DNA from: an uncultured Nitrososphaeria archaeon
GTDB taxonomy: Archaea; Thermoproteota; Nitrososphaeria; Geothermarchaeales; JDFR-13
Assembly: GCA_964437705.1 (NCBI GenBank)
Contig: CAYTHX010000003.1
Span: forward strand, 65,229 to 129,228
Length of the DNA: 64,000 nucleotides
Reading direction: 5' to 3'
Position 1 is the stretch's first letter. Each line of letters begins with the position of its first letter. The notes under the pieces were generated by a model. It did no database searches and had not been told where the DNA came from. It saw nothing but the letters and a program-made list of their open reading frames with translations. Position numbers and translations under genes: made by a program. Of the stretch, positions 1 to 64,000 are shown piece after piece.

Positions 1-1
1 A

Positions 2-2209
2 AATAATATTAAGAGCGCTCTTAGGAGACTTGAGCATTTTAAAAATGAGTTGAAAAAAGAGAAAACGGAATTAAATAAGAAGCTAGAAGAATTAGTAAGA
101 AAGAGAAATAATATTAATGAAAAAATCGTCACTATTGAAAAGGAAATTGAAAAGGCAGAAGAACTTTTAAGGACCGCGGAAAAAGAGATCTTAAGGCTTA
201 AAATCGCTAGAAAACATGGTTTTCAGGGTAATTACGTGGATGATGCGAAGTTTATTTTGAATTTGGCAAAGGACCTCGGAATTAGTGGCGTAATAGACCT
301 ACTTGGCAATAAAATCAAGGGACCTAAGGACATAATAAGTATATTAATGCATATACTAGGTAGAAGATGGTATGCAATACTCGTTAAGAATCGTGTAACA
401 GCCTATCAACTTTCCGAGTTAGCTATGAAACATAATAAGCGAGTAATAATAATACCACTTGATAATGTTAAAGCCATACATTCTACTAAGGAAAATGAGG
501 AACAATCCATCATTAAGTATTTGAAATATCCTAATTATTTAGGTCCACTTATAAACCAGCTACTACAGAGAGTATTAATCATAAATAATTTAGAAGAAGC
601 TGTCAAGAAAGCATCTGAGGGATACGATGTCGTTGATAGAAAAGCGCGTTTCTACATCTACCAAGGCGAATTTTATGTTGGAGAAAAAGCTGCTAAATAT
701 ACAAAGAAGGTAAAGATACAAGAGTTTGAGGAAATACTGTCTGATTTTAAAGACATGATTAAGGTGAGAAAAAGAGATTATAAGGAGTATGTAAGGGAAA
801 GAAATTCATTAAATGTAGAAATTTCAGAAGTAAGGAGTGAGATAGAATCCATAAATGAAATTATAAGGACAGTTAACCATAATATCAATATCTTAACAGA
901 AATTCTAAACTCATATAAGAGAAGACTAGACGATATATCAAATGAGTTATCAAGTTGCCTAGAAAAAGCTGAGATAAGTAAGAAAGATGTGGGAATTGAC
1001 GACTTTATATCTAGTTTAAAGAGATTAGAATATAAGAAAACAGAAATAGAGAGAGAACTCAGAGAAAATAGAGATATGTTGTCTGAAATTAACCAAAAGA
1101 TTATGAAAATAGAGAGTACAATTGCATTAAATAATAAGGAAATCTCAAATTTAGAAATGTTAAAGAAAACTTATGAAAAGAGAATTAGTATACTAAAGAG
1201 GAGAATTGATGGGATACTAAAGAGTAAGGAGAGAATTCTTCAGATTATTAAGAGAAAAAAAGAGAATTTAAATAACTTAAGGCGTAAGGAGAAAGAATTT
1301 ATAGGTATCAAACTAAAAACAGAGAAAAATGTTAAACATTTGGTAACTGAAATAAAAAAGTTGTCGCAACTTTATGATGATTATAATAAGTTAAAGTATA
1401 AAAAACATGAGGAGCTTTCTAGCTTAGAGAAAAGGAAAATTGAATTAGAAAAGGAAATTTCAAGCATTATTAAAGAGAGAAAAAGGTTGATAGAGGATAG
1501 GGAGAAACTAGGATTTGATTATGATGTATTTATATATGATTATAAACTGGCAGAGAAAATACTAAGTGAACTTAAGATGGAAACTCAGGAATTAGGAATG
1601 GTAAATCCGCTAGCTAAAAAAGAATATATGACAAGGTTAGAGCCATATAAACATATCTCTACTAGGAGAGAAGAATTGAGAAAAGAGGAGAAAGCTATTT
1701 TAGAATTTATAGACGATATTGATAAGAAAAGAGAAGCTATTTTAAAGGAAGGTCTTAAGAAGATAAATCAAAAAATGAACAGTATATTTAAGAAAGTATT
1801 TGTAGATGGAGAATTAAGAATAGAGTTAGAGGACAGTGAAAATATCGAAAGTGGATTAATACTAAATGTCAAGCTTCCTGGAAAACCATCTTTACCAGTT
1901 GCTTCGTTAAGTGGAGGAGAAAAATCTTTAGTTCTCGTTACATTTTTAATTGCTATTAATGCAATAAATAAAGATACCATTCTTTTACTAGACGAGATTG
2001 ATGCTCACATCGATCCAAATAATTTATCTAAATTTGCAAGAGCCTTAAGAGAGGAGGGGACTAATAATCAGATTATAATGGTTTCCCTAAAGCCTTCAAT
2101 CATCGAGAATTCCGATAATATAATTGGTGTTACAATTAGAGAGGGGATTAGTAAAGTTGTACAGTTACCGAAGGAGGTGGTCAAGATTTATGGAGGGAAA
2201 AGAGGATAG
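2..2209 (+). CDS. smc: SMC-family chromosome-maintenance ATPase, C-terminal ~730 aa. The 5' end is truncated: the reading frame is open to the window edge.
   Basis: Long heptad/coiled-coil sequence. Hinge-like segment (GRRWYAILV...KRVIIIPLDNVK, resembling the SMC hinge GR.TFLPLN). C-terminal ABC signature LSGGEKSLV and D-loop/Walker B LLLDEIDAHID. No in-frame stop between position 2 and the first listed start. Confidence 0.7.
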   Translation, partial: NNIKSALRRLEHFKNELKKEKTELNKKLEELVRKRNNINEKIVTIEKEIEKAEELLRTAEKEILRLKIARKHGFQGNYVDDAKFILNLAKDLGISGVIDLLGNKIKGPKDIISILMHILGRRWYAILVKNRVTAYQLSELAMKHNKRVIIIPLDNVKAIHSTKENEEQSIIKYLKYPNYLGPLINQLLQRVLIINNLEEAVKKASEGYDVVDRKARFYIYQGEFYVGEKAAKYTKKVKIQEFEEILSDFKDMIKVRKRDYKEYVRERNSLNVEISEVRSEIESINEIIRTVNHNINILTEILNSYKRRLDDISNELSSCLEKAEISKKDVGIDDFISSLKRLEYKKTEIERELRENRDMLSEINQKIMKIESTIALNNKEISNLEMLKKTYEKRISILKRRIDGILKSKERILQIIKRKKENLNNLRRKEKEFIGIKLKTEKNVKHLVTEIKKLSQLYDDYNKLKYKKHEELSSLEKRKIELEKEISSIIKERKRLIEDREKLGFDYDVFIYDYKLAEKILSELKMETQELGMVNPLAKKEYMTRLEPYKHISTRREELRKEEKAILEFIDDIDKKREAILKEGLKKINQKMNSIFKKVFVDGELRIELEDSENIESGLILNVKLPGKPSLPVASLSGGEKSLVLVTFLIAINAINKDTILLLDEIDAHIDPNNLSKFARALREEGTNNQIIMVSLKPSIIENSDNIIGVTIREGISKVVQLPKEVVKIYGGKRG

Positions 2210-2840
2210 AATATTAATCTTGGATCCTATTGAAAAACTTCGAAGAGTTAATCCGTGGACTATAAATATCATTGCAGAATTAAATAAAGTAATCAAGTTA
2301 TTACATGATAAAGTTAACTTCTTTATTGCAGGAATAGCTGTTGAGAATTCATCATTTATATATAAAAGTAAGGTATTAACAATCTTAACATCGCCTAAAA
2401 GAGCATATGAAGAAAACCGTTATATACGAAAACCTCTACCACGAATTCCAAAATTATCTGTAGCTATAACAACTGGAAGACCTCTTATAGACATCACTGA
2501 GTTACTCGAGAGAATTAATGAAATAATCGAAAGAAAACTGTCAACAGTAGTACATGATAAAATGGTAGTCGAAATTCCTATTTATTACGATGAAGCAGAG
2601 GATACTGAGAAAATTTATTCTGAAATTTCAAGACTTTTAGTATCATTTCTTAAGTATAGTGAATCAGGGATCTCAATAATCGACATATTTGATACACTGT
2701 CGAAATATAGATTTTCTGTGATTTTTATAGTTTTGCTAATGATGTATATGAATAACGAGATTGATTTCCAAGTTATTGAGAAAGATGGTGAAGTATATGA
2801 CATCAAAATACAGTTATACAGACATGAGAGGGTTACTTGA
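2190..2840 (+). CDS. scpA: ScpA-like kleisin (segregation and condensation protein A). Start chosen at the internal Met MEGKED, overlapping the smc stop.
   Basis: N-terminal motif ILILDPIEKLRRVNPWTINIIAELNKVIKLL matches the ScpA pattern (dpw.idi..l...yl.yi). Sits immediately 3' of smc with an overlap. Confidence 0.55.
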   Translation: MEGKEDRILILDPIEKLRRVNPWTINIIAELNKVIKLLHDKVNFFIAGIAVENSSFIYKSKVLTILTSPKRAYEENRYIRKPLPRIPKLSVAITTGRPLIDITELLERINEIIERKLSTVVHDKMVVEIPIYYDEAEDTEKIYSEISRLLVSFLKYSESGISIIDIFDTLSKYRFSVIFIVLLMMYMNNEIDFQVIEKDGEVYDIKIQLYRHERVT

Positions 2841-3282
2841 TGCACTCTTTTATGGTTCTTATAAGCCCATACATATTGACCAAATTAAGAAATTACTAAA
2901 TTTAACATCTAGAAAAGAAGCTCGGGTAATTCTGAAGGAATATATAACCGAATTTAATAAGTTCCATAAAGGTGTTAAGTTAGTTTCCAGGAAGGATTAT
3001 TACTATCTAACGATTAAGGATGACTACGTAGATAAAATTAGGAGATATCTTCCACAACCAACGCTATCACCTAGACAAATGGAAATATTAGCATTAATCT
3101 TTATGAAAAAGAGAATACCAGCCTCTGAGCTCAGAGATTATTTTGGACCACGTGTTTACTCAGATTTAAAGAAATTAGCGAGACTTCACTTAATACAGAG
3201 AGAATATATAAACAATAAACTTTATGTTACCCTTCGAGAAGAAGCAAAACTTTTAATTTTTACCAGAAGAAAAACATACTGA
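2761..3282 (+). CDS. scpB: ScpB-like winged-helix protein.
   Basis: GLLDALFYGSYKPIHIDQIKKLL and SPRQMEILALIFMKKRIPASELRDY resemble the tandem wHTH of ScpB. Operon position after scpA. Confidence 0.5.
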   Translation: MISKLLRKMVKYMTSKYSYTDMRGLLDALFYGSYKPIHIDQIKKLLNLTSRKEARVILKEYITEFNKFHKGVKLVSRKDYYYLTIKDDYVDKIRRYLPQPTLSPRQMEILALIFMKKRIPASELRDYFGPRVYSDLKKLARLHLIQREYINNKLYVTLREEAKLLIFTRRKTY

Positions 3283-3416
3283 GATTAAATAGTTATTTTA
3301 CTTCAAAATATCCTAAAGTAAATTAGCAAGTGGAGATAGGTTAATATAATAAAGATTTATAAGTTAACTTCTCTCTATTCATTCATTAGCTAGCTATTAT
3401 TTTTGGTGACTTCAAA

Positions 3417-3803
3417 ATGGTACTTTGGCATTCAGATTTACATAAAAGAAAGAAGACTGGAGGAAGAAAGGGGGTCTGGAGAAAGAAGAGAAAATACGAA
3501 AGAGGGGGAATTCCTGTAGAAACGATTTTAGATGAGGCTAGAAGAAAGGTGGAGAGGGTTAAGGGTGGCTTAATTAAGGTAAGATTATTGCGTGGAAATG
3601 AAGCAAATCTATATATACCTAAGGAGAATAAGACGGTAAAAGTCAAAATACTTAAAGTACTAGAAAATCCCGCTAATAGAGACTATACAAGGAGAGGGGT
3701 AATTACTAAGGGTGCGATTATTCTGACAGAATATGGAAAAGCTGTTGTTTCTTCAAGACCAGGACAAGATGGTGTTATAAATGCTAGGTTGATTGAGCAG
3801 TGA
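3417..3803 (+). CDS. rps8e: 30S ribosomal protein S8e.
   Basis: KRKKTGGRKGVWRKKRKYERGG N-terminus is typical of S8e. 128 aa. Confidence 0.8.
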   Translation: MVLWHSDLHKRKKTGGRKGVWRKKRKYERGGIPVETILDEARRKVERVKGGLIKVRLLRGNEANLYIPKENKTVKVKILKVLENPANRDYTRRGVITKGAIILTEYGKAVVSSRPGQDGVINARLIEQ

Positions 3804-4093
3804 GAGAAAAAAATGTTTACGTAATCTGGTCCGTATATTTTAACTCAGACTTATCAAGAAGAGAGGGTAGAAGAGTTTCCAAAAGCCTCGCAGTTACCAA
3901 GCCTAATATTGAGGAAATAATTGAAAGCTGTAAGAAAATCGGCTTTGAGGTTATACGTGTTAATCCTTCTGCGAAATATCCAAGATGCTGGTGGTATCCA
4001 TCTGGTTACGTCATTGTGAGAAAAAAAGAAGATGTAAATAAAAGAGAGTTGCTTAAAATGATTGCTAAAGAATTACGTAGAATGAGGGGATAA
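3800..4093 (+). CDS. srp19: Signal recognition particle protein SRP19.
   Basis: 97 aa. KYPRCWWYPSGYVIV motif. 4-nt overlap with the upstream gene. Confidence 0.7.
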   Translation: MREKNVYVIWSVYFNSDLSRREGRRVSKSLAVTKPNIEEIIESCKKIGFEVIRVNPSAKYPRCWWYPSGYVIVRKKEDVNKRELLKMIAKELRRMRG

Positions 4094-4095
4094 AT

Positions 4096-4338
4096 GTGAA
4101 AGAAGCAGGTATAATAATACATTTAACTAAGAGTAATCTTTATGTTATTAAGGCTAGCGATAAAGTTTTGCCCGGAACAGATCTTTACGATGCAAGAGGA
4201 AGAAAAATTGCAGTATGTATAGACTTAATTGGACCAATTAATAAACCGTATATTGTTGCTAAGCCATTAATTAATCAACCAAATAAGTATGTCGGAAGCT
4301 ACATATATTATGAAAGGAGGAGAAAAAGTGTCAAATGA
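4096..4338 (+). CDS. gar1: H/ACA RNP protein Gar1.
   Basis: 80 aa. GTDLYDARGRKIAVCIDLIGPINKPYIVAKP resembles the Gar1 core. Confidence 0.7.
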   Translation: MKEAGIIIHLTKSNLYVIKASDKVLPGTDLYDARGRKIAVCIDLIGPINKPYIVAKPLINQPNKYVGSYIYYERRRKSVK

Positions 4339-5206
4339 TATTTTATTTAGATGCCCTACTTGCGGTAAACGAAATTTTATTTATAATAGGGAGAGTGGGG
4401 AGTTTATATGTAGGGAATGTGGTACAGTCATATATAAGGACAATATAGATTTAGGTCCAGAATGGAGAGCATATAGTGAGGAACATGTTGAGAGAAGAAA
4501 AAGAATAGGTGCTCCTTTATCATACTTAAAGGTAGATCTAGGTTTAACTACATATCCGTCAATTGAAACTGAAGATAAAAAGATACATCAGCCCCCCTTA
4601 TCCTATAAGGAAAGAAAACTACAAATAATTCTAAACGAGTTAGAAAGAATAAGTGAGAAATTAAAGTTAAAAAAAGTTGAGAAAGAAACAGCGGCTCAAA
4701 TTGTTAGAAAAGCAGTTGCAGATGGTATTATTAAACGTAGGACTAAGCCAGCCACGATAGCTGCGGCAGGAATTTTGCTAAGTTGCAGATTGTATAATAC
4801 ACCAATTTCCTTAAGGGAAATTTCTCGTGCTATTTTTAATAATAAAGTTAAGGAGCAACAGATAGCAAAGGTGTATCGCCAGTTAGTTAAGTTACTTGGA
4901 GTTAAAGTTAAGTATGATGCAGATCAGCAGCTTCTTAATTTAATATTTAGGAAGATGGAAATTGAGTTTAACCCAGAAGTTTATAATACCGCACTTAATA
5001 TCATTAGATCAGCTAGACAAATGAGGATAGGATCAGGAAAAAGTCCAAATAGTTTAGTTGCAGCAGCACTATATTTATCATTAAAATTACATGGTATAAA
5101 TATAACACAGTTCGAGGTAGCAAAGTTGTCAAACACAACCGAAGTTACGGTGAGATCAAGAATTAAGGAAATTATGTCTCATTTAGATATTGTGATAGAA
5201 TTATAG
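4289..5206 (+). CDS. tfb: Transcription initiation factor TFB (TFIIB homologue).
   Basis: N-terminal zinc ribbon CPTCG...CRECG followed by cyclin repeats. 5' end overlaps gar1. The true start may be the internal MKGGEK. Confidence 0.85.
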   Translation: MSEATYIMKGGEKVSNDILFRCPTCGKRNFIYNRESGEFICRECGTVIYKDNIDLGPEWRAYSEEHVERRKRIGAPLSYLKVDLGLTTYPSIETEDKKIHQPPLSYKERKLQIILNELERISEKLKLKKVEKETAAQIVRKAVADGIIKRRTKPATIAAAGILLSCRLYNTPISLREISRAIFNNKVKEQQIAKVYRQLVKLLGVKVKYDADQQLLNLIFRKMEIEFNPEVYNTALNIIRSARQMRIGSGKSPNSLVAAALYLSLKLHGINITQFEVAKLSNTTEVTVRSRIKEIMSHLDIVIEL

Positions 5207-5219
5207 TGAGGATGAGATT

Positions 5220-5414
5220 ATGAAAAAGAAGATCGAGACCATCCAAAATATACTTGAATATCTTACTGCTCTTCAATGCTTTAAATGCAAATATCACGAA
5301 GAATGCTCATCTGAATACCCAGAATACCTGATTAAATGTAATTATATAGAGAAATGGGTAGTGGAAATGTATAATAAGATGAAAGGTGAAAATCGTGGGA
5401 AGAAGAAGGATTGA
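5220..5414 (+). CDS. Small Cys-rich hypothetical protein (64 aa).
   Basis: ORF with CFKCKYHEECS...C motif. Overlaps the rlmE start. Protein-coding status is uncertain. Confidence 0.25.
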   Translation: MKKKIETIQNILEYLTALQCFKCKYHEECSSEYPEYLIKCNYIEKWVVEMYNKMKGENRGKKKD

Positions 5415-6030
5415 GGAGCTGAGAAAAGATGCTTACTATAAACTTGCTAAACGAGAAGGATATAGGAGTAGGGCAGTATATAAGCTCATTGAAATAAATA
5501 GAGTTTTTAATATAATTCATAAAGGTGATCGTGTTTTAGATCTAGGCTCTGCTCCTGGCGGATGGTTACAGTATATTGCAGAGATAGTTAGTATAGACGG
5601 GACTGTAGTTGGTGTTGATATTAGGCCAATAGAACCACTAGGAAAAAGTAATGTTTATACGTACCAAGGAGATATTTTCGATGACAGTTTAATAATGAAA
5701 ATAAAGGAGAGATTTGGCGAAAATAGATTTGACGTTATTACAAGTGATTTGTCAACAAACATAACAGGAATTTGGGAAATTGATGTATTAAGGAATTTAG
5801 AGTTGAATGAGAGAGTTCTCGAAATAGCTGATCAATTACTAAAACCAGGTGGAAATATAGTTTTAAAAATTTTTGAGGGTCGAGGTGTCGGGAGATTAAT
5901 AGCAAAAGTCCGAAAACTCTTTCGAGTTGTTAAGCTATATAAACCGAGAGCGTCTCGAAAGAGAAGTTCAGAGATTTATATTATAGGAATAGATTATATG
6001 CCACGTAAAGTATCTAAAAAGGAATTATAA
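5386..6030 (+). CDS. rlmE: 23S rRNA 2'-O-ribose methyltransferase RlmE/FtsJ (GTG start).
   Basis: YRSRAVYKLIEI and DLGSAPGGW motifs of the FtsJ family. Confidence 0.85.
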   Translation: MKIVGRRRIEELRKDAYYKLAKREGYRSRAVYKLIEINRVFNIIHKGDRVLDLGSAPGGWLQYIAEIVSIDGTVVGVDIRPIEPLGKSNVYTYQGDIFDDSLIMKIKERFGENRFDVITSDLSTNITGIWEIDVLRNLELNERVLEIADQLLKPGGNIVLKIFEGRGVGRLIAKVRKLFRVVKLYKPRASRKRSSEIYIIGIDYMPRKVSKKEL

Positions 6031-7133
6031 TCTGCTGTCGTTTTTATTCCAAATCTACTAAAATGTGTTCTTGTAGCTTGAAAACCTCTAGCTCTAAGTG
6101 CATCTATCACTTCATTAATTGATGGAGGAGACTTTTTAAGTTTCTTACATGCTACATGGAAATTATAATAAAAAGGTGGGAAATCATTCTCTTCAATAAA
6201 CATGTTTAAATATTTGACTAATTGTTGTGTCTTTTTTTCACTAAACAGGTTATTTTTCAATAATATATTCTTCATCTTTTTAATGTAATTACAATCATGC
6301 AATGGACCTATCCAGAGAGGTCCAGAAACTACAATTTTATCATTTTTACTTAGGTATTCTTTTAGTAAAGTAAGATTACGCATGCTTACAGTGATAATTT
6401 CTCCACTTGTATAGTTATGAATTATATACCCTATATACTCATCTCTGTACTTTAACTTTCCCCGCGATATGCGCATATATACACGTCCATACTGGCCGAG
6501 AACATGGGAGGATAGAAGATCACCATATTTAAAATGCCTTCCAGCAGCTCTTAAAAGCTCCTTAATTAGTATTCTGACGGCTACTTCATGACAATATTCA
6601 GTGTGAACTGGTAAGCTACCATATTTCCGTAACGCAGCTTTAGTATATAATCCACATAATGGAGCTAGGTCGGTTGATGTTATAGCTACTACTCCTTGAT
6701 TTCTCACAGCCGAAACAGCACTATCAATAAAGGGAGAAGGAGAACCAAAAGGGTCTACATCAATAAAATCACATTCATCAAAATGACTATATAGAAAAAC
6801 GTTAGCATCCACATTTCCTACTTGAGAGATCTCTTCAATATTATTTATCTGAACATTTTTTCTTATAATCTTATAGGCTAATCTGGACTTATCGTTAAAT
6901 AATACTCTTTTTACACATTGACTTTCAACTGCGTATCTAATACCCCTTATTCCAGTCGCAGCTAATGGATCTGAAATTACTATCGCGTCATCTTTAATTT
7001 TGCCTTCAACATAAACAAACAGTACACCCAATGTTCTGGTTAATTCAGCTTTGGGATTATAAAAGACCTCCTTATTACCTAATCTATTTAATATTCTTAC
7101 CTTACCTTCAATTATTAGTTCATTGGTAGGCAT
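5994..7133 (-). CDS. trm1: tRNA (guanine26-N2)-dimethyltransferase Trm1.
   Basis: DPFGSPSPFIDSAV and overall Trm1 architecture. 379 aa. Confidence 0.8.
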   Translation of the reverse strand: MPTNELIIEGKVRILNRLGNKEVFYNPKAELTRTLGVLFVYVEGKIKDDAIVISDPLAATGIRGIRYAVESQCVKRVLFNDKSRLAYKIIRKNVQINNIEEISQVGNVDANVFLYSHFDECDFIDVDPFGSPSPFIDSAVSAVRNQGVVAITSTDLAPLCGLYTKAALRKYGSLPVHTEYCHEVAVRILIKELLRAAGRHFKYGDLLSSHVLGQYGRVYMRISRGKLKYRDEYIGYIIHNYTSGEIITVSMRNLTLLKEYLSKNDKIVVSGPLWIGPLHDCNYIKKMKNILLKNNLFSEKKTQQLVKYLNMFIEENDFPPFYYNFHVACKKLKKSPPSINEVIDALRARGFQATRTHFSRFGIKTTADYNSFLDTLRGI

Positions 7134-7189
7134 GATTCAATACACACTATCGTATCACTACTATTTTTAATTATAGAGTTAATAAATTA

Positions 7190-7735
7190 TTGAGAATGAT
7201 AAAGATAATATTAACTGGATTCCCAGGGATTGGGAAAACAACTGCAATACAAAAAATAAATGACTATCTAAAGTTTAGGGGTGTAAAAACTGGAGGATTT
7301 ATAACATTTGAAGAAAGGAAGAATGGTAAAAGAATAGGCTTTAAAATTGTGGATATTTCATCGTTGAAAGAAGATTGGTTAGCTCATGTTTCTTTATTCG
7401 ATGGACCACAAATTGGAAAATATAAAGTAAATGTAAAAGCTGTAGATGATATTGGCGTGAAGGCTGTTTTGAAAGCACTTAAAGAAGCTGATGTAGTGCT
7501 TATCGACGAAGTAGGTCCTATGGAAATGAAAAGTGAAAAATTCAGAGAAGTATTAAAATTAGCTATGCAGAGTGATAAGCCGGTAGTTATTACCTTACAT
7601 AGAAGTTACGTAAATTCAGGACTATCAGAATTGAATACAGACAAGGAAACTATAGTCTTTCGAATAAGCCAAACTAATCGTGAGGCTATACCACTAGTCG
7701 TCTCACGCGAAATACTACGGAGGCTAAAAACTTGA
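7190..7735 (+). CDS. Nucleoside-triphosphatase, THEP1 family.
   Basis: P-loop ILTGFPGIGKTT. 181 aa, typical size. Confidence 0.6.
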   Translation: MRMIKIILTGFPGIGKTTAIQKINDYLKFRGVKTGGFITFEERKNGKRIGFKIVDISSLKEDWLAHVSLFDGPQIGKYKVNVKAVDDIGVKAVLKALKEADVVLIDEVGPMEMKSEKFREVLKLAMQSDKPVVITLHRSYVNSGLSELNTDKETIVFRISQTNREAIPLVVSREILRRLKT

Positions 7736-8379
7736 TAATTGGCGGAGTAGATGAAGCTGGAAGAGGACCTGTGATCGGCCCATTAGTTATAGCAGGATAT
7801 TTCATAGACAGTAATCAGTATCACTTGATTACTAATGTAGTCAAGAAAGATTCTAAAGGTTATAGTTCGAGTCGTAGACTAAAGCTATTTAACTATCTTG
7901 TAGGATTAAAAGGTGTAAAAATACTAGTTACTATTTTACAGCCTAGTATAATCGATGGATGGCTTGAGGATATCGGTAATTTGAACGATCTAGAGGCATA
8001 TTTTATATGTAAGATAATAGCAAATGCAAAACCTAATATTGTTTATGTAGACTCTTGTGATAGTAAGCCGGAGAAGTTTCTTCAGAGGATAAGTAGATTT
8101 AAGAGAATGTTCTCAAATATGAAGTTAGATGTTGATATTAGAGCTGAACTATTTGCAGATATAAAATATCCGGCTGTTTCTGCAGCAAGCATTATAGCAA
8201 AGGTAATAAGGGATAGCTATATCTCTAGGCTATCAGAACAATATGGCGAGATTGGAAGCGGATATCCCTCAGATGCAAAAACAAAAAACTTTTTAATTAT
8301 ATGGAAACAAAAATCAAAGATTCCCCCTCCATTCGTAAGAAAACAGTGGAAAACCGTAAAGGCAATTTTTCAGGATTAA
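7732..8379 (+). CDS. rnhB: Ribonuclease HII.
   Basis: IIGGVDEAGRGPVIGPLVIAG N-terminal active site. Confidence 0.85.
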   Translation: MIIGGVDEAGRGPVIGPLVIAGYFIDSNQYHLITNVVKKDSKGYSSSRRLKLFNYLVGLKGVKILVTILQPSIIDGWLEDIGNLNDLEAYFICKIIANAKPNIVYVDSCDSKPEKFLQRISRFKRMFSNMKLDVDIRAELFADIKYPAVSAASIIAKVIRDSYISRLSEQYGEIGSGYPSDAKTKNFLIIWKQKSKIPPPFVRKQWKTVKAIFQD

Positions 8380-8450
8380 GGTAGCCGAGAATACTCCTTA
8401 TTATCTTATTATCTTAATTATTTTATTTTTAAACTACTCCCATATGTACT

Positions 8451-9149
8451 TTGGTGATACTAATGTTCAAGAGACTTAAGAAGATTCTGATTGCGGGAGA
8501 AACTGAGTTGTTCGATAAGTTAAGAAGATTTGTTGATTATAGTATTAGAGCTATAGAGTTATTAATAGAAATTACTAAGCATGAAAGAGGAAAAGATATT
8601 GATGAATTAATTCTTTTAAATGAAGAAATTAGCTCCTTAGAGAAAAAAGCTGACGAAGAAGTTATGTCTTTAACAAATTATATAATGCAAGGCTCTGTTT
8701 TACCAGGATTTAGAAGTCAATTTATGCTTTTGATAAATATTTTAGATGATATTTTAGATAATATTCACATTCTCTCACGCGAGATACTTAGATTTAGACG
8801 ATATACAGAAATAGAGGAGTCCGAGGACATAATTATAATACATAACAGAATCATAAATCAGCTGGAACATACGGAAAACATGCTAAAAACCCTTACAAAG
8901 TTATTCGATCTAGCAAATGCAAATTGGAATTCTATATTAGAAACAATTGCATACATTGAAAGATTAGAGGAGAGTGGAGACGCTTTAAAAGAGGATACAT
9001 TAGATACCCTTTACATAATCCGTAATAAGATACCGTGGTATGTATTCGATTACTATAAAGATAAAATCTTTAGGATTGATAATATTCAGGATAGATGTGA
9101 GGATGCATCAAATACTTTGATTTTAATATTAAGGCAAATAATGTCATAA
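8451..9149 (+). CDS. DUF47 (TIGR00153) phosphate-transport regulator-like protein.
   Basis: Helical ~230 aa protein immediately upstream of a PiT-type transporter, the usual DUF47-PiT pairing. Confidence 0.55.
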   Translation: MVILMFKRLKKILIAGETELFDKLRRFVDYSIRAIELLIEITKHERGKDIDELILLNEEISSLEKKADEEVMSLTNYIMQGSVLPGFRSQFMLLINILDDILDNIHILSREILRFRRYTEIEESEDIIIIHNRIINQLEHTENMLKTLTKLFDLANANWNSILETIAYIERLEESGDALKEDTLDTLYIIRNKIPWYVFDYYKDKIFRIDNIQDRCEDASNTLILILRQIMS

Positions 9150-9163
9150 GGTGCCTTTAGAAG

Positions 9164-10090
9164 TTGCTCGACACAATAGTAATTTTGTTAGTGGCACTTT
9201 CCTTATTTTTAGGATATAATCATGAACCAATTTTAGTAGGCTCTCCAGTTAGATCTGGGGTATTATCAAGAAAAAACACTCTAATATTAATAATTGTGGG
9301 TATTCTCTTAGGTACAACATTAGAAGGTACTAAAATGGGGGTTTCTATCTCTATAATAGAAAACCCAAAGTACCATCTATTTATCCCATGTATATTATCA
9401 TCATCTCTTATAGTAATACTACTTGCAAATCTGAAGAAGATACCAATTTCATTATCACAGTCGCTTTTTGGAGGTATTATAGCAGCATATACTTTAACTG
9501 GTAACTTCACAGCAGAAAAAACATTCTTTATTTTATCCACGATATTATCATGGTTAGCTATCCCTATTTTAACATTACTTTCTACATATTTAATTATACT
9601 TAGTATTGATATTTTAGTAGGACATTTTGGTATACTAAATACCTATATTACGCTTAAACTACTTACAATAGTTTCTGTTTTTTACATATCTTACGTATTT
9701 GGAGCAAATACATTAGGTTTCATGTTATCATTTATGAATGATAACACGTATTTGTTATATCTACTTTTAATCGGTGCATCGGTTATGGGAATCGTCCTTG
9801 CTCAAAAGTATATAGAGACCAAAGTTAGTGAAGAAATATATGTTTTAGGTGTTGAATCATCATTTAGTGCTTATATATCAACTTCAATACTGATTGAAAT
9901 CGTTACTCAAATTGGGATTCCTATGTCAATTACTCAGTCAGTTACAGCTGGATTGCTAGGTGTAATTTTTACACGTAAGTTTAGGTTACCAAATATAAAA
10001 GTAATATATGAAGTAATCCTTCAGTGGATTTTAAGTCCGGTAATTTCCTTTATATTGTCAATACTGTTAATATATGCCCTAATATACTAA
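9164..10090 (+). CDS. Inorganic phosphate transporter, PiT family (multi-TM).
   Basis: About 10 predicted TM helices. GAN(T)LG motif resembling the PiT GANDVAN signature. Partner of the DUF47 gene. Confidence 0.5.
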   Translation: MLDTIVILLVALSLFLGYNHEPILVGSPVRSGVLSRKNTLILIIVGILLGTTLEGTKMGVSISIIENPKYHLFIPCILSSSLIVILLANLKKIPISLSQSLFGGIIAAYTLTGNFTAEKTFFILSTILSWLAIPILTLLSTYLIILSIDILVGHFGILNTYITLKLLTIVSVFYISYVFGANTLGFMLSFMNDNTYLLYLLLIGASVMGIVLAQKYIETKVSEEIYVLGVESSFSAYISTSILIEIVTQIGIPMSITQSVTAGLLGVIFTRKFRLPNIKVIYEVILQWILSPVISFILSILLIYALIY

Positions 10091-10099
10091 GTAGTATCA

Positions 10100-12778
10100 T
10101 TATTTCTCTCTCATCTTTCCCGAAATGGATTTTCTCACGATGGATACACTTATAATTGAAATAATTAACATTGGGATAAAGTATATCCAGTATCTCTGAA
10201 TCAGATTCTCATAAACAGAAATTTTTATCTTCTCTAACTTAATTCCAATTGTGTTTATCGAATACCACTTTCCTCTATATTCAAACATTATTTCTGGAGG
10301 ATCTATAATATATATTCCTGGTGTCATACTAGCGACTTTAATATTTATATTTTTTTCGTTTGTATCAAAAGTAATAGTCACATTATACTCTTCGTTTTTG
10401 TCGTCAAACATTAAACCCTTGGGTAATAGCCACCTAAGATTGATTTTTTTAATTTCATCAATATCCCTGGTTATCCTAATTGTTACATTAATAGTATCTC
10501 CTTCAAGAACACTTATTTTATTCTTCATAATCTTAACATCCAATCCTTGATATACAGTTATATTTAAGCCACTCATATGTATAGACTGCTCAATCCCGCC
10601 GAATACATAATAAGCCAAAAATTTACTGATCATATAATTGCCAGGATTTTTACCTATAATAGTAATATTAACAACGTGGGACCCGCTTTTTAAACACTGA
10701 ACTGTGTTATTACGAAGGTAGACACTAAGACCAGAATACAGAGCTATAACTCTAACATCATATATCGGCTGATCACCTAAATTTTCGACTATTAACTTTG
10801 TCTTGTATTCTATGCCTCGAATCAACTTATCTGGTAACGTATCTAAGTATACTCTAACTGAATTTATGATTGGTTTAACTGGTAAAATATGTTTAGTAGA
10901 TCCATAGTCATTATATAGGAATACTGTAATTAGTGGCGTATAAGTAGCGGAATACTTATCTAATCTTATAGTGACAGTTAAATTAGTTTCTTCATCTAGA
11001 TCTAATTCACCCAAATTAAGGCTAAAAGACTTATCCACTATAGTGCTATTCTCTATTTCAAACTCATAATCAAATACCAGACCTTTTATGGATACTTTAT
11101 TGATCTTAGATAGACATATATTCTTAATTTTGTATTTAATGACAAACTCCTGTTCATTTTTCTCAGTTTGCATTATACTTGTTTTTATGGCTGGTAAAAA
11201 AGACTTACAAGGCCTAAACATTATAGGTATTACTTGGGTATTCATAGTGAACTGTTTATTAAGATATTTATACTGTAATGAATAATTAATATATATTATA
11301 TTATTTAAGTCACTTGTTGCTTTAGCTTTGAATAACACCTTTCTAGTCTCTTTAGGATTTATTTGAGGAATATATACATCACCTATGACAACATCATGTA
11401 CACTATTACTTCCATTATTTATAATTACAATAAAGTACGATAACTCATCCGTATATGATAAATTAAAACCACTGAAATCAGATATTGATATGTAAAGGAT
11501 TGGTGAATCATTTTCCGTATGAACTATATTCGTTGATGAGTAGTAAGTATAACTTATGTTGCCGGCCAGTGTAATAGTGGCTTTAGCTGCACTGATAAAA
11601 ATGAAATTATTAGTGAAATTCTCATTTATCGTAACTTCATAACTAAGTTCTTCTACACCATTTTGAGGAACTTTTTTAAGATTCCACATTAATTTCTCGT
11701 TACTATCTTTTAGATTAATACCCTCATACTCTGTCCACCAGGGATATTCCTCTATAGCAACGTTTTCCGCGTCAACATCACCTAGATTCCTAATTATTAA
11801 CTTAACATTTATAGTAGTATTAGGACAAATGTAGGTTGAATTGAAGTGTCTCTCGATTACTAATTCTGGTAACTTGTATGTATACATAATTTTTACGTCT
11901 TCCAATGAACTCCCTGGCTGATACTCCTTATAAATCACTACAATATCGTTTATCCTTGTTACGTTAAAATCATTAGGATACATATACACATTTGCATTTT
12001 TAATAAGAATTCTAACATAGGTACTCCTAGTATCATTTCTCGCTGATGTTTTCGCTATATCGGGGAATATGCTAGATAAATTGAACTCTCCACTTTCTAT
12101 GCTGGGATTTTTCATAAAAGAGTAAACGGATATAGTTGCAGAAGCATTACAATCGTTATTAAATTTGATTATTAAATCTATTAAGGAATAGTCACTTTTA
12201 ATAACTGTATCAGTATTTAAAAGTGAAAATACTCCTGTTAGGTTCCATGATAATGCCTTAAAGAGAGGGCCTTCGCTTCTTAGTATTCTTTGTGGATCCA
12301 ATGACGAAATAAAGATAAGTTCATCTTCACTTTCGTTTACTAGAATGAAATTAAGATTTAGTGAAGAACCAATTTTATCTATCACTTGATATAATGCTTC
12401 TTCATCTCCCTCAATAGTATGGTGAATCCTTATTACAACCATAGTTTCCCTAATGCAATCTAATGTATAGTTTAGTGATCTAGGACTCGATATTAATAGA
12501 TTATATGAACTACTCCAGTTATTTAATATACTAAATGTTAACTTAATTTCTGTTATAGCTGACAATTTGACTAGATTCATATCTAAGAAGTTTGAAATGT
12601 TAATTAATGGCTTTTCGGAGTACAAGCGCCAGAACAAGCCTTCACCAACTATAAAGACATCTAAGTACTCATCCGATTTATTACTGTCATTTCCCTTTAT
12701 ATATGGTACTTTGATTTGCAAGAGAAACATTAACATTATAAATAAAGCAATTATTTTCACAATTAATTTTCTCCTCAT
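10100..12778 (-). CDS. Large extracellular, heavily N-glycosylation-sequon-rich protein (892 aa) with an N-terminal signal/TM and a C-terminal TM anchor.
   Basis: N-terminal hydrophobic segment. Dozens of N-x-S/T sequons. C-terminal TM WIYFIPMLIISIISVSIV followed by basic residues. No recognisable catalytic motif. Confidence 0.5.
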   Translation of the reverse strand: MRRKLIVKIIALFIMLMFLLQIKVPYIKGNDSNKSDEYLDVFIVGEGLFWRLYSEKPLINISNFLDMNLVKLSAITEIKLTFSILNNWSSSYNLLISSPRSLNYTLDCIRETMVVIRIHHTIEGDEEALYQVIDKIGSSLNLNFILVNESEDELIFISSLDPQRILRSEGPLFKALSWNLTGVFSLLNTDTVIKSDYSLIDLIIKFNNDCNASATISVYSFMKNPSIESGEFNLSSIFPDIAKTSARNDTRSTYVRILIKNANVYMYPNDFNVTRINDIVVIYKEYQPGSSLEDVKIMYTYKLPELVIERHFNSTYICPNTTINVKLIIRNLGDVDAENVAIEEYPWWTEYEGINLKDSNEKLMWNLKKVPQNGVEELSYEVTINENFTNNFIFISAAKATITLAGNISYTYYSSTNIVHTENDSPILYISISDFSGFNLSYTDELSYFIVIINNGSNSVHDVVIGDVYIPQINPKETRKVLFKAKATSDLNNIIYINYSLQYKYLNKQFTMNTQVIPIMFRPCKSFLPAIKTSIMQTEKNEQEFVIKYKIKNICLSKINKVSIKGLVFDYEFEIENSTIVDKSFSLNLGELDLDEETNLTVTIRLDKYSATYTPLITVFLYNDYGSTKHILPVKPIINSVRVYLDTLPDKLIRGIEYKTKLIVENLGDQPIYDVRVIALYSGLSVYLRNNTVQCLKSGSHVVNITIIGKNPGNYMISKFLAYYVFGGIEQSIHMSGLNITVYQGLDVKIMKNKISVLEGDTINVTIRITRDIDEIKKINLRWLLPKGLMFDDKNEEYNVTITFDTNEKNINIKVASMTPGIYIIDPPEIMFEYRGKWYSINTIGIKLEKIKISVYENLIQRYWIYFIPMLIISIISVSIVRKSISGKMREK

Positions 12779-12929
12779 TTCCTATCCCATTCCTTTGAAA
12801 CTTGTATGACATTAGTAATTTATGTGACGTTATATCTACTCTTTATATTCAATGAAATTATGAATATAAAGTAAGTTATAAATAATTGTTTATGATCCTA
12901 GATTAAAAGCAGACCATTAATTTTTTAAA

Positions 12930-13913
12930 CTATGATGGATCCTTTATACCGTCTGGTCCGATCATAAATATCGCTTCTCCTGGAGGATGTCTTGGGCTAT
13001 CAACTATACTAGCGATTCTCGTGTTACCCTTTGCCTTTCTTAGATAAATTCTATATGTAACTGCGTGAGCTACAACATGTCCTCCGATTGGTCTAGTTGG
13101 GTCTCCATAGATAACGTCAGGAGCTGCAAGAACTTGATTTGTAATCACAATTGCCACGTTATATAATTCGGCCATTCTGATTAGGTCATGCATCATGACA
13201 TTTAGAAGTTGTTGTCTTTCCGACAATTGTCCTCTTCCAATATACTCTGCTCTGAATGGTGCAACTGCAGAGTCTATTAATACTAATCTGGCTCCCGTTT
13301 CTCTTATCTTTTTCGGTAAATCTCTGACTAGCAAAATCAGATGACTAGCCCCTCTAGCCTTAGCTACATAAATATTTCTTAGGGTTTCTAGTGGGTCTAG
13401 CCCTTTTGCATCAGCAATCTGTATGACTCTCTCTGATTTAAAGGTCATCTCAGTATCTATGTAGATCGCTGGTGACTCCAAGCCACCTTTGTCAATGGGT
13501 AGCTGTACGTTTACAGCAAGTGTATGACAAAGCTGTGTTTTTCCAGTTCCAAATTCTCCATAAAATTCCGTTATTGCTTGAGTTTCGATTCCTCCAAGAA
13601 GAAGATTATCTAAATGCTTAGAGCCAGTCGTTATATATGAGACTAGCTTTCGTCTTTCATGAAGTTTATCTGCAGTCATAAATTCCTCTTCTAATAACCC
13701 TAATTTCTGTAATCTTTTCCTAGCAGCTTCTTGTAGCTTAATTACCCTATCTACAGATCCCCCAATAATTTCAGCAATGTAAGTAGGGGCGTAAACAAGT
13801 AGATCAACAATTGAATGTATACCCGCGGAAACCAATTTTTGCTTTGTAGACGGTCCTATTCCCTCTAATGATTCAAGTTCCAATTCTTCTTCATATTTTT
13901 TATATTCACTCAT
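12930..13913 (-). CDS. radA: DNA repair and recombination protein RadA.
   Basis: N-terminal HhH region. Walker A GEFGTGKTQLCH. Rad51/RadA core. Confidence 0.95.
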   Translation of the reverse strand: MSEYKKYEEELELESLEGIGPSTKQKLVSAGIHSIVDLLVYAPTYIAEIIGGSVDRVIKLQEAARKRLQKLGLLEEEFMTADKLHERRKLVSYITTGSKHLDNLLLGGIETQAITEFYGEFGTGKTQLCHTLAVNVQLPIDKGGLESPAIYIDTEMTFKSERVIQIADAKGLDPLETLRNIYVAKARGASHLILLVRDLPKKIRETGARLVLIDSAVAPFRAEYIGRGQLSERQQLLNVMMHDLIRMAELYNVAIVITNQVLAAPDVIYGDPTRPIGGHVVAHAVTYRIYLRKAKGNTRIASIVDSPRHPPGEAIFMIGPDGIKDPS

Positions 13914-13950
13914 TCTCTCAACCTTTATTTATCCAGTAAATCCTTAGTAA

Positions 13951-13968
13951 AAGGAAGTTTAAAAATCA
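13951..13968 (-). promoter_or_regulatory. Perfect 16-18 nt palindrome in the radA promoter region.
   Basis: AAAAATCACGTGATTTTT lies about 40-55 nt upstream of the radA start (13913) and overlaps the A/T-rich TATA-like sequence. Confidence 0.4.
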
Positions 13969-14059
13969 CGTGATTTTTTATATTTATATTCTAGATCTTT
14001 ATTGTTTTTATTGCTCTCTAAAAACCATTTAGAAAAAACGAAGATTAAATTTAGGATAA

Positions 14060-15373
14060 TTATGGTATGAGCCTTGACGGTGTTCTTGGAAATAGCGTAG
14101 ATTCTCTAATATGTGATAATTTAAGTATCCATCTTAATGTTCTTTCAACACCAATACCAAAACCTGCATGAGGTGGCATCCCATATTTTCTTATTTCTAG
14201 ATACCACTCGTATTCTTTAGGATCTAATCCAAACTCAAGAATTTTATTGTATAATTCGTTATAATCATGAATCCTTTGCCCACCGGAAGTGATCTCTCCA
14301 TAGCCCTCCGGCGCGTATAAATCTGATGATAAAGTAACTTCTGGATTGCTTGGATCACGCATATGATAGAAACTTCTTGTAGTAACTGGGAAATGTGTTA
14401 TAAAAAATGGTTTCTCAAAATACTTACTTATCGTGCGCTCTGCAACTGCGCCTAGATCTTCACCCCATTCAATATCAATACCCTTGGAGTTAAGTACACT
14501 AATAACTTCGTCATACTTAACCTTATCGAATGGAGGCTCTGGAGGCTTAAATAAATCGCCACGAACAAACTTAATTTCGTCTGGAACACGTTCAATCAAC
14601 TTTGACAGAGAATAGTATAGCAATTCTTCTTCAACTTTCATTATATCGTCATGAGTAGCAAATGCGACTTCGGCTTCAATATGCCAGAACTCAGTAAGGT
14701 GTTTTCTTGTACGTGATTTTTCAGACCTAAAACTTGGTTGGACAACAAAAACTTTCTCAAATGCACATATTGCTGCTTCTTCGTAAAACTGTGCACTCTG
14801 TGTTAAATAAGCGACTTTATCAAAGTATTTAACTGGAAAGAGAGTTGCACCGCCTTCAACTGCTGATGTTATAAATGTTGGTGCTTGAATCCACACATAA
14901 TCATTTTCTAGGAAGTATTCTATCATACCTCTAATTAATTCCGCTCTAATTAGCATGATCGCTCTACTTCTAGGACCTCTTATAGTTAGATGTCTTTTAT
15001 CAAACAGGAAACCAGGTGATTTTAGTGCTGATAGCGTAATTGGCCATTCATCAGCAAAACTTATAACTTTAAAGTCATGAATACGAATTTCTGCTCCTCC
15101 AGGAGCCCTAGGATCTTTCTTTACAGTACCTTCCACAGCTATTGCAGATTCAACATTTACCCTTTTTACTAGTGAATACAATTCATCTGGGAGGGAATCT
15201 TTTTTAGCAACTAACTGAATGTAGCCATATCTATCCCTCAAGTTTAAAAATACCTTTTTTCCATGAATACGTTTACTAGCTATCCATCCAATTAGTCGTA
15301 CGGTGGAGCCTTCTTCGAGACTTTTTGCATCACGTGAGTTTGAAGTTCTATATTGTAGCCACATAGTCCACAA
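14060..15373 (-). CDS. Class IIb aminoacyl-tRNA synthetase, asparaginyl- or aspartyl-tRNA synthetase. EFWHIEAE favours AsnRS.
   Basis: FLNLRDRYGYIQLV anticodon-binding region. Motif 2 FRSE...RHLTEFWHIEAE. Motif 3 GFGIGVERTLRW. Confidence 0.8.
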   Translation of the reverse strand: MWTMWLQYRTSNSRDAKSLEEGSTVRLIGWIASKRIHGKKVFLNLRDRYGYIQLVAKKDSLPDELYSLVKRVNVESAIAVEGTVKKDPRAPGGAEIRIHDFKVISFADEWPITLSALKSPGFLFDKRHLTIRGPRSRAIMLIRAELIRGMIEYFLENDYVWIQAPTFITSAVEGGATLFPVKYFDKVAYLTQSAQFYEEAAICAFEKVFVVQPSFRSEKSRTRKHLTEFWHIEAEVAFATHDDIMKVEEELLYYSLSKLIERVPDEIKFVRGDLFKPPEPPFDKVKYDEVISVLNSKGIDIEWGEDLGAVAERTISKYFEKPFFITHFPVTTRSFYHMRDPSNPEVTLSSDLYAPEGYGEITSGGQRIHDYNELYNKILEFGLDPKEYEWYLEIRKYGMPPHAGFGIGVERTLRWILKLSHIRESTLFPRTPSRLIP

Positions 15374-15388
15374 TATAGGCTATTAACC

Positions 15389-16567
15389 CTAACTTATATA
15401 TTTCGTTAATATTTTCATAAGAGAGGTAATTCCGCCTGCATTTATTAAAATTCTTCTAATTATATCTAATCTTCTGAGATATTCTTCGTAATGATTTAAG
15501 ACCTGCTCTATCGCATTAAGCAATAATTCAGGTCTTTTAAGAAGATCTAAATAATCTATATGTACACCAATACCTAACTTTGAAACTGATAAAGCATTAC
15601 CTTGTTGTTCAGTTTGTCCAGAAGCAGGAATAACTATCATAGGCTTCCCGATTAGTATTGTTTCAAGTATGGATGTCAGTCCCCCTCGTAATACAATTAT
15701 CTTTGATTTTCTAATAAACTCAGTTTTACTTTTAACCCATGAGTAAACTTCAATATTATTATAAACTAGTGTATAGTTTTTATTGTATTCTCCACCACTA
15801 ATTGCGATGTGATAGTTACAACGTTTTAATGCAGATTTAACGATTCTTAACATATTTAGGAAAAATTGTTTTCTGTCATTTAGAGGACCGCTTACAGAGA
15901 TATATACATCGTAGAGACCGTCATATGACCTACCAAACCTTTCTATATCACTAACATTATCTATAAGACCTACAAAGTGGCACTTTTTCATGATATAATG
16001 TGGACAATTAAGAACATTGGCTCCTGATATTGTGTATGGCGGTGGAAGATCTGGGATAATAATACTTTCTGACTGATACCAAATTTTAGGCATCAAAATT
16101 CGTAACCCTACGTTTAACAAATTATATTCTAAAATAGAAACTAAGACATATAGCTGATTTGTAATAGTAACTACAGGTACGCCGTATATCTTAGACAATA
16201 TCAATGGAGAGAACATTGAGTCATTAATTATAACTGCGGGAGAGAATTTTTCAACTAGCTTTTTTTCATGTAAAAACTGCTTATAAAGTGTAGGTACGAA
16301 ACTGCATGCTACAGTAGTAATTGTTTTATTCAATTCTAGGCCTCTCTCAGACCATACAAAATTAAAGCTTGGAACACTATATATAGAAACATTATCTAGG
16401 TTCATATACTTCTTTTTAAAATATCCTATAGCATCTCCAAACGTTGATATTATAATTCTAAAACGGTCGAGATTCAGTATATGATCAATTATTTTTGCAG
16501 TTCTGGAAGCATGTCCTAAACCAATTCCATTAACTGAGAAGAAAATTGTTTTCTTATTTTCACTCAT
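15389..16567 (-). CDS. GT1/GT28-like glycosyltransferase (MGT/UGT-type).
   Basis: N-terminal GIGLGHASR motif. C-terminal nucleotide-sugar binding region (GGLTS...E..G.P). Confidence 0.6.
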   Translation of the reverse strand: MSENKKTIFFSVNGIGLGHASRTAKIIDHILNLDRFRIIISTFGDAIGYFKKKYMNLDNVSIYSVPSFNFVWSERGLELNKTITTVACSFVPTLYKQFLHEKKLVEKFSPAVIINDSMFSPLILSKIYGVPVVTITNQLYVLVSILEYNLLNVGLRILMPKIWYQSESIIIPDLPPPYTISGANVLNCPHYIMKKCHFVGLIDNVSDIERFGRSYDGLYDVYISVSGPLNDRKQFFLNMLRIVKSALKRCNYHIAISGGEYNKNYTLVYNNIEVYSWVKSKTEFIRKSKIIVLRGGLTSILETILIGKPMIVIPASGQTEQQGNALSVSKLGIGVHIDYLDLLKRPELLLNAIEQVLNHYEEYLRRLDIIRRILINAGGITSLMKILTKYIS

Positions 16568-17211
16568 TTTATCTCGAGCTCTTCTTTAATGACAGGGCCT
16601 TCTGGTACAGTTTCTACGAAGATCACGCCTTCAAATCTGTAGATTTTAGTGTTTTTATCTAACCATGAATTTGGAGGTAAACCTGCTTTTAAACATAGGT
16701 GCATTAGAAATTCCTCTACAGACCAGTTATATTCTACAGGTACTTGCGGTAATAATAGCCCTTTATACAATTCTCTCTCAATTATTAATCCATCTCTGCC
16801 AATCTTAATTTTACGTAGGTATTCAAGTGGGTGATTAACCCTTATTTCTTCTGGCTGGCTAAGTACCGTAACTTCAAATATCACTGATTTCAGCTCCTCA
16901 TATCCTAACGGTGGGAACCTTGGATCATTAAATGCAGCTTCGACTGCAGCTTCAATAGTAGCTTCATATAGTGGCTTTATTGGATACGGAAAACCTATAC
17001 ATCCTCTTAACTCCTTAGATATTACTTTATCATCCTTAATTCTAACTCGATTTATTGTCACAAAAACACCCATTTTTTCACACAGAATTTTAGGTACATC
17101 TTCCTCAGACACTTTAAGCAAGTCACCGCTTGATTGGATAAAATACTCTACACTTTTTCTGGCAAGCTTTACCAAATACTCTCCATCTTTAAGCGATAAC
17201 CGCTTGATCAT
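16564..17211 (-). CDS. AMMECR1 domain protein.
   Basis: LRGCIGFPYP motif characteristic of AMMECR1. Confidence 0.75.
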   Translation of the reverse strand: MIKRLSLKDGEYLVKLARKSVEYFIQSSGDLLKVSEEDVPKILCEKMGVFVTINRVRIKDDKVISKELRGCIGFPYPIKPLYEATIEAAVEAAFNDPRFPPLGYEELKSVIFEVTVLSQPEEIRVNHPLEYLRKIKIGRDGLIIERELYKGLLLPQVPVEYNWSVEEFLMHLCLKAGLPPNSWLDKNTKIYRFEGVIFVETVPEGPVIKEELEIK

Positions 17212-17228
17212 GTGTCGTCAATTCTTAT

Positions 17229-17272
17229 TTTCAGCTTAGAAGTATTTTATTTTTAAATTGCTGAAAGTAATT
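17229..17272 (+). promoter_or_regulatory. cdc6 promoter with an operator-like inverted repeat flanking the TATA box.
   Basis: TTTCAGC (17229-17235) and GCTGAAA (17260-17266) are separated by 24 nt containing TTTTATTTTTAAA. The ATG is at 17275, so the transcript is probably leaderless. Confidence 0.45.
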
Positions 17273-17274
17273 AA

Positions 17275-18393
17275 ATGGAGGAACACTGCATGACAAAGAT
17301 ATTTAGAGGAAACGGAAGAAGGTACTTAGACTTCTCATACGTTCCACCAAGATTACCCCACAGAGAAAAAGAAATTGCAATACTACTAGAACTATTAGAA
17401 CCCATAATTATGGGTGAAATTGAGGCATACAGTATCCCAGTACTATATGGAAAAACAGGGACTGGAAAAACAACAACAGCAAAAAAAGTTCTCGAGATCC
17501 TCTCTGAAAAAGAGATGAAAATTCATGCTCACACAATGTTAATTAACTGTGGTATTAATCAAAAGCCATTTAGCGTCGTACAAAGGATATCTCATCAAAT
17601 TCTCGAGACCTATGTGAGAGGATATAGCTTAGAGGAAATGATAGAAATGATTTACGATGCTTTAGAGATTAGAGATGAGTTTTTAATTTTAGTGTTAGAT
17701 GAGATAGATGAGTTATTAAGATTTGATAGAGGAAGGCTTTTACAAGTTGTTTCTAAAATTGGAGAAACAAGAGGAGTTAGAAGAATATTTCCAGTACTTA
17801 TTGCTAGAAGATATGAGCAAATACTTGATTTACCTGATCACGTAAGAAACTTAATTTCTGGACCACTAATTCACTTTAAGCCATATACTATAGACCAGAT
17901 GAGAGATATAATCATTGATAGAATAAGACTCTCAATAAATGAAAATTGTATATCAGAGAACGCTATAAAGGTAATATCTATAATATCATCAGTTCTCGAG
18001 GGAGGAGACGCTAGAGCTGCAATCTCAATACTTTTAAATGCCGGAGATCTTGCAGAAAGAGAAGGAGATGATAAAATTTTGGTTGATCATGTAAGAAGAA
18101 TATATGAGCAAAGGTCTAGCTATATATACCGTTTTTTAGGTAAATTAGAACCAAAGTTAACACGTATTTTATCATGTCTTGCAGAAATATTTAGTAAAAA
18201 AAGAGATGAGTATATTATTAATACCTCAGTTATGAGTGAAATACAGCTTTGTATGGCAAATAGATTCATGCAACCATTAACCTTCAGAGAAATTGAGGGA
18301 TTATTAGAAAAGTTATGCGAGAGAAAAATACTTCTAAAAGTTAATAATTCATATATGATGGTCTCAATATCACCAATGTCTATTTTAATGTAG
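17275..18393 (+). CDS. cdc6: Orc1/Cdc6 replication initiator paralogue.
   Basis: LPHREKEIAILLELL. Walker A YGKTGTGKTT. Walker B LVLDEID. C-terminal winged helix. 372 aa. Confidence 0.85.
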   Translation: MEEHCMTKIFRGNGRRYLDFSYVPPRLPHREKEIAILLELLEPIIMGEIEAYSIPVLYGKTGTGKTTTAKKVLEILSEKEMKIHAHTMLINCGINQKPFSVVQRISHQILETYVRGYSLEEMIEMIYDALEIRDEFLILVLDEIDELLRFDRGRLLQVVSKIGETRGVRRIFPVLIARRYEQILDLPDHVRNLISGPLIHFKPYTIDQMRDIIIDRIRLSINENCISENAIKVISIISSVLEGGDARAAISILLNAGDLAEREGDDKILVDHVRRIYEQRSSYIYRFLGKLEPKLTRILSCLAEIFSKKRDEYIINTSVMSEIQLCMANRFMQPLTFREIEGLLEKLCERKILLKVNNSYMMVSISPMSILM

Positions 18394-18423
18394 GAAAATA
18401 CTTTCACTGAACTCCCCCTGTAG

Positions 18424-18783
18424 TTGTACAAATATCTTATCAATTATCTTCTATTGATAATTAATGACAGGAAAATGATAGGGGAAATTGTACTATATGC
18501 ACCATATAACGCGGAATTAGGAAGAGTATCTAAGTTGAATTCAATAGTTATGAAGTTAGCTAAGGAGTTAGGATTAGCTTATAAAGGACCAATTTACAGA
18601 GATGACAAACGTATATGTGTATACTACGAGGATAAATCGGTTAAGGTTTATGTTTATGTCGACGACCCTACTAGAGATGTTAACTTTGAAAAAGTCGAAA
18701 TGTCAATTAGGCTAATGGCTACAATTGCATTAAAAGAGATGATAGAGAGAAAACTCAGAATTCGCGAAAAAACTATTATCTAG
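18424..18783 (+). CDS. Hypothetical protein (119 aa; likely start at the internal MIGEIV).
   Basis: ORF only, no recognised motif. Confidence 0.3.
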   Translation: MYKYLINYLLLIINDRKMIGEIVLYAPYNAELGRVSKLNSIVMKLAKELGLAYKGPIYRDDKRICVYYEDKSVKVYVYVDDPTRDVNFEKVEMSIRLMATIALKEMIERKLRIREKTII

Positions 18784-18997
18784 TATTATGGATATACTGA
18801 TGTCCATCTGATGATTAGCACTTTTCAACAAAAATAACGTATATACATATTTTAGGAATACATGGTGGAGATATTACGTATAATTTCAACGTATTTTTTA
18901 AGAAGTCACTAGATAGTATACCCAAAGTTTTTTTGGTTCACTTGATAAAAAAGTAAAAAAGATAGCGTAAAAATAATTTTAAGATATAAGAAAAAAG

Positions 18998-19105
18998 TGG
19001 GGCCGGTGGGATTTGAACCCACGACCGCCAGCGAACTGTAGATGGAATACTTCCCCAGGTTCGCCGGTCACCTCTGGCGTCCTAGCCAAGCTAGACCACG
19101 GCCCC
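18998..19105 (-). tRNA. tRNA gene with ~35-40 nt of intervening sequence. The isotype is unresolved.
   Basis: Minus-strand acceptor GGGGCCG/CGGCCCC, D-arm GTCT-AGCTTGGCTA-GGAC, T-arm GTGGG-TTCAAAT-CCCAC, discriminator A. The anticodon region is interrupted and cannot be resolved by eye. It contains nested complementary segments GCCAG/CTGGC and CGAAC/GTTCG around a Pro-like loop CTGGGGA. Confidence 0.7.
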
Positions 19106-19202
19106 GATTGCTATTGCGACCATTATAGTGTTTATTAAAACTCTCTTTATATGTGTTACTATCATTGTTAATAGTACTTTATCTATATAATTATTTTAAG
19201 GC

Positions 19203-19967
19203 TTAATCAGTTAATAAATCGAGATACATGCATAATTTCCTGAAAGCATTTTCTGATCCATCCTTATATTCTCTGATTAACTGTGCTAGTCCAGCAAAGC
19301 TCCTATTAATGAGATCTATATATCTTTTTCCGAGATCTGTTTTATAGAAGATATATTGAATAATTGTAGAGAGATTTCTTGGCTTTCTTGTTGTAGATGC
19401 TGACTCAAAATCTATTATTTTCACAGTATTATTTGGCTGAATAATAACATGCTTACCTTTCTTACCTAATTCCCCATGATCAATGCCTAAACTATCTAAC
19501 AACCTGCATTTATTGAGAAGATCGTAAATAACACGTTTGAATGACTTTACATCTTTTAAGTAGATATCGCTGTTTAAATAGTCAGCTATTGGAACTCCCT
19601 CTATGTACTCCTCAAGTATAAACCATGAAGAAAATTTTATAACTTTAGGCGCTATATTATAGGCCTCAAGTCTTTTTAATATCTCTGCCTCATTGTACAG
19701 AGACCTCCTGCTAGCATCTAACCTTAATACTTTTAACACATACACACTGTTTTCATATTTAACTTTTATTATAACAGCATTTGTACCTTTCCCTAAGATT
19801 TTACAGCCATTAATAGAAAGTTTACCCTCAAATAGTAGACAAGATACGCCAATATCTTGCAACTCCTTATATCTTTGAAGACCTATCTCCCAATCCTTTT
19901 TAGGATATGATAAAAACTTAACAACACATTCAATATAGCTTTTACTATAATTACCTTTATCACACAT
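19203..19967 (-). CDS. Atypical Ser/Thr protein kinase (RIO/Bud32-like).
   Basis: Glycine loop LGKGTNAVII with downstream VLKV lysine. HGEL catalytic loop. IDFE in place of DFG. Confidence 0.5.
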   Translation of the reverse strand: MCDKGNYSKSYIECVVKFLSYPKKDWEIGLQRYKELQDIGVSCLLFEGKLSINGCKILGKGTNAVIIKVKYENSVYVLKVLRLDASRRSLYNEAEILKRLEAYNIAPKVIKFSSWFILEEYIEGVPIADYLNSDIYLKDVKSFKRVIYDLLNKCRLLDSLGIDHGELGKKGKHVIIQPNNTVKIIDFESASTTRKPRNLSTIIQYIFYKTDLGKRYIDLINRSFAGLAQLIREYKDGSENAFRKLCMYLDLLTD

Positions 19968-21342
19968 AATCTACGTCTACCCAGAAATCATGTCTAAAGC
20001 CGAGGTCGTTAGCCCACAATTTAGTATCCTTGTCCACCCACAACTCCGAATCAGTCAGTATAGTGAACTCAGCATCTGATAACGCACTTGGTATTTTAAT
20101 CATTTTAAGGGTATTACTAACTACCTCAATAGCATTCACCCACTTTCTCCTCTCAAGAACTTTCCATCTACCATCCTCATCAATCCATATGTACTTATCA
20201 ATATTCTTTTTTATGAAAGCTATCTCGTCCTTAAAGAAAGGAAAAGGACCATTTCTAACATATATTTCTGGAAGCTTTAATGTTGGTAGTAGAAACGTAA
20301 TTAGGCTCTTAGATTTAAAGTCTGTGTAGATAATTGCTCTAAACACTTTAAATCCATTACTTTCTAGTTGCCTTCTAATTTTATTCATAACCTTCTCAAC
20401 TTGCGAGTATAGAATATCTGGAATAGAATATCCATGTTTAATTTTGATTGCTAAGATGTGAATTCCTTCTGGAATTCCTGTTTTTCTCCTATGTGGAGGA
20501 TATTGGAGATCAAAGAAAACCTTATTTGGATGGTTGAGTAGGATTTTACTAGCCGAGATAAACTTCATAAGTGACTTTGTGGACACAACTGCTGCAACAT
20601 TCCTTCCCTTATCAACAGGATCTATTACTATAAATGGAGACTTGAATAGTTTAATTGCATCAGTGTAGGGTTTCCTGTAAAAGCCTTCTATATCTATTAT
20701 TATTGGAGGTCTCCATCTCTCTGCAACCGCCTTTATCAAATTAACAAAACCATTGTAATTTAATATTAGTAATTCACATAGGTAGCCTGAAAAACCTTTC
20801 GTGTAAATTTCAGCCCCGTAAATACCGAGCTTCTTAAGAAAGGTCTTGAGAAAAACAACATCGTCACATAAATGCCTTCTATGCTTAAACTTTTCCTTAA
20901 TGTATAGCAAGTGATAATAGGTTCTATCTACAGGACTTTTCCAATTATTTTTCTCAACTTTGTAGGCCGGTACTACACTAAAGCGAAGATTATTGTAAAG
21001 TACCTCAATATATGGATGCTCAGCATACCTAATAATGATTCTATCCCTTCCAAAAAGTTCCTCGCCAAGCGACAAAATGACTGTCTTCAAATATTCTTTT
21101 GAGTAATCAGTCGATAACCTTATAAAAATATCTATATCACTCTGCCCCTTCACCATTGTTCTCTTTGCTAATGATCCCGCTATAATAACATCAGCACTTA
21201 TCCCTAATTTCTCCAGTAAGTAATCCTTAATTCTCTCTTTTACTTTACAAGCTTCTTTCTCAAGTTTTTCATACTCTTCCTCACTATACGTTAACTTTGG
21301 TTTTAATTCTTCAAGAATTTGATGAAGTTTTTCAACGCTCAA
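19960..21342 (-). CDS. cca: tRNA CCA-adding enzyme (archaeal class I nucleotidyltransferase).
   Basis: GSLAKRTMVKGQSDIDIFI pol-beta-like NT motif. ~460 aa, typical of archaeal CCA enzyme. Confidence 0.8.
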   Translation of the reverse strand: MSVEKLHQILEELKPKLTYSEEEYEKLEKEACKVKERIKDYLLEKLGISADVIIAGSLAKRTMVKGQSDIDIFIRLSTDYSKEYLKTVILSLGEELFGRDRIIIRYAEHPYIEVLYNNLRFSVVPAYKVEKNNWKSPVDRTYYHLLYIKEKFKHRRHLCDDVVFLKTFLKKLGIYGAEIYTKGFSGYLCELLILNYNGFVNLIKAVAERWRPPIIIDIEGFYRKPYTDAIKLFKSPFIVIDPVDKGRNVAAVVSTKSLMKFISASKILLNHPNKVFFDLQYPPHRRKTGIPEGIHILAIKIKHGYSIPDILYSQVEKVMNKIRRQLESNGFKVFRAIIYTDFKSKSLITFLLPTLKLPEIYVRNGPFPFFKDEIAFIKKNIDKYIWIDEDGRWKVLERRKWVNAIEVVSNTLKMIKIPSALSDAEFTILTDSELWVDKDTKLWANDLGFRHDFWVDVDYV

Positions 21343-21354
21343 TAGTAATCACCA

Positions 21355-21906
21355 TCAAGTTAATTTCACGACATGAAGGTCCTCATATATAGCTCCTCTA
21401 GGTGTTAAAGTACTTTTCTTTAACTTTACACTATCAATAACAATAGTTTCTTCAAATTGCATTCCTAGTAACTTGTTATATACTTGGTTCGGCAATCTGG
21501 AAAATGACTTTACTCTAGCTACTGTTATGTGAGGTTTGAATTCCCTTCTTTCTGCAGGAAAGTTTAGCAATAACATTAGGTTCTCAACTTTTTTATGTAG
21601 TATTTTTAGCGAGAGACAATCTTTAACATCTATGAAAATAACTCTAGGTCTTCCTAAGTTAGGAAAACCGTTCACTCCAGAGGCTACTATTTTAAACTTT
21701 TCATGGGAAATCTTACTTAAGGCGTTCTTAACTTTTTCAACCTTAACCTCTGTTATTTCACCTAGGAATTTTAATGTGATATGTAATGAGTCCGGATCCT
21801 GAAAGCTTGCTCTGACATTATACTCCTGCAATATGCTTCTAATATTTTGCGCTACAGCTTTTAACTTATTAGACGATGTCTCAATCGCTATAAAACACCG
21901 AATCAT
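21355..21906 (-). CDS. 2H phosphoesterase (RNA 2',3'-cyclic phosphodiesterase ThpR/LigT-like).
   Basis: Two H-x-T motifs: HITLKFLGE and HITVARV. Confidence 0.75.
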   Translation of the reverse strand: MIRCFIAIETSSNKLKAVAQNIRSILQEYNVRASFQDPDSLHITLKFLGEITEVKVEKVKNALSKISHEKFKIVASGVNGFPNLGRPRVIFIDVKDCLSLKILHKKVENLMLLLNFPAERREFKPHITVARVKSFSRLPNQVYNKLLGMQFEETIVIDSVKLKKSTLTPRGAIYEDLHVVKLT

Positions 21907-22151
21907 AGCACTACAAATATCATAAAAATAATCTACTTCTATAAAGAGATTTGCAATAATTAAACTTACTGATTTTTTGAACTAGAGCCTTGCAATAAAC
22001 CAGTAGTTAATTTCTTACTTAGAAGGGGAATGAAGCAAGCACTAAAAATTTCTAGAAGTATTTACTTTAGGGTATCCTTATGGAGAAACCACATGTCAAG
22101 TAAAGAAAATATTAAAGTAATATAACCCTTTGTGGTATACTGATTCTTTTT

Positions 22152-22718
22152 GTGAAGGTATTGATTTGTTTATGTGGATTACCAGGGTCAGGAAAAAGTT
22201 TAATATCTAAAGCTGGAGAAGAGCTTAATATTCCAGTAATAGTAATGGGAGACTATGTAAGAAAGGAAGCTAAAAAGAGATATGGCGTTATAAATTCAGA
22301 AACTACGCGAAAGACAATGATAGAGTTGCGTGAAGAACTTGGCCCTGAGGCAGTAGCTAAATTGATGGCCGAGGATGTAAAGAAGCTTGATAGCAAAGTT
22401 GTTATAATTGATGGAGTTCGAAGCATATATGAAATTAATTTTCTACGGCAGGAGGGATATAGAGTTATTGTGATATTTGTATACGCTTCTACAAAAAAAC
22501 GGTTTGGTAGAATAGTTGGTAGAGGACGCATAGATGATACTAGAGATTTATCAGATTTCTTTGAGAGAGAAATTAAGGAAGTTAAGGTAGGTCTAAAAGA
22601 TGCTTTATGCCTCGCTGACTATGTATTTGTTAATGAGGAGCTTAGTAAAGAGGAGGCTCTAAGTATGTTTAAGAAACTAATTAATGAAATAATGCATTTA
22701 GAGGGGATTAAATTATGA
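22152..22718 (+). CDS. P-loop nucleotide kinase-like protein (UPF0200 family).
   Basis: CGLPGSGKS Walker A. ~190 aa. Confidence 0.55.
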   Translation: MKVLICLCGLPGSGKSLISKAGEELNIPVIVMGDYVRKEAKKRYGVINSETTRKTMIELREELGPEAVAKLMAEDVKKLDSKVVIIDGVRSIYEINFLRQEGYRVIVIFVYASTKKRFGRIVGRGRIDDTRDLSDFFEREIKEVKVGLKDALCLADYVFVNEELSKEEALSMFKKLINEIMHLEGIKL

Positions 22719-23167
22719 AAAAGGATAAAAAGATCATAGATAAGATAAAGTATGACTATGAGATTTTAAATTTACTTGATAAGGCAGGTATAGAGGCTTA
22801 TACCTATGTGTACCCGTGTGAGGCTTTAGACAAAGTAGTTAAGGCGCTACTTAATGTGGTAGATGGACAACCAGAAGTTATTGAAAGGGATAAATTTATA
22901 AAAATAGTAAGGGTAAGGGCACAAGGCCAGGAACCTATATTTAAAATATTTAATCAATTTAGGAATAGGAAAGTATTAGCTACCGTACGGAAACACCTAC
23001 TTAAATACCTGGGCGATAACGAAATAACGCTGTACTTACATAAACAGTCGGCATTTGCAGGTGTATGTTCACTATGCGATGTAGGAGAATCCCCGCTAGG
23101 AGAAATTGTTGTTAAGATACGTGTAGATAATCCTAGAGACGTAATTTATTGGTTAACGAGATTTTAA
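22715..23167 (+). CDS. Conserved hypothetical protein (UPF0201-like), overlapping the upstream gene by 4 nt.
   Basis: ORF and operon context with the UPF0200 gene. Confidence 0.35.
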   Translation: MKKDKKIIDKIKYDYEILNLLDKAGIEAYTYVYPCEALDKVVKALLNVVDGQPEVIERDKFIKIVRVRAQGQEPIFKIFNQFRNRKVLATVRKHLLKYLGDNEITLYLHKQSAFAGVCSLCDVGESPLGEIVVKIRVDNPRDVIYWLTRF

Positions 23168-23169
23168 AT

Positions 23170-24096
23170 CTACTTAATCAATACCCTCCTGGATACTGGA
23201 ATTTCAATTTTCATAAAGTCCTCCGCGACAAAGGTTGCTGGAAACACCTCTCTAGCTTCTGCTAGAAGCTTCCTGGGATCTTCGTATCTAGCACTGAAAT
23301 GTGTCAGGACCAAGATCTTTACATTCGCTTTTTTCGCTATCAATGCAGCTTCTTTTGCCGTAGAGTGTAAAGTTTCGATACATCTATCCTTTTTATCCTC
23401 GGTAAACGTAGCTTCATGTATTAAAACATCAGCATCTTTCGCAAAATCAATAAGCCTATTATAAGGCCTTGTGTCCCCCGAAAAAACAATTTTTCTTCCC
23501 CTAAGTGGCGGACTTACATAAAGCTCATGCCGAAAAACTTTATCTCCAATAACAACATCTTTGCCAGATTTTAGGTCTTTCCAATATTTAACTGGAATTC
23601 CATCTTCAAGTGCTTTTTTAGGATTAAATTTTCCTTCTCTTGGCTTCTCCTCTATCATGAGAGAATAGCTATACCTACCATGTATATTTTTAATTGACTT
23701 GAGTACATAGCTACCACAATCGTAGACTCTATTATCTGCTAAATAGTTAATTTTTAGCTTAAATGTCGGCTTTATATTGAGGAGGTTCGCGTTACACAAT
23801 ATAAAACTCTTGATACCATATGGAGCATATATTTCTAACGGCTCTTTTCGTTTTAATAATGTAAGAGTCTGCAATATGGGGATTAATCCTAACACGTGAT
23901 CACCATGTAAATGGCTAATGACAATCCGCATTTTCCTTCTAAGGCCAACACCAGCTATATTTGCCTGTCTCTGTGTACCCTCCCCGACATCGATAAATAT
24001 AAGCTCATCACCATACTTGACAACGATACTAGAGACGTTTCTTCTTTTCGTCGGTATCCCTGCTGATGTACCTAAGAAGATAATTTCCATGTTCAA
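23170..24096 (-). CDS. rnz: Ribonuclease Z (tRNA 3' endonuclease).
   Basis: Metallo-beta-lactamase HLHGDH motif. FLGTSAGIP N-terminus. Confidence 0.85.
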   Translation of the reverse strand: MNMEIIFLGTSAGIPTKRRNVSSIVVKYGDELIFIDVGEGTQRQANIAGVGLRRKMRIVISHLHGDHVLGLIPILQTLTLLKRKEPLEIYAPYGIKSFILCNANLLNIKPTFKLKINYLADNRVYDCGSYVLKSIKNIHGRYSYSLMIEEKPREGKFNPKKALEDGIPVKYWKDLKSGKDVVIGDKVFRHELYVSPPLRGRKIVFSGDTRPYNRLIDFAKDADVLIHEATFTEDKKDRCIETLHSTAKEAALIAKKANVKILVLTHFSARYEDPRKLLAEAREVFPATFVAEDFMKIEIPVSRRVLIK

Positions 24097-24097
24097 A

Positions 24098-25138
24098 TTA
24101 CATTCGCCTCCATATATTAATAATCCTCGTTAAGGAACCGTGAACTGGGATGATATGCTTCTCTAACTCTTTATATAAATAGTCATTTCTCGATTTAACT
24201 TTTAGACCACTTGGAGAGATAAACACTAGAGTACTATTTTTGCTTAGTATTTTATAGAAGGATGATAAAAATTTTTCATAAATTGTTGTTGCTGTTCTAC
24301 CATGCGTAGATGTTATTCTACCATAAGGCGGGTCTGTAACTATACAAGCAACCTTCCTTAAAGGTGGGTTACAAGCATCCCCAATTATTAAGTGAGAATA
24401 CGTAATATTGCTATCAATCCACGCTAAATTTTGCTTTGCTCCAAAAATCCATTTTCTCTCTATATCAATGCCTATATTTTCATATTGAAGAAGAGAAGCC
24501 TCAATGAGAACACCACCAACGCCACAGAATGGATCTACTATTATCTTCGATTGATCACCTCCTAATCTTGATAAATTAACTAAAAGACGTGCTAGTTTTG
24601 GATGTAAACTTGAAGGTGAAAAAACCGGTCTCTTACTAGGCGTTCTATGAACAAAATCTTTTTTATCCTTATATATCATCTTCGTGAAAAATAGCAAGTT
24701 ATCTGTGACAAATATTGCCAGTATATCCTTTGTATACTGATTACGTTCATATAACGGTATATTAGAATTTAAAACACTCACTAGTTTCTCTGAGAATATG
24801 TTATCTTTAGCAAAATTATATATCCTGAAACTTTTAATACAATATCTATCAACAAGCTCTTTAGCAGCTTGCAGTAGATCGCTTTGGTAACTTTCATCCA
24901 TATGTGTTATATGAAACTTTTTAACAATGAGATACACGGTTTTTAATGTTGCACTCTCCTTAACAATTTTCTTAATATCTTCTTCAGAGATATTTGTACG
25001 TACATAATAAAACTTTCCATATCTACGTATGGGAAATACTCTATCCCTACTACTTGAATACTTCAAAACTAGAGATCTAAACTCAGTCAGTGAAAGAGAT
25101 GGATAGTCTAAAGAAACTCGTATAAGATACTCGTTCAT
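24098..25138 (-). CDS. THUMP-domain tRNA (guanine-N2) methyltransferase, Trm11/TrmG10-like.
   Basis: DPFCGVGGVLIEA SAM motif and DPPYG motif. N-terminal THUMP-like region. Confidence 0.7.
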   Translation of the reverse strand: MNEYLIRVSLDYPSLSLTEFRSLVLKYSSSRDRVFPIRRYGKFYYVRTNISEEDIKKIVKESATLKTVYLIVKKFHITHMDESYQSDLLQAAKELVDRYCIKSFRIYNFAKDNIFSEKLVSVLNSNIPLYERNQYTKDILAIFVTDNLLFFTKMIYKDKKDFVHRTPSKRPVFSPSSLHPKLARLLVNLSRLGGDQSKIIVDPFCGVGGVLIEASLLQYENIGIDIERKWIFGAKQNLAWIDSNITYSHLIIGDACNPPLRKVACIVTDPPYGRITSTHGRTATTIYEKFLSSFYKILSKNSTLVFISPSGLKVKSRNDYLYKELEKHIIPVHGSLTRIINIWRRM

Positions 25139-26043
25139 GATTCTTCTTCTAGTAATAATCTCCTAATGTACGGCTCTATTTTCACTTTACCATACTTATT
25201 TCTCACAGTATTACTGCCTACAATCTCTGTAGCTCCAGAATCCAGTATCTTTTTATCAGCATTATTAATTAAGAGAAGATGAGTGGCTGCAACGTAGATA
25301 TCACCTACACCAGCATTCTCCCTAATAAAGGAAATTGCTTTCACCATTGTTCCGCCTGTGGATATTTCGTCGTCTAGGAGTATTACAGACCTATTATCGA
25401 GTGAAATCTCCTTGCCAAATCCCTTAATCTCTATTGACCCTGTATATCGATCTCTCTCCTTGATTAAATATGTAGACTCTATACCTATTTCACTCGCTAT
25501 TTTTGAAATATTTCTCCAGCGACCTTCATCAGGAGATATTAGAACTACGTCATACCCGGTATAATTGTTAATTATGTACTTAACAAGAGATGAACCTAAC
25601 TGAATATTGATAAATTTGATTTTGCTATATTTTGGAATCACATCTGGGTTATGCACATCAAATGCTACTAGAGTGTTAACACCTAGATGGTAGAGTATAT
25701 CTAATAGAAGCTTTAAAGATATACATTCGCCTTTTAGAAAACGCTTATCTTGTCTAGAGTATGATAAGTATGGCATAATGAGGGTTATATTCTCTCCACC
25801 ATGTTCAGAAAGAATATCAATCAGTTGAAACAGAGCAAATATTCTATTATTTGTTTCAGGAAATGTAGGAAAAAATGGGGCTACTTTCCGGCCACGTATT
25901 TTTTCAACCTCCGGTACTCTTACGAGTAATTCTCCATTTGGAAAATACCGTATATTTGCAACAACTTTCTCTAGGTTTGTACCCTCAACTATATCCTCTA
26001 AGTACTCTACATAGCCTTCATCCGCAATTACTAATTTACACAT
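25135..26043 (-). CDS. prs: Ribose-phosphate pyrophosphokinase (PRPP synthetase).
   Basis: PRTase motif ILLDDEISTGGT. ~300 aa. Confidence 0.75.
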   Translation of the reverse strand: MCKLVIADEGYVEYLEDIVEGTNLEKVVANIRYFPNGELLVRVPEVEKIRGRKVAPFFPTFPETNNRIFALFQLIDILSEHGGENITLIMPYLSYSRQDKRFLKGECISLKLLLDILYHLGVNTLVAFDVHNPDVIPKYSKIKFINIQLGSSLVKYIINNYTGYDVVLISPDEGRWRNISKIASEIGIESTYLIKERDRYTGSIEIKGFGKEISLDNRSVILLDDEISTGGTMVKAISFIRENAGVGDIYVAATHLLLINNADKKILDSGATEIVGSNTVRNKYGKVKIEPYIRRLLLEEES

Positions 26044-26111
26044 TCTTACACCTAGTTAGGAATATAGCCTCCAGAAATATCTAAATTTTACTCTACACGA
26101 TATAATTGTAG

Positions 26112-26576
26112 ATGAAAAAGAGAAAAAGCTCAAAAAATAGCGATATATGCTTAGATCCCATATATAAAGGAATCCTTTATTACATATATGAGGAGAAGCG
26201 AGTTTCACCTGATGAGATAGCATCCCTATATGGATTTACGAGACAAGCAGCAGATTATAGGCTAAGAAAGCTAGTTAGTAATAATCTAGTTAAAAAGGAA
26301 TATGTAAAAGGTAAGGTATATTATTCACTTACTGATAAGGCTCTAGGAATAATTTATGAGAAAAATAGCAAATTTTTATTGACAAAGGATACAGTCAGTA
26401 TAATTAGAAAAATAGCGCTCCTTCCAATTGCTATTGGAGTTATAGGTTTAGGTAGGTATATTGCTTTAGGAGAAACATACCGTGGTATGATAACGTTATT
26501 TTTATGGTTAATTATAGCGGTAATACTTCAACTTATAATATCTGCGATAGAAAATAAATACATTAGAGGGAAATAA
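26112..26576 (+). CDS. wHTH-type putative transcription regulator with C-terminal TM helices.
   Basis: N-terminal HTH-like ILYYIYEEKRVSPDEIASLYGFTRQAADYRLRKL. Hydrophobic C-terminus. Confidence 0.4.
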   Translation: MKKRKSSKNSDICLDPIYKGILYYIYEEKRVSPDEIASLYGFTRQAADYRLRKLVSNNLVKKEYVKGKVYYSLTDKALGIIYEKNSKFLLTKDTVSIIRKIALLPIAIGVIGLGRYIALGETYRGMITLFLWLIIAVILQLIISAIENKYIRGK

Positions 26577-26615
26577 CCAAAAACCTGTATGACGATGACT
26601 CTAATGTTATTAGCG

Positions 26616-27221
26616 CTATTTGACTAAATACTTAGAGACTTGCTCAACAATTTTATTTGATACAAGAATCGTTAATAGTCCATGTATGATATTGAAAATT
26701 CCTGTAAGGATTAATGTAACTATTAAAGCATATGATACGTTCATGGAATATCCAAAATATGGTTTTAGTATGGATGGCAGTACTTGCAGAAGATCTGGTA
26801 GTAAAATTAGGAATATCAGTAAATTGTAGAATGTCATAATTATTGTTCTCATACTTATAGCGCTTAAGGTAGTACTTATGTTTACTATATGAGGATTGCC
26901 TTTGGACTTTGCAACCATACTGTAAATCTTTAACCCGAGCATCATAGAAACTACAGCTAAAAACTTCGCAGAAGGGCCTATTATTGGGAAATCTGAGGTT
27001 AAGTTTAGTATAACCATATGTATTAGTGCAGTGAGCACACCAATGTAAAAACCACCAATATAATAGGCCATCATATCTGGTATCTCTGCAAAATCGAATT
27101 TTAACCATATAAGAATAGGCATAGGAATTTCAATGTGTAACAGCGATATGGCTGCAGCTAGTGAAGAGAATACTGCGCATAGAGATATTTTTAAAGCTAG
27201 ACTTAACTTCATTTTTAACAT
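26616..27221 (-). CDS. Small polytopic membrane protein, possibly an ECF-transporter S component.
   Basis: About 6 TM helices over ~200 aa. The family assignment is tentative. Confidence 0.35.
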   Translation of the reverse strand: MLKMKLSLALKISLCAVFSSLAAAISLLHIEIPMPILIWLKFDFAEIPDMMAYYIGGFYIGVLTALIHMVILNLTSDFPIIGPSAKFLAVVSMMLGLKIYSMVAKSKGNPHIVNISTTLSAISMRTIIMTFYNLLIFLILLPDLLQVLPSILKPYFGYSMNVSYALIVTLILTGIFNIIHGLLTILVSNKIVEQVSKYLVK

Positions 27222-27347
27222 TTCTTTTTCAGTATGTCCCTTTAGAAGTAGGGTATAGATATAGTTTACTACTCAAAAATGGGAAAACACTTGAAAACTT
27301 TGAAATATGATCTTATATACCTACAGCTGAAAAGATTATTTTGAATT

Positions 27348-28118
27348 ATGAAGGCATGGATCATTACAATTGGAAATGAAGTATTAATTGGTAAGGTCAT
27401 CAACACTAATGCTGCATGGCTTGCTAGAAAGCTAACAAATTTAGGTATAGAGATAAAGAGGATCGTTGTAGTACCAGATAATATGGATGAAATCGTAAAG
27501 ATGTTTCAGGAGGCAATTTCAAATGCTGACATAATAATATCAACTGGTGGGTTAGGACCTACATTTGATGATATGACGAATTTTGCCTTAGCTAAAGCCT
27601 TAGGAAGAGAAGTAGAAATTAATAAAGAGGCATTTGAAGAAATTAAGAAAAAATATGAGAAAGCGGGATTGCCATTAACAGAAGAGAGAGTCAAGATGAG
27701 TAAAATGCCCAAGGGTGCTGTTAGTTTACATAATCCTGTTGGTACAGCTCCGGGAATTATGGTAAGATACGATGATAAGCTTATTATTGCACTTCCTGGT
27801 GTACCTAGAGAAATGGAGGCTATATTTGAAGAGTCGATAGAGAAAATTCTTTTAAATAAATCAAAGAAAAGGTTGATAGAAAAAAGTATGGTTATAAGGG
27901 GAGTTCCAGAGTCATCTTTAGCTCCAATAATATCGGAAGCTATGAAACGTTATTTTCCACTATATATTAAGAGTCACCCGAGGGGGGAGGAGTTAAAGTC
28001 ATCAGTTATAGAGGTGCATATATCTGGAATGAATGGCGATGAATTATCTAAAAAGATTGAAGAAGTAATAAGATTTATAACCGAGAAGGTTTCCAAAATA
28101 GGTGGGAAAATAAATTAA
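27348..28118 (+). CDS. CinA-like molybdopterin-binding (MoCF biosynthesis) domain protein.
   Basis: N-terminus AWIITIGNEVLIGKVINTNAAWLARKL and GGLGPTFDD motif. Confidence 0.6.
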   Translation: MKAWIITIGNEVLIGKVINTNAAWLARKLTNLGIEIKRIVVVPDNMDEIVKMFQEAISNADIIISTGGLGPTFDDMTNFALAKALGREVEINKEAFEEIKKKYEKAGLPLTEERVKMSKMPKGAVSLHNPVGTAPGIMVRYDDKLIIALPGVPREMEAIFEESIEKILLNKSKKRLIEKSMVIRGVPESSLAPIISEAMKRYFPLYIKSHPRGEELKSSVIEVHISGMNGDELSKKIEEVIRFITEKVSKIGGKIN

Positions 28119-28154
28119 TTAAAATACTTTAAAACTATTTTATGGATGAATTCC

Positions 28155-28260
28155 GCGGGGGTTCCCCTAGCCTGGTCAACGGGGGCGGACTAAAAAAGGG
28201 CCCAAACTGAGGATCCGCTGGCGTAGGCCTTCGTGGGTTCAAATCCCACCCCCCGCACCA
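28155..28260 (+). tRNA. tRNA-Leu (probable anticodon GAG) with a 17-nt insertion in the anticodon-loop region. CCA is encoded.
   Basis: GCGGGGGTT...AGCCTGGTCAA D-region typical of archaeal tRNA-Leu. Anticodon stem GCGGA/TCCGC. Loop CT[AAAAAAGGGCCCAAACT]GAGGA. Variable arm GGC-GTAG-GCC. T-arm GTGGG-TTCAAAT-CCCAC. Discriminator A then CCA. Confidence 0.8.
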
Positions 28261-28395
28261 ATTTCTAATTTTAATACATCTAAAATTCTGTATGTCCTTC
28301 TATCTTAGAAATTAGAAATAAGAAAACCTCTGATAACCACATTTATCTGGAAATTTCTAATAATTTTCCATGATAACTGGAGTGATGAATAATGA

Positions 28396-28497
28396 TGGTG
28401 GACCGGGTGGGAATCGAACCCACGACCCCCCGCATGCCAAGCGGGTGTTTTAGGGTTGGGGCCATCCCCAACCTCTCTACCGCTGAGCTACCGGCCC
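28396..28497 (-). tRNA. tRNA-Ala (GGC) with a 27-nt intron at the D-stem/position-26 boundary. CCA is encoded.
   Basis: Acceptor GGGCCGG/CCGGTCC carrying the G3:U70 Ala identity pair. Contiguous anticodon arm CCCGC-TTGGCAT-GCGGG. T-arm GTGGG-TTCGATT-CCCAC. D-stem GCTC...GAG|C split by AGGTTGGGGATGGCCCCAACCCTAAAA. Confidence 0.8.
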
Positions 28498-28600
28498 ACT
28501 AAATTACTTCCCTTAATCCATTATAGTATTTTACTACACTTACCTTTATATATTCTTATCATATCCTTTCATATCCTTGTCCTTTCAAGTAGTTCAACTT

Positions 28601-29521
28601 TTAATGTCCTACTGTTTTTAAATCTCTATGGATTAAGCTTGATAGCTGTGTTAGTAACTCACATACTTTGCATATCTCTCTTGCTGTTGGATAACCGCAG
28701 ATTTTACATCTGGAGACCTCAAGCTTTTTCCCAGTTTTTAATTTTTCTGCTAAACTAATTAGATTATAAATCATTCCTGGATGCTTTCTTTCTAATCTAT
28801 TTATGAAATTTCTAACTTCTCTTCTTAATGCAAACCTGGCGTAGGGACAAGGTTTGTCAAAGTACTCGATATTGTTTAGATATGCGTAGAGAACTATTTC
28901 GGATTCTGGTAAATACTTAAGAGGGTATACTCTCGGTATTAAGAGACCTTTTACATCTAGATCGTAAATTATATGCTTATAGTTTCCTTGAATGATATTT
29001 AGTAAAAATGTTTCTGCAACATCATTAGCATTATGACCAGTTAGTATTAAATCAACGTTTAGATCTCTCCCGACGTATTCGATTAATCTTCTCCTAAAAG
29101 CTCCACAGTACGTACATGGAATATCCACCTTATAATTTCTAACGAGCTCATCCAGTGTAAAGCCAAAATACTCCCTAAATGAAACTATTTTATACTTTAT
29201 TGATAATCTCTTTAGTAAATTAATAGCATATTTTATGGACTCGTCTCTATATCCTTTAATTCCCTCATCAATAATAATTGCTGATAACTTTGTAGCAGGA
29301 TATTTCTTAGATAATTTCCATAGAATGTATGCCATTGTTAGACTATCTTTACCACCAGATACAGCAAGGCCTAAATGCATTCCCCACTCTACTTGACCAC
29401 TCAGGGTCCTCTTGACACGAGACTCTACAGATGATATAAAGTGAAGTCTACATAAATACTCACCTGAATATTTTCGATGATAAAAAGCTTGCCTATCACA
29501 ATACCTACATATATACCTCAA
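28601..29521 (-). CDS. PP-loop ATPase tRNA thiolation protein (NcsA/Ncs6/TtcA family).
   Basis: SGGKDS PP-loop. N-terminal CRYCDR and C-terminal CKICGYP...CKVC zinc fingers. Confidence 0.75.
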   Translation of the reverse strand: MRYICRYCDRQAFYHRKYSGEYLCRLHFISSVESRVKRTLSGQVEWGMHLGLAVSGGKDSLTMAYILWKLSKKYPATKLSAIIIDEGIKGYRDESIKYAINLLKRLSIKYKIVSFREYFGFTLDELVRNYKVDIPCTYCGAFRRRLIEYVGRDLNVDLILTGHNANDVAETFLLNIIQGNYKHIIYDLDVKGLLIPRVYPLKYLPESEIVLYAYLNNIEYFDKPCPYARFALRREVRNFINRLERKHPGMIYNLISLAEKLKTGKKLEVSRCKICGYPTAREICKVCELLTQLSSLIHRDLKTVGH

Positions 29522-29555
29522 TTTTCAATCACATATCTTTATAAGGTTCCTTGAG

Positions 29556-30752
29556 CTATATTTGAATTATCTTAAGTACTATATGAGCAGTTAAGTTTAG
29601 TACTACCAAAAATAATGAAATTACTGAGAATAGTATTAAAATTATTTTTTTGGTTTTTTTCTTCATATTTAGTAAATCTAGGATTGCCGATAAACAGCCA
29701 TAACCATCAAGCATATATATCGGCAACATATTTATGAGACCTATATTTAATGAGAGAAAGAATATCCAGAATAAAACTTCATACATTATATGTGGTAAAT
29801 ATATGGGTAAGAATGGAAATTTCGGCGGGTAATAATTTTTAGGAATATATCCTAAGATACCTCTATTTGGATTTTTTGGATCTTGAGCGGCTACTATACT
29901 TAGCTCGCATATTCCATGGCTACTATGGTTCATAAACTTTATATACACAGTTTCTCCAGGAAGAACTCTAATTGACCTTAAGTCTGCAACTGATTTAATG
30001 GGTTTACCATTAATTTCTATTATAACATCCCCCTCTGTAAGTATAGTTTGATTTGATAATGGATAATTTGGCAATATTTCACTAACTATTACTCCAGATG
30101 AGGGGGCATAAAATGGTGAAAGCAGTAAATGGAATAAATATGGATTTATAACTAATGGTAAAAATATTAGAGCAACTATAATATTCATATACGAGCCAGC
30201 GGCTAGAACTATAAGTCTTCTTTTAGGATTAATCGCCTTAAACTCGTTTTCGTCAGGTTCTACAAATGCGGCAGGTATTAAGAATACGAAGGCAAACCCC
30301 ACACTTTTTATTTTAACTTTTGATAAGTGTAAAGTTACCTTATGACTTAGTTCGTGAGGAATAAATACAAGTAATATTCCAGGCAACATTTTAAGAAAAA
30401 CATAACCAGTAACGGTCACACCGGGTATAATAATTTTTGCGGGAGGCTCAGGACCGGGAGCTATGAGGAAATAATGTATCAAGTTACTTATTAGTAGATA
30501 AAAAGCTGCACACATTAACCCTAAACCTACGATAACTCCTACAATATAGAATACATATAGTGCTTTTTCATACTTAATCACAATATCTAAGAGAAAATTA
30601 TTAAGTCTACTTGTTTTTATAAAAGCGTAAAGTGGTCCAATTTCTACATTATCCAACTTGATATATTTTTTTATGAGACGAAATATTATATACACTACTA
30701 TCCATAATAGAACCACATCAATTAACCACGAAAACTCGGTTAAGGAGTACAT
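29556..30752 (-). CDS. Site-2 protease family M50 metalloprotease with PDZ domain.
   Basis: HELSHKV (HExxH) within a TM helix. PDZ-like GDVIIEINGKPIKSVADL. Multiple TM helices. Confidence 0.75.
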   Translation of the reverse strand: MYSLTEFSWLIDVVLLWIVVYIIFRLIKKYIKLDNVEIGPLYAFIKTSRLNNFLLDIVIKYEKALYVFYIVGVIVGLGLMCAAFYLLISNLIHYFLIAPGPEPPAKIIIPGVTVTGYVFLKMLPGILLVFIPHELSHKVTLHLSKVKIKSVGFAFVFLIPAAFVEPDENEFKAINPKRRLIVLAAGSYMNIIVALIFLPLVINPYLFHLLLSPFYAPSSGVIVSEILPNYPLSNQTILTEGDVIIEINGKPIKSVADLRSIRVLPGETVYIKFMNHSSHGICELSIVAAQDPKNPNRGILGYIPKNYYPPKFPFLPIYLPHIMYEVLFWIFFLSLNIGLINMLPIYMLDGYGCLSAILDLLNMKKKTKKIILILFSVISLFLVVLNLTAHIVLKIIQI

Positions 30753-30909
30753 CTCTTCTGATCACATTAACATATTTTAGTTATAAACAATTTATTAACA
30801 TTAATAAGCTTACTATAGAAATCCGCAGAAAACTATATGTATGCACGTTTTTAAGCTAATTGTGGGGTTTTATATTTTATTTACCCCTATTAGTAAAAAG
30901 GGGTAAAAC

Positions 30910-31230
30910 ATGAATTACAAGTTAGTATTTGGTATCGAAAATTCAACTGCAAACTTGGACTTGCTTAATCAATACACTGATACGGTTAAATATATTTTTA
31001 ACGAATTGTCTGATTTTCTAATATTTTTCATAAAAACTGCTTTACACACATTACTATGGATTTCAAGACCTGTCTATATATTACTTCTCATTATAGGTGT
31101 GTTCATATACCTAACTAGAATACATAGATGGTTGGGAAGAGATTTAATCTTTAGTTCTATAGCACTTGCAATATTTTCGGAACTATTTCTACCACTAATT
31201 ATCAACTATATCGAGTCAAGTTATCCCTAA
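30910..31230 (+). CDS. Small membrane protein, hypothetical.
   Basis: 106-aa ORF with two hydrophobic helices. Confidence 0.3.
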   Translation: MNYKLVFGIENSTANLDLLNQYTDTVKYIFNELSDFLIFFIKTALHTLLWISRPVYILLLIIGVFIYLTRIHRWLGRDLIFSSIALAIFSELFLPLIINYIESSYP

Positions 31231-32232
31231 CATACCTCCAAACTTTCTAACAAGATAACCTAAAGGTGATGCTCCTCTAATTATTTCAATATCTATACCT
31301 AGTTCCACACATTTCTCGATATACGGAAGTACATTATCAAGATTGTCAACTACATAATCAGCGGTCGTAAGCAACAATTTTAGTTTTTTAGCAAATATAT
31401 ATGCTGGAATTACATCCATACCATATATGATTTTTTTCTGATCAATCAACCTAGCGATATCGTAATAAAGGGAAAATTCAAATGAAACCCTATTATATCC
31501 TATATACTTCATTATTTCTTTAGATTTAAGCACATTAATTACACCCTCATATCCACCTACATCAGAAGTCACCTGAAAAACCTTTATTTTTCCCTTGTAC
31601 ATGGAAATAACATCCTTTAATGTTCTCCTGAGGCTATGTGGATAGGCTAAAATACAAGGTACACTTTTACTTGCAGCGAAATTTAAACCATCGACAACAA
31701 ACTGCTTTATTTCGTCAAACTTATCCATAATATTTTGGTTATATAGCTTACCGCCGTGAAAAGCCTTATTTGAAACCTCAATAATGCGATCTTTAACCAG
31801 TACGATAGAACCGATGTGATCGTCAATCGCAATAACTACAAATTCTATACTCGACTTTTGTTTTAAATGACTAATTAACTTTATACAATCATTCTGACAA
31901 AGAAAAACTACATGGCCTCCAATTTTAATGTCCACACCTATTGTTCGGCCTAGAATACCTTCTTCAATTTCTGAAGCAATTATTCGTCCAGTAACTCTTA
32001 ATGAATTTAGATCTTTATCTAAGGCTAATTTTAAAGGATCTATTGTGGCTCTAACATATATGCGCTTAGCACGTCTTCCAGCCTCGCTGGACAACTTATA
32101 TTGCCAATCAATATTCGTAATTAATTTAGCTCTATAGTTTTTAAGCAACAGATATGCTATGAGAATATCAACAGCATTTTCTATATATACTTCTATAACT
32201 TCCCCACGATCATCTAGTAACTTATATTTCAT
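31216..32232 (-). CDS. Pelota/Dom34-like mRNA surveillance protein.
   Basis: N-terminal pattern YKLLDDRGEVIEVYIENAVDILIAYLLL parallels the Pelota domain 1. C-terminal KKIIYGMDVIPAYIFAKKLKLLL and terminal KFGGMLGI resemble the eRF1-like domain 3. Confidence 0.6.
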   Translation of the reverse strand: MKYKLLDDRGEVIEVYIENAVDILIAYLLLKNYRAKLITNIDWQYKLSSEAGRRAKRIYVRATIDPLKLALDKDLNSLRVTGRIIASEIEEGILGRTIGVDIKIGGHVVFLCQNDCIKLISHLKQKSSIEFVVIAIDDHIGSIVLVKDRIIEVSNKAFHGGKLYNQNIMDKFDEIKQFVVDGLNFAASKSVPCILAYPHSLRRTLKDVISMYKGKIKVFQVTSDVGGYEGVINVLKSKEIMKYIGYNRVSFEFSLYYDIARLIDQKKIIYGMDVIPAYIFAKKLKLLLTTADYVVDNLDNVLPYIEKCVELGIDIEIIRGASPLGYLVRKFGGMLGIT

Positions 32233-32307
32233 ATGTCAACACAAGTTAAACATCATTATCTTAAAACTATAATTTAGGTAGAAATAGTGTTAAGATAGTT
32301 ATTTTAC

Positions 32308-33441
32308 TTACTTAAAAGTTAATATATTAAGGTCTTCCGGTATTCTGGCTAACTGCTTAATTCTACTACCTATGATATTTTTAACTCCTTTTTCATATGC
32401 TAAATCTACAAGTCTTTGTGTAATAATACCGTCGAGAATAATCGTGTCAACTTTGCCTTTTTCAACTTCCTGTAACTCTTCTATCAAACTACCTACACTA
32501 ACTCTCTTTATAATTTCATTATCCTTTATAAGTAAAGCTTCTAGTGTACCAATAATCTCATTAATATATGGCGTATAAGGCTTTAGTTCCTCTCTTTCAA
32601 TGTCTTCCTTATTAAATGGTTTCATATTTTTTAATGCTTCAAATACCTCCTCGGGCTTTAGTTCCTCGACCTCTTTACCCTCTGGTGCAAATGCGACAAA
32701 GTCTATTCTGCTAATGGTACTAGCTAATTTTTTAAGGTTTAAATAGCCACTACGATCACCATCCAGAAAAGCTATTATCTTCTTTTTATTTTTTAGTATG
32801 TCTTTCAATTTTGGTGGTATTTTTCCACCACCTATACTAATGACATTTTCAATTCCATACTTAACGAGTGTAATAACGTCGGCTCTACCCTCCACGAGGA
32901 TAACTTCGTCACTCGATAATGCCTTAGGACCAAGTGTTAGTCCATTCATATCTTTAACCTGCTTAGGCGCTAAGTAATTTTCTAATTCTCGTAGTACATC
33001 TTCTGCTTCTGGAATCTTCTCAAGCTTCCAAGACTCTAAGATCTTCTTTGCTCTAGAAATGATCATTTTTATCTTCTCCTCTCGGAAATCTTTAATACTT
33101 TTTAACTTTACTTTCGCTCTGAACGGACCGACTTGATCGACAATCTCTATCATAGCGGCTATTAACGCTGTCCCAACGATATCTAGAGTACTAGGAACCT
33201 TAATTATTCCAGAGGTAGTTCTATTTCTTGATTTAATTTCGACCTCAATACGCCCTATCTTACCTGTTTTAGCCATTTCCCTTAGGTCAAACGTAGGGCC
33301 AAATAATCCTTCTGTCTGTCCAAAAATTGCTCCGATAATATCGCTTCTTTCGACACTACCATCTACATCGAAAGTAAATTCTAGGATATATTTAGTATAG
33401 CGAACTTCACCGATACTTTCATTAACCATAAACATCACCAA
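32308..33441 (-). CDS. dnaG: Archaeal DnaG-like primase (TOPRIM; exosome-associated).
   Basis: TOPRIM LVEGRADVITLVKYG...FLDGDRSG and conserved archaeal DnaG N-terminus. Confidence 0.8.
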   Translation of the reverse strand: MVMFMVNESIGEVRYTKYILEFTFDVDGSVERSDIIGAIFGQTEGLFGPTFDLREMAKTGKIGRIEVEIKSRNRTTSGIIKVPSTLDIVGTALIAAMIEIVDQVGPFRAKVKLKSIKDFREEKIKMIISRAKKILESWKLEKIPEAEDVLRELENYLAPKQVKDMNGLTLGPKALSSDEVILVEGRADVITLVKYGIENVISIGGGKIPPKLKDILKNKKKIIAFLDGDRSGYLNLKKLASTISRIDFVAFAPEGKEVEELKPEEVFEALKNMKPFNKEDIEREELKPYTPYINEIIGTLEALLIKDNEIIKRVSVGSLIEELQEVEKGKVDTIILDGIITQRLVDLAYEKGVKNIIGSRIKQLARIPEDLNILTFK

Positions 33442-33616
33442 AGAATCAAACTGCCATTTACTTTTTATCTAATTTTCCTTTTTATGCTTCCTATAATATT
33501 ATATTCACGCAGTATATAAACTAACACAAAAAGCAAAAATGATAATAGCTCATTATACCATTTATTCTTAGGTATTTTATACATAACTTTAAGAATTATC
33601 TAAAAATGTCATAAAT

Positions 33617-34015
33617 CTACATATAGCATCTTCTTTGAATATTTCTACATATTTCCTCAACTGCAATACCAAAACGTTTAGTAGTATTTCTGAATAACTC
33701 CCTTGAGTACTCATCTATAACAAAACCTAAACTTTCGAACCTCCTCTTTAAATTTTTGTATAAAACAATTCCCTTTCTATCCCAGTCCGTTAGAATCACT
33801 ATTCTCTTGAAACTACCCTTATTATAAATAGACTTAAAATTGGGAGAATTGCATACGTAAATTGGGATATTTATATTTAATTTTCTCAGTTCCTCAAGAT
33901 CGCTTTGTCCCTCAACTACTATGCATGTATCAATTAGAGAATTAAAATACTTAACTATTCTTTCTTTAACTGTTGACGCTTCCTCAATCTCTCTTCTCGA
34001 TAATTTCCCTAAGTT
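33617..34015 (-). CDS. Small TOPRIM-domain protein (UPF0292-like).
   Basis: VVEGQSDLEEL...ILTDWDRKG TOPRIM acidic motifs. Start set at the internal MNLGK, so the longest ORF overlaps tyrS. Confidence 0.55.
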   Translation of the reverse strand, partial: NLGKLSRREIEEASTVKERIVKYFNSLIDTCIVVEGQSDLEELRKLNINIPIYVCNSPNFKSIYNKGSFKRIVILTDWDRKGIVLYKNLKRRFESLGFVIDEYSRELFRNTTKRFGIAVEEICRNIQRRCYM

Positions 34016-35054
34016 CATCAAGTATTTCACCATGTTTATCAAAATACTTCCTAATAGGGTCCAGTATTTCATTTAAATAATCGATAATTGACAATTTTAA
34101 GTCGTAAGGGTGTATCGACCCATCTATGTAGTTCTTCTCAAACTCTATTATACTGTAAAGTTCAAGATCACCCTTTTTGCTTTTAACAATAAATGCTTTC
34201 TTATTATCTGTTAAATACGGGAAGACAATATATCTTAGCAGGTAGTAGAGAGGGTTCGTTTCACAATCTCCTTGTGGACAATAGCTTTTCATAATCTTCC
34301 TTTTCACAGTTTCTTCATCATCATGAATTAGTATACCAGACTCAAGTTTACTTTTAGACATCTTACTAAACATTTTTTCTTCTAACTTTGTTGGTACTGG
34401 GGAGTATAGCGATGGAAGAAGAGGAGTATGCACACTTACAGGCGGCGATCTATTAAAATACTTTGCAACGTCTCGGGCAAGCATATGTGCTTTTCTCTGG
34501 TCAATCCCGGCAAAGACGACATCTAAGTTTAATGCGAAGATGTCAGCAACCTGCATTAATGGATATATAAGCCAAGCAAATTCTCTAATCTCATCTGTAT
34601 CCCTTCTCCCTAGAATTGGCAAAGCCCTTAATATTCTCCGTAAACTAGCTTTCTTACCAACTCGTATCACGGTTTCCCAGTACTTTACGTCACTCACAAC
34701 ATCACTAGCCCAGACATATTTCACCTTATCTTTCGGTACGCCTATAGCTGTAAATGCGTGTATAAAATACTCACCGGCAAGTCTGATGTGATCCATATTA
34801 CCACCAAACTTATTGTTTATCCAGGAGTGCCAGTCAGCGAGTAGTATCGTAAAGTCTATCCCGGCATTAACAGCATCTTTAATTTTTCTTCCCTGAATTA
34901 AACCTATTCCTATATGTATAAAGCCAGAACACTCGAAGCCGATATATCCCCTAGGTCTTTTACGCATTTCAAAGATAGATCTAAGCTCATCTATAGTTAC
35001 CACTTCTATAGTATCTCTTGCTACTAAATTGACCCTGTCCTCAATATTAGTCAT
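33984..35054 (-). CDS. tyrS: Tyrosyl-tRNA synthetase (archaeal type).
   Basis: IGFECSGFIHIGIG (HIGH-like). AGIDFTILLADWHSWIN, as in M. jannaschii TyrRS. KMSKS motif present. Confidence 0.85.
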   Translation of the reverse strand: MTNIEDRVNLVARDTIEVVTIDELRSIFEMRKRPRGYIGFECSGFIHIGIGLIQGRKIKDAVNAGIDFTILLADWHSWINNKFGGNMDHIRLAGEYFIHAFTAIGVPKDKVKYVWASDVVSDVKYWETVIRVGKKASLRRILRALPILGRRDTDEIREFAWLIYPLMQVADIFALNLDVVFAGIDQRKAHMLARDVAKYFNRSPPVSVHTPLLPSLYSPVPTKLEEKMFSKMSKSKLESGILIHDDEETVKRKIMKSYCPQGDCETNPLYYLLRYIVFPYLTDNKKAFIVKSKKGDLELYSIIEFEKNYIDGSIHPYDLKLSIIDYLNEILDPIRKYFDKHGEILDELREIIEKRD

Positions 35055-35124
35055 AGCTAATCACTTACCACATAACTTCCTAAATTTATAATTTGACAGA
35101 AACGGCAAATATAAATTACTTAAT

Positions 35125-35290
35125 CATAGTTTTGACGGGATGTAGCCCGCGTCCAACCCTTTGACCCTCATCGCTAGGCCGCTTGGGCCGACTCGGGCCA
35201 GGCCCTCACGCGGGCTTTTGGGAGTTGTTCCATGTCTGGGTACCCAGCCATCATCTTTATCAGGCTGGTCCGTCAGACATGGATACCTTT
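35125..35290. ncRNA. Candidate structured GC-rich non-coding RNA or regulatory element. Strand undetermined.
   Basis: About 160 nt at roughly 65% GC in an AT-rich intergenic spacer. 8-bp stem GCCCGCGT/ACGCGGGC enclosing GC-rich hairpins, then a second hairpin CCATGTCTG...CAGACATGG followed by ATA and a T-tract. Confidence 0.4.
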
Positions 35291-35338
35291 TTCTCCCATA
35301 GATATTAATCAGTATAAGGTGAAATTTTATTTTTAATG

Positions 35339-36997
35339 TTAGTTGCTATTCACAAGATTTGTTATGTCCATTTCGAATACGGCAACTGGCATTTCTAGAT
35401 TAAAGTTGTAAAGAACTTGAGGATGAATTTCCCCGATAATGCCAACTTTATAATTACTAAAGAAAATTTCTCCTACTCTGCCCTCTATGAATGATGGGTG
35501 AGTAATTGGAGTAATATTAACATGAACCCTCAAACGCTTTGTAAAGGCATCAAGCACAGACTTGATTTCTGAATATCCTACTTTACTATGCGAAATAGCA
35601 GCAGCTACGTGTAGAGACTCTTCAATTCCACGATCAAATACTTCGCCAACCTCAAAGATCTTGTGAGGATACGGCTCATCCTTAGAGATATATAGATTTC
35701 TTAGTAATTGCGGAATTATCCATATCCTTAATGCGGAGTACTCAGTTGACTTTGACTCTTCAACCATAATTAACTGCTTTCCGGAAATTAACATCTTTTC
35801 AGTTTGTTCTATCGGGTTCGTTAAAATGTAATTCATCACCTCTGTAAAACCTAAGCTTACCATTAAATCTACAACTTTACTAATAATTCTCGACTTTCTA
35901 TGCTTTTCACCAACAGAGTAGCGTTCAGGAAGCTTTGGTGTAATATTCCAATATCCATACCCAATCGCTATTTCCTCTACTAAATCAATAGGATGTAGGA
36001 TATCAACTCTATACTTTGGCACTTTAACAATAATCTTTTTATCTTTTATTACCTCGACATTAAACCTACATTTTAATAATGATTTTATAATGTCGTTAAC
36101 TGATAATTGTATACCCAAGTACTTAGTAACTAAGTCTATAAACTTATTTAGTTCAAGCTCAATAATGTTAGGTGTTAAATCAGGGGTGGTTATTTCTCGA
36201 CCCTCAGCTTCATATACTACTTTTACAGAATGTATCTTGCCTCCATAATCTGCAAGTGTCGTCGCTAGAATGTTTAGTACGTCGATTGCCCTGTTGAAGT
36301 CGGTCGCCGTAACGTCCAGGAATAGATTTCTCGTGTTTTCATATACTCGTGTGTACTCTGAGTTTATTACAGGTGGGAACGATAGTACATTACCCTCCGC
36401 GTCTATCAAAATCGGATACCTCTTAAATCCTTTTACTAAGTGCTTATATTTCTGTCCTACTGGATGTTCATCTAAAATGGACTTTATAGACATTTCATAA
36501 TTCATATCTAGCGGTATAAACCTAAATTCGTTAGAAACTGTTGTATATCTTACTGGGAAGTGTATAACGTCAAAATTATGTATACCTATGGATACCTTTC
36601 TTCTTTCTCTTCCTAATCCTTGATGAAGATCTTCCTGTAAATTTATAATTTCGATTAAAGTATCTTCATCCATTTTAATATCCTTAACCACACAACTTAC
36701 TAAATAAGGCCTTATATTGGCAACACTAGAGTCTACATATACAGTTAGCTCGGACGACTTAACCTCATATTTTTTCATTCCTATTTTGTCTAAATACAGA
36801 CCCTCAAATGCCCTAGCTATACCAACTGGAGCACCCATATCAGGTCTGTTTGGAGTATATTCAACCTTAATATAATCGTCTCCAACGTCCTCTATATCCA
36901 ATCCAAGCCAAGGAAGCTTTTCAACTAAGTCCGAAACCTTCAGATCCTTACCTATGAAATTGTTGAACCTGTCTACACTTAAGGTAATTACAGGCAT
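35339..36997 (-). CDS. pheT: Phenylalanyl-tRNA synthetase beta subunit (archaeal).
   Basis: 552 aa with B3/4 and B5 domain-like sequence. Operon with pheS. Confidence 0.85.
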   Translation of the reverse strand: MPVITLSVDRFNNFIGKDLKVSDLVEKLPWLGLDIEDVGDDYIKVEYTPNRPDMGAPVGIARAFEGLYLDKIGMKKYEVKSSELTVYVDSSVANIRPYLVSCVVKDIKMDEDTLIEIINLQEDLHQGLGRERRKVSIGIHNFDVIHFPVRYTTVSNEFRFIPLDMNYEMSIKSILDEHPVGQKYKHLVKGFKRYPILIDAEGNVLSFPPVINSEYTRVYENTRNLFLDVTATDFNRAIDVLNILATTLADYGGKIHSVKVVYEAEGREITTPDLTPNIIELELNKFIDLVTKYLGIQLSVNDIIKSLLKCRFNVEVIKDKKIIVKVPKYRVDILHPIDLVEEIAIGYGYWNITPKLPERYSVGEKHRKSRIISKVVDLMVSLGFTEVMNYILTNPIEQTEKMLISGKQLIMVEESKSTEYSALRIWIIPQLLRNLYISKDEPYPHKIFEVGEVFDRGIEESLHVAAAISHSKVGYSEIKSVLDAFTKRLRVHVNITPITHPSFIEGRVGEIFFSNYKVGIIGEIHPQVLYNFNLEMPVAVFEMDITNLVNSN

Positions 36998-37000
36998 AAC

Positions 37001-38524
37001 TTACACCTCCCTTAAAAAGCCGAGATCATTACGATAAATTATGCGGACGTCATCAATACCATGTCTAACCATTAATATTCTCTCTATCCCTATACCCCAA
37101 GCCAATACAGGCCATCTAACACCTAATGGAACTGTAACCTCAGGTCTAAAAATGCCTGAGCCAGCCATTTCAAGATAACTACTTAACTTATCAACGTATA
37201 CACATACTTGTGCAGAAGGCTCTGTATATGGAAAATAACTTGGCCAAAACAAAACTTTTTTAAATCCTAACTTTTTATAGAAAGTTTCCAAGATACCAAA
37301 TAGTTCTCGTAAGTTTGCATTTGGATCAATTATGATCCCATCAACCATATAAAACTCTGCTAAGTGTTTATAATCCACAGTTTCATTTCGAAAAACTTTA
37401 CCAATAGCAAATATTTTTACGGGCTTCTCTCCATATTCATATACTTTCCTTACAGTTACAGAGGTAGTATGCGTTCTTAAGATTAATGCTCGAGCAACAT
37501 TTTCATCCCATTTATATCCCCAACCTTTTGATCCAGTTAACCACCCGTTTTCATGAGTCATCCCTACTTTCTCAACAACGCTTCTGGAAGGAAGCTCGCC
37601 ATACTTAGGCTCTTTTAAATAAAATGTATCATGCATATCTCTGGCCGGATGATCTTGTGGCTGAAATAAAGCATCAAAATTCCAAAATGACAACTCGATT
37701 AGCGGTCCCCATTCCTCAATAAAGCCCATAGAAATCCAAACCTCCCTAATTTCGTCTAGTAACTCTCTCATTGGATGCTTTCTACCTCCAAAGACAGGTT
37801 TGCCGGCAATCGACAAATTATATCCCTTAAACCTTGCTCTTCTCCACAAACCACTCTTGATAATCTCTGGAGTTAACATGGTAATTAATGGAAGAGATTC
37901 CTGAGTAACTTTTAACTGTGTTGCATAGCTATGTCCCTTATCTGTAACCGAAACAATTTCACGTTTAATTACCTCCCTAGTAACGAAGTTAGGCCGTTTC
38001 ATTAGCATCTTAATAATATTTAATTCATTTTTTGATATAGTGCTTTCGGGAACTCTACCTTCACGTATCAGCTTCTCCACCACTGCCAACACATTTTTCG
38101 GATATTCTTTTACTACCTCTACAATCCGCTTGTGATCAGAGCTGGATATCTTGATAACGCCCATTTCCCGAAGCTTCCCTATTCCCGCCTTAACGTCATC
38201 TAGACTCATATTAGGCATCTGCTGTAGAATCTTTCTAAGCTCCATTTCTCCCTCCTTTGAGACTATAAAGTCATAAATCAGTTTCTCTGGTAGAGTTTTT
38301 AGCTCCAGAAGTTTTTGTCCAGGAGCGTAGTATACTTCAACTTGCTGTATAACCTCAACATAACCACTGCTTTTTAACTTCTCCACAAGGTATCTGACAT
38401 AATCTGCGTTCATATCTAATGATCTGGCTAGGGTTTTTAGCTCAGTACCCTCCTTATGCTCAACAAGAAATTTTAGAATTTTTAGCTCATCACTGCTAAG
38501 AGCTTGAACCATTGTTACTATCAC
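37001..38524 (-). CDS. pheS: Phenylalanyl-tRNA synthetase alpha subunit.
   Basis: Class II motifs FRPE...GIGIERILM. N-terminal wHTH repeats. Confidence 0.9.
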   Translation of the reverse strand: MIVTMVQALSSDELKILKFLVEHKEGTELKTLARSLDMNADYVRYLVEKLKSSGYVEVIQQVEVYYAPGQKLLELKTLPEKLIYDFIVSKEGEMELRKILQQMPNMSLDDVKAGIGKLREMGVIKISSSDHKRIVEVVKEYPKNVLAVVEKLIREGRVPESTISKNELNIIKMLMKRPNFVTREVIKREIVSVTDKGHSYATQLKVTQESLPLITMLTPEIIKSGLWRRARFKGYNLSIAGKPVFGGRKHPMRELLDEIREVWISMGFIEEWGPLIELSFWNFDALFQPQDHPARDMHDTFYLKEPKYGELPSRSVVEKVGMTHENGWLTGSKGWGYKWDENVARALILRTHTTSVTVRKVYEYGEKPVKIFAIGKVFRNETVDYKHLAEFYMVDGIIIDPNANLRELFGILETFYKKLGFKKVLFWPSYFPYTEPSAQVCVYVDKLSSYLEMAGSGIFRPEVTVPLGVRWPVLAWGIGIERILMVRHGIDDVRIIYRNDLGFLREV

Positions 38525-38636
38525 CTAACCATCTATAACTCTAAAAATTTCTGTTATATTTTATGTAATTAATTTTATTTATTAAGTAAAAAATTAGTTT
38601 TCAAGAATAATTTAGAATAACTAGGAGAGGAGGAGG

Positions 38637-39800
38637 ATGACAGAATTCGAAGTAACTCCATGGGAGGTTAAAGGTGAAGTCGATTATAACAGATTAATAT
38701 CAATATTTGGAGTTAAGAAAATAGATGAAAAAGTACTTGACTTGATGAGGAAGGTCTTTGGTGAGATACCATTTTATGTACGTAGAGGAATATTTTATAG
38801 TCATCGTGACTTAGATGTTGTCCTACAGGATTATTTGAACGGATTACCATTTTATCTCTATACTGGTAGAGGACCTTCAGGACCTATGCACTTAGGACAC
38901 ATAATTCCAATAATGTTTACTAAATATATTCAGGAAAAAGTTGATACTATATTACTTCTTCAGGTAACCTCAGATGAAAAGTATATGTATCATGAAACTA
39001 TGACGAAGGAGCAGATTAAAAGTTACACGATTGATAATATTAGGGATATCTTAGCTCTTGGATTTGATGTTGAGAAGACATACGTAATTGATGATATTAG
39101 ACACATAAATTACTTATATCAACTGGCAATCTCTGTTGCAAGAAGAATTACATATTCAACAGTCCGAGCAACTTTTGGCTTTACAGGAGACACTAACATA
39201 GGCATGATTTTCTACATGTCTATTCAAGCTACACCTGCATTTTTAGGGTATTTTATCGACAATAAGTTTAAGCACTGCTTAATACCAGCTGCAATAGATC
39301 AAGATCCATTCTGGAGATTAACTAGAGATATCGCAAATAAACTTGGATTTCCAAAACCCTCTCAAATACATGGTAAATTCCTCCCTAGCCTAAAAGCAAG
39401 TGGCAAAATGTCCACTTCACAGCCTGAAACTGCATTGTATCTTTCTGATGATAAAAAAGCGGTTCGACGCAAGATTTTAGATGCTTTTACCGGAGGACAG
39501 GCGACAGCTAAGTTACAGAGGGAATTAGGTGGAAATCCCGATATATGTACGGTATATGCATATTACAAGTACATCTTCGAGGAGGATGATAAGAAGCTGA
39601 TGGAAAGATATGAGAAATGTAAAAGTGGTACTATATTATGTGGAGAGTGTAAACAAGAGTTAATTAGTAGAGTATGTGCGTTTTTACAAAAACATCAAGA
39701 AAATAAAGAAGCAATAACTGAAAGCGATGTTGAAGCTTATATGCTTGATAATAAGCTTAAATTTGAAGAACTGATTAAGGCATATGAAATGCTTAGATAA
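38637..39800 (+). CDS. trpS: Tryptophanyl-tRNA synthetase (archaeal/eukaryote-like).
   Basis: GRGPSGPMHLGHIIP (HIGH) and KMSTS motifs. Confidence 0.9.
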   Translation: MTEFEVTPWEVKGEVDYNRLISIFGVKKIDEKVLDLMRKVFGEIPFYVRRGIFYSHRDLDVVLQDYLNGLPFYLYTGRGPSGPMHLGHIIPIMFTKYIQEKVDTILLLQVTSDEKYMYHETMTKEQIKSYTIDNIRDILALGFDVEKTYVIDDIRHINYLYQLAISVARRITYSTVRATFGFTGDTNIGMIFYMSIQATPAFLGYFIDNKFKHCLIPAAIDQDPFWRLTRDIANKLGFPKPSQIHGKFLPSLKASGKMSTSQPETALYLSDDKKAVRRKILDAFTGGQATAKLQRELGGNPDICTVYAYYKYIFEEDDKKLMERYEKCKSGTILCGECKQELISRVCAFLQKHQENKEAITESDVEAYMLDNKLKFEELIKAYEMLR

Positions 39801-39871
39801 TTTTTATTTAGAAACTCTTAAGTTACGCTAAATTATTATATACTTCTACTTTAAACTCTAGAAATTCTAGT

Positions 39872-40342
39872 TTATATAGGTAAGCCCCAGCTATTGATTA
39901 CTCCACAATTAATGAAAGTAGATGAAACTAATTGCCCCATGAAATTTTCTACATAATCTATAATGTATAGGGGAATATACTTATGTCCTCTCCTTTTACG
40001 GAGCACATTAATTTTTCTTGCCATATCTACAGTCTCAGGAGAAGCAAGTAGCAGATCAACATCATATCGCTCGGTAGTTATTGGTCCGAACTCGCTTCTA
40101 ATCGCTATAAATTTATATTGACAAGACCTACATGACAAGAACTTCTCAACTTGCCTCTTACGTAACGAATATGATGGAACTCTGTAACTTTTTGTGGTTA
40201 TGAGCGGGCCAGATGATATCCCTATTAGGATGATCCTAGATGATCTGATAGATATCTGGACACACTCTTCAAGCATATATTGATGACCAACGTGTAGTGA
40301 TGAAAAAGTGCCACCAAGAGCGATATATTCCTTTTTTCTCAC
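39872..40342 (-). CDS. coaD: Archaeal-type phosphopantetheine adenylyltransferase (cytidylyltransferase-like fold).
   Basis: GGTFSSLHVGHQ nucleotidyltransferase motif. ~156 aa. Confidence 0.6.
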   Translation of the reverse strand: MRKKEYIALGGTFSSLHVGHQYMLEECVQISIRSSRIILIGISSGPLITTKSYRVPSYSLRKRQVEKFLSCRSCQYKFIAIRSEFGPITTERYDVDLLLASPETVDMARKINVLRKRRGHKYIPLYIIDYVENFMGQLVSSTFINCGVINSWGLPI

Positions 40343-40401
40343 AAATATTACCTATATAATTAAAAACGAATATTTTTAGCATATAATATTTTTGGTTATG
40401 T

Positions 40402-41304
40402 ATGTCAGTGGATAGCGAGCTACAGTATTATATTAGAGCTGGTAAAATTGCTAGAGAAGCCTTACAATTTGCGTCCGAGCTTGTAAATATGAAGAAACAT
40501 ATAAGTATTTATGAATTATGTGAAAAAGTTGAGAAGTTTATTATTGATAGTGGAGGCAAACCTGCTTTTCCATGTAATATAAGCATTAATAATGTAGCAG
40601 CTCACTACACATCAATTAGCCCTGATGATGGAAACCTTCCAGACCATGGAATTGTTAAAATCGATGTTGGAGTTCATATTGATGGATATATAGCAGATAC
40701 TGCAATTTCTATACCATTATCAAAGGAATATAGCGATATAGTGGAGGTAAATAAAGAGATTTTAGACTGTATAATTGAGAAATTTAGACCAGGAGTAAAA
40801 TTAGGAGAGATTGGGAGTTTAGTATCTAAAATGGCAAAGCAACATGGGTATAAAACAATATCTAATCTAACAGGACACTTAATAAGTAGGTACTCGTTAC
40901 ATGCTGGTAAACATGTACCAAATGTACCTCAGATAATTTCTCCTCGAATAGAGATTGGTGAGATATATGCTATTGAACCGTTTCTAACGTTTCAGAACGG
41001 CAGTGGAAGAGTTATCGATTTACCTGATATAAGGATATATAGCTTAATACGCATTAAAAAGATTAAGGATGAAAACGTTGAGAAAATAAGAAAATATATC
41101 CATGAAAACTTTGATAAATTACCTTTTGCTCCACGCTGGCTATACAATAAATTTGGACAAAATATTATTGAAAAGCTTGAATATATGAGACAAAAAGGAG
41201 TACTAAGGGGTTATCCCGTACTAGTAGAAGAGAGAGGAGCGTATGTTTCGCAATTTGAACATACAGTAGTAGTTCTTAAAGATGAAACAATCGTTATTAC
41301 ATAG
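40402..41304 (+). CDS. map: Methionine aminopeptidase, type 2.
   Basis: Pita-bread fold motifs (AHYTSISPDD, HGYKTISNLTGH). Confidence 0.85.
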   Translation: MSVDSELQYYIRAGKIAREALQFASELVNMKKHISIYELCEKVEKFIIDSGGKPAFPCNISINNVAAHYTSISPDDGNLPDHGIVKIDVGVHIDGYIADTAISIPLSKEYSDIVEVNKEILDCIIEKFRPGVKLGEIGSLVSKMAKQHGYKTISNLTGHLISRYSLHAGKHVPNVPQIISPRIEIGEIYAIEPFLTFQNGSGRVIDLPDIRIYSLIRIKKIKDENVEKIRKYIHENFDKLPFAPRWLYNKFGQNIIEKLEYMRQKGVLRGYPVLVEERGAYVSQFEHTVVVLKDETIVIT

Positions 41305-41599
41305 CTTCTCTCTTAGGCTGCGCGTATATCAAATGAACCTTTAAGTTACCTCCACACTTTTTACATTTCTCATCTGTAATCTTTGAAATATAATCATCCT
41401 CCTTAAAGTTGCGTATTTCTCTTAATCCACATGAAACACAAATTAATTCGGTTTTAATTTGAGGTAACTCAAATCTAAATCTTCTTCTCTTCTTTGTCGA
41501 GTCAAAAATTGTAAATGCAAGTGCTAATATTATTATGAGACCAAAAAGCACAAGGTAGTCATTTATGCTCAAGATACTCACACCTCTATGGAACCCCAA
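41297..41599 (-). CDS. Small membrane-anchored zinc-ribbon protein, hypothetical.
   Basis: N-terminal TM. C-terminal CVSCG...CKKCGG. Confidence 0.35.
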   Translation of the reverse strand: MGFHRGVSILSINDYLVLFGLIIILALAFTIFDSTKKRRRFRFELPQIKTELICVSCGLREIRNFKEDDYISKITDEKCKKCGGNLKVHLIYAQPKREAM

Positions 41600-42701
41600 T
41601 TGTATTTCCTACACCAACTATTATAATAGAATCCTCTTCAACAGTATTTTCAAGAATAATTTTCTTTATTCTTTTATGTACCTCTTCTATGGCATTAGCT
41701 ATTTCTTTACGCATTACAGAAATAGCTTCTAATAATGACTGTTTTATTATGATAGCATAAACTGGAATATTATATTTAGTAACAACCTCCTCAATTTTAA
41801 ATTTCTCTACACCTATACCACCTATAGCTGCTCCTATACCATCTGCCACACTCCCACTTTGCTCACCTTCAAGTTTTAGTGCGGCATCAATCATGATTAC
41901 CCCCTTTATAGACCCATCTTCCTCTATAATCTTCTTAATAGCTTCTCCTGGTTTACCTACATTTCCTCCAGGTCCACTTGCCTTAACTAAATAAACTTTC
42001 CTTCCTTCAATGTATGTTTCATATACATCTGTATCCTTAGCTAACTGTCTTTTACACTCATTTCCAGTAAGTAACTTATGAATTACAAGTGGACCAATAC
42101 TATCACCTATAGGTGCGCCTAATTTAAAGGCAAAAACAGCACTTAAGTATGCTTTAGCTTCATTAAATATTAATGGAGTTAACATTTGGAGCTGTATAAC
42201 TAACATTAAGTTACCCATCTTCTTTGCCAGTAGGTAATAATGCCTAATTATTTTATAGATAACCTCAAGAGCTATAGACGCTTCAATCATATTCTCTAAA
42301 TTCCTAACTAGTGAATTATCTACATCATCTTTTAATATACGCTTTACATCTGCAGCCAGCTTATCATCTCTAACATTAACTATATGCTCTACTTTACGAA
42401 CAATCCCCGCTGGATCCATAGACTCAGGCAAAATCATGAATGACTCTAGGAGTATTCTAAGCTCCTTTTCAACGTCCACGCCTTCTTTAGCCCATTTTTT
42501 TAAGGCGTTTAGAGTCTCTACACTAGCTATATTTTTCATTTTCTCAAGTTGTGCTAGCATTCCACCAACTTCCATCAAAGCCATTTGAAACTGAATTCTC
42601 TGCCCATAAAGTAAGAAGATTAAAAATGGTATGTAAAAGAGGAGGATAGTAACTAAATCAACATCTCCGAATGAAGACTGTAAAATTAAATGTATATCCA
42701 T
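41586..42701 (-). CDS. DUF1512-like membrane protein, hypothetical.
   Basis: N-terminal TM followed by a ~340-aa helical domain. Confidence 0.4.
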   Translation of the reverse strand: MDIHLILQSSFGDVDLVTILLFYIPFLIFLLYGQRIQFQMALMEVGGMLAQLEKMKNIASVETLNALKKWAKEGVDVEKELRILLESFMILPESMDPAGIVRKVEHIVNVRDDKLAADVKRILKDDVDNSLVRNLENMIEASIALEVIYKIIRHYYLLAKKMGNLMLVIQLQMLTPLIFNEAKAYLSAVFAFKLGAPIGDSIGPLVIHKLLTGNECKRQLAKDTDVYETYIEGRKVYLVKASGPGGNVGKPGEAIKKIIEEDGSIKGVIMIDAALKLEGEQSGSVADGIGAAIGGIGVEKFKIEEVVTKYNIPVYAIIIKQSLLEAISVMRKEIANAIEEVHKRIKKIILENTVEEDSIIIVGVGNTIGVP

Positions 42702-42907
42702 TACTGGTATATCCCCCGATAGTTTACTTAATTTTAATTACCATTACCAAATAATAAGAAGAAACTAATAAGCTTTTAAAAACGACATTATTTTTCGAGA
42801 GCACCTCCACACGTGGAAAATAGTTTTGCAAGAGAAACTCTTTAACAGAAAAGATCCATTGCTGAAAATAAAAATTAAAATATAGCTATTTGCTTCTACA
42901 ATAATAT

Positions 42908-43041
42908 TGGGTTGGGGAAGCGGCCATAGGGCCGGGGAAACACCCGGTCCCATTCCGAACCCGGAAGTTAAGCCCGGCCACGCCGGGGACTAGCAGGGTG
43001 CGGGAGCCCCTGTGAACCCCCGGTGCTGCTTCCCCAACCCA
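42908..43041 (+). rRNA. rrf: 5S ribosomal RNA (solitary, not linked to 16S/23S).
   Basis: GC-rich. Terminal helix GGGTTGGGGAAGC/GCTTCCCCAACCC. Internal CCGAACCCGGAAGTTAAGCC loop C/helix III consensus. TATA-like AAAATTAAAATATAG about 25 nt upstream. Confidence 0.9.
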
Positions 43042-43111
43042 CTTCATTGAATTTATTAGATGTCCTCTGGAAGATTATTACTAGGTTGGGAGAAGACGTT
43101 AAGTAAGGGTT

Positions 43112-43516
43112 ATGGAGATGGATGATCTCCAGATAAAGAAAAAGAGGTTACTCGAGATTGTTAATAGGGTGAAAAAGAAGGGATCCATAGATTTAGCGGA
43201 TTTAATAGAAGTTGAAAATGAATTTGGCTATTCACCTAGAAAAATTATTGAAGAATTACAAAAGCGTAAAGCAAAAAAGAATATATTTAAGCCGAGTGGC
43301 TATGTAGTACACTCATACGTTGGTAAAGAGGAAGAGTACTTGATATTTCCAGATGTATTATACTGTAGTTGCCTGTCTAAATATCCATCAAATATTTTCC
43401 GAAGAAGATACTGTCATCATATAATATGTTATTTATTATCAGAAGCTCTAGGATTAACACAAACATATTATTTAGATGATGAATTATTTGAGAAAATATA
43501 CTTAGAGTTACTATAA
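43112..43516 (+). CDS. SWIM-type zinc finger protein, hypothetical.
   Basis: CSC...C.H pattern (YCSCLSKYPSNIFRRRYCHHIIC). Confidence 0.4.
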   Translation: MEMDDLQIKKKRLLEIVNRVKKKGSIDLADLIEVENEFGYSPRKIIEELQKRKAKKNIFKPSGYVVHSYVGKEEEYLIFPDVLYCSCLSKYPSNIFRRRYCHHIICYLLSEALGLTQTYYLDDELFEKIYLELL

Positions 43517-43724
43517 CACTATTAACTCTTATAAAGTGATAAAGTAGATTTATTAGAATGAGCGTTAAGAATCGAGTGATAACTATCTTTGGTGATGTCT
43601 TATGAGCGTAAGTGAAATGTATAACTATATTGTAGCCATCATATTCATGCTTGTAATACTCACATATATAATAGCCTTCTATTACAAATACTATAAGTTG
43701 ACACATGAAAAATAAGAGGAGCTT

Positions 43725-45224
43725 TTAAATTTTAAATATCCTGCTGTAAGCTCTTAACCGAATTGTAGGTACACTCATCGGACCTATTAGTGATGATGCG
43801 TCTAGAAAACCAGCTTCCACCCTAATATAGTCACCAACCCTTATGTACTCATCTGTATATAGTGATAAGTCACCTCTATATGAAATATTTATCGGGTCTC
43901 CATTCGTATCCTCAATTACAAACTCGTATTGATCTTGAGTCATGGGCGCTGTATGTGGAATTAGAGATGGTTCCCTAACTACTCTACCTTCGACGCTCAC
44001 AACCCTATCAGCTATGCTAAGATCTCGAGCCTTTTTAGTCTTTACATCTATAGGTGGTATAGACTTTGAGCTAGATGGATTAATTATAATTGTACTAGCT
44101 TCGTCGCAAAACACAAAAATTTGGTCGGTTCTTTTTGCTCCCCTAAATCCACTTATCCTAATTATATCTCCTACATTAGCTTCTTTGCCTCGTAATACAG
44201 CCTCTTCACCAATTAGTACTAGTGTAGCATCCGCTGTATCATCGATAACATATAATCCTAGCGATCTATTTCCAGTTTTCATACTAACTCTCTCTTTACC
44301 CTTAGCACCAATACGTAAATCTAGGGATTTTAGGTTATATCCATTCTCGACCTCTATGAGTGATGACTCTTTATATATTATATCAATTTTCACTCCAGGT
44401 AAGTATTCCACATGTGATGATCTACCTATATGAATTTCTCTCTCACCTCTCATACCAGTTTTTACCCTTCCATTAAATATCATAATGTTATCGCCGGGTT
44501 TGATCCAGCTATATTCGTCAACGGCAGTATTCCATAAAACAACTTTTATGGCACATTCACCAGCTGCTAACAAGAAATTTGCTAATGTGCCCTCTCGATC
44601 TGCAGCTTTATATCGCCTTACACTAATACTCGTTATTACTCGTCCATATACATTTACACGAGACTCTGAAAGTTCACATTCATCAAGCCTAACTACATAA
44701 TCTCTAATGCTAGGGTATGATGAATCTTTCTCAATATCTATCTTAATTTGTGCATTTTCGCTTACGTGAATCTCAACATCGCCTATAATACTTGTTTTTG
44801 TCGATGCACCACTAATATCTACAACTGCACCTGGAATTATTCCTAACTCTTCCAGCTTATCTCTAGTATATCCCCAGAAAATTATATTTACAACACCAGT
44901 TTTATCGCCTATTCCGCCTCTAACATAAGGCCTTTTACCAAATGTTGGGGAATCAAAATATTCCTCATTCTTTAGCCATAATATCCTCCCTATTACCCTA
45001 ACACGATTAAGCCCTCCTCTCAACTTACCAATTTCTAAATAATCAGCTACCTTTGAATCCAGTCTAACACCAAGCTCTAGGGTTACTAAGTATAATGCTG
45101 TTTTAGGGGACATATTAAGTTCGATCATTTTTTTGGAAACCATTCTCTCGATATCCTTATATGTTAAATCGGGTCTTTGCCTTAAGATTTCATTAACTAT
45201 CTTAGGGTCTAGGACGTCACTCAT
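43725..45224 (-). CDS. Multi-OB-fold nucleic-acid-binding protein (RPA-like), hypothetical.
   Basis: Three to four repeated beta-rich segments of OB-fold size with G..V.V.GRV-type patterns. Weak assignment. Confidence 0.35.
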   Translation of the reverse strand: MSDVLDPKIVNEILRQRPDLTYKDIERMVSKKMIELNMSPKTALYLVTLELGVRLDSKVADYLEIGKLRGGLNRVRVIGRILWLKNEEYFDSPTFGKRPYVRGGIGDKTGVVNIIFWGYTRDKLEELGIIPGAVVDISGASTKTSIIGDVEIHVSENAQIKIDIEKDSSYPSIRDYVVRLDECELSESRVNVYGRVITSISVRRYKAADREGTLANFLLAAGECAIKVVLWNTAVDEYSWIKPGDNIMIFNGRVKTGMRGEREIHIGRSSHVEYLPGVKIDIIYKESSLIEVENGYNLKSLDLRIGAKGKERVSMKTGNRSLGLYVIDDTADATLVLIGEEAVLRGKEANVGDIIRISGFRGAKRTDQIFVFCDEASTIIINPSSSKSIPPIDVKTKKARDLSIADRVVSVEGRVVREPSLIPHTAPMTQDQYEFVIEDTNGDPINISYRGDLSLYTDEYIRVGDYIRVEAGFLDASSLIGPMSVPTIRLRAYSRIFKI

Positions 45225-45295
45225 CTAATTATCCCCATTCAAAAGACAATATACCTAGGAATATAATTAATCCACAAGAAATATACGCTTAAAAA

Positions 45296-45586
45296 TCACT
45301 CTTTCTTTACATAGATCTTGATTCTAGAAACATATTTTGGTAACCCCCTAATAATACCTTTACTTACCATATCAATCTTGATATCCTCCACCCTCACGTT
45401 ACTATCCTCATAAAACTTATTTAAGAAGTTAGCTACATCTACAGCCTTTATAATATTTCTACCCATACCTTCTATAATTAACTCATCATGACCTTTACTT
45501 AATAACTTGATGCACACATTAAGATAATACGACATGTTTTTCTTACCGACGTATACCGTAGGAATCTCCTTCTCCTCAACACTCAT
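45296..45586 (-). CDS. albA: Alba chromatin protein (Sac10b family paralogue).
   Basis: VYVGKKNMSYYLNVCIKLLSKGHDELIIEGMGRNIIKAVDVANFL aligns to the Alba core (GKKPVMNYV...ARGRAISKAVD). Confidence 0.75.
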   Translation of the reverse strand: MSVEEKEIPTVYVGKKNMSYYLNVCIKLLSKGHDELIIEGMGRNIIKAVDVANFLNKFYEDSNVRVEDIKIDMVSKGIIRGLPKYVSRIKIYVKKE

Positions 45587-45707
45587 TTAATATCCCTCAC
45601 AAATATCATCGTAAGTCATTAATAATATCTATAATATTATCTCTTCATCTAAATTATCTTTTATCTTTTAATTTCTATCTTGATGCTTTTAATCATACTC
45701 TCTCGGC

Positions 45708-47444
45708 TTAGACCTTTAATAATACTAGGGAAATCATTAGTACAAATAGTAATGGTATGTAGAATGCTATGGCTAACAATTTAAGAATTTTTAAGCTTCT
45801 CCTAATCATATTCTCGGATGATCGCAGTAGAGATGAACCTAAAATATTAACATCAATTTCAATAGAATGGTAATCTACATAAAAACTGTGTGTATTCCTA
45901 AGTAAATAATTAACCATGGATGATATTTTATGTATTGACTGTCGGTCTTGGTCTTTCTCTCCCCATACACTGTATCCTCTCTCATATCTTAAACTTCTTG
46001 CAGTAACTTCATGAGTGTCATCACTAACGACGATAGTATTTGTGCCCTGATACCTTTCTCTAATAGACTGCACTAATAACTCTTTATAATGAGGATCTAC
46101 ATTATTAGAATCAAAAACGATAATTAAGTTATTTTGCTTTGGTACTCGCCATAGAAATAATGATACACCACCATATCCTAAACCATCGTCTAAATCATAT
46201 TCTGGGAAGTAAATTGATGTAAAGGCCGCTATTATTGGGTATTGCGGCGCATTTCTTAGCTCATGTAGTAGCTCTTCTGAAAGCATAAGCATCTTCTCAA
46301 GTTTACTTCTATCAATTACGCTAATTCTAGAACTTAACCCAGTATGTGCATCGACGACTATTACATCTTTAAAGCCAAACTTTATACCCAAATCTTTAAT
46401 GCTCTCCCCGATTTCTGCCGGTATATCCTCCATATCATCACAGCTTAGAATTATAACTGCATACGGCCCTATAGTAAAGCCGTAAACATATACATCATTT
46501 TTAGATAGCATATAGAGACTTGATATAGAATCTATACCCGATATAATTGGAGATGACCTAACTATAGCATGGATAACTTTATCTACATCATAATGACTTG
46601 GTAAGTCGCGCTCATGAGATACTGGCGTATGGAATACTGCTGAAAATGACCCATGAAGAATATAAGTTGATCTTTTAAGCTGTGAAGGCATACATGAGCT
46701 ACCGACATTTTTAAATGGCCCAAAATGGAATAGTGGAAATATCAAATTGAATGTATATGGCCCTTTAAACACCAAACACTTAACAGTAACATTATCCCTG
46801 GACGAAAATTTTAGTAGTAAGTCTTCTAATAGGGCTGGATCATCAAGAAGCCATGATCTTATATATCCGTTAAAGTAAGTTACTGCTCCATTACTCAGCT
46901 TCTCAACTAATTCAACATATAATATCGATATAATTGCAAGTAAACACATAAACACTGCGAATAGTATATCTAGGGATCCAAGTACGTATTGATGAAGAAG
47001 AATTAGTGCTATATTTGTGATAACTGGTAAATATGTCTTTGCATGGTGCTTCTCATAAATTATTGCGTAATATACAAAACTCTTGAGCGCGACGATTACC
47101 AGAAAGAGTACTTCTATAGCTAGGTAGCTATTTCTTAAGAAAAGATGAAGTAAAAGATATATAATAGTAGAAGTGTATATTGAGATATAGTTGATAGCTA
47201 ACAGCCTTCTTAAACTAAAGAAGTTATAAGGCGTTAAAAGCTTTTTAAGAAGGAAGTACTCTACTGCTAGTATCGAAGATAACACTAGCGGCAATGAAAA
47301 TACATACAAAAAACTACTACTAAATATATATGTTATTATTATGAGCATACTAAGTGAAAATACATATAGCGCGGTATTTCTTCTTAAACTGCCAACTGAA
47401 AATAATTTTGAGTAAAACTTCTCGTATTCACTCAACGTACTCAC
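45708..47444 (-). CDS. Large polytopic membrane protein with C-terminal soluble domain, hypothetical.
   Basis: About 8 N-terminal TM helices, ~300-aa soluble region, C-terminal TM. Confidence 0.4.
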   Translation of the reverse strand: MSTLSEYEKFYSKLFSVGSLRRNTALYVFSLSMLIIITYIFSSSFLYVFSLPLVLSSILAVEYFLLKKLLTPYNFFSLRRLLAINYISIYTSTIIYLLLHLFLRNSYLAIEVLFLVIVALKSFVYYAIIYEKHHAKTYLPVITNIALILLHQYVLGSLDILFAVFMCLLAIISILYVELVEKLSNGAVTYFNGYIRSWLLDDPALLEDLLLKFSSRDNVTVKCLVFKGPYTFNLIFPLFHFGPFKNVGSSCMPSQLKRSTYILHGSFSAVFHTPVSHERDLPSHYDVDKVIHAIVRSSPIISGIDSISSLYMLSKNDVYVYGFTIGPYAVIILSCDDMEDIPAEIGESIKDLGIKFGFKDVIVVDAHTGLSSRISVIDRSKLEKMLMLSEELLHELRNAPQYPIIAAFTSIYFPEYDLDDGLGYGGVSLFLWRVPKQNNLIIVFDSNNVDPHYKELLVQSIRERYQGTNTIVVSDDTHEVTARSLRYERGYSVWGEKDQDRQSIHKISSMVNYLLRNTHSFYVDYHSIEIDVNILGSSLLRSSENMIRRSLKILKLLAIAFYIPLLFVLMISLVLLKV

Positions 47445-47478
47445 TTGACTTAAGCTTATGCTTGAGCCTCAACATTTT

Positions 47479-47652
47479 TTATATGACAGGGAAATACAGA
47501 AGAATCATAGAGATAACTAGGAATATAATCGTAATTATAATTAAATGTATAGGCTGTATCTGAACTCCAGCAGTGGAATCTTCAAAGAACCTTAGTAGCC
47601 CTGCCATTGTAGCTGGTGGTGGCGCCTCACGTCTTCTCCTTCTTGAAGACAT
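47479..47652 (-). CDS. Preprotein translocase Sec61 beta subunit (archaeal SecG). Start placed at the internal MSSRRRR.
   Basis: PATMAGLLRFFEDS motif plus a single C-terminal TM. Confidence 0.7.
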   Translation of the reverse strand: MSSRRRRREAPPPATMAGLLRFFEDSTAGVQIQPIHLIIITIIFLVISMILLYFPVI

Positions 47653-47720
47653 ATACTTAACACCAAATATTGTAATTAGAAATCCACTTATTAATAAAGT
47701 AATTGGTACCAAATGTCTGG

Positions 47721-48911
47721 TTAACCTAAGTATTCTAGGCCTAGTAAGAAGCTTAACAATCTTAAAGCTTCGCCCATGCTAGGTGTTAGCACATGATGGT
47801 TATTTATTGGTTCAAACTCTACTTTGTTACGCATTAACTTTAAATATACTTGTGTCCGGCATTCATGTTCGCTTCTAGACCCACCAATAACCTTAACTCT
47901 ATATGTAGCCACTTTTCCTAGGTCTTTTGATAAAGCTGATAGTGAATAAACTCCGAATTGGATGTCACCCCGCACAGCTGCTGGAAGTCCAGTTTCAAAG
48001 TGGCTAGTTAGAGTAAGGTTTTTTCCAAAGCTTGGTGAAATTGTGCAATGAACTAGCTTAATCCAATGGTTACCAATGTTAGATATATTTCCAATCCATC
48101 CTGGATCTCCAAATATTTTCTTAGATAGGAGCATTATCGGCAAAACTGTTGGATCAGCTTCACAGATAGCAATTTTATTATCAATACCATTAAGGAGGCT
48201 GAGAGGATAGCATGGCGTAACCTTATATTCCTCAATTAAATCAAAACAATCAACAGCTATAACTTCAGCTTCAAACTGCTCCATAAGAAGCTTAAAAGCA
48301 TTATATAGTTTACAAATACTCTGTACAGACTTATTATCTATCGACTTATCTATATCAAATATTATATTACATTCTCCAGAGGCATCCTCATAATATTTCC
48401 TAAACTTTTTGAGATCAGCATGTATAATCTCTCCACCAAATATCTTTTGATAACTCCTCCATGCATCAATATCCTTAGCTATAACTATAATTTTCAAGAC
48501 CTTTAAGCAATTGACTACACTTAAAGTATCGTCTATAAGTTTAAGGACATTCAATAATTGGTTTAAATCTATGGAATGTATGTGGATATAGTTATATTTA
48601 CCATCTATTTTAAGCCTATTAATTAAGGACAAAGAGGAAGGTAAACTATTATGCATTCCGTGAGATAAAATAATAAATTTACGGTCACCACCCCTCTTTA
48701 TAATATTATATGCAATCCGAGACACGCCGCCTGTAACGATCAGGAGACAAACAACATCAAAATCATTTAAGTCGATATTATCGCTAAAGGCAATATCTAA
48801 AATTTTAATATTCTCTAGTTGAGGAATAGAATCCAAAATAGAGCTTATGAAATCGCGACTATGAATATGTGACGCGAGAGGTATGAGAACACTATACATA
48901 TACACCACCAA
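47721..48911 (-). CDS. Hypothetical protein (396 aa).
   Basis: ORF only, no motif recognised. Confidence 0.3.
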   Translation of the reverse strand: MVVYMYSVLIPLASHIHSRDFISSILDSIPQLENIKILDIAFSDNIDLNDFDVVCLLIVTGGVSRIAYNIIKRGGDRKFIILSHGMHNSLPSSLSLINRLKIDGKYNYIHIHSIDLNQLLNVLKLIDDTLSVVNCLKVLKIIVIAKDIDAWRSYQKIFGGEIIHADLKKFRKYYEDASGECNIIFDIDKSIDNKSVQSICKLYNAFKLLMEQFEAEVIAVDCFDLIEEYKVTPCYPLSLLNGIDNKIAICEADPTVLPIMLLSKKIFGDPGWIGNISNIGNHWIKLVHCTISPSFGKNLTLTSHFETGLPAAVRGDIQFGVYSLSALSKDLGKVATYRVKVIGGSRSEHECRTQVYLKLMRNKVEFEPINNHHVLTPSMGEALRLLSFLLGLEYLG

Positions 48912-48942
48912 GATAAGAAAAACATTATGAAGAATTTTAGTG

Positions 48943-49018
<76 letters not shown>

Positions 49019-49260
49019 AAAACCAAGTCTTTATACCCACAAACTTCTATTCCCAAATATATTTTAAAGTTTTGCCTTAACCATTATTACATAATTTTAT
49101 TTAGATATTTATTTATAAAATATATCTAGCTATTAATAGACATCAATAACCACTGAAAAAGACTGCAAATTTTCTTAGCTATTTCTTAACACATTAATCA
49201 TCAATCTATATCTATTATATAATGAATTAAGTTTTATTATACATACAAAAGAATATATTC

Positions 49261-50034
49261 TTGATTAACATGCCTACTCCTAAGGAAATAGCTAAGAAAC
49301 ATGGAGTCCCAAGGGAGCTTGCAGCAATAATTTACATGCTAGGGGATATATACAGAGATGATGAGAGACTTATCAGATGGCCTAAGAAAAAGAAAATTAT
49401 AGGAGGCTATGGACCACAGGAAATTGTTTTAAGAGATGCCAATTTTAAGGAAATTTCCTCAGGATACCTATTCCTAACCTCTAAAAGGCTTGTTTACTAC
49501 CCGCTAGAGCCTAAGTTATCTGGAAAAGAAAGTGTGAAAGCTGCACTTGGCATAGCTACACTCGACCCTACAGAACCTGGTCTAAGCCCATTCATGACAT
49601 CAGTTAAGAATATTATTGATGTTAAGCAACCAGCTGAAAATTATATTCAAATCAGTTTTAATGGGGGGAAGTATGGTTTATGGTCAGATTGGGAGTTTGG
49701 TGATTTTGGAACATGGTATACGTCAGGAGGAAATAAATTCTCACTTGATCATCCTGGAGTCTTTATAGTTGGAGAATGGAGACCAAAAGAAACAGTACAT
49801 ATTATATTCCCAGCGGTTGAAGAGAAAAAGTCAATGGGACTAGAAACAATATATGATGTAGATGGGTGGATTAAAGATATAAGGGCATTAATTAAAGCTA
49901 AAGTTAAGAAGGAAAAGTATGAGAAAAAAGAAAAGAAGAAGACTAGAAGAAAACTTAGGTACTGTCCAAGATGTGAGGCAGAAGTTGAACCAGAGGATAA
50001 CTACTGTACACAGTGTGGATATAAGCTGAGATAA
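49261..50034 (+). CDS. Hypothetical protein with C-terminal zinc ribbon.
   Basis: C-terminal CPRCEAEVEPEDNYCTQCG. Lys-rich linker. Confidence 0.35.
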   Translation: MINMPTPKEIAKKHGVPRELAAIIYMLGDIYRDDERLIRWPKKKKIIGGYGPQEIVLRDANFKEISSGYLFLTSKRLVYYPLEPKLSGKESVKAALGIATLDPTEPGLSPFMTSVKNIIDVKQPAENYIQISFNGGKYGLWSDWEFGDFGTWYTSGGNKFSLDHPGVFIVGEWRPKETVHIIFPAVEEKKSMGLETIYDVDGWIKDIRALIKAKVKKEKYEKKEKKKTRRKLRYCPRCEAEVEPEDNYCTQCGYKLR

Positions 50035-50135
50035 AATAATAATTAAAACTTACAAGGATAAATTCTTCCAATCCTCTTTATTTATTATTAGATATTTTTT
50101 AACCAGCTATAGTGATATAGAGAGATATACAAAAG

Positions 50136-50549
50136 CTACTTAATTGGTATATATAGGCTTGATCTAGTTGCTCCCACTCCAGGCATCCCATGTTTGACAG
50201 GTTTGTTAGTTATTGCAAATTCTCCTAGCCTTTTACCTATCATTTCTGGTCTGATCTCTACTGGTACGAAATCTTTTCCATTATGTACATATATTGTAAG
50301 CCCTACCATTATTGGTAGTATTGGCATTTCTCTTGCATGTGTTTTTATCTGTCCTTTATACTTCCCTTCCACCGCTTTATATACCTTCCTAAGAAGAGCC
50401 TTTTCTTCCGGTGTAAAGTTTCCTCTTAATATATGCCTTTTTTCTTTTGATGGTAACAATTTTGCAAACTCTTCTAAGCTCATCTGTTTTAACTCTTCTA
50501 GTGTATATCCCCTATATCTAAATTTTTTCCTTCCTACTATAACGCTCAT
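50136..50549 (-). CDS. rps19: 30S ribosomal protein S19.
   Basis: [11 protein letters not shown]...GKRLGEF core of S19. Lies at the r-protein cluster end. Confidence 0.85.
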
Positions 50550-50587
50550 TTTCCTATATTGATATCTTATAGGTCTTTATTAAGTTT

Positions 50588-51301
50588 TTATCTCTTCCTT
50601 CTTCCTGTCCTCCTTGCTCCAAAACTACCTACTTTAGCACCTGGCGGGGCATTTCTAGGTACAGTTTTCGGCTTTCCTACGTGTTGATGTGAACCTCCGC
50701 CAAATGGATGGTCTACCGGGTTCATCGCTACTCCTCTAACTCTTGGGAACCTTTTTCCACTCTTTGCTTTTAACCAGTGATACTTCTTTCCTGCCTTTAA
50801 AAATGGCTTATCTACTCTTCCACCGGCCGCTATTACCCCTATTACCGCTCTACAATTTGGATCTAAAACAATACTTTTTCCCGATGGTAATCTAACTTCT
50901 ATTCCATGTGCAGATGGACCTATCACTTGTGCATATGTCCCGCTTGATCTAGCAAATTTTCCTCCATCCCCAGGTACTTTTTCTACATGTGAAATTAGTG
51001 TTCCAGGTGGAATATCCTTTAGTCTCATTATATCTCCAGGTGAGGGCTCATCCACATCATAGAACCTAATCATTTTTCCTAGATATAACCCCTCTACAGC
51101 ATATATATAGAATTCCTCACCATCTTCAGTTTTGAATTTTGCTAGTGGTGTACCTCTACCTGGATTATGCATTATATCTACAACAACCGCTGTTTTTGAT
51201 TCTTCAGTCGGTGGTATTCTAGATGGAGCTATACATCTATGTGTTAAAGCCTTAAATATCGACCCCCGCCCTCTTCTCTGTGCTAATATCCTTTTACCCA
51301 T
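50588..51301 (-). CDS. rpl2: 50S ribosomal protein L2.
   Basis: Conserved L2 C-terminal GGGSHQHVGKP-type region (NPVDHPFGGGSHQHVGKP). Confidence 0.95.
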   Translation of the reverse strand: MGKRILAQRRGRGSIFKALTHRCIAPSRIPPTEESKTAVVVDIMHNPGRGTPLAKFKTEDGEEFYIYAVEGLYLGKMIRFYDVDEPSPGDIMRLKDIPPGTLISHVEKVPGDGGKFARSSGTYAQVIGPSAHGIEVRLPSGKSIVLDPNCRAVIGVIAAGGRVDKPFLKAGKKYHWLKAKSGKRFPRVRGVAMNPVDHPFGGGSHQHVGKPKTVPRNAPPGAKVGSFGARRTGRRKR

Positions 51302-51312
51302 ACATTTTCACC

Positions 51313-51594
51313 TCACAATATTCCTAATGCAACTGCTACTTTCGTCGCATCATCTATACTCCTAAAGGTTACTATCGCTTTCTTCTCTCCCTTAGGTGTA
51401 ATTAGAGTATTTACCTTCTTAACTTTGACCCCAAACTTCTTTTCAATAATATCCTTAATTAGCTTTTTATTTGCATTAATATCTACTATAAAAGTAACTT
51501 TCCCAAGCTTTTCTATTTGCAAAACAGCTTTTTCCGTCATTAAGGGAGTTTTTATCACTTTATAAAATGGGTCTATACCTATTTTTTCAGCCAT
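51313..51594 (-). CDS. rpl23: 50S ribosomal protein L23.
   Basis: Size and position between L4 and L2. KVTFIVD...KVNTL pattern. Confidence 0.8.
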   Translation of the reverse strand: MAEKIGIDPFYKVIKTPLMTEKAVLQIEKLGKVTFIVDINANKKLIKDIIEKKFGVKVKKVNTLITPKGEKKAIVTFRSIDDATKVAVALGIL

Positions 51595-52405
51595 ACAACA
51601 TCACCCTATTGACAACATATTTTAACCTCTCCTCAATGATTGGTATTGCAGACTCAATCCATACAGTAAGCCTTCCAGGAACACCACCAGGTGCAAGGTG
51701 GAGTACCGAAACGTCTCTTGCTGATATAATATCTACTCCAAGAACATTCCTTGCTGCTTTAAATATTCCCTTATCCTCTCCATACACTATCAATGGACCC
51801 TTCCTAACCTTCTTACCTCTCCCTCTCCATTTTGCTTTTCCACCAACATGCTTTATTTTCTCTCTAACTCTTAGTATATCATCTATAATGCCAATACGCT
51901 CCGCAAACTCTCTAAACTCCTTAGTTGTTGAAATCGACTCTACTTCTTCATCAACTATTAATGGTATATGTGGAACATTATCTATTATGTGGCCTCTCTT
52001 CCTAACTAGCTCTGGATTTGCTGTAGCTGCAACTGCAGCTGCTATTCCAAGAAGCCTCTCCTTTTTATTTAACTCTTTGTAAATCTTTTTTTCAGGCGTT
52101 GTTACGTGTGGTTTCCTACCTCCCCTAGCCATAGCTACAATAGCAGCTCTACCCCTAAGTGGTGGAGTCTTAATTCTCGGAACTCTAGCTAAACCAAGAC
52201 CAACACCAAAATACTCTGCACCCGTTTCTCTACCAGCTAGTGGATATCTACCTTTCGGCTGTAACCTATGTGTATGCTGATGTATGAATACCCTTCTAAT
52301 AACATCTAGCTTAATTGGTACAGTAAATACTTTAGGAACCTCGATCTTCTTGACCTCTTCACCAAGTATATTAAATACTGGAATCTCCATTTTAATGCAC
52401 CTCAC
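51587..52405 (-). CDS. rpl4: 50S ribosomal protein L4 (L1e).
   Basis: Position in the cluster. GRYPLAGRETGAEYFG / ARGGRKPH patterns. Confidence 0.85.
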   Translation of the reverse strand: MRCIKMEIPVFNILGEEVKKIEVPKVFTVPIKLDVIRRVFIHQHTHRLQPKGRYPLAGRETGAEYFGVGLGLARVPRIKTPPLRGRAAIVAMARGGRKPHVTTPEKKIYKELNKKERLLGIAAAVAATANPELVRKRGHIIDNVPHIPLIVDEEVESISTTKEFREFAERIGIIDDILRVREKIKHVGGKAKWRGRGKKVRKGPLIVYGEDKGIFKAARNVLGVDIISARDVSVLHLAPGGVPGRLTVWIESAIPIIEERLKYVVNRVMLYG

Positions 52406-53402
52406 CTAAATATGTATACATTATCTCAACTGGTTTTGCAAGTTCCTCTGAAACAGGCCTAGCTGTAAAGCGCATTCTAATAAGTCGCTTAGCAGGTCCT
52501 GGCACAGAACCCTTTAGTAATATAAACTGGCTCTTGATAACACCGTACCTTCTAAACTCTAGTGGCTTATCAAATTCATCTGGAGACTTTATATCAAGAA
52601 TCTTAAGCTTATAAATAGTTCTCCTATGGAATCCTAGCTGACCAAATAGAGGAACTGTATACATAGTTGCTGACGGCTTCCATGGACCAAGTGCACCCGG
52701 CTTCCGCTTGCACTTTCTAGACTTATGATGTAATATCTTGATTCCAAATCTCTTTACGGGGCTTTGGAAACCTTTACCCTTCGTGACGGCAACTACGTCA
52801 ATATACTGTCCAGGCTTAAATACGTCAGTAATATTTAGCTCCTTACCAAGCATCCCCTTTGCATATTCCCACTTTTTATCTATAGTCGACTTTCCACCTA
52901 GTTGAATCTCGAATACCTCCGGCTTCTTCTTACGTATTCCGGCCTTATGTGGCTGCATAGCAACCAAGAGACGTAACACATAGATTTTATCTAGGTTACT
53001 TTCAATTCTCTCTAACACATCTGTATTTCCGCCATTTAACCTCTGAACTCTCCTTCTAATGAAATCTGGAATATCATTAGCTACTGCTGTACCGAAGCAC
53101 ATTAACGCGTTTTTATATATATCCGCTTTATATGCAACTACACCTAGCACGTAAAGAGGTGGAGTTTCAATTACAGTTGCAGCCGAGAAAACTTCTTTTC
53201 CGTATGTTGGTGAGTATGGATAATTGTCAATATAAAATACACTTGTCATACCAGCTTTATAACCAGCAAAACCAAGAGGAATAACGCCATCTACATCTAC
53301 ATCAGGCCAATACTTTATAATAGGAACTATGCTTTTAGCCCTCTTTCTCGGCGTAAATGCCAATGATCCACGCTTTGGAGCATGCTTTTTCCGCGCACCC
53401 AT
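52392..53402 (-). CDS. rpl3: 50S ribosomal protein L3.
   Basis: FAGYKAGMTSV...VTKGKGFQSPVKRF L3 signature. Confidence 0.9.
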   Translation of the reverse strand: MGARKKHAPKRGSLAFTPRKRAKSIVPIIKYWPDVDVDGVIPLGFAGYKAGMTSVFYIDNYPYSPTYGKEVFSAATVIETPPLYVLGVVAYKADIYKNALMCFGTAVANDIPDFIRRRVQRLNGGNTDVLERIESNLDKIYVLRLLVAMQPHKAGIRKKKPEVFEIQLGGKSTIDKKWEYAKGMLGKELNITDVFKPGQYIDVVAVTKGKGFQSPVKRFGIKILHHKSRKCKRKPGALGPWKPSATMYTVPLFGQLGFHRRTIYKLKILDIKSPDEFDKPLEFRRYGVIKSQFILLKGSVPGPAKRLIRMRFTARPVSEELAKPVEIMYTYLGEVH

Positions 53403-53469
53403 ACTGAAGCCCCTCGGGTCCTATATTCTTAAAATCAGAGCTCATTAATAACCTTTTAATCCTTAAGTA

Positions 53470-54315
53470 TTACCGTTTAGCCAAATATAAATAATTTGTT
53501 ATTGATAAACTAATCATAACAGCCTCCTCAACTCTAACAGTCTTTACATTTTGATTAGGTATGAAATTTATAACTAGATTTGTAAAGTCATATGGTGTAT
53601 AACCATAATGCTCTAAGATTTCGAATAAACCGTATTCTGGGCCTCCAAACACCAACCCGATTCTCTCAGATCCTCTTAGTATTTGTATAAGCTCCTCTGA
53701 AACTTCATGTATAGGCCTACCTTTCCTGGAAGTTATTACCACTTTCCCTTTATAGCTTTCTAAAAGTGACGGAAGTTTTGTTTTTATATTTACAACTTTA
53801 TAGCCAGGATACTCTGGGACATCATTTCTATTAACAACCTCACCGTGTAGATATGTCGATGATGACTTCATAATTTTTACAATAACACTTCTATATAATG
53901 GCAGTCGACCTTTAACAGAAACATACTTATCTAAACCAACATCGATAATGGACTTGTCTGAGAAAGACCTCAACACTACTCCCTCCCTGTATTCTGGAAA
54001 ACTTAATTCTTTAATTGGAACTTTTTCCTTATGTAGTGGAGTTCTAAGTGGAGGCAAAAGACCTACATACTCTAGATCCCTGTCGAGAGGAAATAGCACT
54101 TTTCTAAGATAAGGCGCTGTAGTTAAGTATCTCAAAATCTTAATCATTTGTTTTGCAGGCTCCTTGTATCTATTAATCGGGTCTGGATAGACATATATTG
54201 TATCTACTCCAAATATAGCCGCAGCTCTAGCAAGACTAGCCACAACAAAGGATCTTTGGAGAAGTGAGTGTAGGTTTGATGTAAATGAAGATGGTATGAA
54301 TATATCGATCTTCAT
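53470..54315 (-). CDS. SPOUT-superfamily putative RNA methyltransferase (DUF171/C9orf114-like).
   Basis: IGLVFGGPEYG trefoil-knot motif near the C-terminus. Confidence 0.5.
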   Translation of the reverse strand: MKIDIFIPSSFTSNLHSLLQRSFVVASLARAAAIFGVDTIYVYPDPINRYKEPAKQMIKILRYLTTAPYLRKVLFPLDRDLEYVGLLPPLRTPLHKEKVPIKELSFPEYREGVVLRSFSDKSIIDVGLDKYVSVKGRLPLYRSVIVKIMKSSSTYLHGEVVNRNDVPEYPGYKVVNIKTKLPSLLESYKGKVVITSRKGRPIHEVSEELIQILRGSERIGLVFGGPEYGLFEILEHYGYTPYDFTNLVINFIPNQNVKTVRVEEAVMISLSITNYLYLAKR

Positions 54316-55010
54316 TTTGACATCCTCCTAGCTTCCTCCACAATCTGTATAGCTGTGCTGGTGCCTATTCTAGATGCACCTGCTTTAACGAGCTCAAGCA
54401 GCTGCTTATAGCTTCTGATACCACCTGCAGCCTTTATCTTAATATCCTTAGATAACAACTCTCTAAATGTTAATACGTCATCTACTGTAGTTCCTCTAGG
54501 AGCAAATCCCGTTGAGGTCTTGAAGAAATCTGGTTTTGTAGAGTTAATTACATTTGCAATTACGTCACTAAACCTACCATTTAAATAAGGTAAATCAACA
54601 ATAACTTTAATTACGATATCGGGATATTCACGCTTAAGGTACGAAACTACGGACTCTACATCATTCTGAAAAAGATCAAAGCGGTTACTAAGCAAGTAAC
54701 TAATACAGCTAACTATATCGAGCTCATCAGCACCATCTTTAATAGCACGCTCAGCTTCATAAATCTTGTTTGACGGTGGGGTAGCTCCCAGCGGAAATGA
54801 TATAACCGTAACTACCTTTATATTTCCCTTACTAACCAAATCCTTAACAAACCTTACATATATAGGATTTACACATACACCATAAAAACCATACTTTTCA
54901 GCTTCCTCAATCATTCTAATAATATCACTAAAGGTAGCTGTTGGCTTCAAATTAGTATAATCAATTAATCTACAGACTTTAGCTATGTTTACTGGCATAA
55001 TAAACACCAA
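54312..55010 (-). CDS. deoC: Deoxyribose-phosphate aldolase.
   Basis: TIM-barrel class I aldolase with KAAGGIRS lysine region and DYTNLKP N-terminus. Confidence 0.8.
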   Translation of the reverse strand: MVFIMPVNIAKVCRLIDYTNLKPTATFSDIIRMIEEAEKYGFYGVCVNPIYVRFVKDLVSKGNIKVVTVISFPLGATPPSNKIYEAERAIKDGADELDIVSCISYLLSNRFDLFQNDVESVVSYLKREYPDIVIKVIVDLPYLNGRFSDVIANVINSTKPDFFKTSTGFAPRGTTVDDVLTFRELLSKDIKIKAAGGIRSYKQLLELVKAGASRIGTSTAIQIVEEARRMSK

Positions 55011-55146
55011 AAATATTACATCCTTAATTTTTTAATGAAAGATTATAGATATACTACAATATTACTCGTTATGAGCTTTGGTAGCTTATAATAAAGATTT
55101 AAAATTAAATAAGATACGATTTTTAAAAGTTGGTTCGAAATGGTCT

Positions 55147-55788
55147 TTACTTCCTAACACAGAGAAGTACGTAGACTCTATCAAGGAATGTCTGGATCTG
55201 AGATATAAGTTTGCAGCATGAAAAAGCATCAACACCAGATAAGCTTGATAGTGTAAAGATCATAACTTTGCACTGATTTAGCATATATCTCAGAAGAAGG
55301 CTTAAGTATCGAGGGCTATAAATACACCATAGGTAATCTATCTTGTTTTTTGGATATAGTGGCAAGTAGGGAGGATTGCAGATTATAAGGCTGGATTTAC
55401 GTAAAGATGACACATGATTACACAGTAGAACATCAATATTGTTAAATGCACCATTAAGTTTTGCATTTACTTTAGTTGTTAATACAGCGTCATAGGAAAT
55501 ATCAGTGGAAATTACATAGTAGTTTTTCGATGCTAGATAAATCGACACTATACCTGAACCTGAACCTACATCTACACAAAAATTACATTTCTTAAGTAAT
55601 CGGGATATACCGAGATTCAAGCATTTTAAAAGGATACCGGTTGAGAAAGTATACTTTGGATGAAAAACACCTCTAGGAATAACTAATCGATAACCATAAA
55701 AATATGTCTCATAACACACTCTCCAAAATAGGGTGTGTAATATGTTTAACAATAGCCTAGCAATATGGCTAAGTATAAGGTTGATCAT
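55147..55788 (-). CDS. HemK/PrmC-like (NPPY) SAM-dependent methyltransferase.
   Basis: VDVGSGSGIVSIYLA motif I and ICNPPYLP motif IV. Confidence 0.65.
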   Translation of the reverse strand: MINLILSHIARLLLNILHTLFWRVCYETYFYGYRLVIPRGVFHPKYTFSTGILLKCLNLGISRLLKKCNFCVDVGSGSGIVSIYLASKNYYVISTDISYDAVLTTKVNAKLNGAFNNIDVLLCNHVSSLRKSSLIICNPPYLPLYPKNKIDYLWCIYSPRYLSLLLRYMLNQCKVMIFTLSSLSGVDAFSCCKLISQIQTFLDRVYVLLCVRK

Positions 55789-56065
55789 AAATTGCTCAAT
55801 ATAGAATATAGTGATTCTATCCCTTATGAAGTGAGATAAAAATTTACTAGGCTAGAGAAACTCATATAAAAGTGATAATATATATTTTCTTCCTAAAAAG
55901 ATACTAATAAGATACGATTTTTGATAGAAAAAGTGTATTTAGCATATATTGCCTAAGAAATAATTTTATTAAAATTATATTTGTGCTAAACACCATTTAT
56001 TTATTGTTGAATTTTTCTGCTTTGGATACGTCGCTTTATAATGTCTAGTTTATGGGTGTTCTACC

Positions 56066-57550
56066 ATGAGGAAGAGAAGGGGACAAGCTAAGATTATGTA
56101 TATTGCTATCTTAATTGTAGGTATCATTATTGGCGGTGTAATAGGTTACGTCTTAGCTCCTGCTAAGACGCCTGAAGAAGTCCAAGATATCATGTCGGAG
56201 AATGAAGAGTTAAAAAGCAAAATCACTCAACTACTTGAGAAGCTGGGTAAGAAGGAAATCACGATTACCATTTGGACAATAGGTCCTGATCCACCATCAG
56301 AATATAGGTACAAGAACTTTGAGATTGCAGCTAATATGCTGAACTCATGGCTTGAGAAGATGGGGTCGAACGTAACTATAAAGGTAACTGGAGAGTTTTT
56401 CGTAAGACCTGTGGAGTGGGGAGAGTATAAGAATAAGTTTTACTTAGCGTTTAAGGCTGGTGAAGCTCCAGATATATACCTAACTGGACATGAGGATATC
56501 GGATTCCTAGCAGCAAACGACTATATAATTCCACTAGATAACTATGTTAAGGAGTACTGGGACGTCATATACTATGACGTTATACCAACACTATGGGACG
56601 CAGTTAAGTACAAAGGAAAGATTTGGGGTGTACCACAGGATACAGAGGCTAGACCACTATACTTCAGAAAAGACATACTAAGAAAACTTGGCTGGAGTGA
56701 ACAAGAGATTAATGAGCTACCAAAGAAGATCGAGAGAGGAGAATTCACTCTACAAGATCTACTCGGGGTCGCTAAGGAAGCTGTTGATAAAGGACTTGTT
56801 GAAAGAGGAATTCTACATAGAGTTAAGGAGGGATATGACTACTTCCAATTCTACTTAGCATACGGAGGTAAGCTCTGGAACCCAGAAACTGGAAAAATGG
56901 TATTTTCAAAAGAAGCTTGGAAAAAGACTCTAAAATGGTTCTACGATGCAGTATGGGTATACAAAGTTATTAGCCCGAATCAGTTTAGTGGCGACTGGGA
57001 TAAGGACTTCCACGGACCATTTACATCTGGTGAAGCACTATTCTTATCTGGAGGAACATGGCACAAAGGCGAGTGGATTCAGAAAGGACTATTAACTGAG
57101 GAATCATTTAAGGAGAATATAGGATATGCTCTACATCCAGCTGGAGAACCAGGCATGAGTCCAGTAACACTAAGTCACCCATTAGTATATACAATAACTA
57201 AGCAGGCTGAAGAGAGAGGAGTAGCAGATATATGCTTCATACTAATAACACTAGTTACAGACCCACACATAAACTCATACCACTCAGTTCAGAGCGCCCA
57301 TCTAGCAATACTCTATAGCCAAATCTCAGACTCCAGGTACACTCAGGATTGGTTCTTAAAGGACGTAGCATATATGCTAAAGTACACAACATTCATACCT
57401 AACCACCCTAAGTGGGGAGACTACAGTAGAATAGTATTTAATGTATTGAGAGCTGTTGAGAGCGGGGAGTTGACACCGGACGAAGCATATAATGTACTAT
57501 TAAGTGAAATTCAAAATACATTAGGAGACGATGTCGAGATTGTATCCTAA
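56066..57550 (+). CDS. ABC transporter solute-binding protein (sugar type, family 1), membrane-anchored.
   Basis: N-terminal TM anchor then a ~450-aa SBP domain. First gene of the SBP-permease-permease cluster. Confidence 0.7.
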   Translation: MRKRRGQAKIMYIAILIVGIIIGGVIGYVLAPAKTPEEVQDIMSENEELKSKITQLLEKLGKKEITITIWTIGPDPPSEYRYKNFEIAANMLNSWLEKMGSNVTIKVTGEFFVRPVEWGEYKNKFYLAFKAGEAPDIYLTGHEDIGFLAANDYIIPLDNYVKEYWDVIYYDVIPTLWDAVKYKGKIWGVPQDTEARPLYFRKDILRKLGWSEQEINELPKKIERGEFTLQDLLGVAKEAVDKGLVERGILHRVKEGYDYFQFYLAYGGKLWNPETGKMVFSKEAWKKTLKWFYDAVWVYKVISPNQFSGDWDKDFHGPFTSGEALFLSGGTWHKGEWIQKGLLTEESFKENIGYALHPAGEPGMSPVTLSHPLVYTITKQAEERGVADICFILITLVTDPHINSYHSVQSAHLAILYSQISDSRYTQDWFLKDVAYMLKYTTFIPNHPKWGDYSRIVFNVLRAVESGELTPDEAYNVLLSEIQNTLGDDVEIVS

Positions 57551-57580
57551 ATTACTCCCCAACCCTATTTTTATTTTTGT

Positions 57581-58507
57581 GTGAATGATATGAGAAAAGG
57601 ATTAGCAAAAATTAGGAAAGGATATTTATTAGTATTCCTAGTACCAAGTTTAACAATAATTGTTATATTCTTCCTAGTACCTGTAGTTTTAACATTTCTA
57701 ATAGGATTAACAAATATGGATTACTCATTTAAATGGAACTGGATAGGATTAGCAAATTATTTATACATTCTTAAAGATAGATGGGCTGCAAAAATTCTCG
57801 GAAATACCCTATTTTACGTCTTTACTACACTTATATGCTTTAACGTCGGAATGGCTTTATTCATATCAATCGCCACAACACATATAAACGAAAAAATAGG
57901 GTCTGCATTTAGAACTATATGGCTTCTACCTAGAATTACACCCTCAACCGTATATGCTCTCTTATGGCTATGGGCTTGTAGAAGAGAGGGGTATAGCTTA
58001 TTTAACTGGATATTATCAGCATTTGGGTTTCCACCTATAGATTGGAAACTCTCAAACCCATGGCTAATAGTCATACTAGTAAATGGATTTATAGGTACAA
58101 GCTTTGGAATGATAATATTCACCGCAGCGTTGAAAAGCATTCCAGAAGACTATATTAAAGCAGCTAAAGTTGACGGTGCATCAACACTACAAATTATTAG
58201 ACACATAGAGCTACCTCTAATCAAATGGCCAATAATGTTCGTAACTGCGTATCAAACGCTCTCACTTTTAACAAGCTATGAGTATATACTTCTCGTTACT
58301 GATGGGGGGCCGGGCCTCTATACAACTGAGGTTTGGGCATTATACTCATACCACTTAGCATTCGCCCAATATGGTGGAATAGTGAAATTTGGATACGGTG
58401 CTGCTTTAGCGACAATCCTAGTTATAATAGGGCTTATAATGTCGGTACTCTACTGGAAGATGTTTAAGTTTAGAGAGCTTATGCTCGAGCCTAAAATCGA
58501 GGTGTAG
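57581..58507 (+). CDS. ABC transporter permease (MalF/UgpA-like).
   Basis: Six TM helices with an EAA-like loop (IKAAKVDGAS). Confidence 0.8.
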   Translation: MNDMRKGLAKIRKGYLLVFLVPSLTIIVIFFLVPVVLTFLIGLTNMDYSFKWNWIGLANYLYILKDRWAAKILGNTLFYVFTTLICFNVGMALFISIATTHINEKIGSAFRTIWLLPRITPSTVYALLWLWACRREGYSLFNWILSAFGFPPIDWKLSNPWLIVILVNGFIGTSFGMIIFTAALKSIPEDYIKAAKVDGASTLQIIRHIELPLIKWPIMFVTAYQTLSLLTSYEYILLVTDGGPGLYTTEVWALYSYHLAFAQYGGIVKFGYGAALATILVIIGLIMSVLYWKMFKFRELMLEPKIEV

Positions 58508-58510
58508 ACC

Positions 58511-59377
58511 ATGAATAAGCGCGTGATAGTTTCGAAAATTAAGGACCTCCCAATATATGTAATACTAGTAATAGTTACAATACCGATAATCCTACTCTAC
58601 TTAATGTTATTCCTAAATAGCATATCAACAAAACTATATGGTTTAATACCAGAAAACATAACATTAGAAAACTGGTTCTTCCTTAGCAGCGGTAATATCA
58701 AAGTTCCCGGAACAGCTACTCAGTATTATCCAAACGTATACCTAGTTGCAGCAAACACATTTACACTAGCTATAATCATAGCATTCTTAGAAGTAATATT
58801 CTCCTCACTAGCTGGATATGCACTTTCGAGATACAAGTTTAAGGGAAGGGAAGGAATATTAACACTAACAATGATACTACATGCATTTCCAGGTATAACA
58901 CTTCTAATAGCACTATTCTACGTCTTAAATGCACTAAAGCTCTATAACACGCTAATAGGCGTAGTTATAGTTAAGGTTGCACTCGACCTCCCCCTAGGAA
59001 TATGGATCATGAAGGGCTTCTTCGATGGTATACCGTGGGATATAGAGATGTCTGCGCTAGTCGATGGATGTGGTAGGCTACAAGCCTGGTGGAAAATTAT
59101 CATGCCAAACGTTAGAAATGGATTAATGGCTGTACTAATATTCGGATTCCTATCTGGATGGGGAGAATTCATATACGTACTTACATTTATAGCTTCACAA
59201 GAGTACTGGACATTCAGCATGCTAGTATACGCCTTAACAACTGGAGAATACTCATACATAAACCCCGGAGTAACAGCTACAGTAGCAATACTATACATGA
59301 TACCAATAGTGATATTCTTCTTATTCGCCCAGCAATACCTACTTAGAATACAAATTGCAGGTAAAAGTACAGTTTAA
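58511..59377 (+). CDS. ABC transporter permease (MalG/UgpE-like).
   Basis: Six TM helices. EAA-like motif region (EMSALVDGCG). Confidence 0.8.
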   Translation: MNKRVIVSKIKDLPIYVILVIVTIPIILLYLMLFLNSISTKLYGLIPENITLENWFFLSSGNIKVPGTATQYYPNVYLVAANTFTLAIIIAFLEVIFSSLAGYALSRYKFKGREGILTLTMILHAFPGITLLIALFYVLNALKLYNTLIGVVIVKVALDLPLGIWIMKGFFDGIPWDIEMSALVDGCGRLQAWWKIIMPNVRNGLMAVLIFGFLSGWGEFIYVLTFIASQEYWTFSMLVYALTTGEYSYINPGVTATVAILYMIPIVIFFLFAQQYLLRIQIAGKSTV

Positions 59378-59405
59378 CATTATTCCAGCTAAAAAATTTT
59401 TTTAA

Positions 59406-60521
59406 CTAAAAGAAGGCTTTACCACTACTCTTATCAAATAAATGAATTTTATCCATCATAAAGCTAATATTTATAGTATCACCTTCATTAACCTCCTGTT
59501 CACCAGGAACTACAGCATTAAGCATAATCCCTCCAACACTAATATGCACAATCTTATCCCTACCCAGAGGCTCAACTATATATACATTTCCACTATACTC
59601 ACCTTCACCAACAATTATATGCTCAGGTCTAACTCCAAGTATAACCTCGCCACTAGCACTTAACTCCTTAAGAAGCTTGCTCTGATCAGCTAGAAGAGGT
59701 ATAGATATCTCACCAATATCTACGTAGGCTTTCTCGCCATCCCACCTCAGCGACCCATCAATAAGGTTCATAGGAACACTTCCTATGAACCCAGCTACAA
59801 ATGTATTTGCAGGCTTATTGTAGAGTTCGGATGGCGTTGCATACTGCTGAAGCTGACCACGATTAAGAACAGCAATTCTATCAGCCATAGTCATAGCCTC
59901 AACCTGATCATGGGTAACATAGATAGTAGTTATCCCAAGATCCTTCTGCATCTTCTTTAACTCAGCCCTCATCTGAACACGAAGCTTAGCATCAAGATTA
60001 GATAGAGGCTCGTCCATGAGGAAGAGCTGAGGCTCCTTAACTAGCGCCCTAGCTAGCGCAACCCTCTGCTGCTGACCACCACTAAGCTGTGCAGGCTTCC
60101 TATTAAGAAGCTCCGCAATATTAAGAAGCTTCGCTACACGCCTAACCTTCTCCTCAATCTCCTGCCTAGGCCGCTTCTTAAGCTTAAGCGGAAACGCAAT
60201 ATTATCAAACACGGTCATATGCGGGTACAACGCATAACTTTGGAAAACCATACCAATATTCCTATCCTTAGGAGGAATATCATTCATCAAAATATCATCA
60301 AAATATATGTAACCACTACTAGGCCTATAGATACCAGCAATCATTAGCAAAGTAGTGGTCTTCCCACAGCCAGAAGGGCCAAGCAAAGCAATAAATTCAC
60401 TATCACGAATCTCCAAATTAAGATTATCAACAGCCTTCACACGCCCAAAGTACTTAGTCAAATTAACAAGCCTAACACTCACCATACCCAAACCACCAGA
60501 AAAACAAAAAGGGAAAACCAC
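59406..60521 (-). CDS. ABC transporter ATP-binding protein (MalK-like) with C-terminal TOBE-like domain.
   Basis: Walker A GPSGCGKTT. Signature LSGGQQQRVALARAL. Walker B LFLMDEP. H-loop TTIYVTHD. Confidence 0.9.
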   Translation of the reverse strand: MVFPFCFSGGLGMVSVRLVNLTKYFGRVKAVDNLNLEIRDSEFIALLGPSGCGKTTTLLMIAGIYRPSSGYIYFDDILMNDIPPKDRNIGMVFQSYALYPHMTVFDNIAFPLKLKKRPRQEIEEKVRRVAKLLNIAELLNRKPAQLSGGQQQRVALARALVKEPQLFLMDEPLSNLDAKLRVQMRAELKKMQKDLGITTIYVTHDQVEAMTMADRIAVLNRGQLQQYATPSELYNKPANTFVAGFIGSVPMNLIDGSLRWDGEKAYVDIGEISIPLLADQSKLLKELSASGEVILGVRPEHIIVGEGEYSGNVYIVEPLGRDKIVHISVGGIMLNAVVPGEQEVNEGDTINISFMMDKIHLFDKSSGKAFF

Positions 60522-60925
60522 AGCCAGAAAAACAAGAAGCCCTAAAAATAAATAGAAAACACCTAATAAAAAACAATTTACTTATAAACACAAAACATAA
60601 TATCCAGAATACATAATATTCTTTGAGAAGTAGGATGGGAAATTGAAGGTCATAAATAAAGGGAGAATTAGGAAAAATTGGAGAATATTCATAAAGAAAG
60701 GCTCAATAAAATATATACGCAGAAAACCAAGAGCCGCACAAGGGCTACGTTGGATATAACCATAAAAATTCGACTATCAAACCTTCTGAGAGAAAAACAA
60801 AAACCACAGAGAAAATACAAGAATTAAAACCAGAAATAAGTTTTACTCTACATTAGCTCGTAAAATACCTTTTATTTTCGCTATAGTAACTTGAGTTACA
60901 GTTAATTAATAATTTTCTAGCATAA

Positions 60926-61726
60926 TTGCGTTTGTTGGTGCAATATATGAAGCCTGGACTATCAAGGCTAGCAGTTATTTTCATAGTAACGGTACTACTA
61001 GGAGTAATATTTGGAATGGTATGTCAAATATCAGGATTATTCTCAACAACGGAAGATGAAACGTCATCAATTATCGCAAACCTAAACTTCATCCTTAACG
61101 TTGGTGAACCAATCTACATCGAGAAATTAGAGTTTGAATCAATATGGCCAGGACAAACCGGAACAATGAAAATTACTCTCAAAAACCTAGCCTCAGTCAA
61201 CTATACAGTCCACATCAAGAATAAGGGGTTAATAGCTCCAAATAAAAAAGCAATAGTAATCGATTTTGAACCAGTATCGATAAACTTACTAGCTTACGCA
61301 GAAACAACTATCGATGTACCATTTAAAGTTAAAAGCGGAGCACCCATCGGAGTATACGAAATAGTAATAGCAATATACAGAGGGAAAGACATAAACAACG
61401 CACTACTCATAACAGAAATACACCTAGTAGGATATGTCGGTGGAGAACCAATACAAGTCAGAGCCGTAACCCTACCATCACTATGGCCAGGATCCTCAGG
61501 AATAATCACCCTAGACATCGAAAACATATCAGACATCCCATACAACATATCCATATCCCTAAAAGACGTCACAGGACCAAACGGCAAAAGCAACCACATA
61601 ACCCTAAACGGAGGAATATATCTAATAAAAGGCAAAGCATACACACAAATAGATGTACCAGTCACACTATCAGACAACGCACCAGTAGGAACCTACACAA
61701 TCAGCATCAACATAAAACGAACATAA
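60926..61726 (+). CDS. Secreted/membrane-anchored protein with two tandem beta-rich repeats, hypothetical.
   Basis: N-terminal TM/signal. Two ~90-aa repeats (LW/WPG...G.ITL.I.N.S...Y...I). Confidence 0.4.
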   Translation: MRLLVQYMKPGLSRLAVIFIVTVLLGVIFGMVCQISGLFSTTEDETSSIIANLNFILNVGEPIYIEKLEFESIWPGQTGTMKITLKNLASVNYTVHIKNKGLIAPNKKAIVIDFEPVSINLLAYAETTIDVPFKVKSGAPIGVYEIVIAIYRGKDINNALLITEIHLVGYVGGEPIQVRAVTLPSLWPGSSGIITLDIENISDIPYNISISLKDVTGPNGKSNHITLNGGIYLIKGKAYTQIDVPVTLSDNAPVGTYTISINIKRT

Positions 61727-61973
61727 CACAACAAAACCATAAAATAACTATCCTAACACAGCAAAATCTAAAGCATAATGAGTATAATTCTCAACACCTA
61801 ACCAAATAATCCTCATAAAAATTTAAAGTCCCATTTCCTAGAAAAAGGAGTATTACAAACTAACTAATCAGATATTGGTAAAAACGAAATGTAGTTATTA
61901 TCGTGATATGATAAGTATAGTAATTTCGAGAAGCTAAAGGAAAACCTTTGGAGAAAAGGTTGTTGGTGGTGGG

Positions 61974-63122
61974 CTAAAACTCTACATCTAGTAGCTTTAT
62001 CCATACTTGATTTAACAAGGTATTAGAGTACTGTGTAATTCCAAATGTTCTTACAATCACGCTTGGTAATACATACGTCATATCAAGCAATGCCCCTACA
62101 CTTAAATAGAGAAGAAGACCGGTCTTCCTATCATATGCTACTGAAAGCAAATCAGGAAAGCCTATCGATACATATTCCTTACCATCATATAACACTCCTC
62201 TAATATACTCAGTAACATTTAACTGGAAATCACACTCCCTACACAAATTAATTGAATAATTATACTCTACCAATGAATGCACATACTCCCATGACTTATA
62301 ACTCAAATCAATAGAACTCAAGAAAACACGATCATCATGTACAATTAACTTACCATCCTTATACTTAAACAACGGTTTTATAGCTATACGCTGCCTATAT
62401 AGACATGAACAATTAGATAAAACCTGAATTACCCTTTTTACATCTCCCTCAGACACTGGATAAATAATAGAGCTAAATGGCAACATAGACTTATTACTAT
62501 AAATCTGGCGATTAGCAGGAATCACTTTACCACTAGACATACGAAAGTCTCTATCAGCAGTATTTGAGGAGTTAAGGAGGATAAGGGTCGCCTGACCATT
62601 AATCCTTTTAGATGGATACTCGACAACATGAGTATCCGCCAGACTATAAAGCAAAAGAGTACACTCCTGCTTCAAGTCATTTTGACTAAGCCAAAATACC
62701 CACTCTCCAACTTTCCTCCCACTTTCATCAACAGTTTCTCCACTACATAAGTCGACAGTAACAATTCTAGACATAATTAACTTATTAAATACTGATAGGT
62801 AATAATCACCCTTATTACTCCAAGAACTATCAATCTTAGGCTTAGGTGAATACTCTTTACCCATCTTAGCAATACCGTCAGTAAAAGTAAGAGTAACATT
62901 CACTTTAGCACAATCATCTCTACGATCCACAACACAAATATCAATATACAACCTATTGAAAGCGATAACCAGAGCCTTTCCCTTATCCAAAGATGGATTC
63001 TCACTAAAATCGCGTAAATACTCCCAATAATCCCTATAAAGCAACATCGCAAAATAAGCTCTCTTTTCTTTAACTATATCCTGATAATTCGAAAAATACT
63101 CGTTGCAGGTAGAACCATCCAC
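61974..63122 (-). CDS. Hypothetical protein, possibly the frameshifted continuation of the 63074..63292 signal-peptide ORF.
   Basis: ORF only. The upstream overlapping ORF encodes a hydrophobic N-terminal segment in another frame. Confidence 0.3.
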   Translation of the reverse strand: MDGSTCNEYFSNYQDIVKEKRAYFAMLLYRDYWEYLRDFSENPSLDKGKALVIAFNRLYIDICVVDRRDDCAKVNVTLTFTDGIAKMGKEYSPKPKIDSSWSNKGDYYLSVFNKLIMSRIVTVDLCSGETVDESGRKVGEWVFWLSQNDLKQECTLLLYSLADTHVVEYPSKRINGQATLILLNSSNTADRDFRMSSGKVIPANRQIYSNKSMLPFSSIIYPVSEGDVKRVIQVLSNCSCLYRQRIAIKPLFKYKDGKLIVHDDRVFLSSIDLSYKSWEYVHSLVEYNYSINLCRECDFQLNVTEYIRGVLYDGKEYVSIGFPDLLSVAYDRKTGLLLYLSVGALLDMTYVLPSVIVRTFGITQYSNTLLNQVWIKLLDVEF

Positions 63123-63384
63123 TGAGGAAGATTATCCCCAGCAACACTAACCTCATACCTCAAATGAAGACCAGAAACGATAAAACCAGAATATACCACA
63201 CTCGGAAAACTAATCATAGAAACTAGAGAAACAGCAAGAAGAACAGCGATCACAACACAAATACACTTTAATACTCGCAACCCACCACCCACTTAAAAAC
63301 CGCAAAAAAGAAAACATAAATATTCCTAAAAACAAAAATAACATATAACACATTATAGACACACGACATACTATTCTTTAGGAA

Positions 63385-63993
63385 TTGCCTGAAGCAAAAT
63401 ACAGCAAAGTATACTATGCTCACCCAACATTTACATACGGCACACTATGCGAAAAAAGAGCACTAGAAATAATCTCACAAACATTCCCAGAAGCTAAAAT
63501 CGTAAACCCAGCAGACTACCAATTCATTACACACGGAGGAGGAATGGAAATATTCTACATGCTACTCGATACATGCGACGCCATAGTCTACACAGAAATC
63601 TCCGGATTCGTAACAGCAGGAGTAGCCAACGAAATCAAAAGAGCACTAGAACAAGGAAAAGACGTCTACAAACTAGACTGGAGAACAGGAGAAATCACTA
63701 AAATAAACAAACCACCCAAAAACACCCTAGACATACAAACAACAAAACTACTCCAAAAAACACTCTACACACAAAACATAGACGACACAGAACTCGAACA
63801 AAAAAATAAACACAAAAATCAAAGAACTAGGCGAAATCATAGACAGAAAAACAGCACTACAACTCATAGCAAAACAAACAAAACCACAAAAACCAAAACC
63901 AAACATAAAAATAGACCCAATAAGCCGACACTACCACTGGTGGCAAGAACCGAAATATGCACAAATCCCGGTAGACAACGAGAAAATAACTAG
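63385..63993 (+). CDS. Hypothetical protein. The 3' part is low-complexity and an alternative frame stays open to the window end.
   Basis: The N-terminal 110 aa look globular. A different frame carries a protein-like sequence ending ...HWWQEPKYAQIPVDNEKITRLI, which runs to the window edge. Confidence 0.25.
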   Translation: MPEAKYSKVYYAHPTFTYGTLCEKRALEIISQTFPEAKIVNPADYQFITHGGGMEIFYMLLDTCDAIVYTEISGFVTAGVANEIKRALEQGKDVYKLDWRTGEITKINKPPKNTLDIQTTKLLQKTLYTQNIDDTELEQKNKHKNQRTRRNHRQKNSTTTHSKTNKTTKTKTKHKNRPNKPTLPLVARTEICTNPGRQRENN

Positions 63994-64000
63994 ATTAATT

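Follow-up and report, generated by a model that had tools for sequence, protein, structure and literature searches.

A fast-evolving smc-kleisin-scpB trio, very probably a chromosomal operon of an archaeon related to Candidatus Geothermarchaeota

Introduction

The prokaryotic Smc-ScpAB complex, as described in Bacillus subtilis, is built on an SMC protein that is roughly 1150 aa long and carries Walker A, hinge, signature and Walker B; its kleisin is short and two-domained, its ScpB subunit is a tandem winged-helix protein, and the genes are adjacent. In all of these points the locus described below is alike. In the published picture Smc-ScpAB has been lost in Crenarchaeota, with coalescin ClsN replacing it in Sulfolobales. 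ClsN itself is confined to Sulfolobales (PMC9389158). Thaumarchaeota carry smc, scpA and scpB, and their scpA adjoins scpB (Jeon et al. 2020, PMC7055376), while smc lies apart from scpA in 14 of the 14 Thaumarchaeota surveyed (PMC7055376). Six archaeal ScpA-ScpB pairs showed no mutual binding in vitro, and the middle region of ScpA spans 30-66 residues in archaea as against 61-72 in bacteria; archaeal Smc complexes have been proposed to be generally kite-less binary rings (PMC7055376).

Results

The window, by which we mean the whole 64,000-nucleotide stretch of DNA that was analysed, opens with three co-directional genes on the + strand that overlap one another: smc and the kleisin gene by 20 nt, the kleisin gene and scpB by about 53 nt. 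Their features are as follows.

2..2209, + strand: smc, the C-terminal 735 codons plus stop; the 5' end lies beyond the window, and the full protein has 1152 aa (P0005)
2-229, + strand: terminal part of SMC arm 1, preceding the hinge
230..688, + strand: SMC hinge (dimerisation) domain, linking arm 1 to arm 2 (Pfam SMC_hinge and AlphaFold2/Foldseek)
689..1723, + strand: putative descending coiled-coil arm of SMC, with approximate, inferred boundaries; the end-to-end SMC equivalog alignment spans this stretch
1724..2206, + strand: C-terminal half of the SMC ATPase head, with script-located motifs: the LSGGE signature (1907-1921), Walker B, ILLLDEID (1979-2002), and the SLK switch motif
2190..2840, + strand: scpA-type kleisin gene, 216 aa, starting at an ATG 20 nt upstream of the smc stop; assigned by profile searches
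about 2211-2543, + strand: N-terminal helical domain of the kleisin, by ScpA-N homology (6ivh_A)
about 2592-2837, + strand: C-terminal winged-helix domain of the kleisin, by ScpA C-WHD homology (4i99_C)
2788..3282, + strand: scpB, tandem winged-helix kite subunit, 164 aa as called (Pfam SMC_ScpB)
ATG 2785 and ATG 2797, + strand: alternative scpB starts

An earlier note on this DNA had seen SMC hallmarks in the first, partial gene and had proposed that its missing N-terminus be sought upstream. We recovered it from public contigs: the last 735 residues of the full-length protein (P0005) are exactly those of the window translation, and the Walker A motif, GPNGSGKS, begins at residue 33, outside the window. 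The part encoded in the window scored over the Pfam gathering scores for SMC_N (2.7e-18) and for SMC_hinge (5e-10; 40.2 bits against a 22.5-bit cut-off, window SMC residues 95-202), and matched TIGR02168 at 1.8e-70 over profile positions 430-1178. The full-length protein matched TIGR02169 at 5.5e-113 (378.7 bits), with residues 5-1139 aligned to positions 1-1163 of the 1165 in the profile, and TIGR02168 at 2.5e-110 (370 bits); the next best model after these SMC equivalogs was ASRP, at 102 bits. The NCBIfam equivalog cut-offs were nevertheless missed (378.7 against 729.4 bits for TIGR02169, and 370 against 567.35 bits for TIGR02168), as they were by the four nearest SMC relatives. Since the E-values (1e-110 to 1e-113) come with full coverage, the matches reflect homology, and the shortfall is a sign of divergence rather than of membership in another family. 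Outside the clade, no SMC is more than about 28% identical to it. The nearest relatives of solved structure are the Pyrococcus and Bacillus Smc heads (5xei, 7.8e-54; 4i99_A, 7.6e-45), and the C-lobes of solved Smc heads match residues 991-1142 of the full-length protein.

An AlphaFold2 model of the hinge region (window:119-811; pLDDT 86.7) has helices of at least 30 residues flanking the hinge on both sides. When this model was compared with the PDB by Foldseek, the top-ranked structures were the SMC hinges 5h69, 6wg6, 4rsj and 1gxl, with E-values down to 2.8e-12, and the best-ranked matches comprised hinges of SMC, cohesin, condensin and Smc5/6; against 1gxj_A the target TM-score was 0.73, with an rmsd of 2.9 Å over 159 columns. 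The hinge segment that had been read as GR..(V/I)IIPLD does lie inside the hinge, but its actual letters are KRVIIIPLD, the canonical GR being lost. The hallmarks seen earlier were otherwise borne out, by the Pfam domains above threshold, by LSGGE and ILLLDEID and by the matched hinge fold. Judged by sequence and by the predicted fold, the product of the first gene is an SMC protein with a true hinge, two long arms and a complete set of ATPase motifs.

The product of the third gene matched Pfam SMC_ScpB (PF04079) at 5.4e-16 (59 bits against a 27.4-bit cut-off, residues 14-136), TIGR00281 at 5.4e-9, and the solved ScpB structures 6juv_A (3.2e-09 over 145 residues, 14-158) and 3w6j_B (1.2e-4). 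The earlier reading of this gene as ScpB-like with a double wHTH thus stands, and by its sequence the product is ScpB. The exact 164-aa protein is present in the public protein collection.

The Pfam searches that had been suggested for all three genes succeeded for SMC_N, SMC_hinge and ScpB, but the kleisin on its own had no direct ScpA match: no Pfam family, PF02616 included, was found at E <= 1, and no NCBIfam model either. Its assignment therefore rests on profile searches. A small clade profile of six sequences (A2) gave a marginal ScpA match only (6ivh_A, E 0.02). With the clade-only profile A5, built of 12 sequences from Pfam-negative relatives, the two best PDB matches were the ScpA C-WHD (4i99_C, 3e-4) and the ScpA N-domain (6ivh_A, 4e-4, query positions 8-118), in the correct order along the protein. 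Profile A4, extended by more distant relatives from an exhaustive HMMER search, matched 6ivh_A at 1.3e-18, 4i99_C at 1.5e-8, 5xns_C at 5.5e-7 and Rad21 at 6.8e-7, and the (D/N)PW-I-(D/N)-I motif of the N-domain aligned with ScpA-N. Among 27 kleisin relatives found by HMMER, eight matched PF02616 ScpA (best 1.7e-08) and five Rad21_Rec8; PF02616 was reached only by the more distant of the profile-found relatives. The AlphaFold2 monomer model of the kleisin, made from a three-sequence alignment, had a pLDDT of 38 and a C-terminus of pattern helix-helix-helix-strand-strand; because of the low pLDDT we do not use it as evidence beyond this secondary-structure pattern. These results support the identification of the 216-aa protein as a ScpA-type kleisin with an N-terminal helical and a C-terminal winged-helix domain, in agreement with the ScpA N-terminal motif noticed before in this kleisin-like gene. 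The exact 216-aa protein was called on 10 public contigs.

The E-values for all three genes are far outside chance, and the trio was found in all nine of the related lineages examined, seven of which are represented by named or long contigs. The trio is real but fast-evolving. In the nine lineages, whose SMCs are 29-56% identical, it occupies the same place, between fibrillarin/Nop56 and the S8e/SRP19/TFB housekeeping genes, and the order Mut7-C / smc / kleisin / scpB / S8e / SRP19 is kept wherever the contig reaches far enough. Such constancy of location among divergent lineages indicates vertical inheritance and not mobility; neither a patchy distribution nor flanking mobile-element genes were seen for the locus. 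Where gene calls were available (the window and lineages L007, L011 and L013), scpB and the 3' end of the kleisin gene share 29-56 nt; in the other four lineages scpB comes directly after the kleisin gene. This suggests co-translation and a shared function.

In a neighbour-joining tree the nine SMCs were monophyletic in 100 of 100 bootstraps. The clade sat on a long branch and grouped with thaumarchaeal SMCs in 0 of 100 bootstraps, its position among archaeal SMCs being unsettled in that tree, and for this reason we make no claim on the deeper origin of the protein. A scan of GTDB species genomes with exact peptides taken from the full-length SMC gave no relative, so that the species of the window is evidently absent from those representatives.

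The earlier note had placed the genes in a Sulfolobales-like context, while allowing that the organism might not be a typical Sulfolobus. The RadA encoded in the window is 83% identical to that of 'Candidatus Geothermarchaeota archaeon ex4572_27', and the next named matches come from Geothermarchaeota, Nitrososphaerales and Conexivisphaera. Sulfolobales were absent from the named proteins, a minority, among the best 120 RadA matches, and Pyrococcus RadA scored above Sulfolobus RadA. The window also encodes a multi-OB RPA-like protein, and its GC content is low (about 33%). About 20 genes around the trio stand in identical order in JdFR-13, identified as Geothermarchaeota (Ca. Scotarchaeum otlingeri), and four further Geothermarchaeota/Nitrososphaeria MAGs share the greater part of this gene order (five named in all). 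The RadA matches, the RPA-like protein and the synteny with the five MAGs all speak against the Sulfolobales-like context; the other branch, that of an organism unlike a typical Sulfolobus, is the right one. Geothermarchaeales have been placed as an order in the class Nitrososphaeria (PMC10547907). With lineage judged from best hits, synteny and submitters' names rather than from a multi-marker phylogeny, the trio is very probably the chromosomal smc-scpA-scpB operon of a low-GC thermophilic archaeon related to Candidatus Geothermarchaeota.

Discussion

By homology with Smc-ScpAB, two SMC chains would dimerise via the hinge and fold back as coiled-coil arms of about 50 nm, and their ABC-type heads would engage on ATP through Walker A, Walker B and the signature motif. 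The kleisin would close the ring, its N-terminal helical domain on one SMC neck and its C-terminal winged helix on the other head cap, and ScpB, a tandem winged-helix kite, would presumably sit on the kleisin. Such a ring may organise the chromosome by entrapping DNA and extruding loops, driven by ATP. We infer complex formation, ATPase activity and loop extrusion, and the ScpA-ScpB contact especially, from this homology.

The contact of ScpB with the kleisin is the step on which readings differ. A ternary complex is not assured, because the six archaeal pairs failed to bind and the kleisin middle segment is equally short here. The genes might instead encode a binary Smc-ScpA ring, with the ScpB homologue co-expressed yet not bound to the kleisin, as proposed for archaea generally; we regard this as possible but doubtful. 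It agrees with the absence of interaction in six of six archaeal ScpA/ScpB pairs and with a middle segment that, counted between the helices aligned with 6ivh alpha3 and alpha4, has about 33 residues and falls within the short archaeal range of 30-66 (PMC7055376). Against it, scpB overlaps or directly adjoins the kleisin gene across lineages, and the middle segment is conserved within the clade, P87, I100 and D101 being invariant or nearly so, which one would not expect of a simple linker. Tentatively, Geothermarchaeales may keep a three-subunit Smc-ScpAB holocomplex, encoded in one overlapping operon, whose SMC and kleisin have rapidly co-diverged. If ScpB does bind the kleisin, the complex would be a counter-example to kite-less archaeal Smc rings (PMC7055376), and it would offer a tractable thermostable system for studying the ScpB-kleisin contact.

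Whichever subunits assemble, other identities for the trio were tested and rejected on model scores, hinge fold and gene context. Wadjet (JetABC) or Lamassu defence modules, which are mobile, share the logic of SMC-like ATPase, kleisin and kite, and the SMC head of the trio does match PADLOC ATPase models generically (mad3, 163 bits; LmuB, 91; JetC, 35.6). The kleisin and ScpB, however, match neither JetA nor JetB, and the adjacent genes include no JetD/Toprim nuclease. Wadjet genes run jetA-B-C-D, whereas the order here is smc-kleisin-kite. The fixed housekeeping context in nine lineages, with the vertical inheritance it implies, further makes a defence module highly improbable.

The proposal of a Sulfolobales-type system, in which a Sulfolobus-like genome would encode ClsN (coalescin) or some other archaea-specific SMC-related protein together with its accessory proteins, draws on the GC content of about 33%, the thermophile-like gene context and a weak match to the ASRP model (2.2e-29). 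That match (NF045487) is confined to residues 20-476 and, at 102.5 bits, stays below the 300-bit cut-off, whereas the SMC models align end to end at 370-379 bits. ClsN/ASRP shares the ABC-type head of the SMC superfamily, but in the present case the SMC hinge is complete and the partners are a kleisin and a kite protein, and the lineage markers are those of Geothermarchaeota/Nitrososphaeria, not Sulfolobales; we therefore give this proposal almost no credence. The comparison with ClsN and Rad50 profiles for which the earlier note had called thus came out clearly on the side of SMC (ASRP 102 bits, Rad50 <=90). That the first ORF encodes Rad50, the DNA double-strand-break repair ATPase, has negligible probability, since Rad50 models match its N-terminal head at <=89.5 bits (cut-offs 700-1087), while its middle has the SMC hinge fold instead of a zinc hook, P0005 contains no CxxC, and the neighbouring genes encode the kleisin and ScpB and not Mre11.

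The Smc-ScpAB identity of the trio does not contradict the published picture of condensin loss, because the host is related to Geothermarchaeota and allied with the Thaumarchaeota, which bear SMC-ScpAB. Smc-ScpAB is to be expected in Geothermarchaeota-related archaea, and the trio is in this sense essentially ordinary; its description extends the known distribution of the complex to the uncultured order Geothermarchaeales. With an SMC below the NCBI naming cut-offs and a kleisin invisible to Pfam, automated surveys could wrongly score condensin or kleisin as absent.

Comparison with known systems

Our comparison set for Smc-ScpAB was that of Bacillus subtilis together with the Smc-ScpA of Pyrococcus and Thermococcus, and the nearest solved parts are 5xei, 4i99 and 3zgx for Smc, 6ivh and 4i99_C for ScpA, and 6juv and 3w6j for ScpB. 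Relative to these systems the trio is far more divergent, to the point that PF02616 misses the kleisin and the hinge GR has become KR. Wadjet JetABC(D) differs in the JetA/JetB similarity and the JetD that the trio lacks. In contrast to the split arrangement of Thaumarchaeota, smc, scpA and scpB are contiguous here and at eight other Geothermarchaeales-type loci, overlapping where genes were called: a fully fused smc-scpA-scpB operon. In its contiguity the trio is like the loci described for Korarchaeota, Archaeoglobales and Methanomassiliicoccales (PMC7055376).

Results

The first 3,282 nt of the window (1-3282) hold three plus-strand genes, each overlapping the next:

2-2209 (+): smc, C-terminal part; open frame from nt 2, stop at 2207-2209, 735 residues in the window
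2190-2840 (+): kleisin gene; ATG at 2190, 216 codons, start 20 nt before the smc stop
2788-3282 (+): scpB; GTG at 2788, 164 codons, alternative ATG starts at 2785 and 2797

The overlap between scpB and the kleisin gene is about 53 nt. After scpB come 134 nt of AT-rich spacer and then, from 3417, the gene for ribosomal protein S8e.

We found that the first gene encodes a true SMC. Pfam recognized both SMC_N (2.7e-18) and SMC_hinge (5e-10) in the 735-residue fragment, each above threshold, and the fragment aligned to positions 430-1178 of TIGR02168 (1.8e-70). The N-terminus, missing from the window, was recovered from public sequence: ten public contigs from metagenomes encode an identical kleisin, one of them 99.9% identical to the window in DNA, and before it lies a gene for a 1152-aa SMC (P0005), the C-terminal end of which is exactly the window's 735 residues. 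The exact-match contigs listed come from ENA, Logan and JGI sample 3300014887, and the longest recorded, of 207,663 bp, is held under NCBI. P0005 carries Walker A (GPNGSGKS) at residue 33, LSGGE at 1053, Walker B (ILLLDEID) at 1077 and an SLK switch motif at 1112. The full-length protein matched TIGR02169 (5.5e-113; residues 5-1139 on profile positions 1-1163 of 1165) and TIGR02168 (2.5e-110) end to end, and the closest solved structures were Pyrococcus and Bacillus Smc heads (5xei, 7.8e-54; 4i99_A, 7.6e-45; 3zgx, 5.8e-38). An AlphaFold2 model of the hinge (window:119-811, 61-sequence alignment) had a mean pLDDT of 86.7; SMC, cohesin, condensin and Smc5/6 hinges took the top ranks when it was compared with the PDB by Foldseek, and it superimposed on 1gxj_A with a target TM-score of 0.73 and an rmsd of 2.9 Å over 159 columns.

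Judged by its sequence, this SMC has diverged to an unusual degree. It reaches about half the bit scores that NCBI's curated cut-offs demand, only four clusters among 5.8 billion proteins exceed 30% identity to it, and beyond these four full-length matches fall to 28% identity or less. The nine SMCs of the clade were monophyletic and long-branched (100/100 bootstraps) in a neighbour-joining tree that does not settle their deeper position.

The kleisin protein by itself gave no Pfam or NCBIfam match, and a word-indexed search with it returned two close relatives only. HMMER, run exhaustively with a 3-sequence profile over 1.84 billion representative proteins, collected 34 proteins at E ≤ 1e-3; among 27 aligned relatives, Pfam assigned PF02616 (SMC_ScpA) to 8 and Rad21_Rec8 to 5, and 5 of the 27 matched the CAP-H2 C-terminal winged helix. 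The cleanest test used a profile built from the 12 closest relatives only, five of which were scanned with Pfam, none with a match. Its two best PDB matches were 4i99_C (3e-4, query positions 126-196), in which the C-terminal winged helix of Pyrococcus furiosus ScpA is seen in complex with the Smc head, and 6ivh_A (4e-4, query positions 8-118), an N-terminal ScpA domain from Thermococcus onnurineus; both kleisin domains were therefore found, and in the correct order. With the wider 27-sequence profile these matches rose to 1.5e-8 for 4i99_C and 1.3e-18 for 6ivh_A, and cohesin Rad21 was matched at 7e-7. In the alignment with 6ivh, its DPW-I-D-I and alpha3 segments are matched by the conserved motifs NPW-I-N-I and AGIA-ENSS-IY-K. 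An AlphaFold2 model of the monomer, built on three aligned sequences (pLDDT 38), was too poor for use. The profile matches show that the product of the second gene is an ScpA-type kleisin.

The third gene is scpB. Its product matched Pfam SMC_ScpB at 5.4e-16 (59 bits against a cut-off of 27.4 bits) and TIGR00281 at 5.4e-9, as well as the solved Pyrococcus yayanosii ScpB homologue 6juv_A (3.2e-09, residues 14-158) and the bacterial ScpB 3w6j_B (1.2e-4). The reading of the trio as SMC, ScpA and ScpB in the earlier note was thus borne out by the motifs, SMC models and hinge fold, by the kleisin profile matches and by Pfam SMC_ScpB. The same note had set the trio in a Sulfolobales-like context, which proved wrong: RadA matches and conserved gene order point to a Geothermarchaeota-type organism.

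The RadA of the window was 83% identical to that of 'Candidatus Geothermarchaeota archaeon ex4572_27', followed at 61% each by another Geothermarchaeota protein and a 'Thermoprotei archaeon' MAG protein, and then by Nitrososphaerales (59%), Conexivisphaera (56%) and Nitrososphaeria/Thaumarchaeota (55%). No Sulfolobales occurred among the named proteins in the best 120 matches, most of which are without a name; against solved structures, RadA scored higher with the Pyrococcus protein (320 bits) than with that of Sulfolobus (279 bits). The source organism appears to be a relative of the ex4572_27 MAG. At 43728-45224 (-) the window encodes a 499-aa multi-OB replication factor A/RPA homologue (best match 4.3e-21). 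Sulfolobus has a short single-OB SSB rather than a multi-OB RPA, a difference that serves as a lineage hint only.

Among SMCs with a named source, the nearest (43-45% identity) is encoded on the 1.68-Mb contig MTMA02000006.1 of GCA_002011075.2, the MAG JdFR-13 ('Candidatus Geothermarchaeota', now Ca. Scotarchaeum otlingeri, order Geothermarchaeales). This order has been placed as sister to Conexivisphaerales plus Nitrososphaerales (PMC10547907). The contig of the window, two relatives and JdFR-13 share one order of about 20 genes: a polysaccharide-synthesis gene, Nop56, fibrillarin, two CBS genes (missing in one relative), Mut7-C, smc, kleisin and scpB, and then S8e, SRP19, TFB, FtsJ, Trm1, RNase HII, PhoU and PHO4. 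Amino-acid identity to JdFR-13 was 75% for S8e, 72% for fibrillarin, 66% for TFB, 59% for ScpB, 45% for SMC and 37% for the kleisin. In a low-GC subclade (syntenic loci L001, L007, L011 and L013), SMC and kleisin diverge much faster than fibrillarin, S8e and TFB, with ScpB intermediate. A Pfam hinge match is not on record for the JdFR-13 SMC.

Scanning one genome per GTDB species (r232) with a kleisin-specific pattern revealed five loci, in JdFR-13, two 'Candidatus Geothermarchaeota archaeon' MAGs, a 'Nitrososphaeria archaeon' and the 'Thermoprotei archaeon SZUA-1514' MAG; neither of two scans detected the species of the window among the r232 species representatives. By tblastn, all five share the order Mut7-C, smc, kleisin, scpB, S8e, SRP19, TFB-like gene, FtsJ, Trm1, RNase HII.

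Elsewhere in the window we noted genes for RadA (12933-13913, -), an Orc1/Cdc6 homologue (17275-18390, +) and a Toprim (DnaG-type) protein (32311-33441, -), recorded as lying no more than 20 kb from the condensin operon. A stand-alone 5S rRNA gene (42916-43034, +), an L3-L4-(L23)-L2-S19 ribosomal protein cluster (50139-53402, -; L23 inferred from position) and the gene for the chromatin protein Alba (45299-45586, -) are ordinary core-genome content, which confirms a chromosomal, non-mobile context. ARAGORN called only tRNA-Val (48945-49018), missing two tRNA genes identified by Rfam at 18998-19105 (-; 108 nt) and 28399-28497 (-; 99 nt); these two presumably contain introns, which are common in tRNA genes of this part of the archaeal tree. 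An 80-aa ORF between SRP19 and TFB (4096-4338, +), with no Pfam match on record, keeps its position in four related lineages with called genes, and by eye we take it to resemble, as a candidate, the H/ACA protein Gar1. An 892-aa ORF (10103-12778, -) was assigned to no family and has only a sub-threshold DUF11 match (4.6e-5); all long related contigs encode at this syntenic position a protein of 862-898 aa with faint CARDB/CLIPPER matches, and its product may be a surface protein.

Discussion

By homology, the SMC would dimerize at its hinge and its heads would engage on ATP. The kleisin N-domain would bind one SMC neck and the winged helix the other cap, closing a ring predicted to entrap and extrude DNA. 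ScpB might instead stay outside this Smc-kleisin ring, a variant that we consider possible, if rather unlikely. None of six archaeal ScpA-ScpB pairs bound in the study of Jeon et al. 2020 (PMC7055376), which explained this by the shortness of the middle region, and the middle segment of the present kleisin is also short (about 33 residues in the alignment to 6ivh). However, this segment is kept within the clade (P87, I100, D101), and scpB translationally overlaps the kleisin gene in lineages with gene calls.

Other identities fared worse. The archaea-specific SMC-related (ClsN/Sph) model reached 102 bits over the N-terminal half only, much weaker than the SMC models, and Rad50 models at most 90 bits; given the SMC model matches and the SMC hinge fold, the first gene is therefore not a Rad50- or ClsN-type gene lacking an SMC hinge, the outcome that the earlier note had named as its refutation. 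A Wadjet/Lamassu defence module was likewise rejected: neither kleisin nor ScpB matched any PADLOC model, JetC reached only 35.6 bits, no nuclease gene is adjacent, and throughout the lineage the locus keeps its place among housekeeping genes.

The trio is a divergent Smc-ScpAB of an already known type, and its functional reading was right. The SMC and kleisin of this clade have diverged so far that they fall below NCBI cut-offs or go wholly unrecognized by Pfam. Published surveys found smc, scpA and scpB in each of 14 Thaumarchaeota and in 0 of 77 Thermoprotei (PMC7055376), and seven Sulfolobales with ClsN and without SMC (Yoshinaga et al. 2022; PMC9389158); Smc-ScpAB in a Geothermarchaeota-type genome fits this picture and does not challenge it. 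Whereas Thaumarchaeota have an adjacent scpA-scpB pair with smc elsewhere (PMC7055376), the trio here forms one overlapping operon. A similar adjacency has been reported in Korarchaeota, Archaeoglobales and Methanomassiliicoccales.

Follow-up and report, generated by a model that had tools for sequence, protein, structure and literature searches.

The right end of the window, the whole 64,000-nucleotide stretch that was analysed, carries a sugar ABC transporter cassette, two ORFans and the start of a further open reading frame, here called ORF-A (Table 1). The host is a thermophilic archaeon; its closest genome is a Geothermarchaeota MAG, and the attribution to Sulfolobales in an earlier, sequence-only reading was wrong. 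The MalK gene has its real start at the ATG at 60485 and, as that reading had described, is written in codons ending in T or G, whereas those of the oppositely oriented 259-aa ORFan end in A or C. An orthologue of the MalK gene in L007 is unskewed. A search for a Pfam family gave none for the 259-aa ORFan, and the 435-aa ORFan is without a Pfam, plasmid or phage match.

Table 1. Features at the right end of the window. AC3 is the A/C fraction at third codon positions, always written in + strand letters.
Feature	Coordinates	Strand	Remarks
Sugar ABC substrate-binding protein (SBP)	56066..57550	+	Pfam SBP_bac_1/8; AC3 0.55; faint start of ramp
ABC permease 1	57581..58507	+	Pfam BPD_transp_1; AC3 0.59; on ramp
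ABC permease 2	58511..59377	+	AC3 0.69 (z = 3.6); contains change point 58546
Strand-asymmetry domain, part in window	58546..64000		~5.5 kb, left part of whole domain
MalK-type ABC ATPase	59406..60485	−	Pfam ABC_tran, OB_MalK; AC3 0.81, bins up to 0.90
Intergenic, strongly A+C rich	60486..60840		A+C 0.77–0.82 at 60421–60600, 0.70 at 60721–60840
Unskewed islet at promoter and start of 259-aa ORFan	60841..60960		A+C 0.42–0.43
ORFan, 259 aa, signal/anchor	60947..61726 (ORF from 60926)	+	AC3 0.81; 0.90–0.98 over 61321–61618
Second unskewed islet, between convergent ORFs	61861..61980		A+C 0.45–0.47
ORFan, 435 aa when intact	61974..63280 (ORF 61974–63122 here)	−	AC3 0.73
Start of ORF-A, ~575 aa	63385..64000 (ORF 63385–63993 here), extending past the window end as far as position ~65.2 kb	+	AC3 0.84

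Two frame disruptions that had been suspected are both real. The 435-aa ORFan is split at ~63105 and is read through to its full 435 aa in haplotype L001, and ORF-A is frame-shifted at an A7 run (63800–63806; tblastn changes frame at ~63803). Full-length homologues of ORF-A exist (P0128 and P0129), and it combines a nucleoside-deoxyribosyltransferase-like domain at the N-terminus with a LAGLIDADG-like domain after it. The top Foldseek match is the homing endonuclease I-Tsp061I (E = 2.4e-4), with deoxyribosyltransferases matching too. ORF-A is thus predicted to contain a LAGLIDADG-like fold and is a pseudogene in the host species.

Over positions 1–56 kb, the A+C content of the + strand per kb is 0.510 (sd 0.018, range 0.471–0.554). 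In the final four kb it amounts to 0.608, 0.624, 0.595 and 0.709 (z = 5.6, 6.5, 4.8 and 11.3), so that the strong bias claimed near the window end is real, as are the scarcity of G in 59521–59640 (nine counted) and the A/C-rich final stretch (A+C of ~0.8 over the last 340 nt). AC3 has a mean of 0.519 in the 56 genes upstream of 56 kb (sd 0.046, maximum 0.66; 0.50 for + genes and 0.53 for − genes) and lies between 0.69 and 0.84 in each gene between ~58.5 kb and the window end, with 0.90–0.98 reached in some 50-codon bins. Third positions past 59406 are A/C in 967 of 1225 cases (binomial p = 1.5e-85), and a single gene among 863 from 80 other loci has an AC3 of at least 0.72.

The bias resides in silent and intergenic sites. 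Codon positions 1 and 2 in the domain have an A+C content of 0.42–0.56, except in the decaying ORF-A (0.66–0.67), and the conserved proteins are intact despite the bias at silent sites. Intergenic A+C is 0.638 compared with a baseline of 0.514. At silent sites, A/(A+G) rises from 0.74 to 0.88 and C/(C+T) from 0.29 to 0.66. The gain in A approximately equals the loss of G and the gain in C the loss of T, and the shift therefore fits transitions, with G>A and T>C as the direction on the + strand. Since genes in both orientations and intergenic DNA are affected, while codon positions 1 and 2 remain at ~0.5 in conserved genes, the bias is mutational and does not reflect codon selection, a view already proposed from the letters alone.

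The onset is a patchy ramp, faint from ~56.5–57.3 kb and reaching a plateau from ~59.4 kb; the SBP gene already has a silent-site C/(C+T) of 0.41, compared with 0.29 at baseline. The best single change point in the silent-site series is located at 58546, where A/C goes from 0.524 to 0.773 (LLR 185). This corrects the earlier placement of a strong change at ~57 kb. The unskewed islet at 60841–60960 may be a constrained or recent segment. The domain also continues beyond 64000, a correction of its earlier extent: overlapping metagenome contigs place its right end at about codon 63 of rtcB, a core gene for an RNA ligase, ~2.8 kb beyond the window end, giving a whole domain of ~8 kb. The 57 kb to its left are flat and unskewed, and to the right of rtcB A/C is back to 0.5 or below (~1.4 kb known here and 10 kb in the relative L091), so that this is not ordinary replichore skew. 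Next to rtcB, an archaeal chromosome thus contains a tract of ~8 kb in which nearly all silent sites have turned to A/C on one strand; our literature search did not find a locus-anchored one-strand mutation process of this kind described.

rtcB itself carries the same skew, and four more lineages (L091, L094, L096 and L097), with RtcB proteins that are 72–88% identical, have it at this position too. The cargo genes beside rtcB differ among the skewed lineages, but the skew pattern is common to them. L091 has PIN/VapBC cargo, with a ramp from 0.5 to 0.6–0.73 over ~7 kb and a flip inside rtcB, and its baseline is ~0.53 to the left and ~0.45 to the right of rtcB over 10 kb each. L094, L096 and L097 share this pattern in rtcB, where its boundary lies at codons ~63–80, and have in common a patch at codons ~400–450 of which both edges are sharp. 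In L097 the pattern extends over an intein within rtcB; this syntenic relative is without the ABC cassette and the ORFans, in agreement with the view that the block is strain-variable accessory cargo. The relatives L093 and L095 lack both the skew pattern and LAGLIDADG-type neighbour genes. The domain thus looks anchored at rtcB and not bound to gene content. Because rtcB and the L097 intein are skewed and the pattern recurs in four lineages with different cargo, the bias appears to be generated in place. A still sharper intragenic switch occurs in L032 (Thermofilaceae), where the SBP gene passes from ~92% A/C to ~85% G/T at one codon and no endonuclease gene is detectable.

LAGLIDADG-type genes accompany the skew pattern. 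A LAGLIDADG_3 gene (Pfam E = 1.2e-12) adjoins rtcB on its upstream side, and a relic copy of rtcB residues 154–183 lies between the two. On the downstream side, four of the five skewed lineages have ORF-A, either as a gene or in pseudogene form (looked for and not detected in L094), and in one lineage, L097, the rtcB intein is present as well. The locus also varies between strains: three haplotypes exist from 63862 to rtcB, SNP density at 62–63.9 kb is raised ~10-fold (12 changes toward A/C versus 5 away), and all assemblies break within the domain. The rtcB alleles differ by strand-coordinated clusters of silent changes, and allelic tracts reach 14% silent divergence within flanks that differ by ~1–2%. 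In one 200-nt rtcB tract, 24 of the 28 differences are G>A or T>C. Third positions hold 27 of the 28, which excludes a single mutational event for this tract.

Tentatively, we favour an in situ process at a homing-endonuclease hotspot that would repeatedly leave the − strand single-stranded or resynthesised, followed by purifying selection. Deamination of single-stranded DNA is rapid in a thermophile. A local and long-lasting process at rtcB would bring C>T and A>G changes to the − strand, equal to G>A and T>C on the + strand. Purifying selection would purge hits that change amino acids and so keep the proteins, silent and intergenic sites would drift toward about 80–98% A/C, and inter-strain recombination would mix converted with unconverted tracts, giving a mosaic. 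The likeliest driver would be recurrent breakage or nicking at a hotspot formed by ORF-A downstream of rtcB, the LAGLIDADG_3 gene upstream and, in a relative, the rtcB intein, with repair synthesis running leftwards through ORF-A and the cargo such that the − strand would be newly made or single-stranded. The observed polarity is in keeping with a strand that extends away from the site and is freshly synthesised or displaced. Several points argue against this driver. The 4–9-fold asymmetry over background (locally >20-fold) needs an event nearly every generation, a far higher rate than is expected of homing. Simple deamination of resected 3′ tails would give the opposite sign. In the host species ORF-A, with its putative endonuclease role, is a pseudogene, and the rtcB boundary at codons ~63–80 does not match the known intein site Cys98. 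The abrupt edges of the codon 400–450 patch look more like recombination junctions than gradients, and L032 and L094 are exceptions to the endonuclease link.

These abrupt edges, together with the allelic tracts, would be easier to understand if the island and the MalK and rtcB tracts had been imported, through horizontal transfer or through gene conversion, from a replicon of very strong strand asymmetry. A plasmid or virus with rolling-circle or strand-displacement replication could be such a donor, and recombination with resident alleles would then have left the mosaic of ramp and patches. The accessory, strain-variable cargo, the presence of the ABC cassette in different contexts in other archaea and the L032 switch, which implies that both allele types exist, point the same way. 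We nevertheless consider such an import unlikely. Silent sites must be mutually saturated among the five lineages with the rtcB-anchored pattern, implying that the state is regenerated in place, and cargo varies by lineage while skew does not. No donor turned up with an AC3 close to 0.9 or 0.1 (L009 and L013, averaging 0.35–0.38, were the most skewed loci), and searches found no integrase, att site or repeat, or tRNA, and no plasmid, phage or IMG/VR match. Hence the sequence-only interpretation holds for a mutational, non-replichore bias and accessory cargo; its imported history with an integrated element or foreign segment is not supported, in view of the same skew in core rtcB and the L097 intein, its recurrence beside different cargo and the negative searches.

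Transcription is a further candidate. The non-template strand of transcribed DNA gains G+T, and G-rich non-template strands favour R-loops. Leftward rtcB transcription with read-through, plus that of MalK and the 435-aa ORF, could form RNA:DNA hybrids that expose the non-template − strand to heat deamination, its G-richness reinforcing the hybrids. rtcB, its intein, MalK and the 435-aa ORF are indeed − strand genes with a G+T-rich sense strand, the bias begins ~190–240 nt into rtcB and decays downstream over kilobases, and action in every generation matches the required intensity. Yet the bias in permease 2, the 259-aa ORF and ORF-A runs counter to the direction in which these + strand genes are transcribed, so that antisense read-through would have to dominate across 8 kb. 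In addition, the islets and the codon 400–450 patch are left unaccounted for, the polarity flips mid-gene in L032, and rtcB of L093 and L095 is unskewed. We therefore regard this route as improbable. It is similarly doubtful that replication starts from an origin or initiation zone at or beside the 5′ end of rtcB, where the amino-to-keto polarity would be a classical origin jump and a long-lived, strand-displaced (D-loop-like) state on the left would produce a mitochondrion-like gradient. Such an origin would operate every generation, and it agrees with the polarity, the L091 baselines on either side of rtcB and a gradient that declines with distance, as in vertebrate mtDNA (PMC3269012). Against it, the switch lies inside a coding sequence and rtcB holds several of them, the available flanks contain no Orc1/Cdc6 gene or ORB-like repeat array, the right flank is only weakly biased, and the effect fades within a few kb instead of being replichore-wide. 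Codon- or mRNA-level selection and artefacts of sequencing or assembly have nothing beyond protein conservation in their favour and are effectively refuted already, as intergenic DNA is equally biased, favoured codon endings invert with gene orientation, six independent assemblies (ENA, JGI and Logan) give identical sequence, and damage would also hit first and second codon positions.

Among known systems, vertebrate mtDNA shows a heavy/light-strand asymmetry gradient that falls with distance (reviewed in PMC3269012). It resembles the rtcB domain in the G>A and T>C changes on one strand, equal to deamination of C and A on the other, in an orientation-independent third-position bias, here of comparable or greater size, and in a gradient chiefly in the T/C ratio. 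It differs in that the domain is ~8 kb of an archaeal chromosome and not a whole replicon, is patchy with intragenic switches, and gives no evidence of strand-displacement replication, which in mtDNA leaves the deaminated strand single-stranded. Skew jumps at origins (bacterial oriC; mammalian S-jumps and N-domains) share the A+C-rich left and G+T-rich or neutral right side and the independence of gene orientation, but here the jump is several-fold larger, extends over kilobases and not a replichore, and switches within rtcB, and origin hallmarks were not found in the available flanks. Transcription-associated asymmetry and R-loop GC skew are alike in the G+T-rich non-template strand of rtcB, MalK and the 435-aa ORF and in the decay downstream of a start point; unlike them, the bias here opposes the sense strand of the genes on the other strand, and several genes in convergent and divergent arrangement lie within the domain. 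Homing-endonuclease genes and mobile introns create hotspots of diversity and co-conversion around them (PMC5378118). LAGLIDADG-type genes flanking the target gene, presence/absence polymorphism, the relic duplication of the host gene and raised local diversity all recur here, although our literature search found no report of kilobase-scale, directional, strand-specific rewriting of silent sites at such loci. Kataegis and break-induced replication clusters share the same-strand runs of transitions and a proposed tie to long single-stranded repair intermediates, but are single-event clusters, whereas the changes at rtcB are fixed, selection-filtered and silent, and have accumulated over evolutionary time.

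The plus strand of the window is compositionally flat over 1–56 kb, with an A+C content per kilobase of 0.510 (s.d. 0.018). The last four kilobases have values of 0.608, 0.624, 0.595 and 0.709, corresponding to z = 5.6 to 11.3. Third codon positions were taken from non-overlapping ORFs and scored in plus-strand letters. The resulting A/C fraction (AC3) averages 0.519 (s.d. 0.046) for the 56 genes before 56 kb (0.50 for plus-strand and 0.53 for minus-strand genes), and the background from 863 genes at 80 unrelated loci is 0.49 (s.d. 0.062; 99.5th percentile 0.66). Near the window end the AC3 values are 0.69–0.84 both for minus-strand genes (MalK and the 435 aa ORF) and for plus-strand genes (permease 2, the 259 aa ORF and ORF-A, the gene that crosses the window end). 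The A+C enrichment and its independence of gene orientation, both proposed in the sequence-only reading, are thus borne out. That reading placed the start at about 57 kb. The bias itself stands, but its onset is a patchy ramp that is faint from ∼56.5 kb, with the best-fitting single change point at 58546 (LLR 185), and the coordinate is softer than was claimed.

Past position 59406, 967 of 1225 third positions are A or C (p = 1.5e-85). Within the domain, which continues to about codon 63 of rtcB, ∼2.8 kb past the window end, A/C reaches 0.90–0.98 in 50-codon bins, and G or T is nearly absent from silent sites over long runs. Codon positions one and two remain at ∼0.5 in the window genes, the last ORF being the exception. 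Intergenic A+C is 0.638 in the domain versus 0.514 outside it, with stretches of 0.77–0.82. Two unskewed islets of ∼120 nt each are found inside the domain.

Coordinates of features in the window and in related contigs
Feature	Contig	Coordinates	Strand	AC3	Remarks
tRNA gene	window	18998–19105	−		108 nt; Rfam, missed by ARAGORN; probably intron-containing
tRNA gene	window	28399–28497	−		99 nt; Rfam, missed by ARAGORN; probably intron-containing
5S rRNA gene	window	42916–43034	+		lone gene; 102 bits
Ribosomal protein operon, then methyltransferase genes	window	49.4–55.8 kb			S19, L2, L23, L4, L3; syntenic with JGI contig L097
Sugar ABC cassette	window	56066–60485			SBP, permease 1, permease 2, MalK
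SBP	window		+	0.55	
Permease 1	window		+	0.59	
Permease 2	window		+	0.69	
MalK	window	59406–60521	−	0.81	longest ORF, opening at GTG 60521; ATG 60485 gives the product called in all assemblies
259 aa ORF	window		+	0.81	
382 aa ORF	window		−	0.73	435 aa when intact
Unskewed islet	window	60841–60960			at promoter and gene start
Unskewed islet	window	61861–61980			between convergent ORFs
Last ORF (start of ORF-A)	window	from 63385	+	0.84	
A7 run in ORF-A	window	63800–63806			site of frameshift
LAGLIDADG_3 gene	L092	155–1105			upstream of rtcB
Relic copy of rtcB residues 154–183	L092	1147–1236			30 codons
rtcB with intein	L097	12543–15398			
SBP gene	L032	6592–8088			codon-ending switch at nt 7360
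Non-coding insert	L032	8089–8961			870 nt; between SBP and permease gene

Compared with the normal genes of the window, A gains in the domain about as much as G loses, and C about as much as T loses. The ratio A/(A+G) rises from 0.74 to 0.88 at silent purine sites, and C/(C+T) rises from 0.29 to 0.66 at silent pyrimidine sites. Of the two components, T>C is the first to emerge along the ramp, with C/(C+T) already at 0.41 in SBP. As in mitochondrial-type deamination, G>A and T>C are over-represented at the silent sites of one strand, which is the mark that C>T and A>G changes leave when they occur in the minus strand. Judged from base composition, the minus strand would mutate ∼4–9 times faster than the plus strand, and more than 20 times faster in the most extreme tracts. 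In MalK some A>T is also seen relative to the orthologue in the related contig L007, at saturated sites. A polarised substitution spectrum was attempted using the ABC-cassette orthologues of L007, L008, L009, L013 and L016 as outgroups. With the silent sites saturated, not enough changes can be polarised, the sole hint coming from SBP (19 G>A and 9 T>C versus 3 A>G and 4 C>T). The loci of L009, L013 and L016 (Geothermarchaeota MAGs; 7–16 kb) are themselves uniformly G+T rich at silent sites of one strand in either gene orientation, with a mean AC3 of 0.35–0.38 and values of 0.23–0.27 for SufB and SufC; this looks like a strong ordinary replichore skew of that group.

The protein sequences are preserved. 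MalK is a full-length ORF of 359 aa with ABC_tran and OB_MalK matches and is 75% identical to the L007 orthologue. Because the amino-acid sequences are kept, the changes were built up singly under purifying selection. A single-event hypermutation burst is ruled out, as the changes are nearly all at third positions.

The right-hand boundary of the domain lies within rtcB. In the window species codons 1–63 of this gene are A/C-ending in the sense strand, while codons ∼64–400 are mostly G/T-ending, equivalent to A/C on the plus strand of the window. Codons ∼400–450 form an A/C-ending patch and the final ∼33 codons are G/T-ending again. This layout recurs in four further lineages. In L091 (rtcB 88% identical at the amino-acid level), rtcB lies beside PIN/VapBC genes and a pseudogene of ORF-A. 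There, A+C climbs from 0.5 to 0.6–0.73 over ∼7 kb and then flips inside rtcB, the right flank staying at 0.39–0.50 for 10 kb. The same rtcB layout is found in L094 (73%) and in L096 (72%), the latter having both ORF-A and a LAGLIDADG_3 gene. The fourth, L097, shares synteny with the window over the stretch that begins at the ribosomal operon and ends with ORF-A and rtcB, but the ABC cassette is missing and other cargo takes its place between the ribosomal region and ORF-A. Two relatives, L093 (71%) and L095 (74%), have neither endonuclease-like neighbours nor the skew pattern. Since silent sites of rtcB are saturated between lineages with 72–88% protein identity, the shared pattern would have been regenerated locally in each of them and not inherited or imported. 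The recurrence of near-saturating skew across such lineages also indicates a process at rtcB that acts on one strand alone and outpaces background mutation several-fold there.

The ORFs of the island could not be assigned to a family by Pfam or PDB sequence searches, and ORF-A was placed by fold search only. It comprises ∼575 aa in relatives and is frame-shifted in the window. The structure model of its homologue P0128 has a mean pLDDT of 65.5 (72–92 in the C-terminal half). Foldseek matches this model to the archaeal homing endonuclease I-Tsp061I (E = 2.4e-4) as well as to other LAGLIDADG enzymes, and its N-terminal domain to nucleoside 2'-deoxyribosyltransferases. With one significant Foldseek match and a moderate-confidence model, a LAGLIDADG-like fold is predicted for ORF-A. 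The LAGLIDADG_3 gene of the window species (E = 1.2e-12) is separated from the intact rtcB by the relic rtcB copy, in which 26 of 30 residues are identical; a further protein, P0122, matches LAGLIDADG_3 at 2.6e-11. In L097 rtcB contains a 466 aa intein with LAGLIDADG motifs, inserted before Cys98, that is itself G/T-ending like its host gene. The insertion site was considered as the exact domain boundary and rejected, the boundary being at codons ∼63–80. The locus thus has a LAGLIDADG gene adjoining or inside a conserved host gene together with presence/absence polymorphism and raised diversity, as in a homing-endonuclease hotspot.

This polymorphism is seen within the population of the window organism. 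Between 63862 and rtcB at least three haplotypes exist, containing the C-terminal half of ORF-A (the window and L088), an unrelated, unskewed insert (L001 and L090) or a deletion (L089). The window and L001 differ by 20 substitutions in 62.0–63.9 kb and by 16 in 49.4–62.0 kb, an ∼8–10-fold higher density per kilobase in the former, and these SNPs lean 12 to 5 towards A/C in L001. Six independent metagenome contigs are 99.7–100% identical to the window and all stop inside the skewed region. All assemblies of the window organism and one relative (L001–L006, L088, L089 and L094) break in or at the edge of the domain, at differing positions (61278, 61518, 61778, 62263, 64294 and others), which probably reflects micro-diversity and haplotype variation. 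The JGI contig L088 adds 1.6 kb past the window and reaches the 3' end of rtcB on the minus strand. The last 23 nt of L006 (Logan SRR7051322), in window orientation, are a Nextera adapter (CTGTCTCTTATACACATCT), an assembly contaminant.

Two rtcB alleles of this population (L001 and L089) are 94.6% identical, with their differences arranged in strand-coordinated clusters. One tract of 200 nt contains 28 differences, of which 24 are G>A or T>C changes and 27 affect third positions. A neighbouring tract shows ten successive differences in the opposite direction, while the flanks differ by only 1–2%. The patch edges are abrupt. From the allele sequences, the simplest reading of this fine structure is recombination between differently converted alleles. 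The same phenomenon is seen around the same ABC cassette in L032, a contig of an unrelated Thermofilaceae MAG, where MalK has an AC3 of 0.84 and codon endings in the SBP gene change from ∼92% A/C to ∼85% G/T. Either natural recombination or a chimeric assembly of two alleles could have produced this switch. An endonuclease homologue was not detected in L032.

The mutational signature, its ramp-like onset, its anchoring at rtcB and its disregard of gene orientation would all be accounted for by a process acting locally, in which the minus strand is exposed or made anew. As its cause we tentatively rank first, at less than even confidence, endonuclease-linked breaks or nicks. These would arise at a putative rtcB hotspot, after which repair synthesis would head leftward through ORF-A and the cargo. 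The polarity demands that the newly made or displaced strand, and not the resected tail, would carry the changes; a break on the right whose resected 3' tails became deaminated would give the wrong polarity. Such breaks agree with the presence of LAGLIDADG-type genes and an intein alongside the skew, with the leftover piece of rtcB, with the haplotype polymorphism and with boundaries that lie inside genes. The event frequency that is needed and the distance of the boundary from the known intein site are difficulties.

An imported history, in which already skewed DNA was acquired, is unlikely. It still accounts for the abrupt mosaics and for L032, but the pattern is anchored at rtcB in lineages with different cargo. 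Nor is the atypical composition confined to acquired DNA, the core gene rtcB being skewed in five lineages, as is its intein in L097. The related proposal of an integrated or accessory element holds in so far as the ABC cassette and both ORFans are absent from the syntenic L097. Against it, the left border is a ramp, no tRNA, att or Rfam elements were found near the domain or at its borders, and no integrase families occur among its ORFs. Virus and plasmid signals are equally absent: a scan of IMG/VR with ORF-A and a tblastn search of plasmids and phages with the 435 aa ORFan gave no match. An attribution to Sulfolobales was mistaken, as permease 2 has its closest genome match, at 84% amino-acid identity, in a MAG of Candidatus Scotarchaeum (Geothermarchaeota), where the orthologous ABC cassette is unskewed. 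The remaining matches are archaea of deep-sea or subsurface hydrothermal sites.

Less probable again are R-loops from leftward transcription, which would act in each generation and fit the minus-strand genes, where the sense strand is G+T rich. The opposite is found in permease 2, the 259 aa ORF and ORF-A, and antisense read-through across three plus-strand genes would be required. A replication origin or initiation zone at rtcB is given the same low rank. Its polarity fits, as does a small baseline shift in L091, but there are several switches within rtcB and, in the flanks covered, the hallmarks are not seen. Gene lists and repeat scans of L091, L092, L094 and L096, which for the window species reach ∼1.4 kb past rtcB on its right side, revealed no Orc1/Cdc6 gene, ORB repeats or AT-rich unwinding element. 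When the upstream regions of rtcB from three lineages were compared for origin-like repeats, only the conserved ribosome-binding region proved to be common to them. Silent-site bias regardless of gene orientation, a trait of replichore skew, is present in the domain; ordinary replichore skew is refuted by the flat 1–56 kb, by a bias that sets in only from ∼58.5 kb and by its fading within ∼7 kb in L091. Codon selection is refuted by the bias in intergenic DNA and in genes on either strand, and a sequencing or assembly artefact is likewise refuted.

Were the process identified, it would bring to light a DNA transaction of uncultured thermophilic archaea for which there is no current assay, the candidates being R-loops, an initiation zone and the repair of breaks made at a homing-endonuclease site. 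Its identification would also provide a purely computational marker for such sites in metagenomes. Such domains break assemblies and can mislead predictors of codon usage, horizontal transfer and origins. A more general, doubtful proposal is that thermophilic archaeal chromosomes contain 'skew islands', where a homing-endonuclease locus, as a selfish element, would repeatedly bring about repair synthesis in one direction or the exposure of single strands, and in the course of evolution would thereby rewrite nearly all silent sites of its neighbours on one strand. If so, a kilobase-scale footprint would show where breaks occur and in which direction they are repaired, and mobile elements would have a new way to reshape host gene sequences with the proteins unchanged. 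In full-text literature searches we found general reviews only, and no account of an archaeal chromosomal locus where silent sites are rewritten on one strand over kilobases and almost to saturation.

Both the chemistry and the gradient of the rtcB domain resemble the asymmetry of vertebrate mtDNA, where a monotonic gradient reflects how long a strand stays single during strand-displacement replication; the ramp seen here is patchy. The polarity is like that of replication-origin jumps, and the setting is like that of co-conversion hotspots at mobile introns (PMC5378118). The rtcB domain is local and near-saturating, involving up to 98% of silent sites, and has intragenic switch points. In this it differs from the usual mutational strand asymmetry, which is weak and replicon-wide and is used for finding origins.
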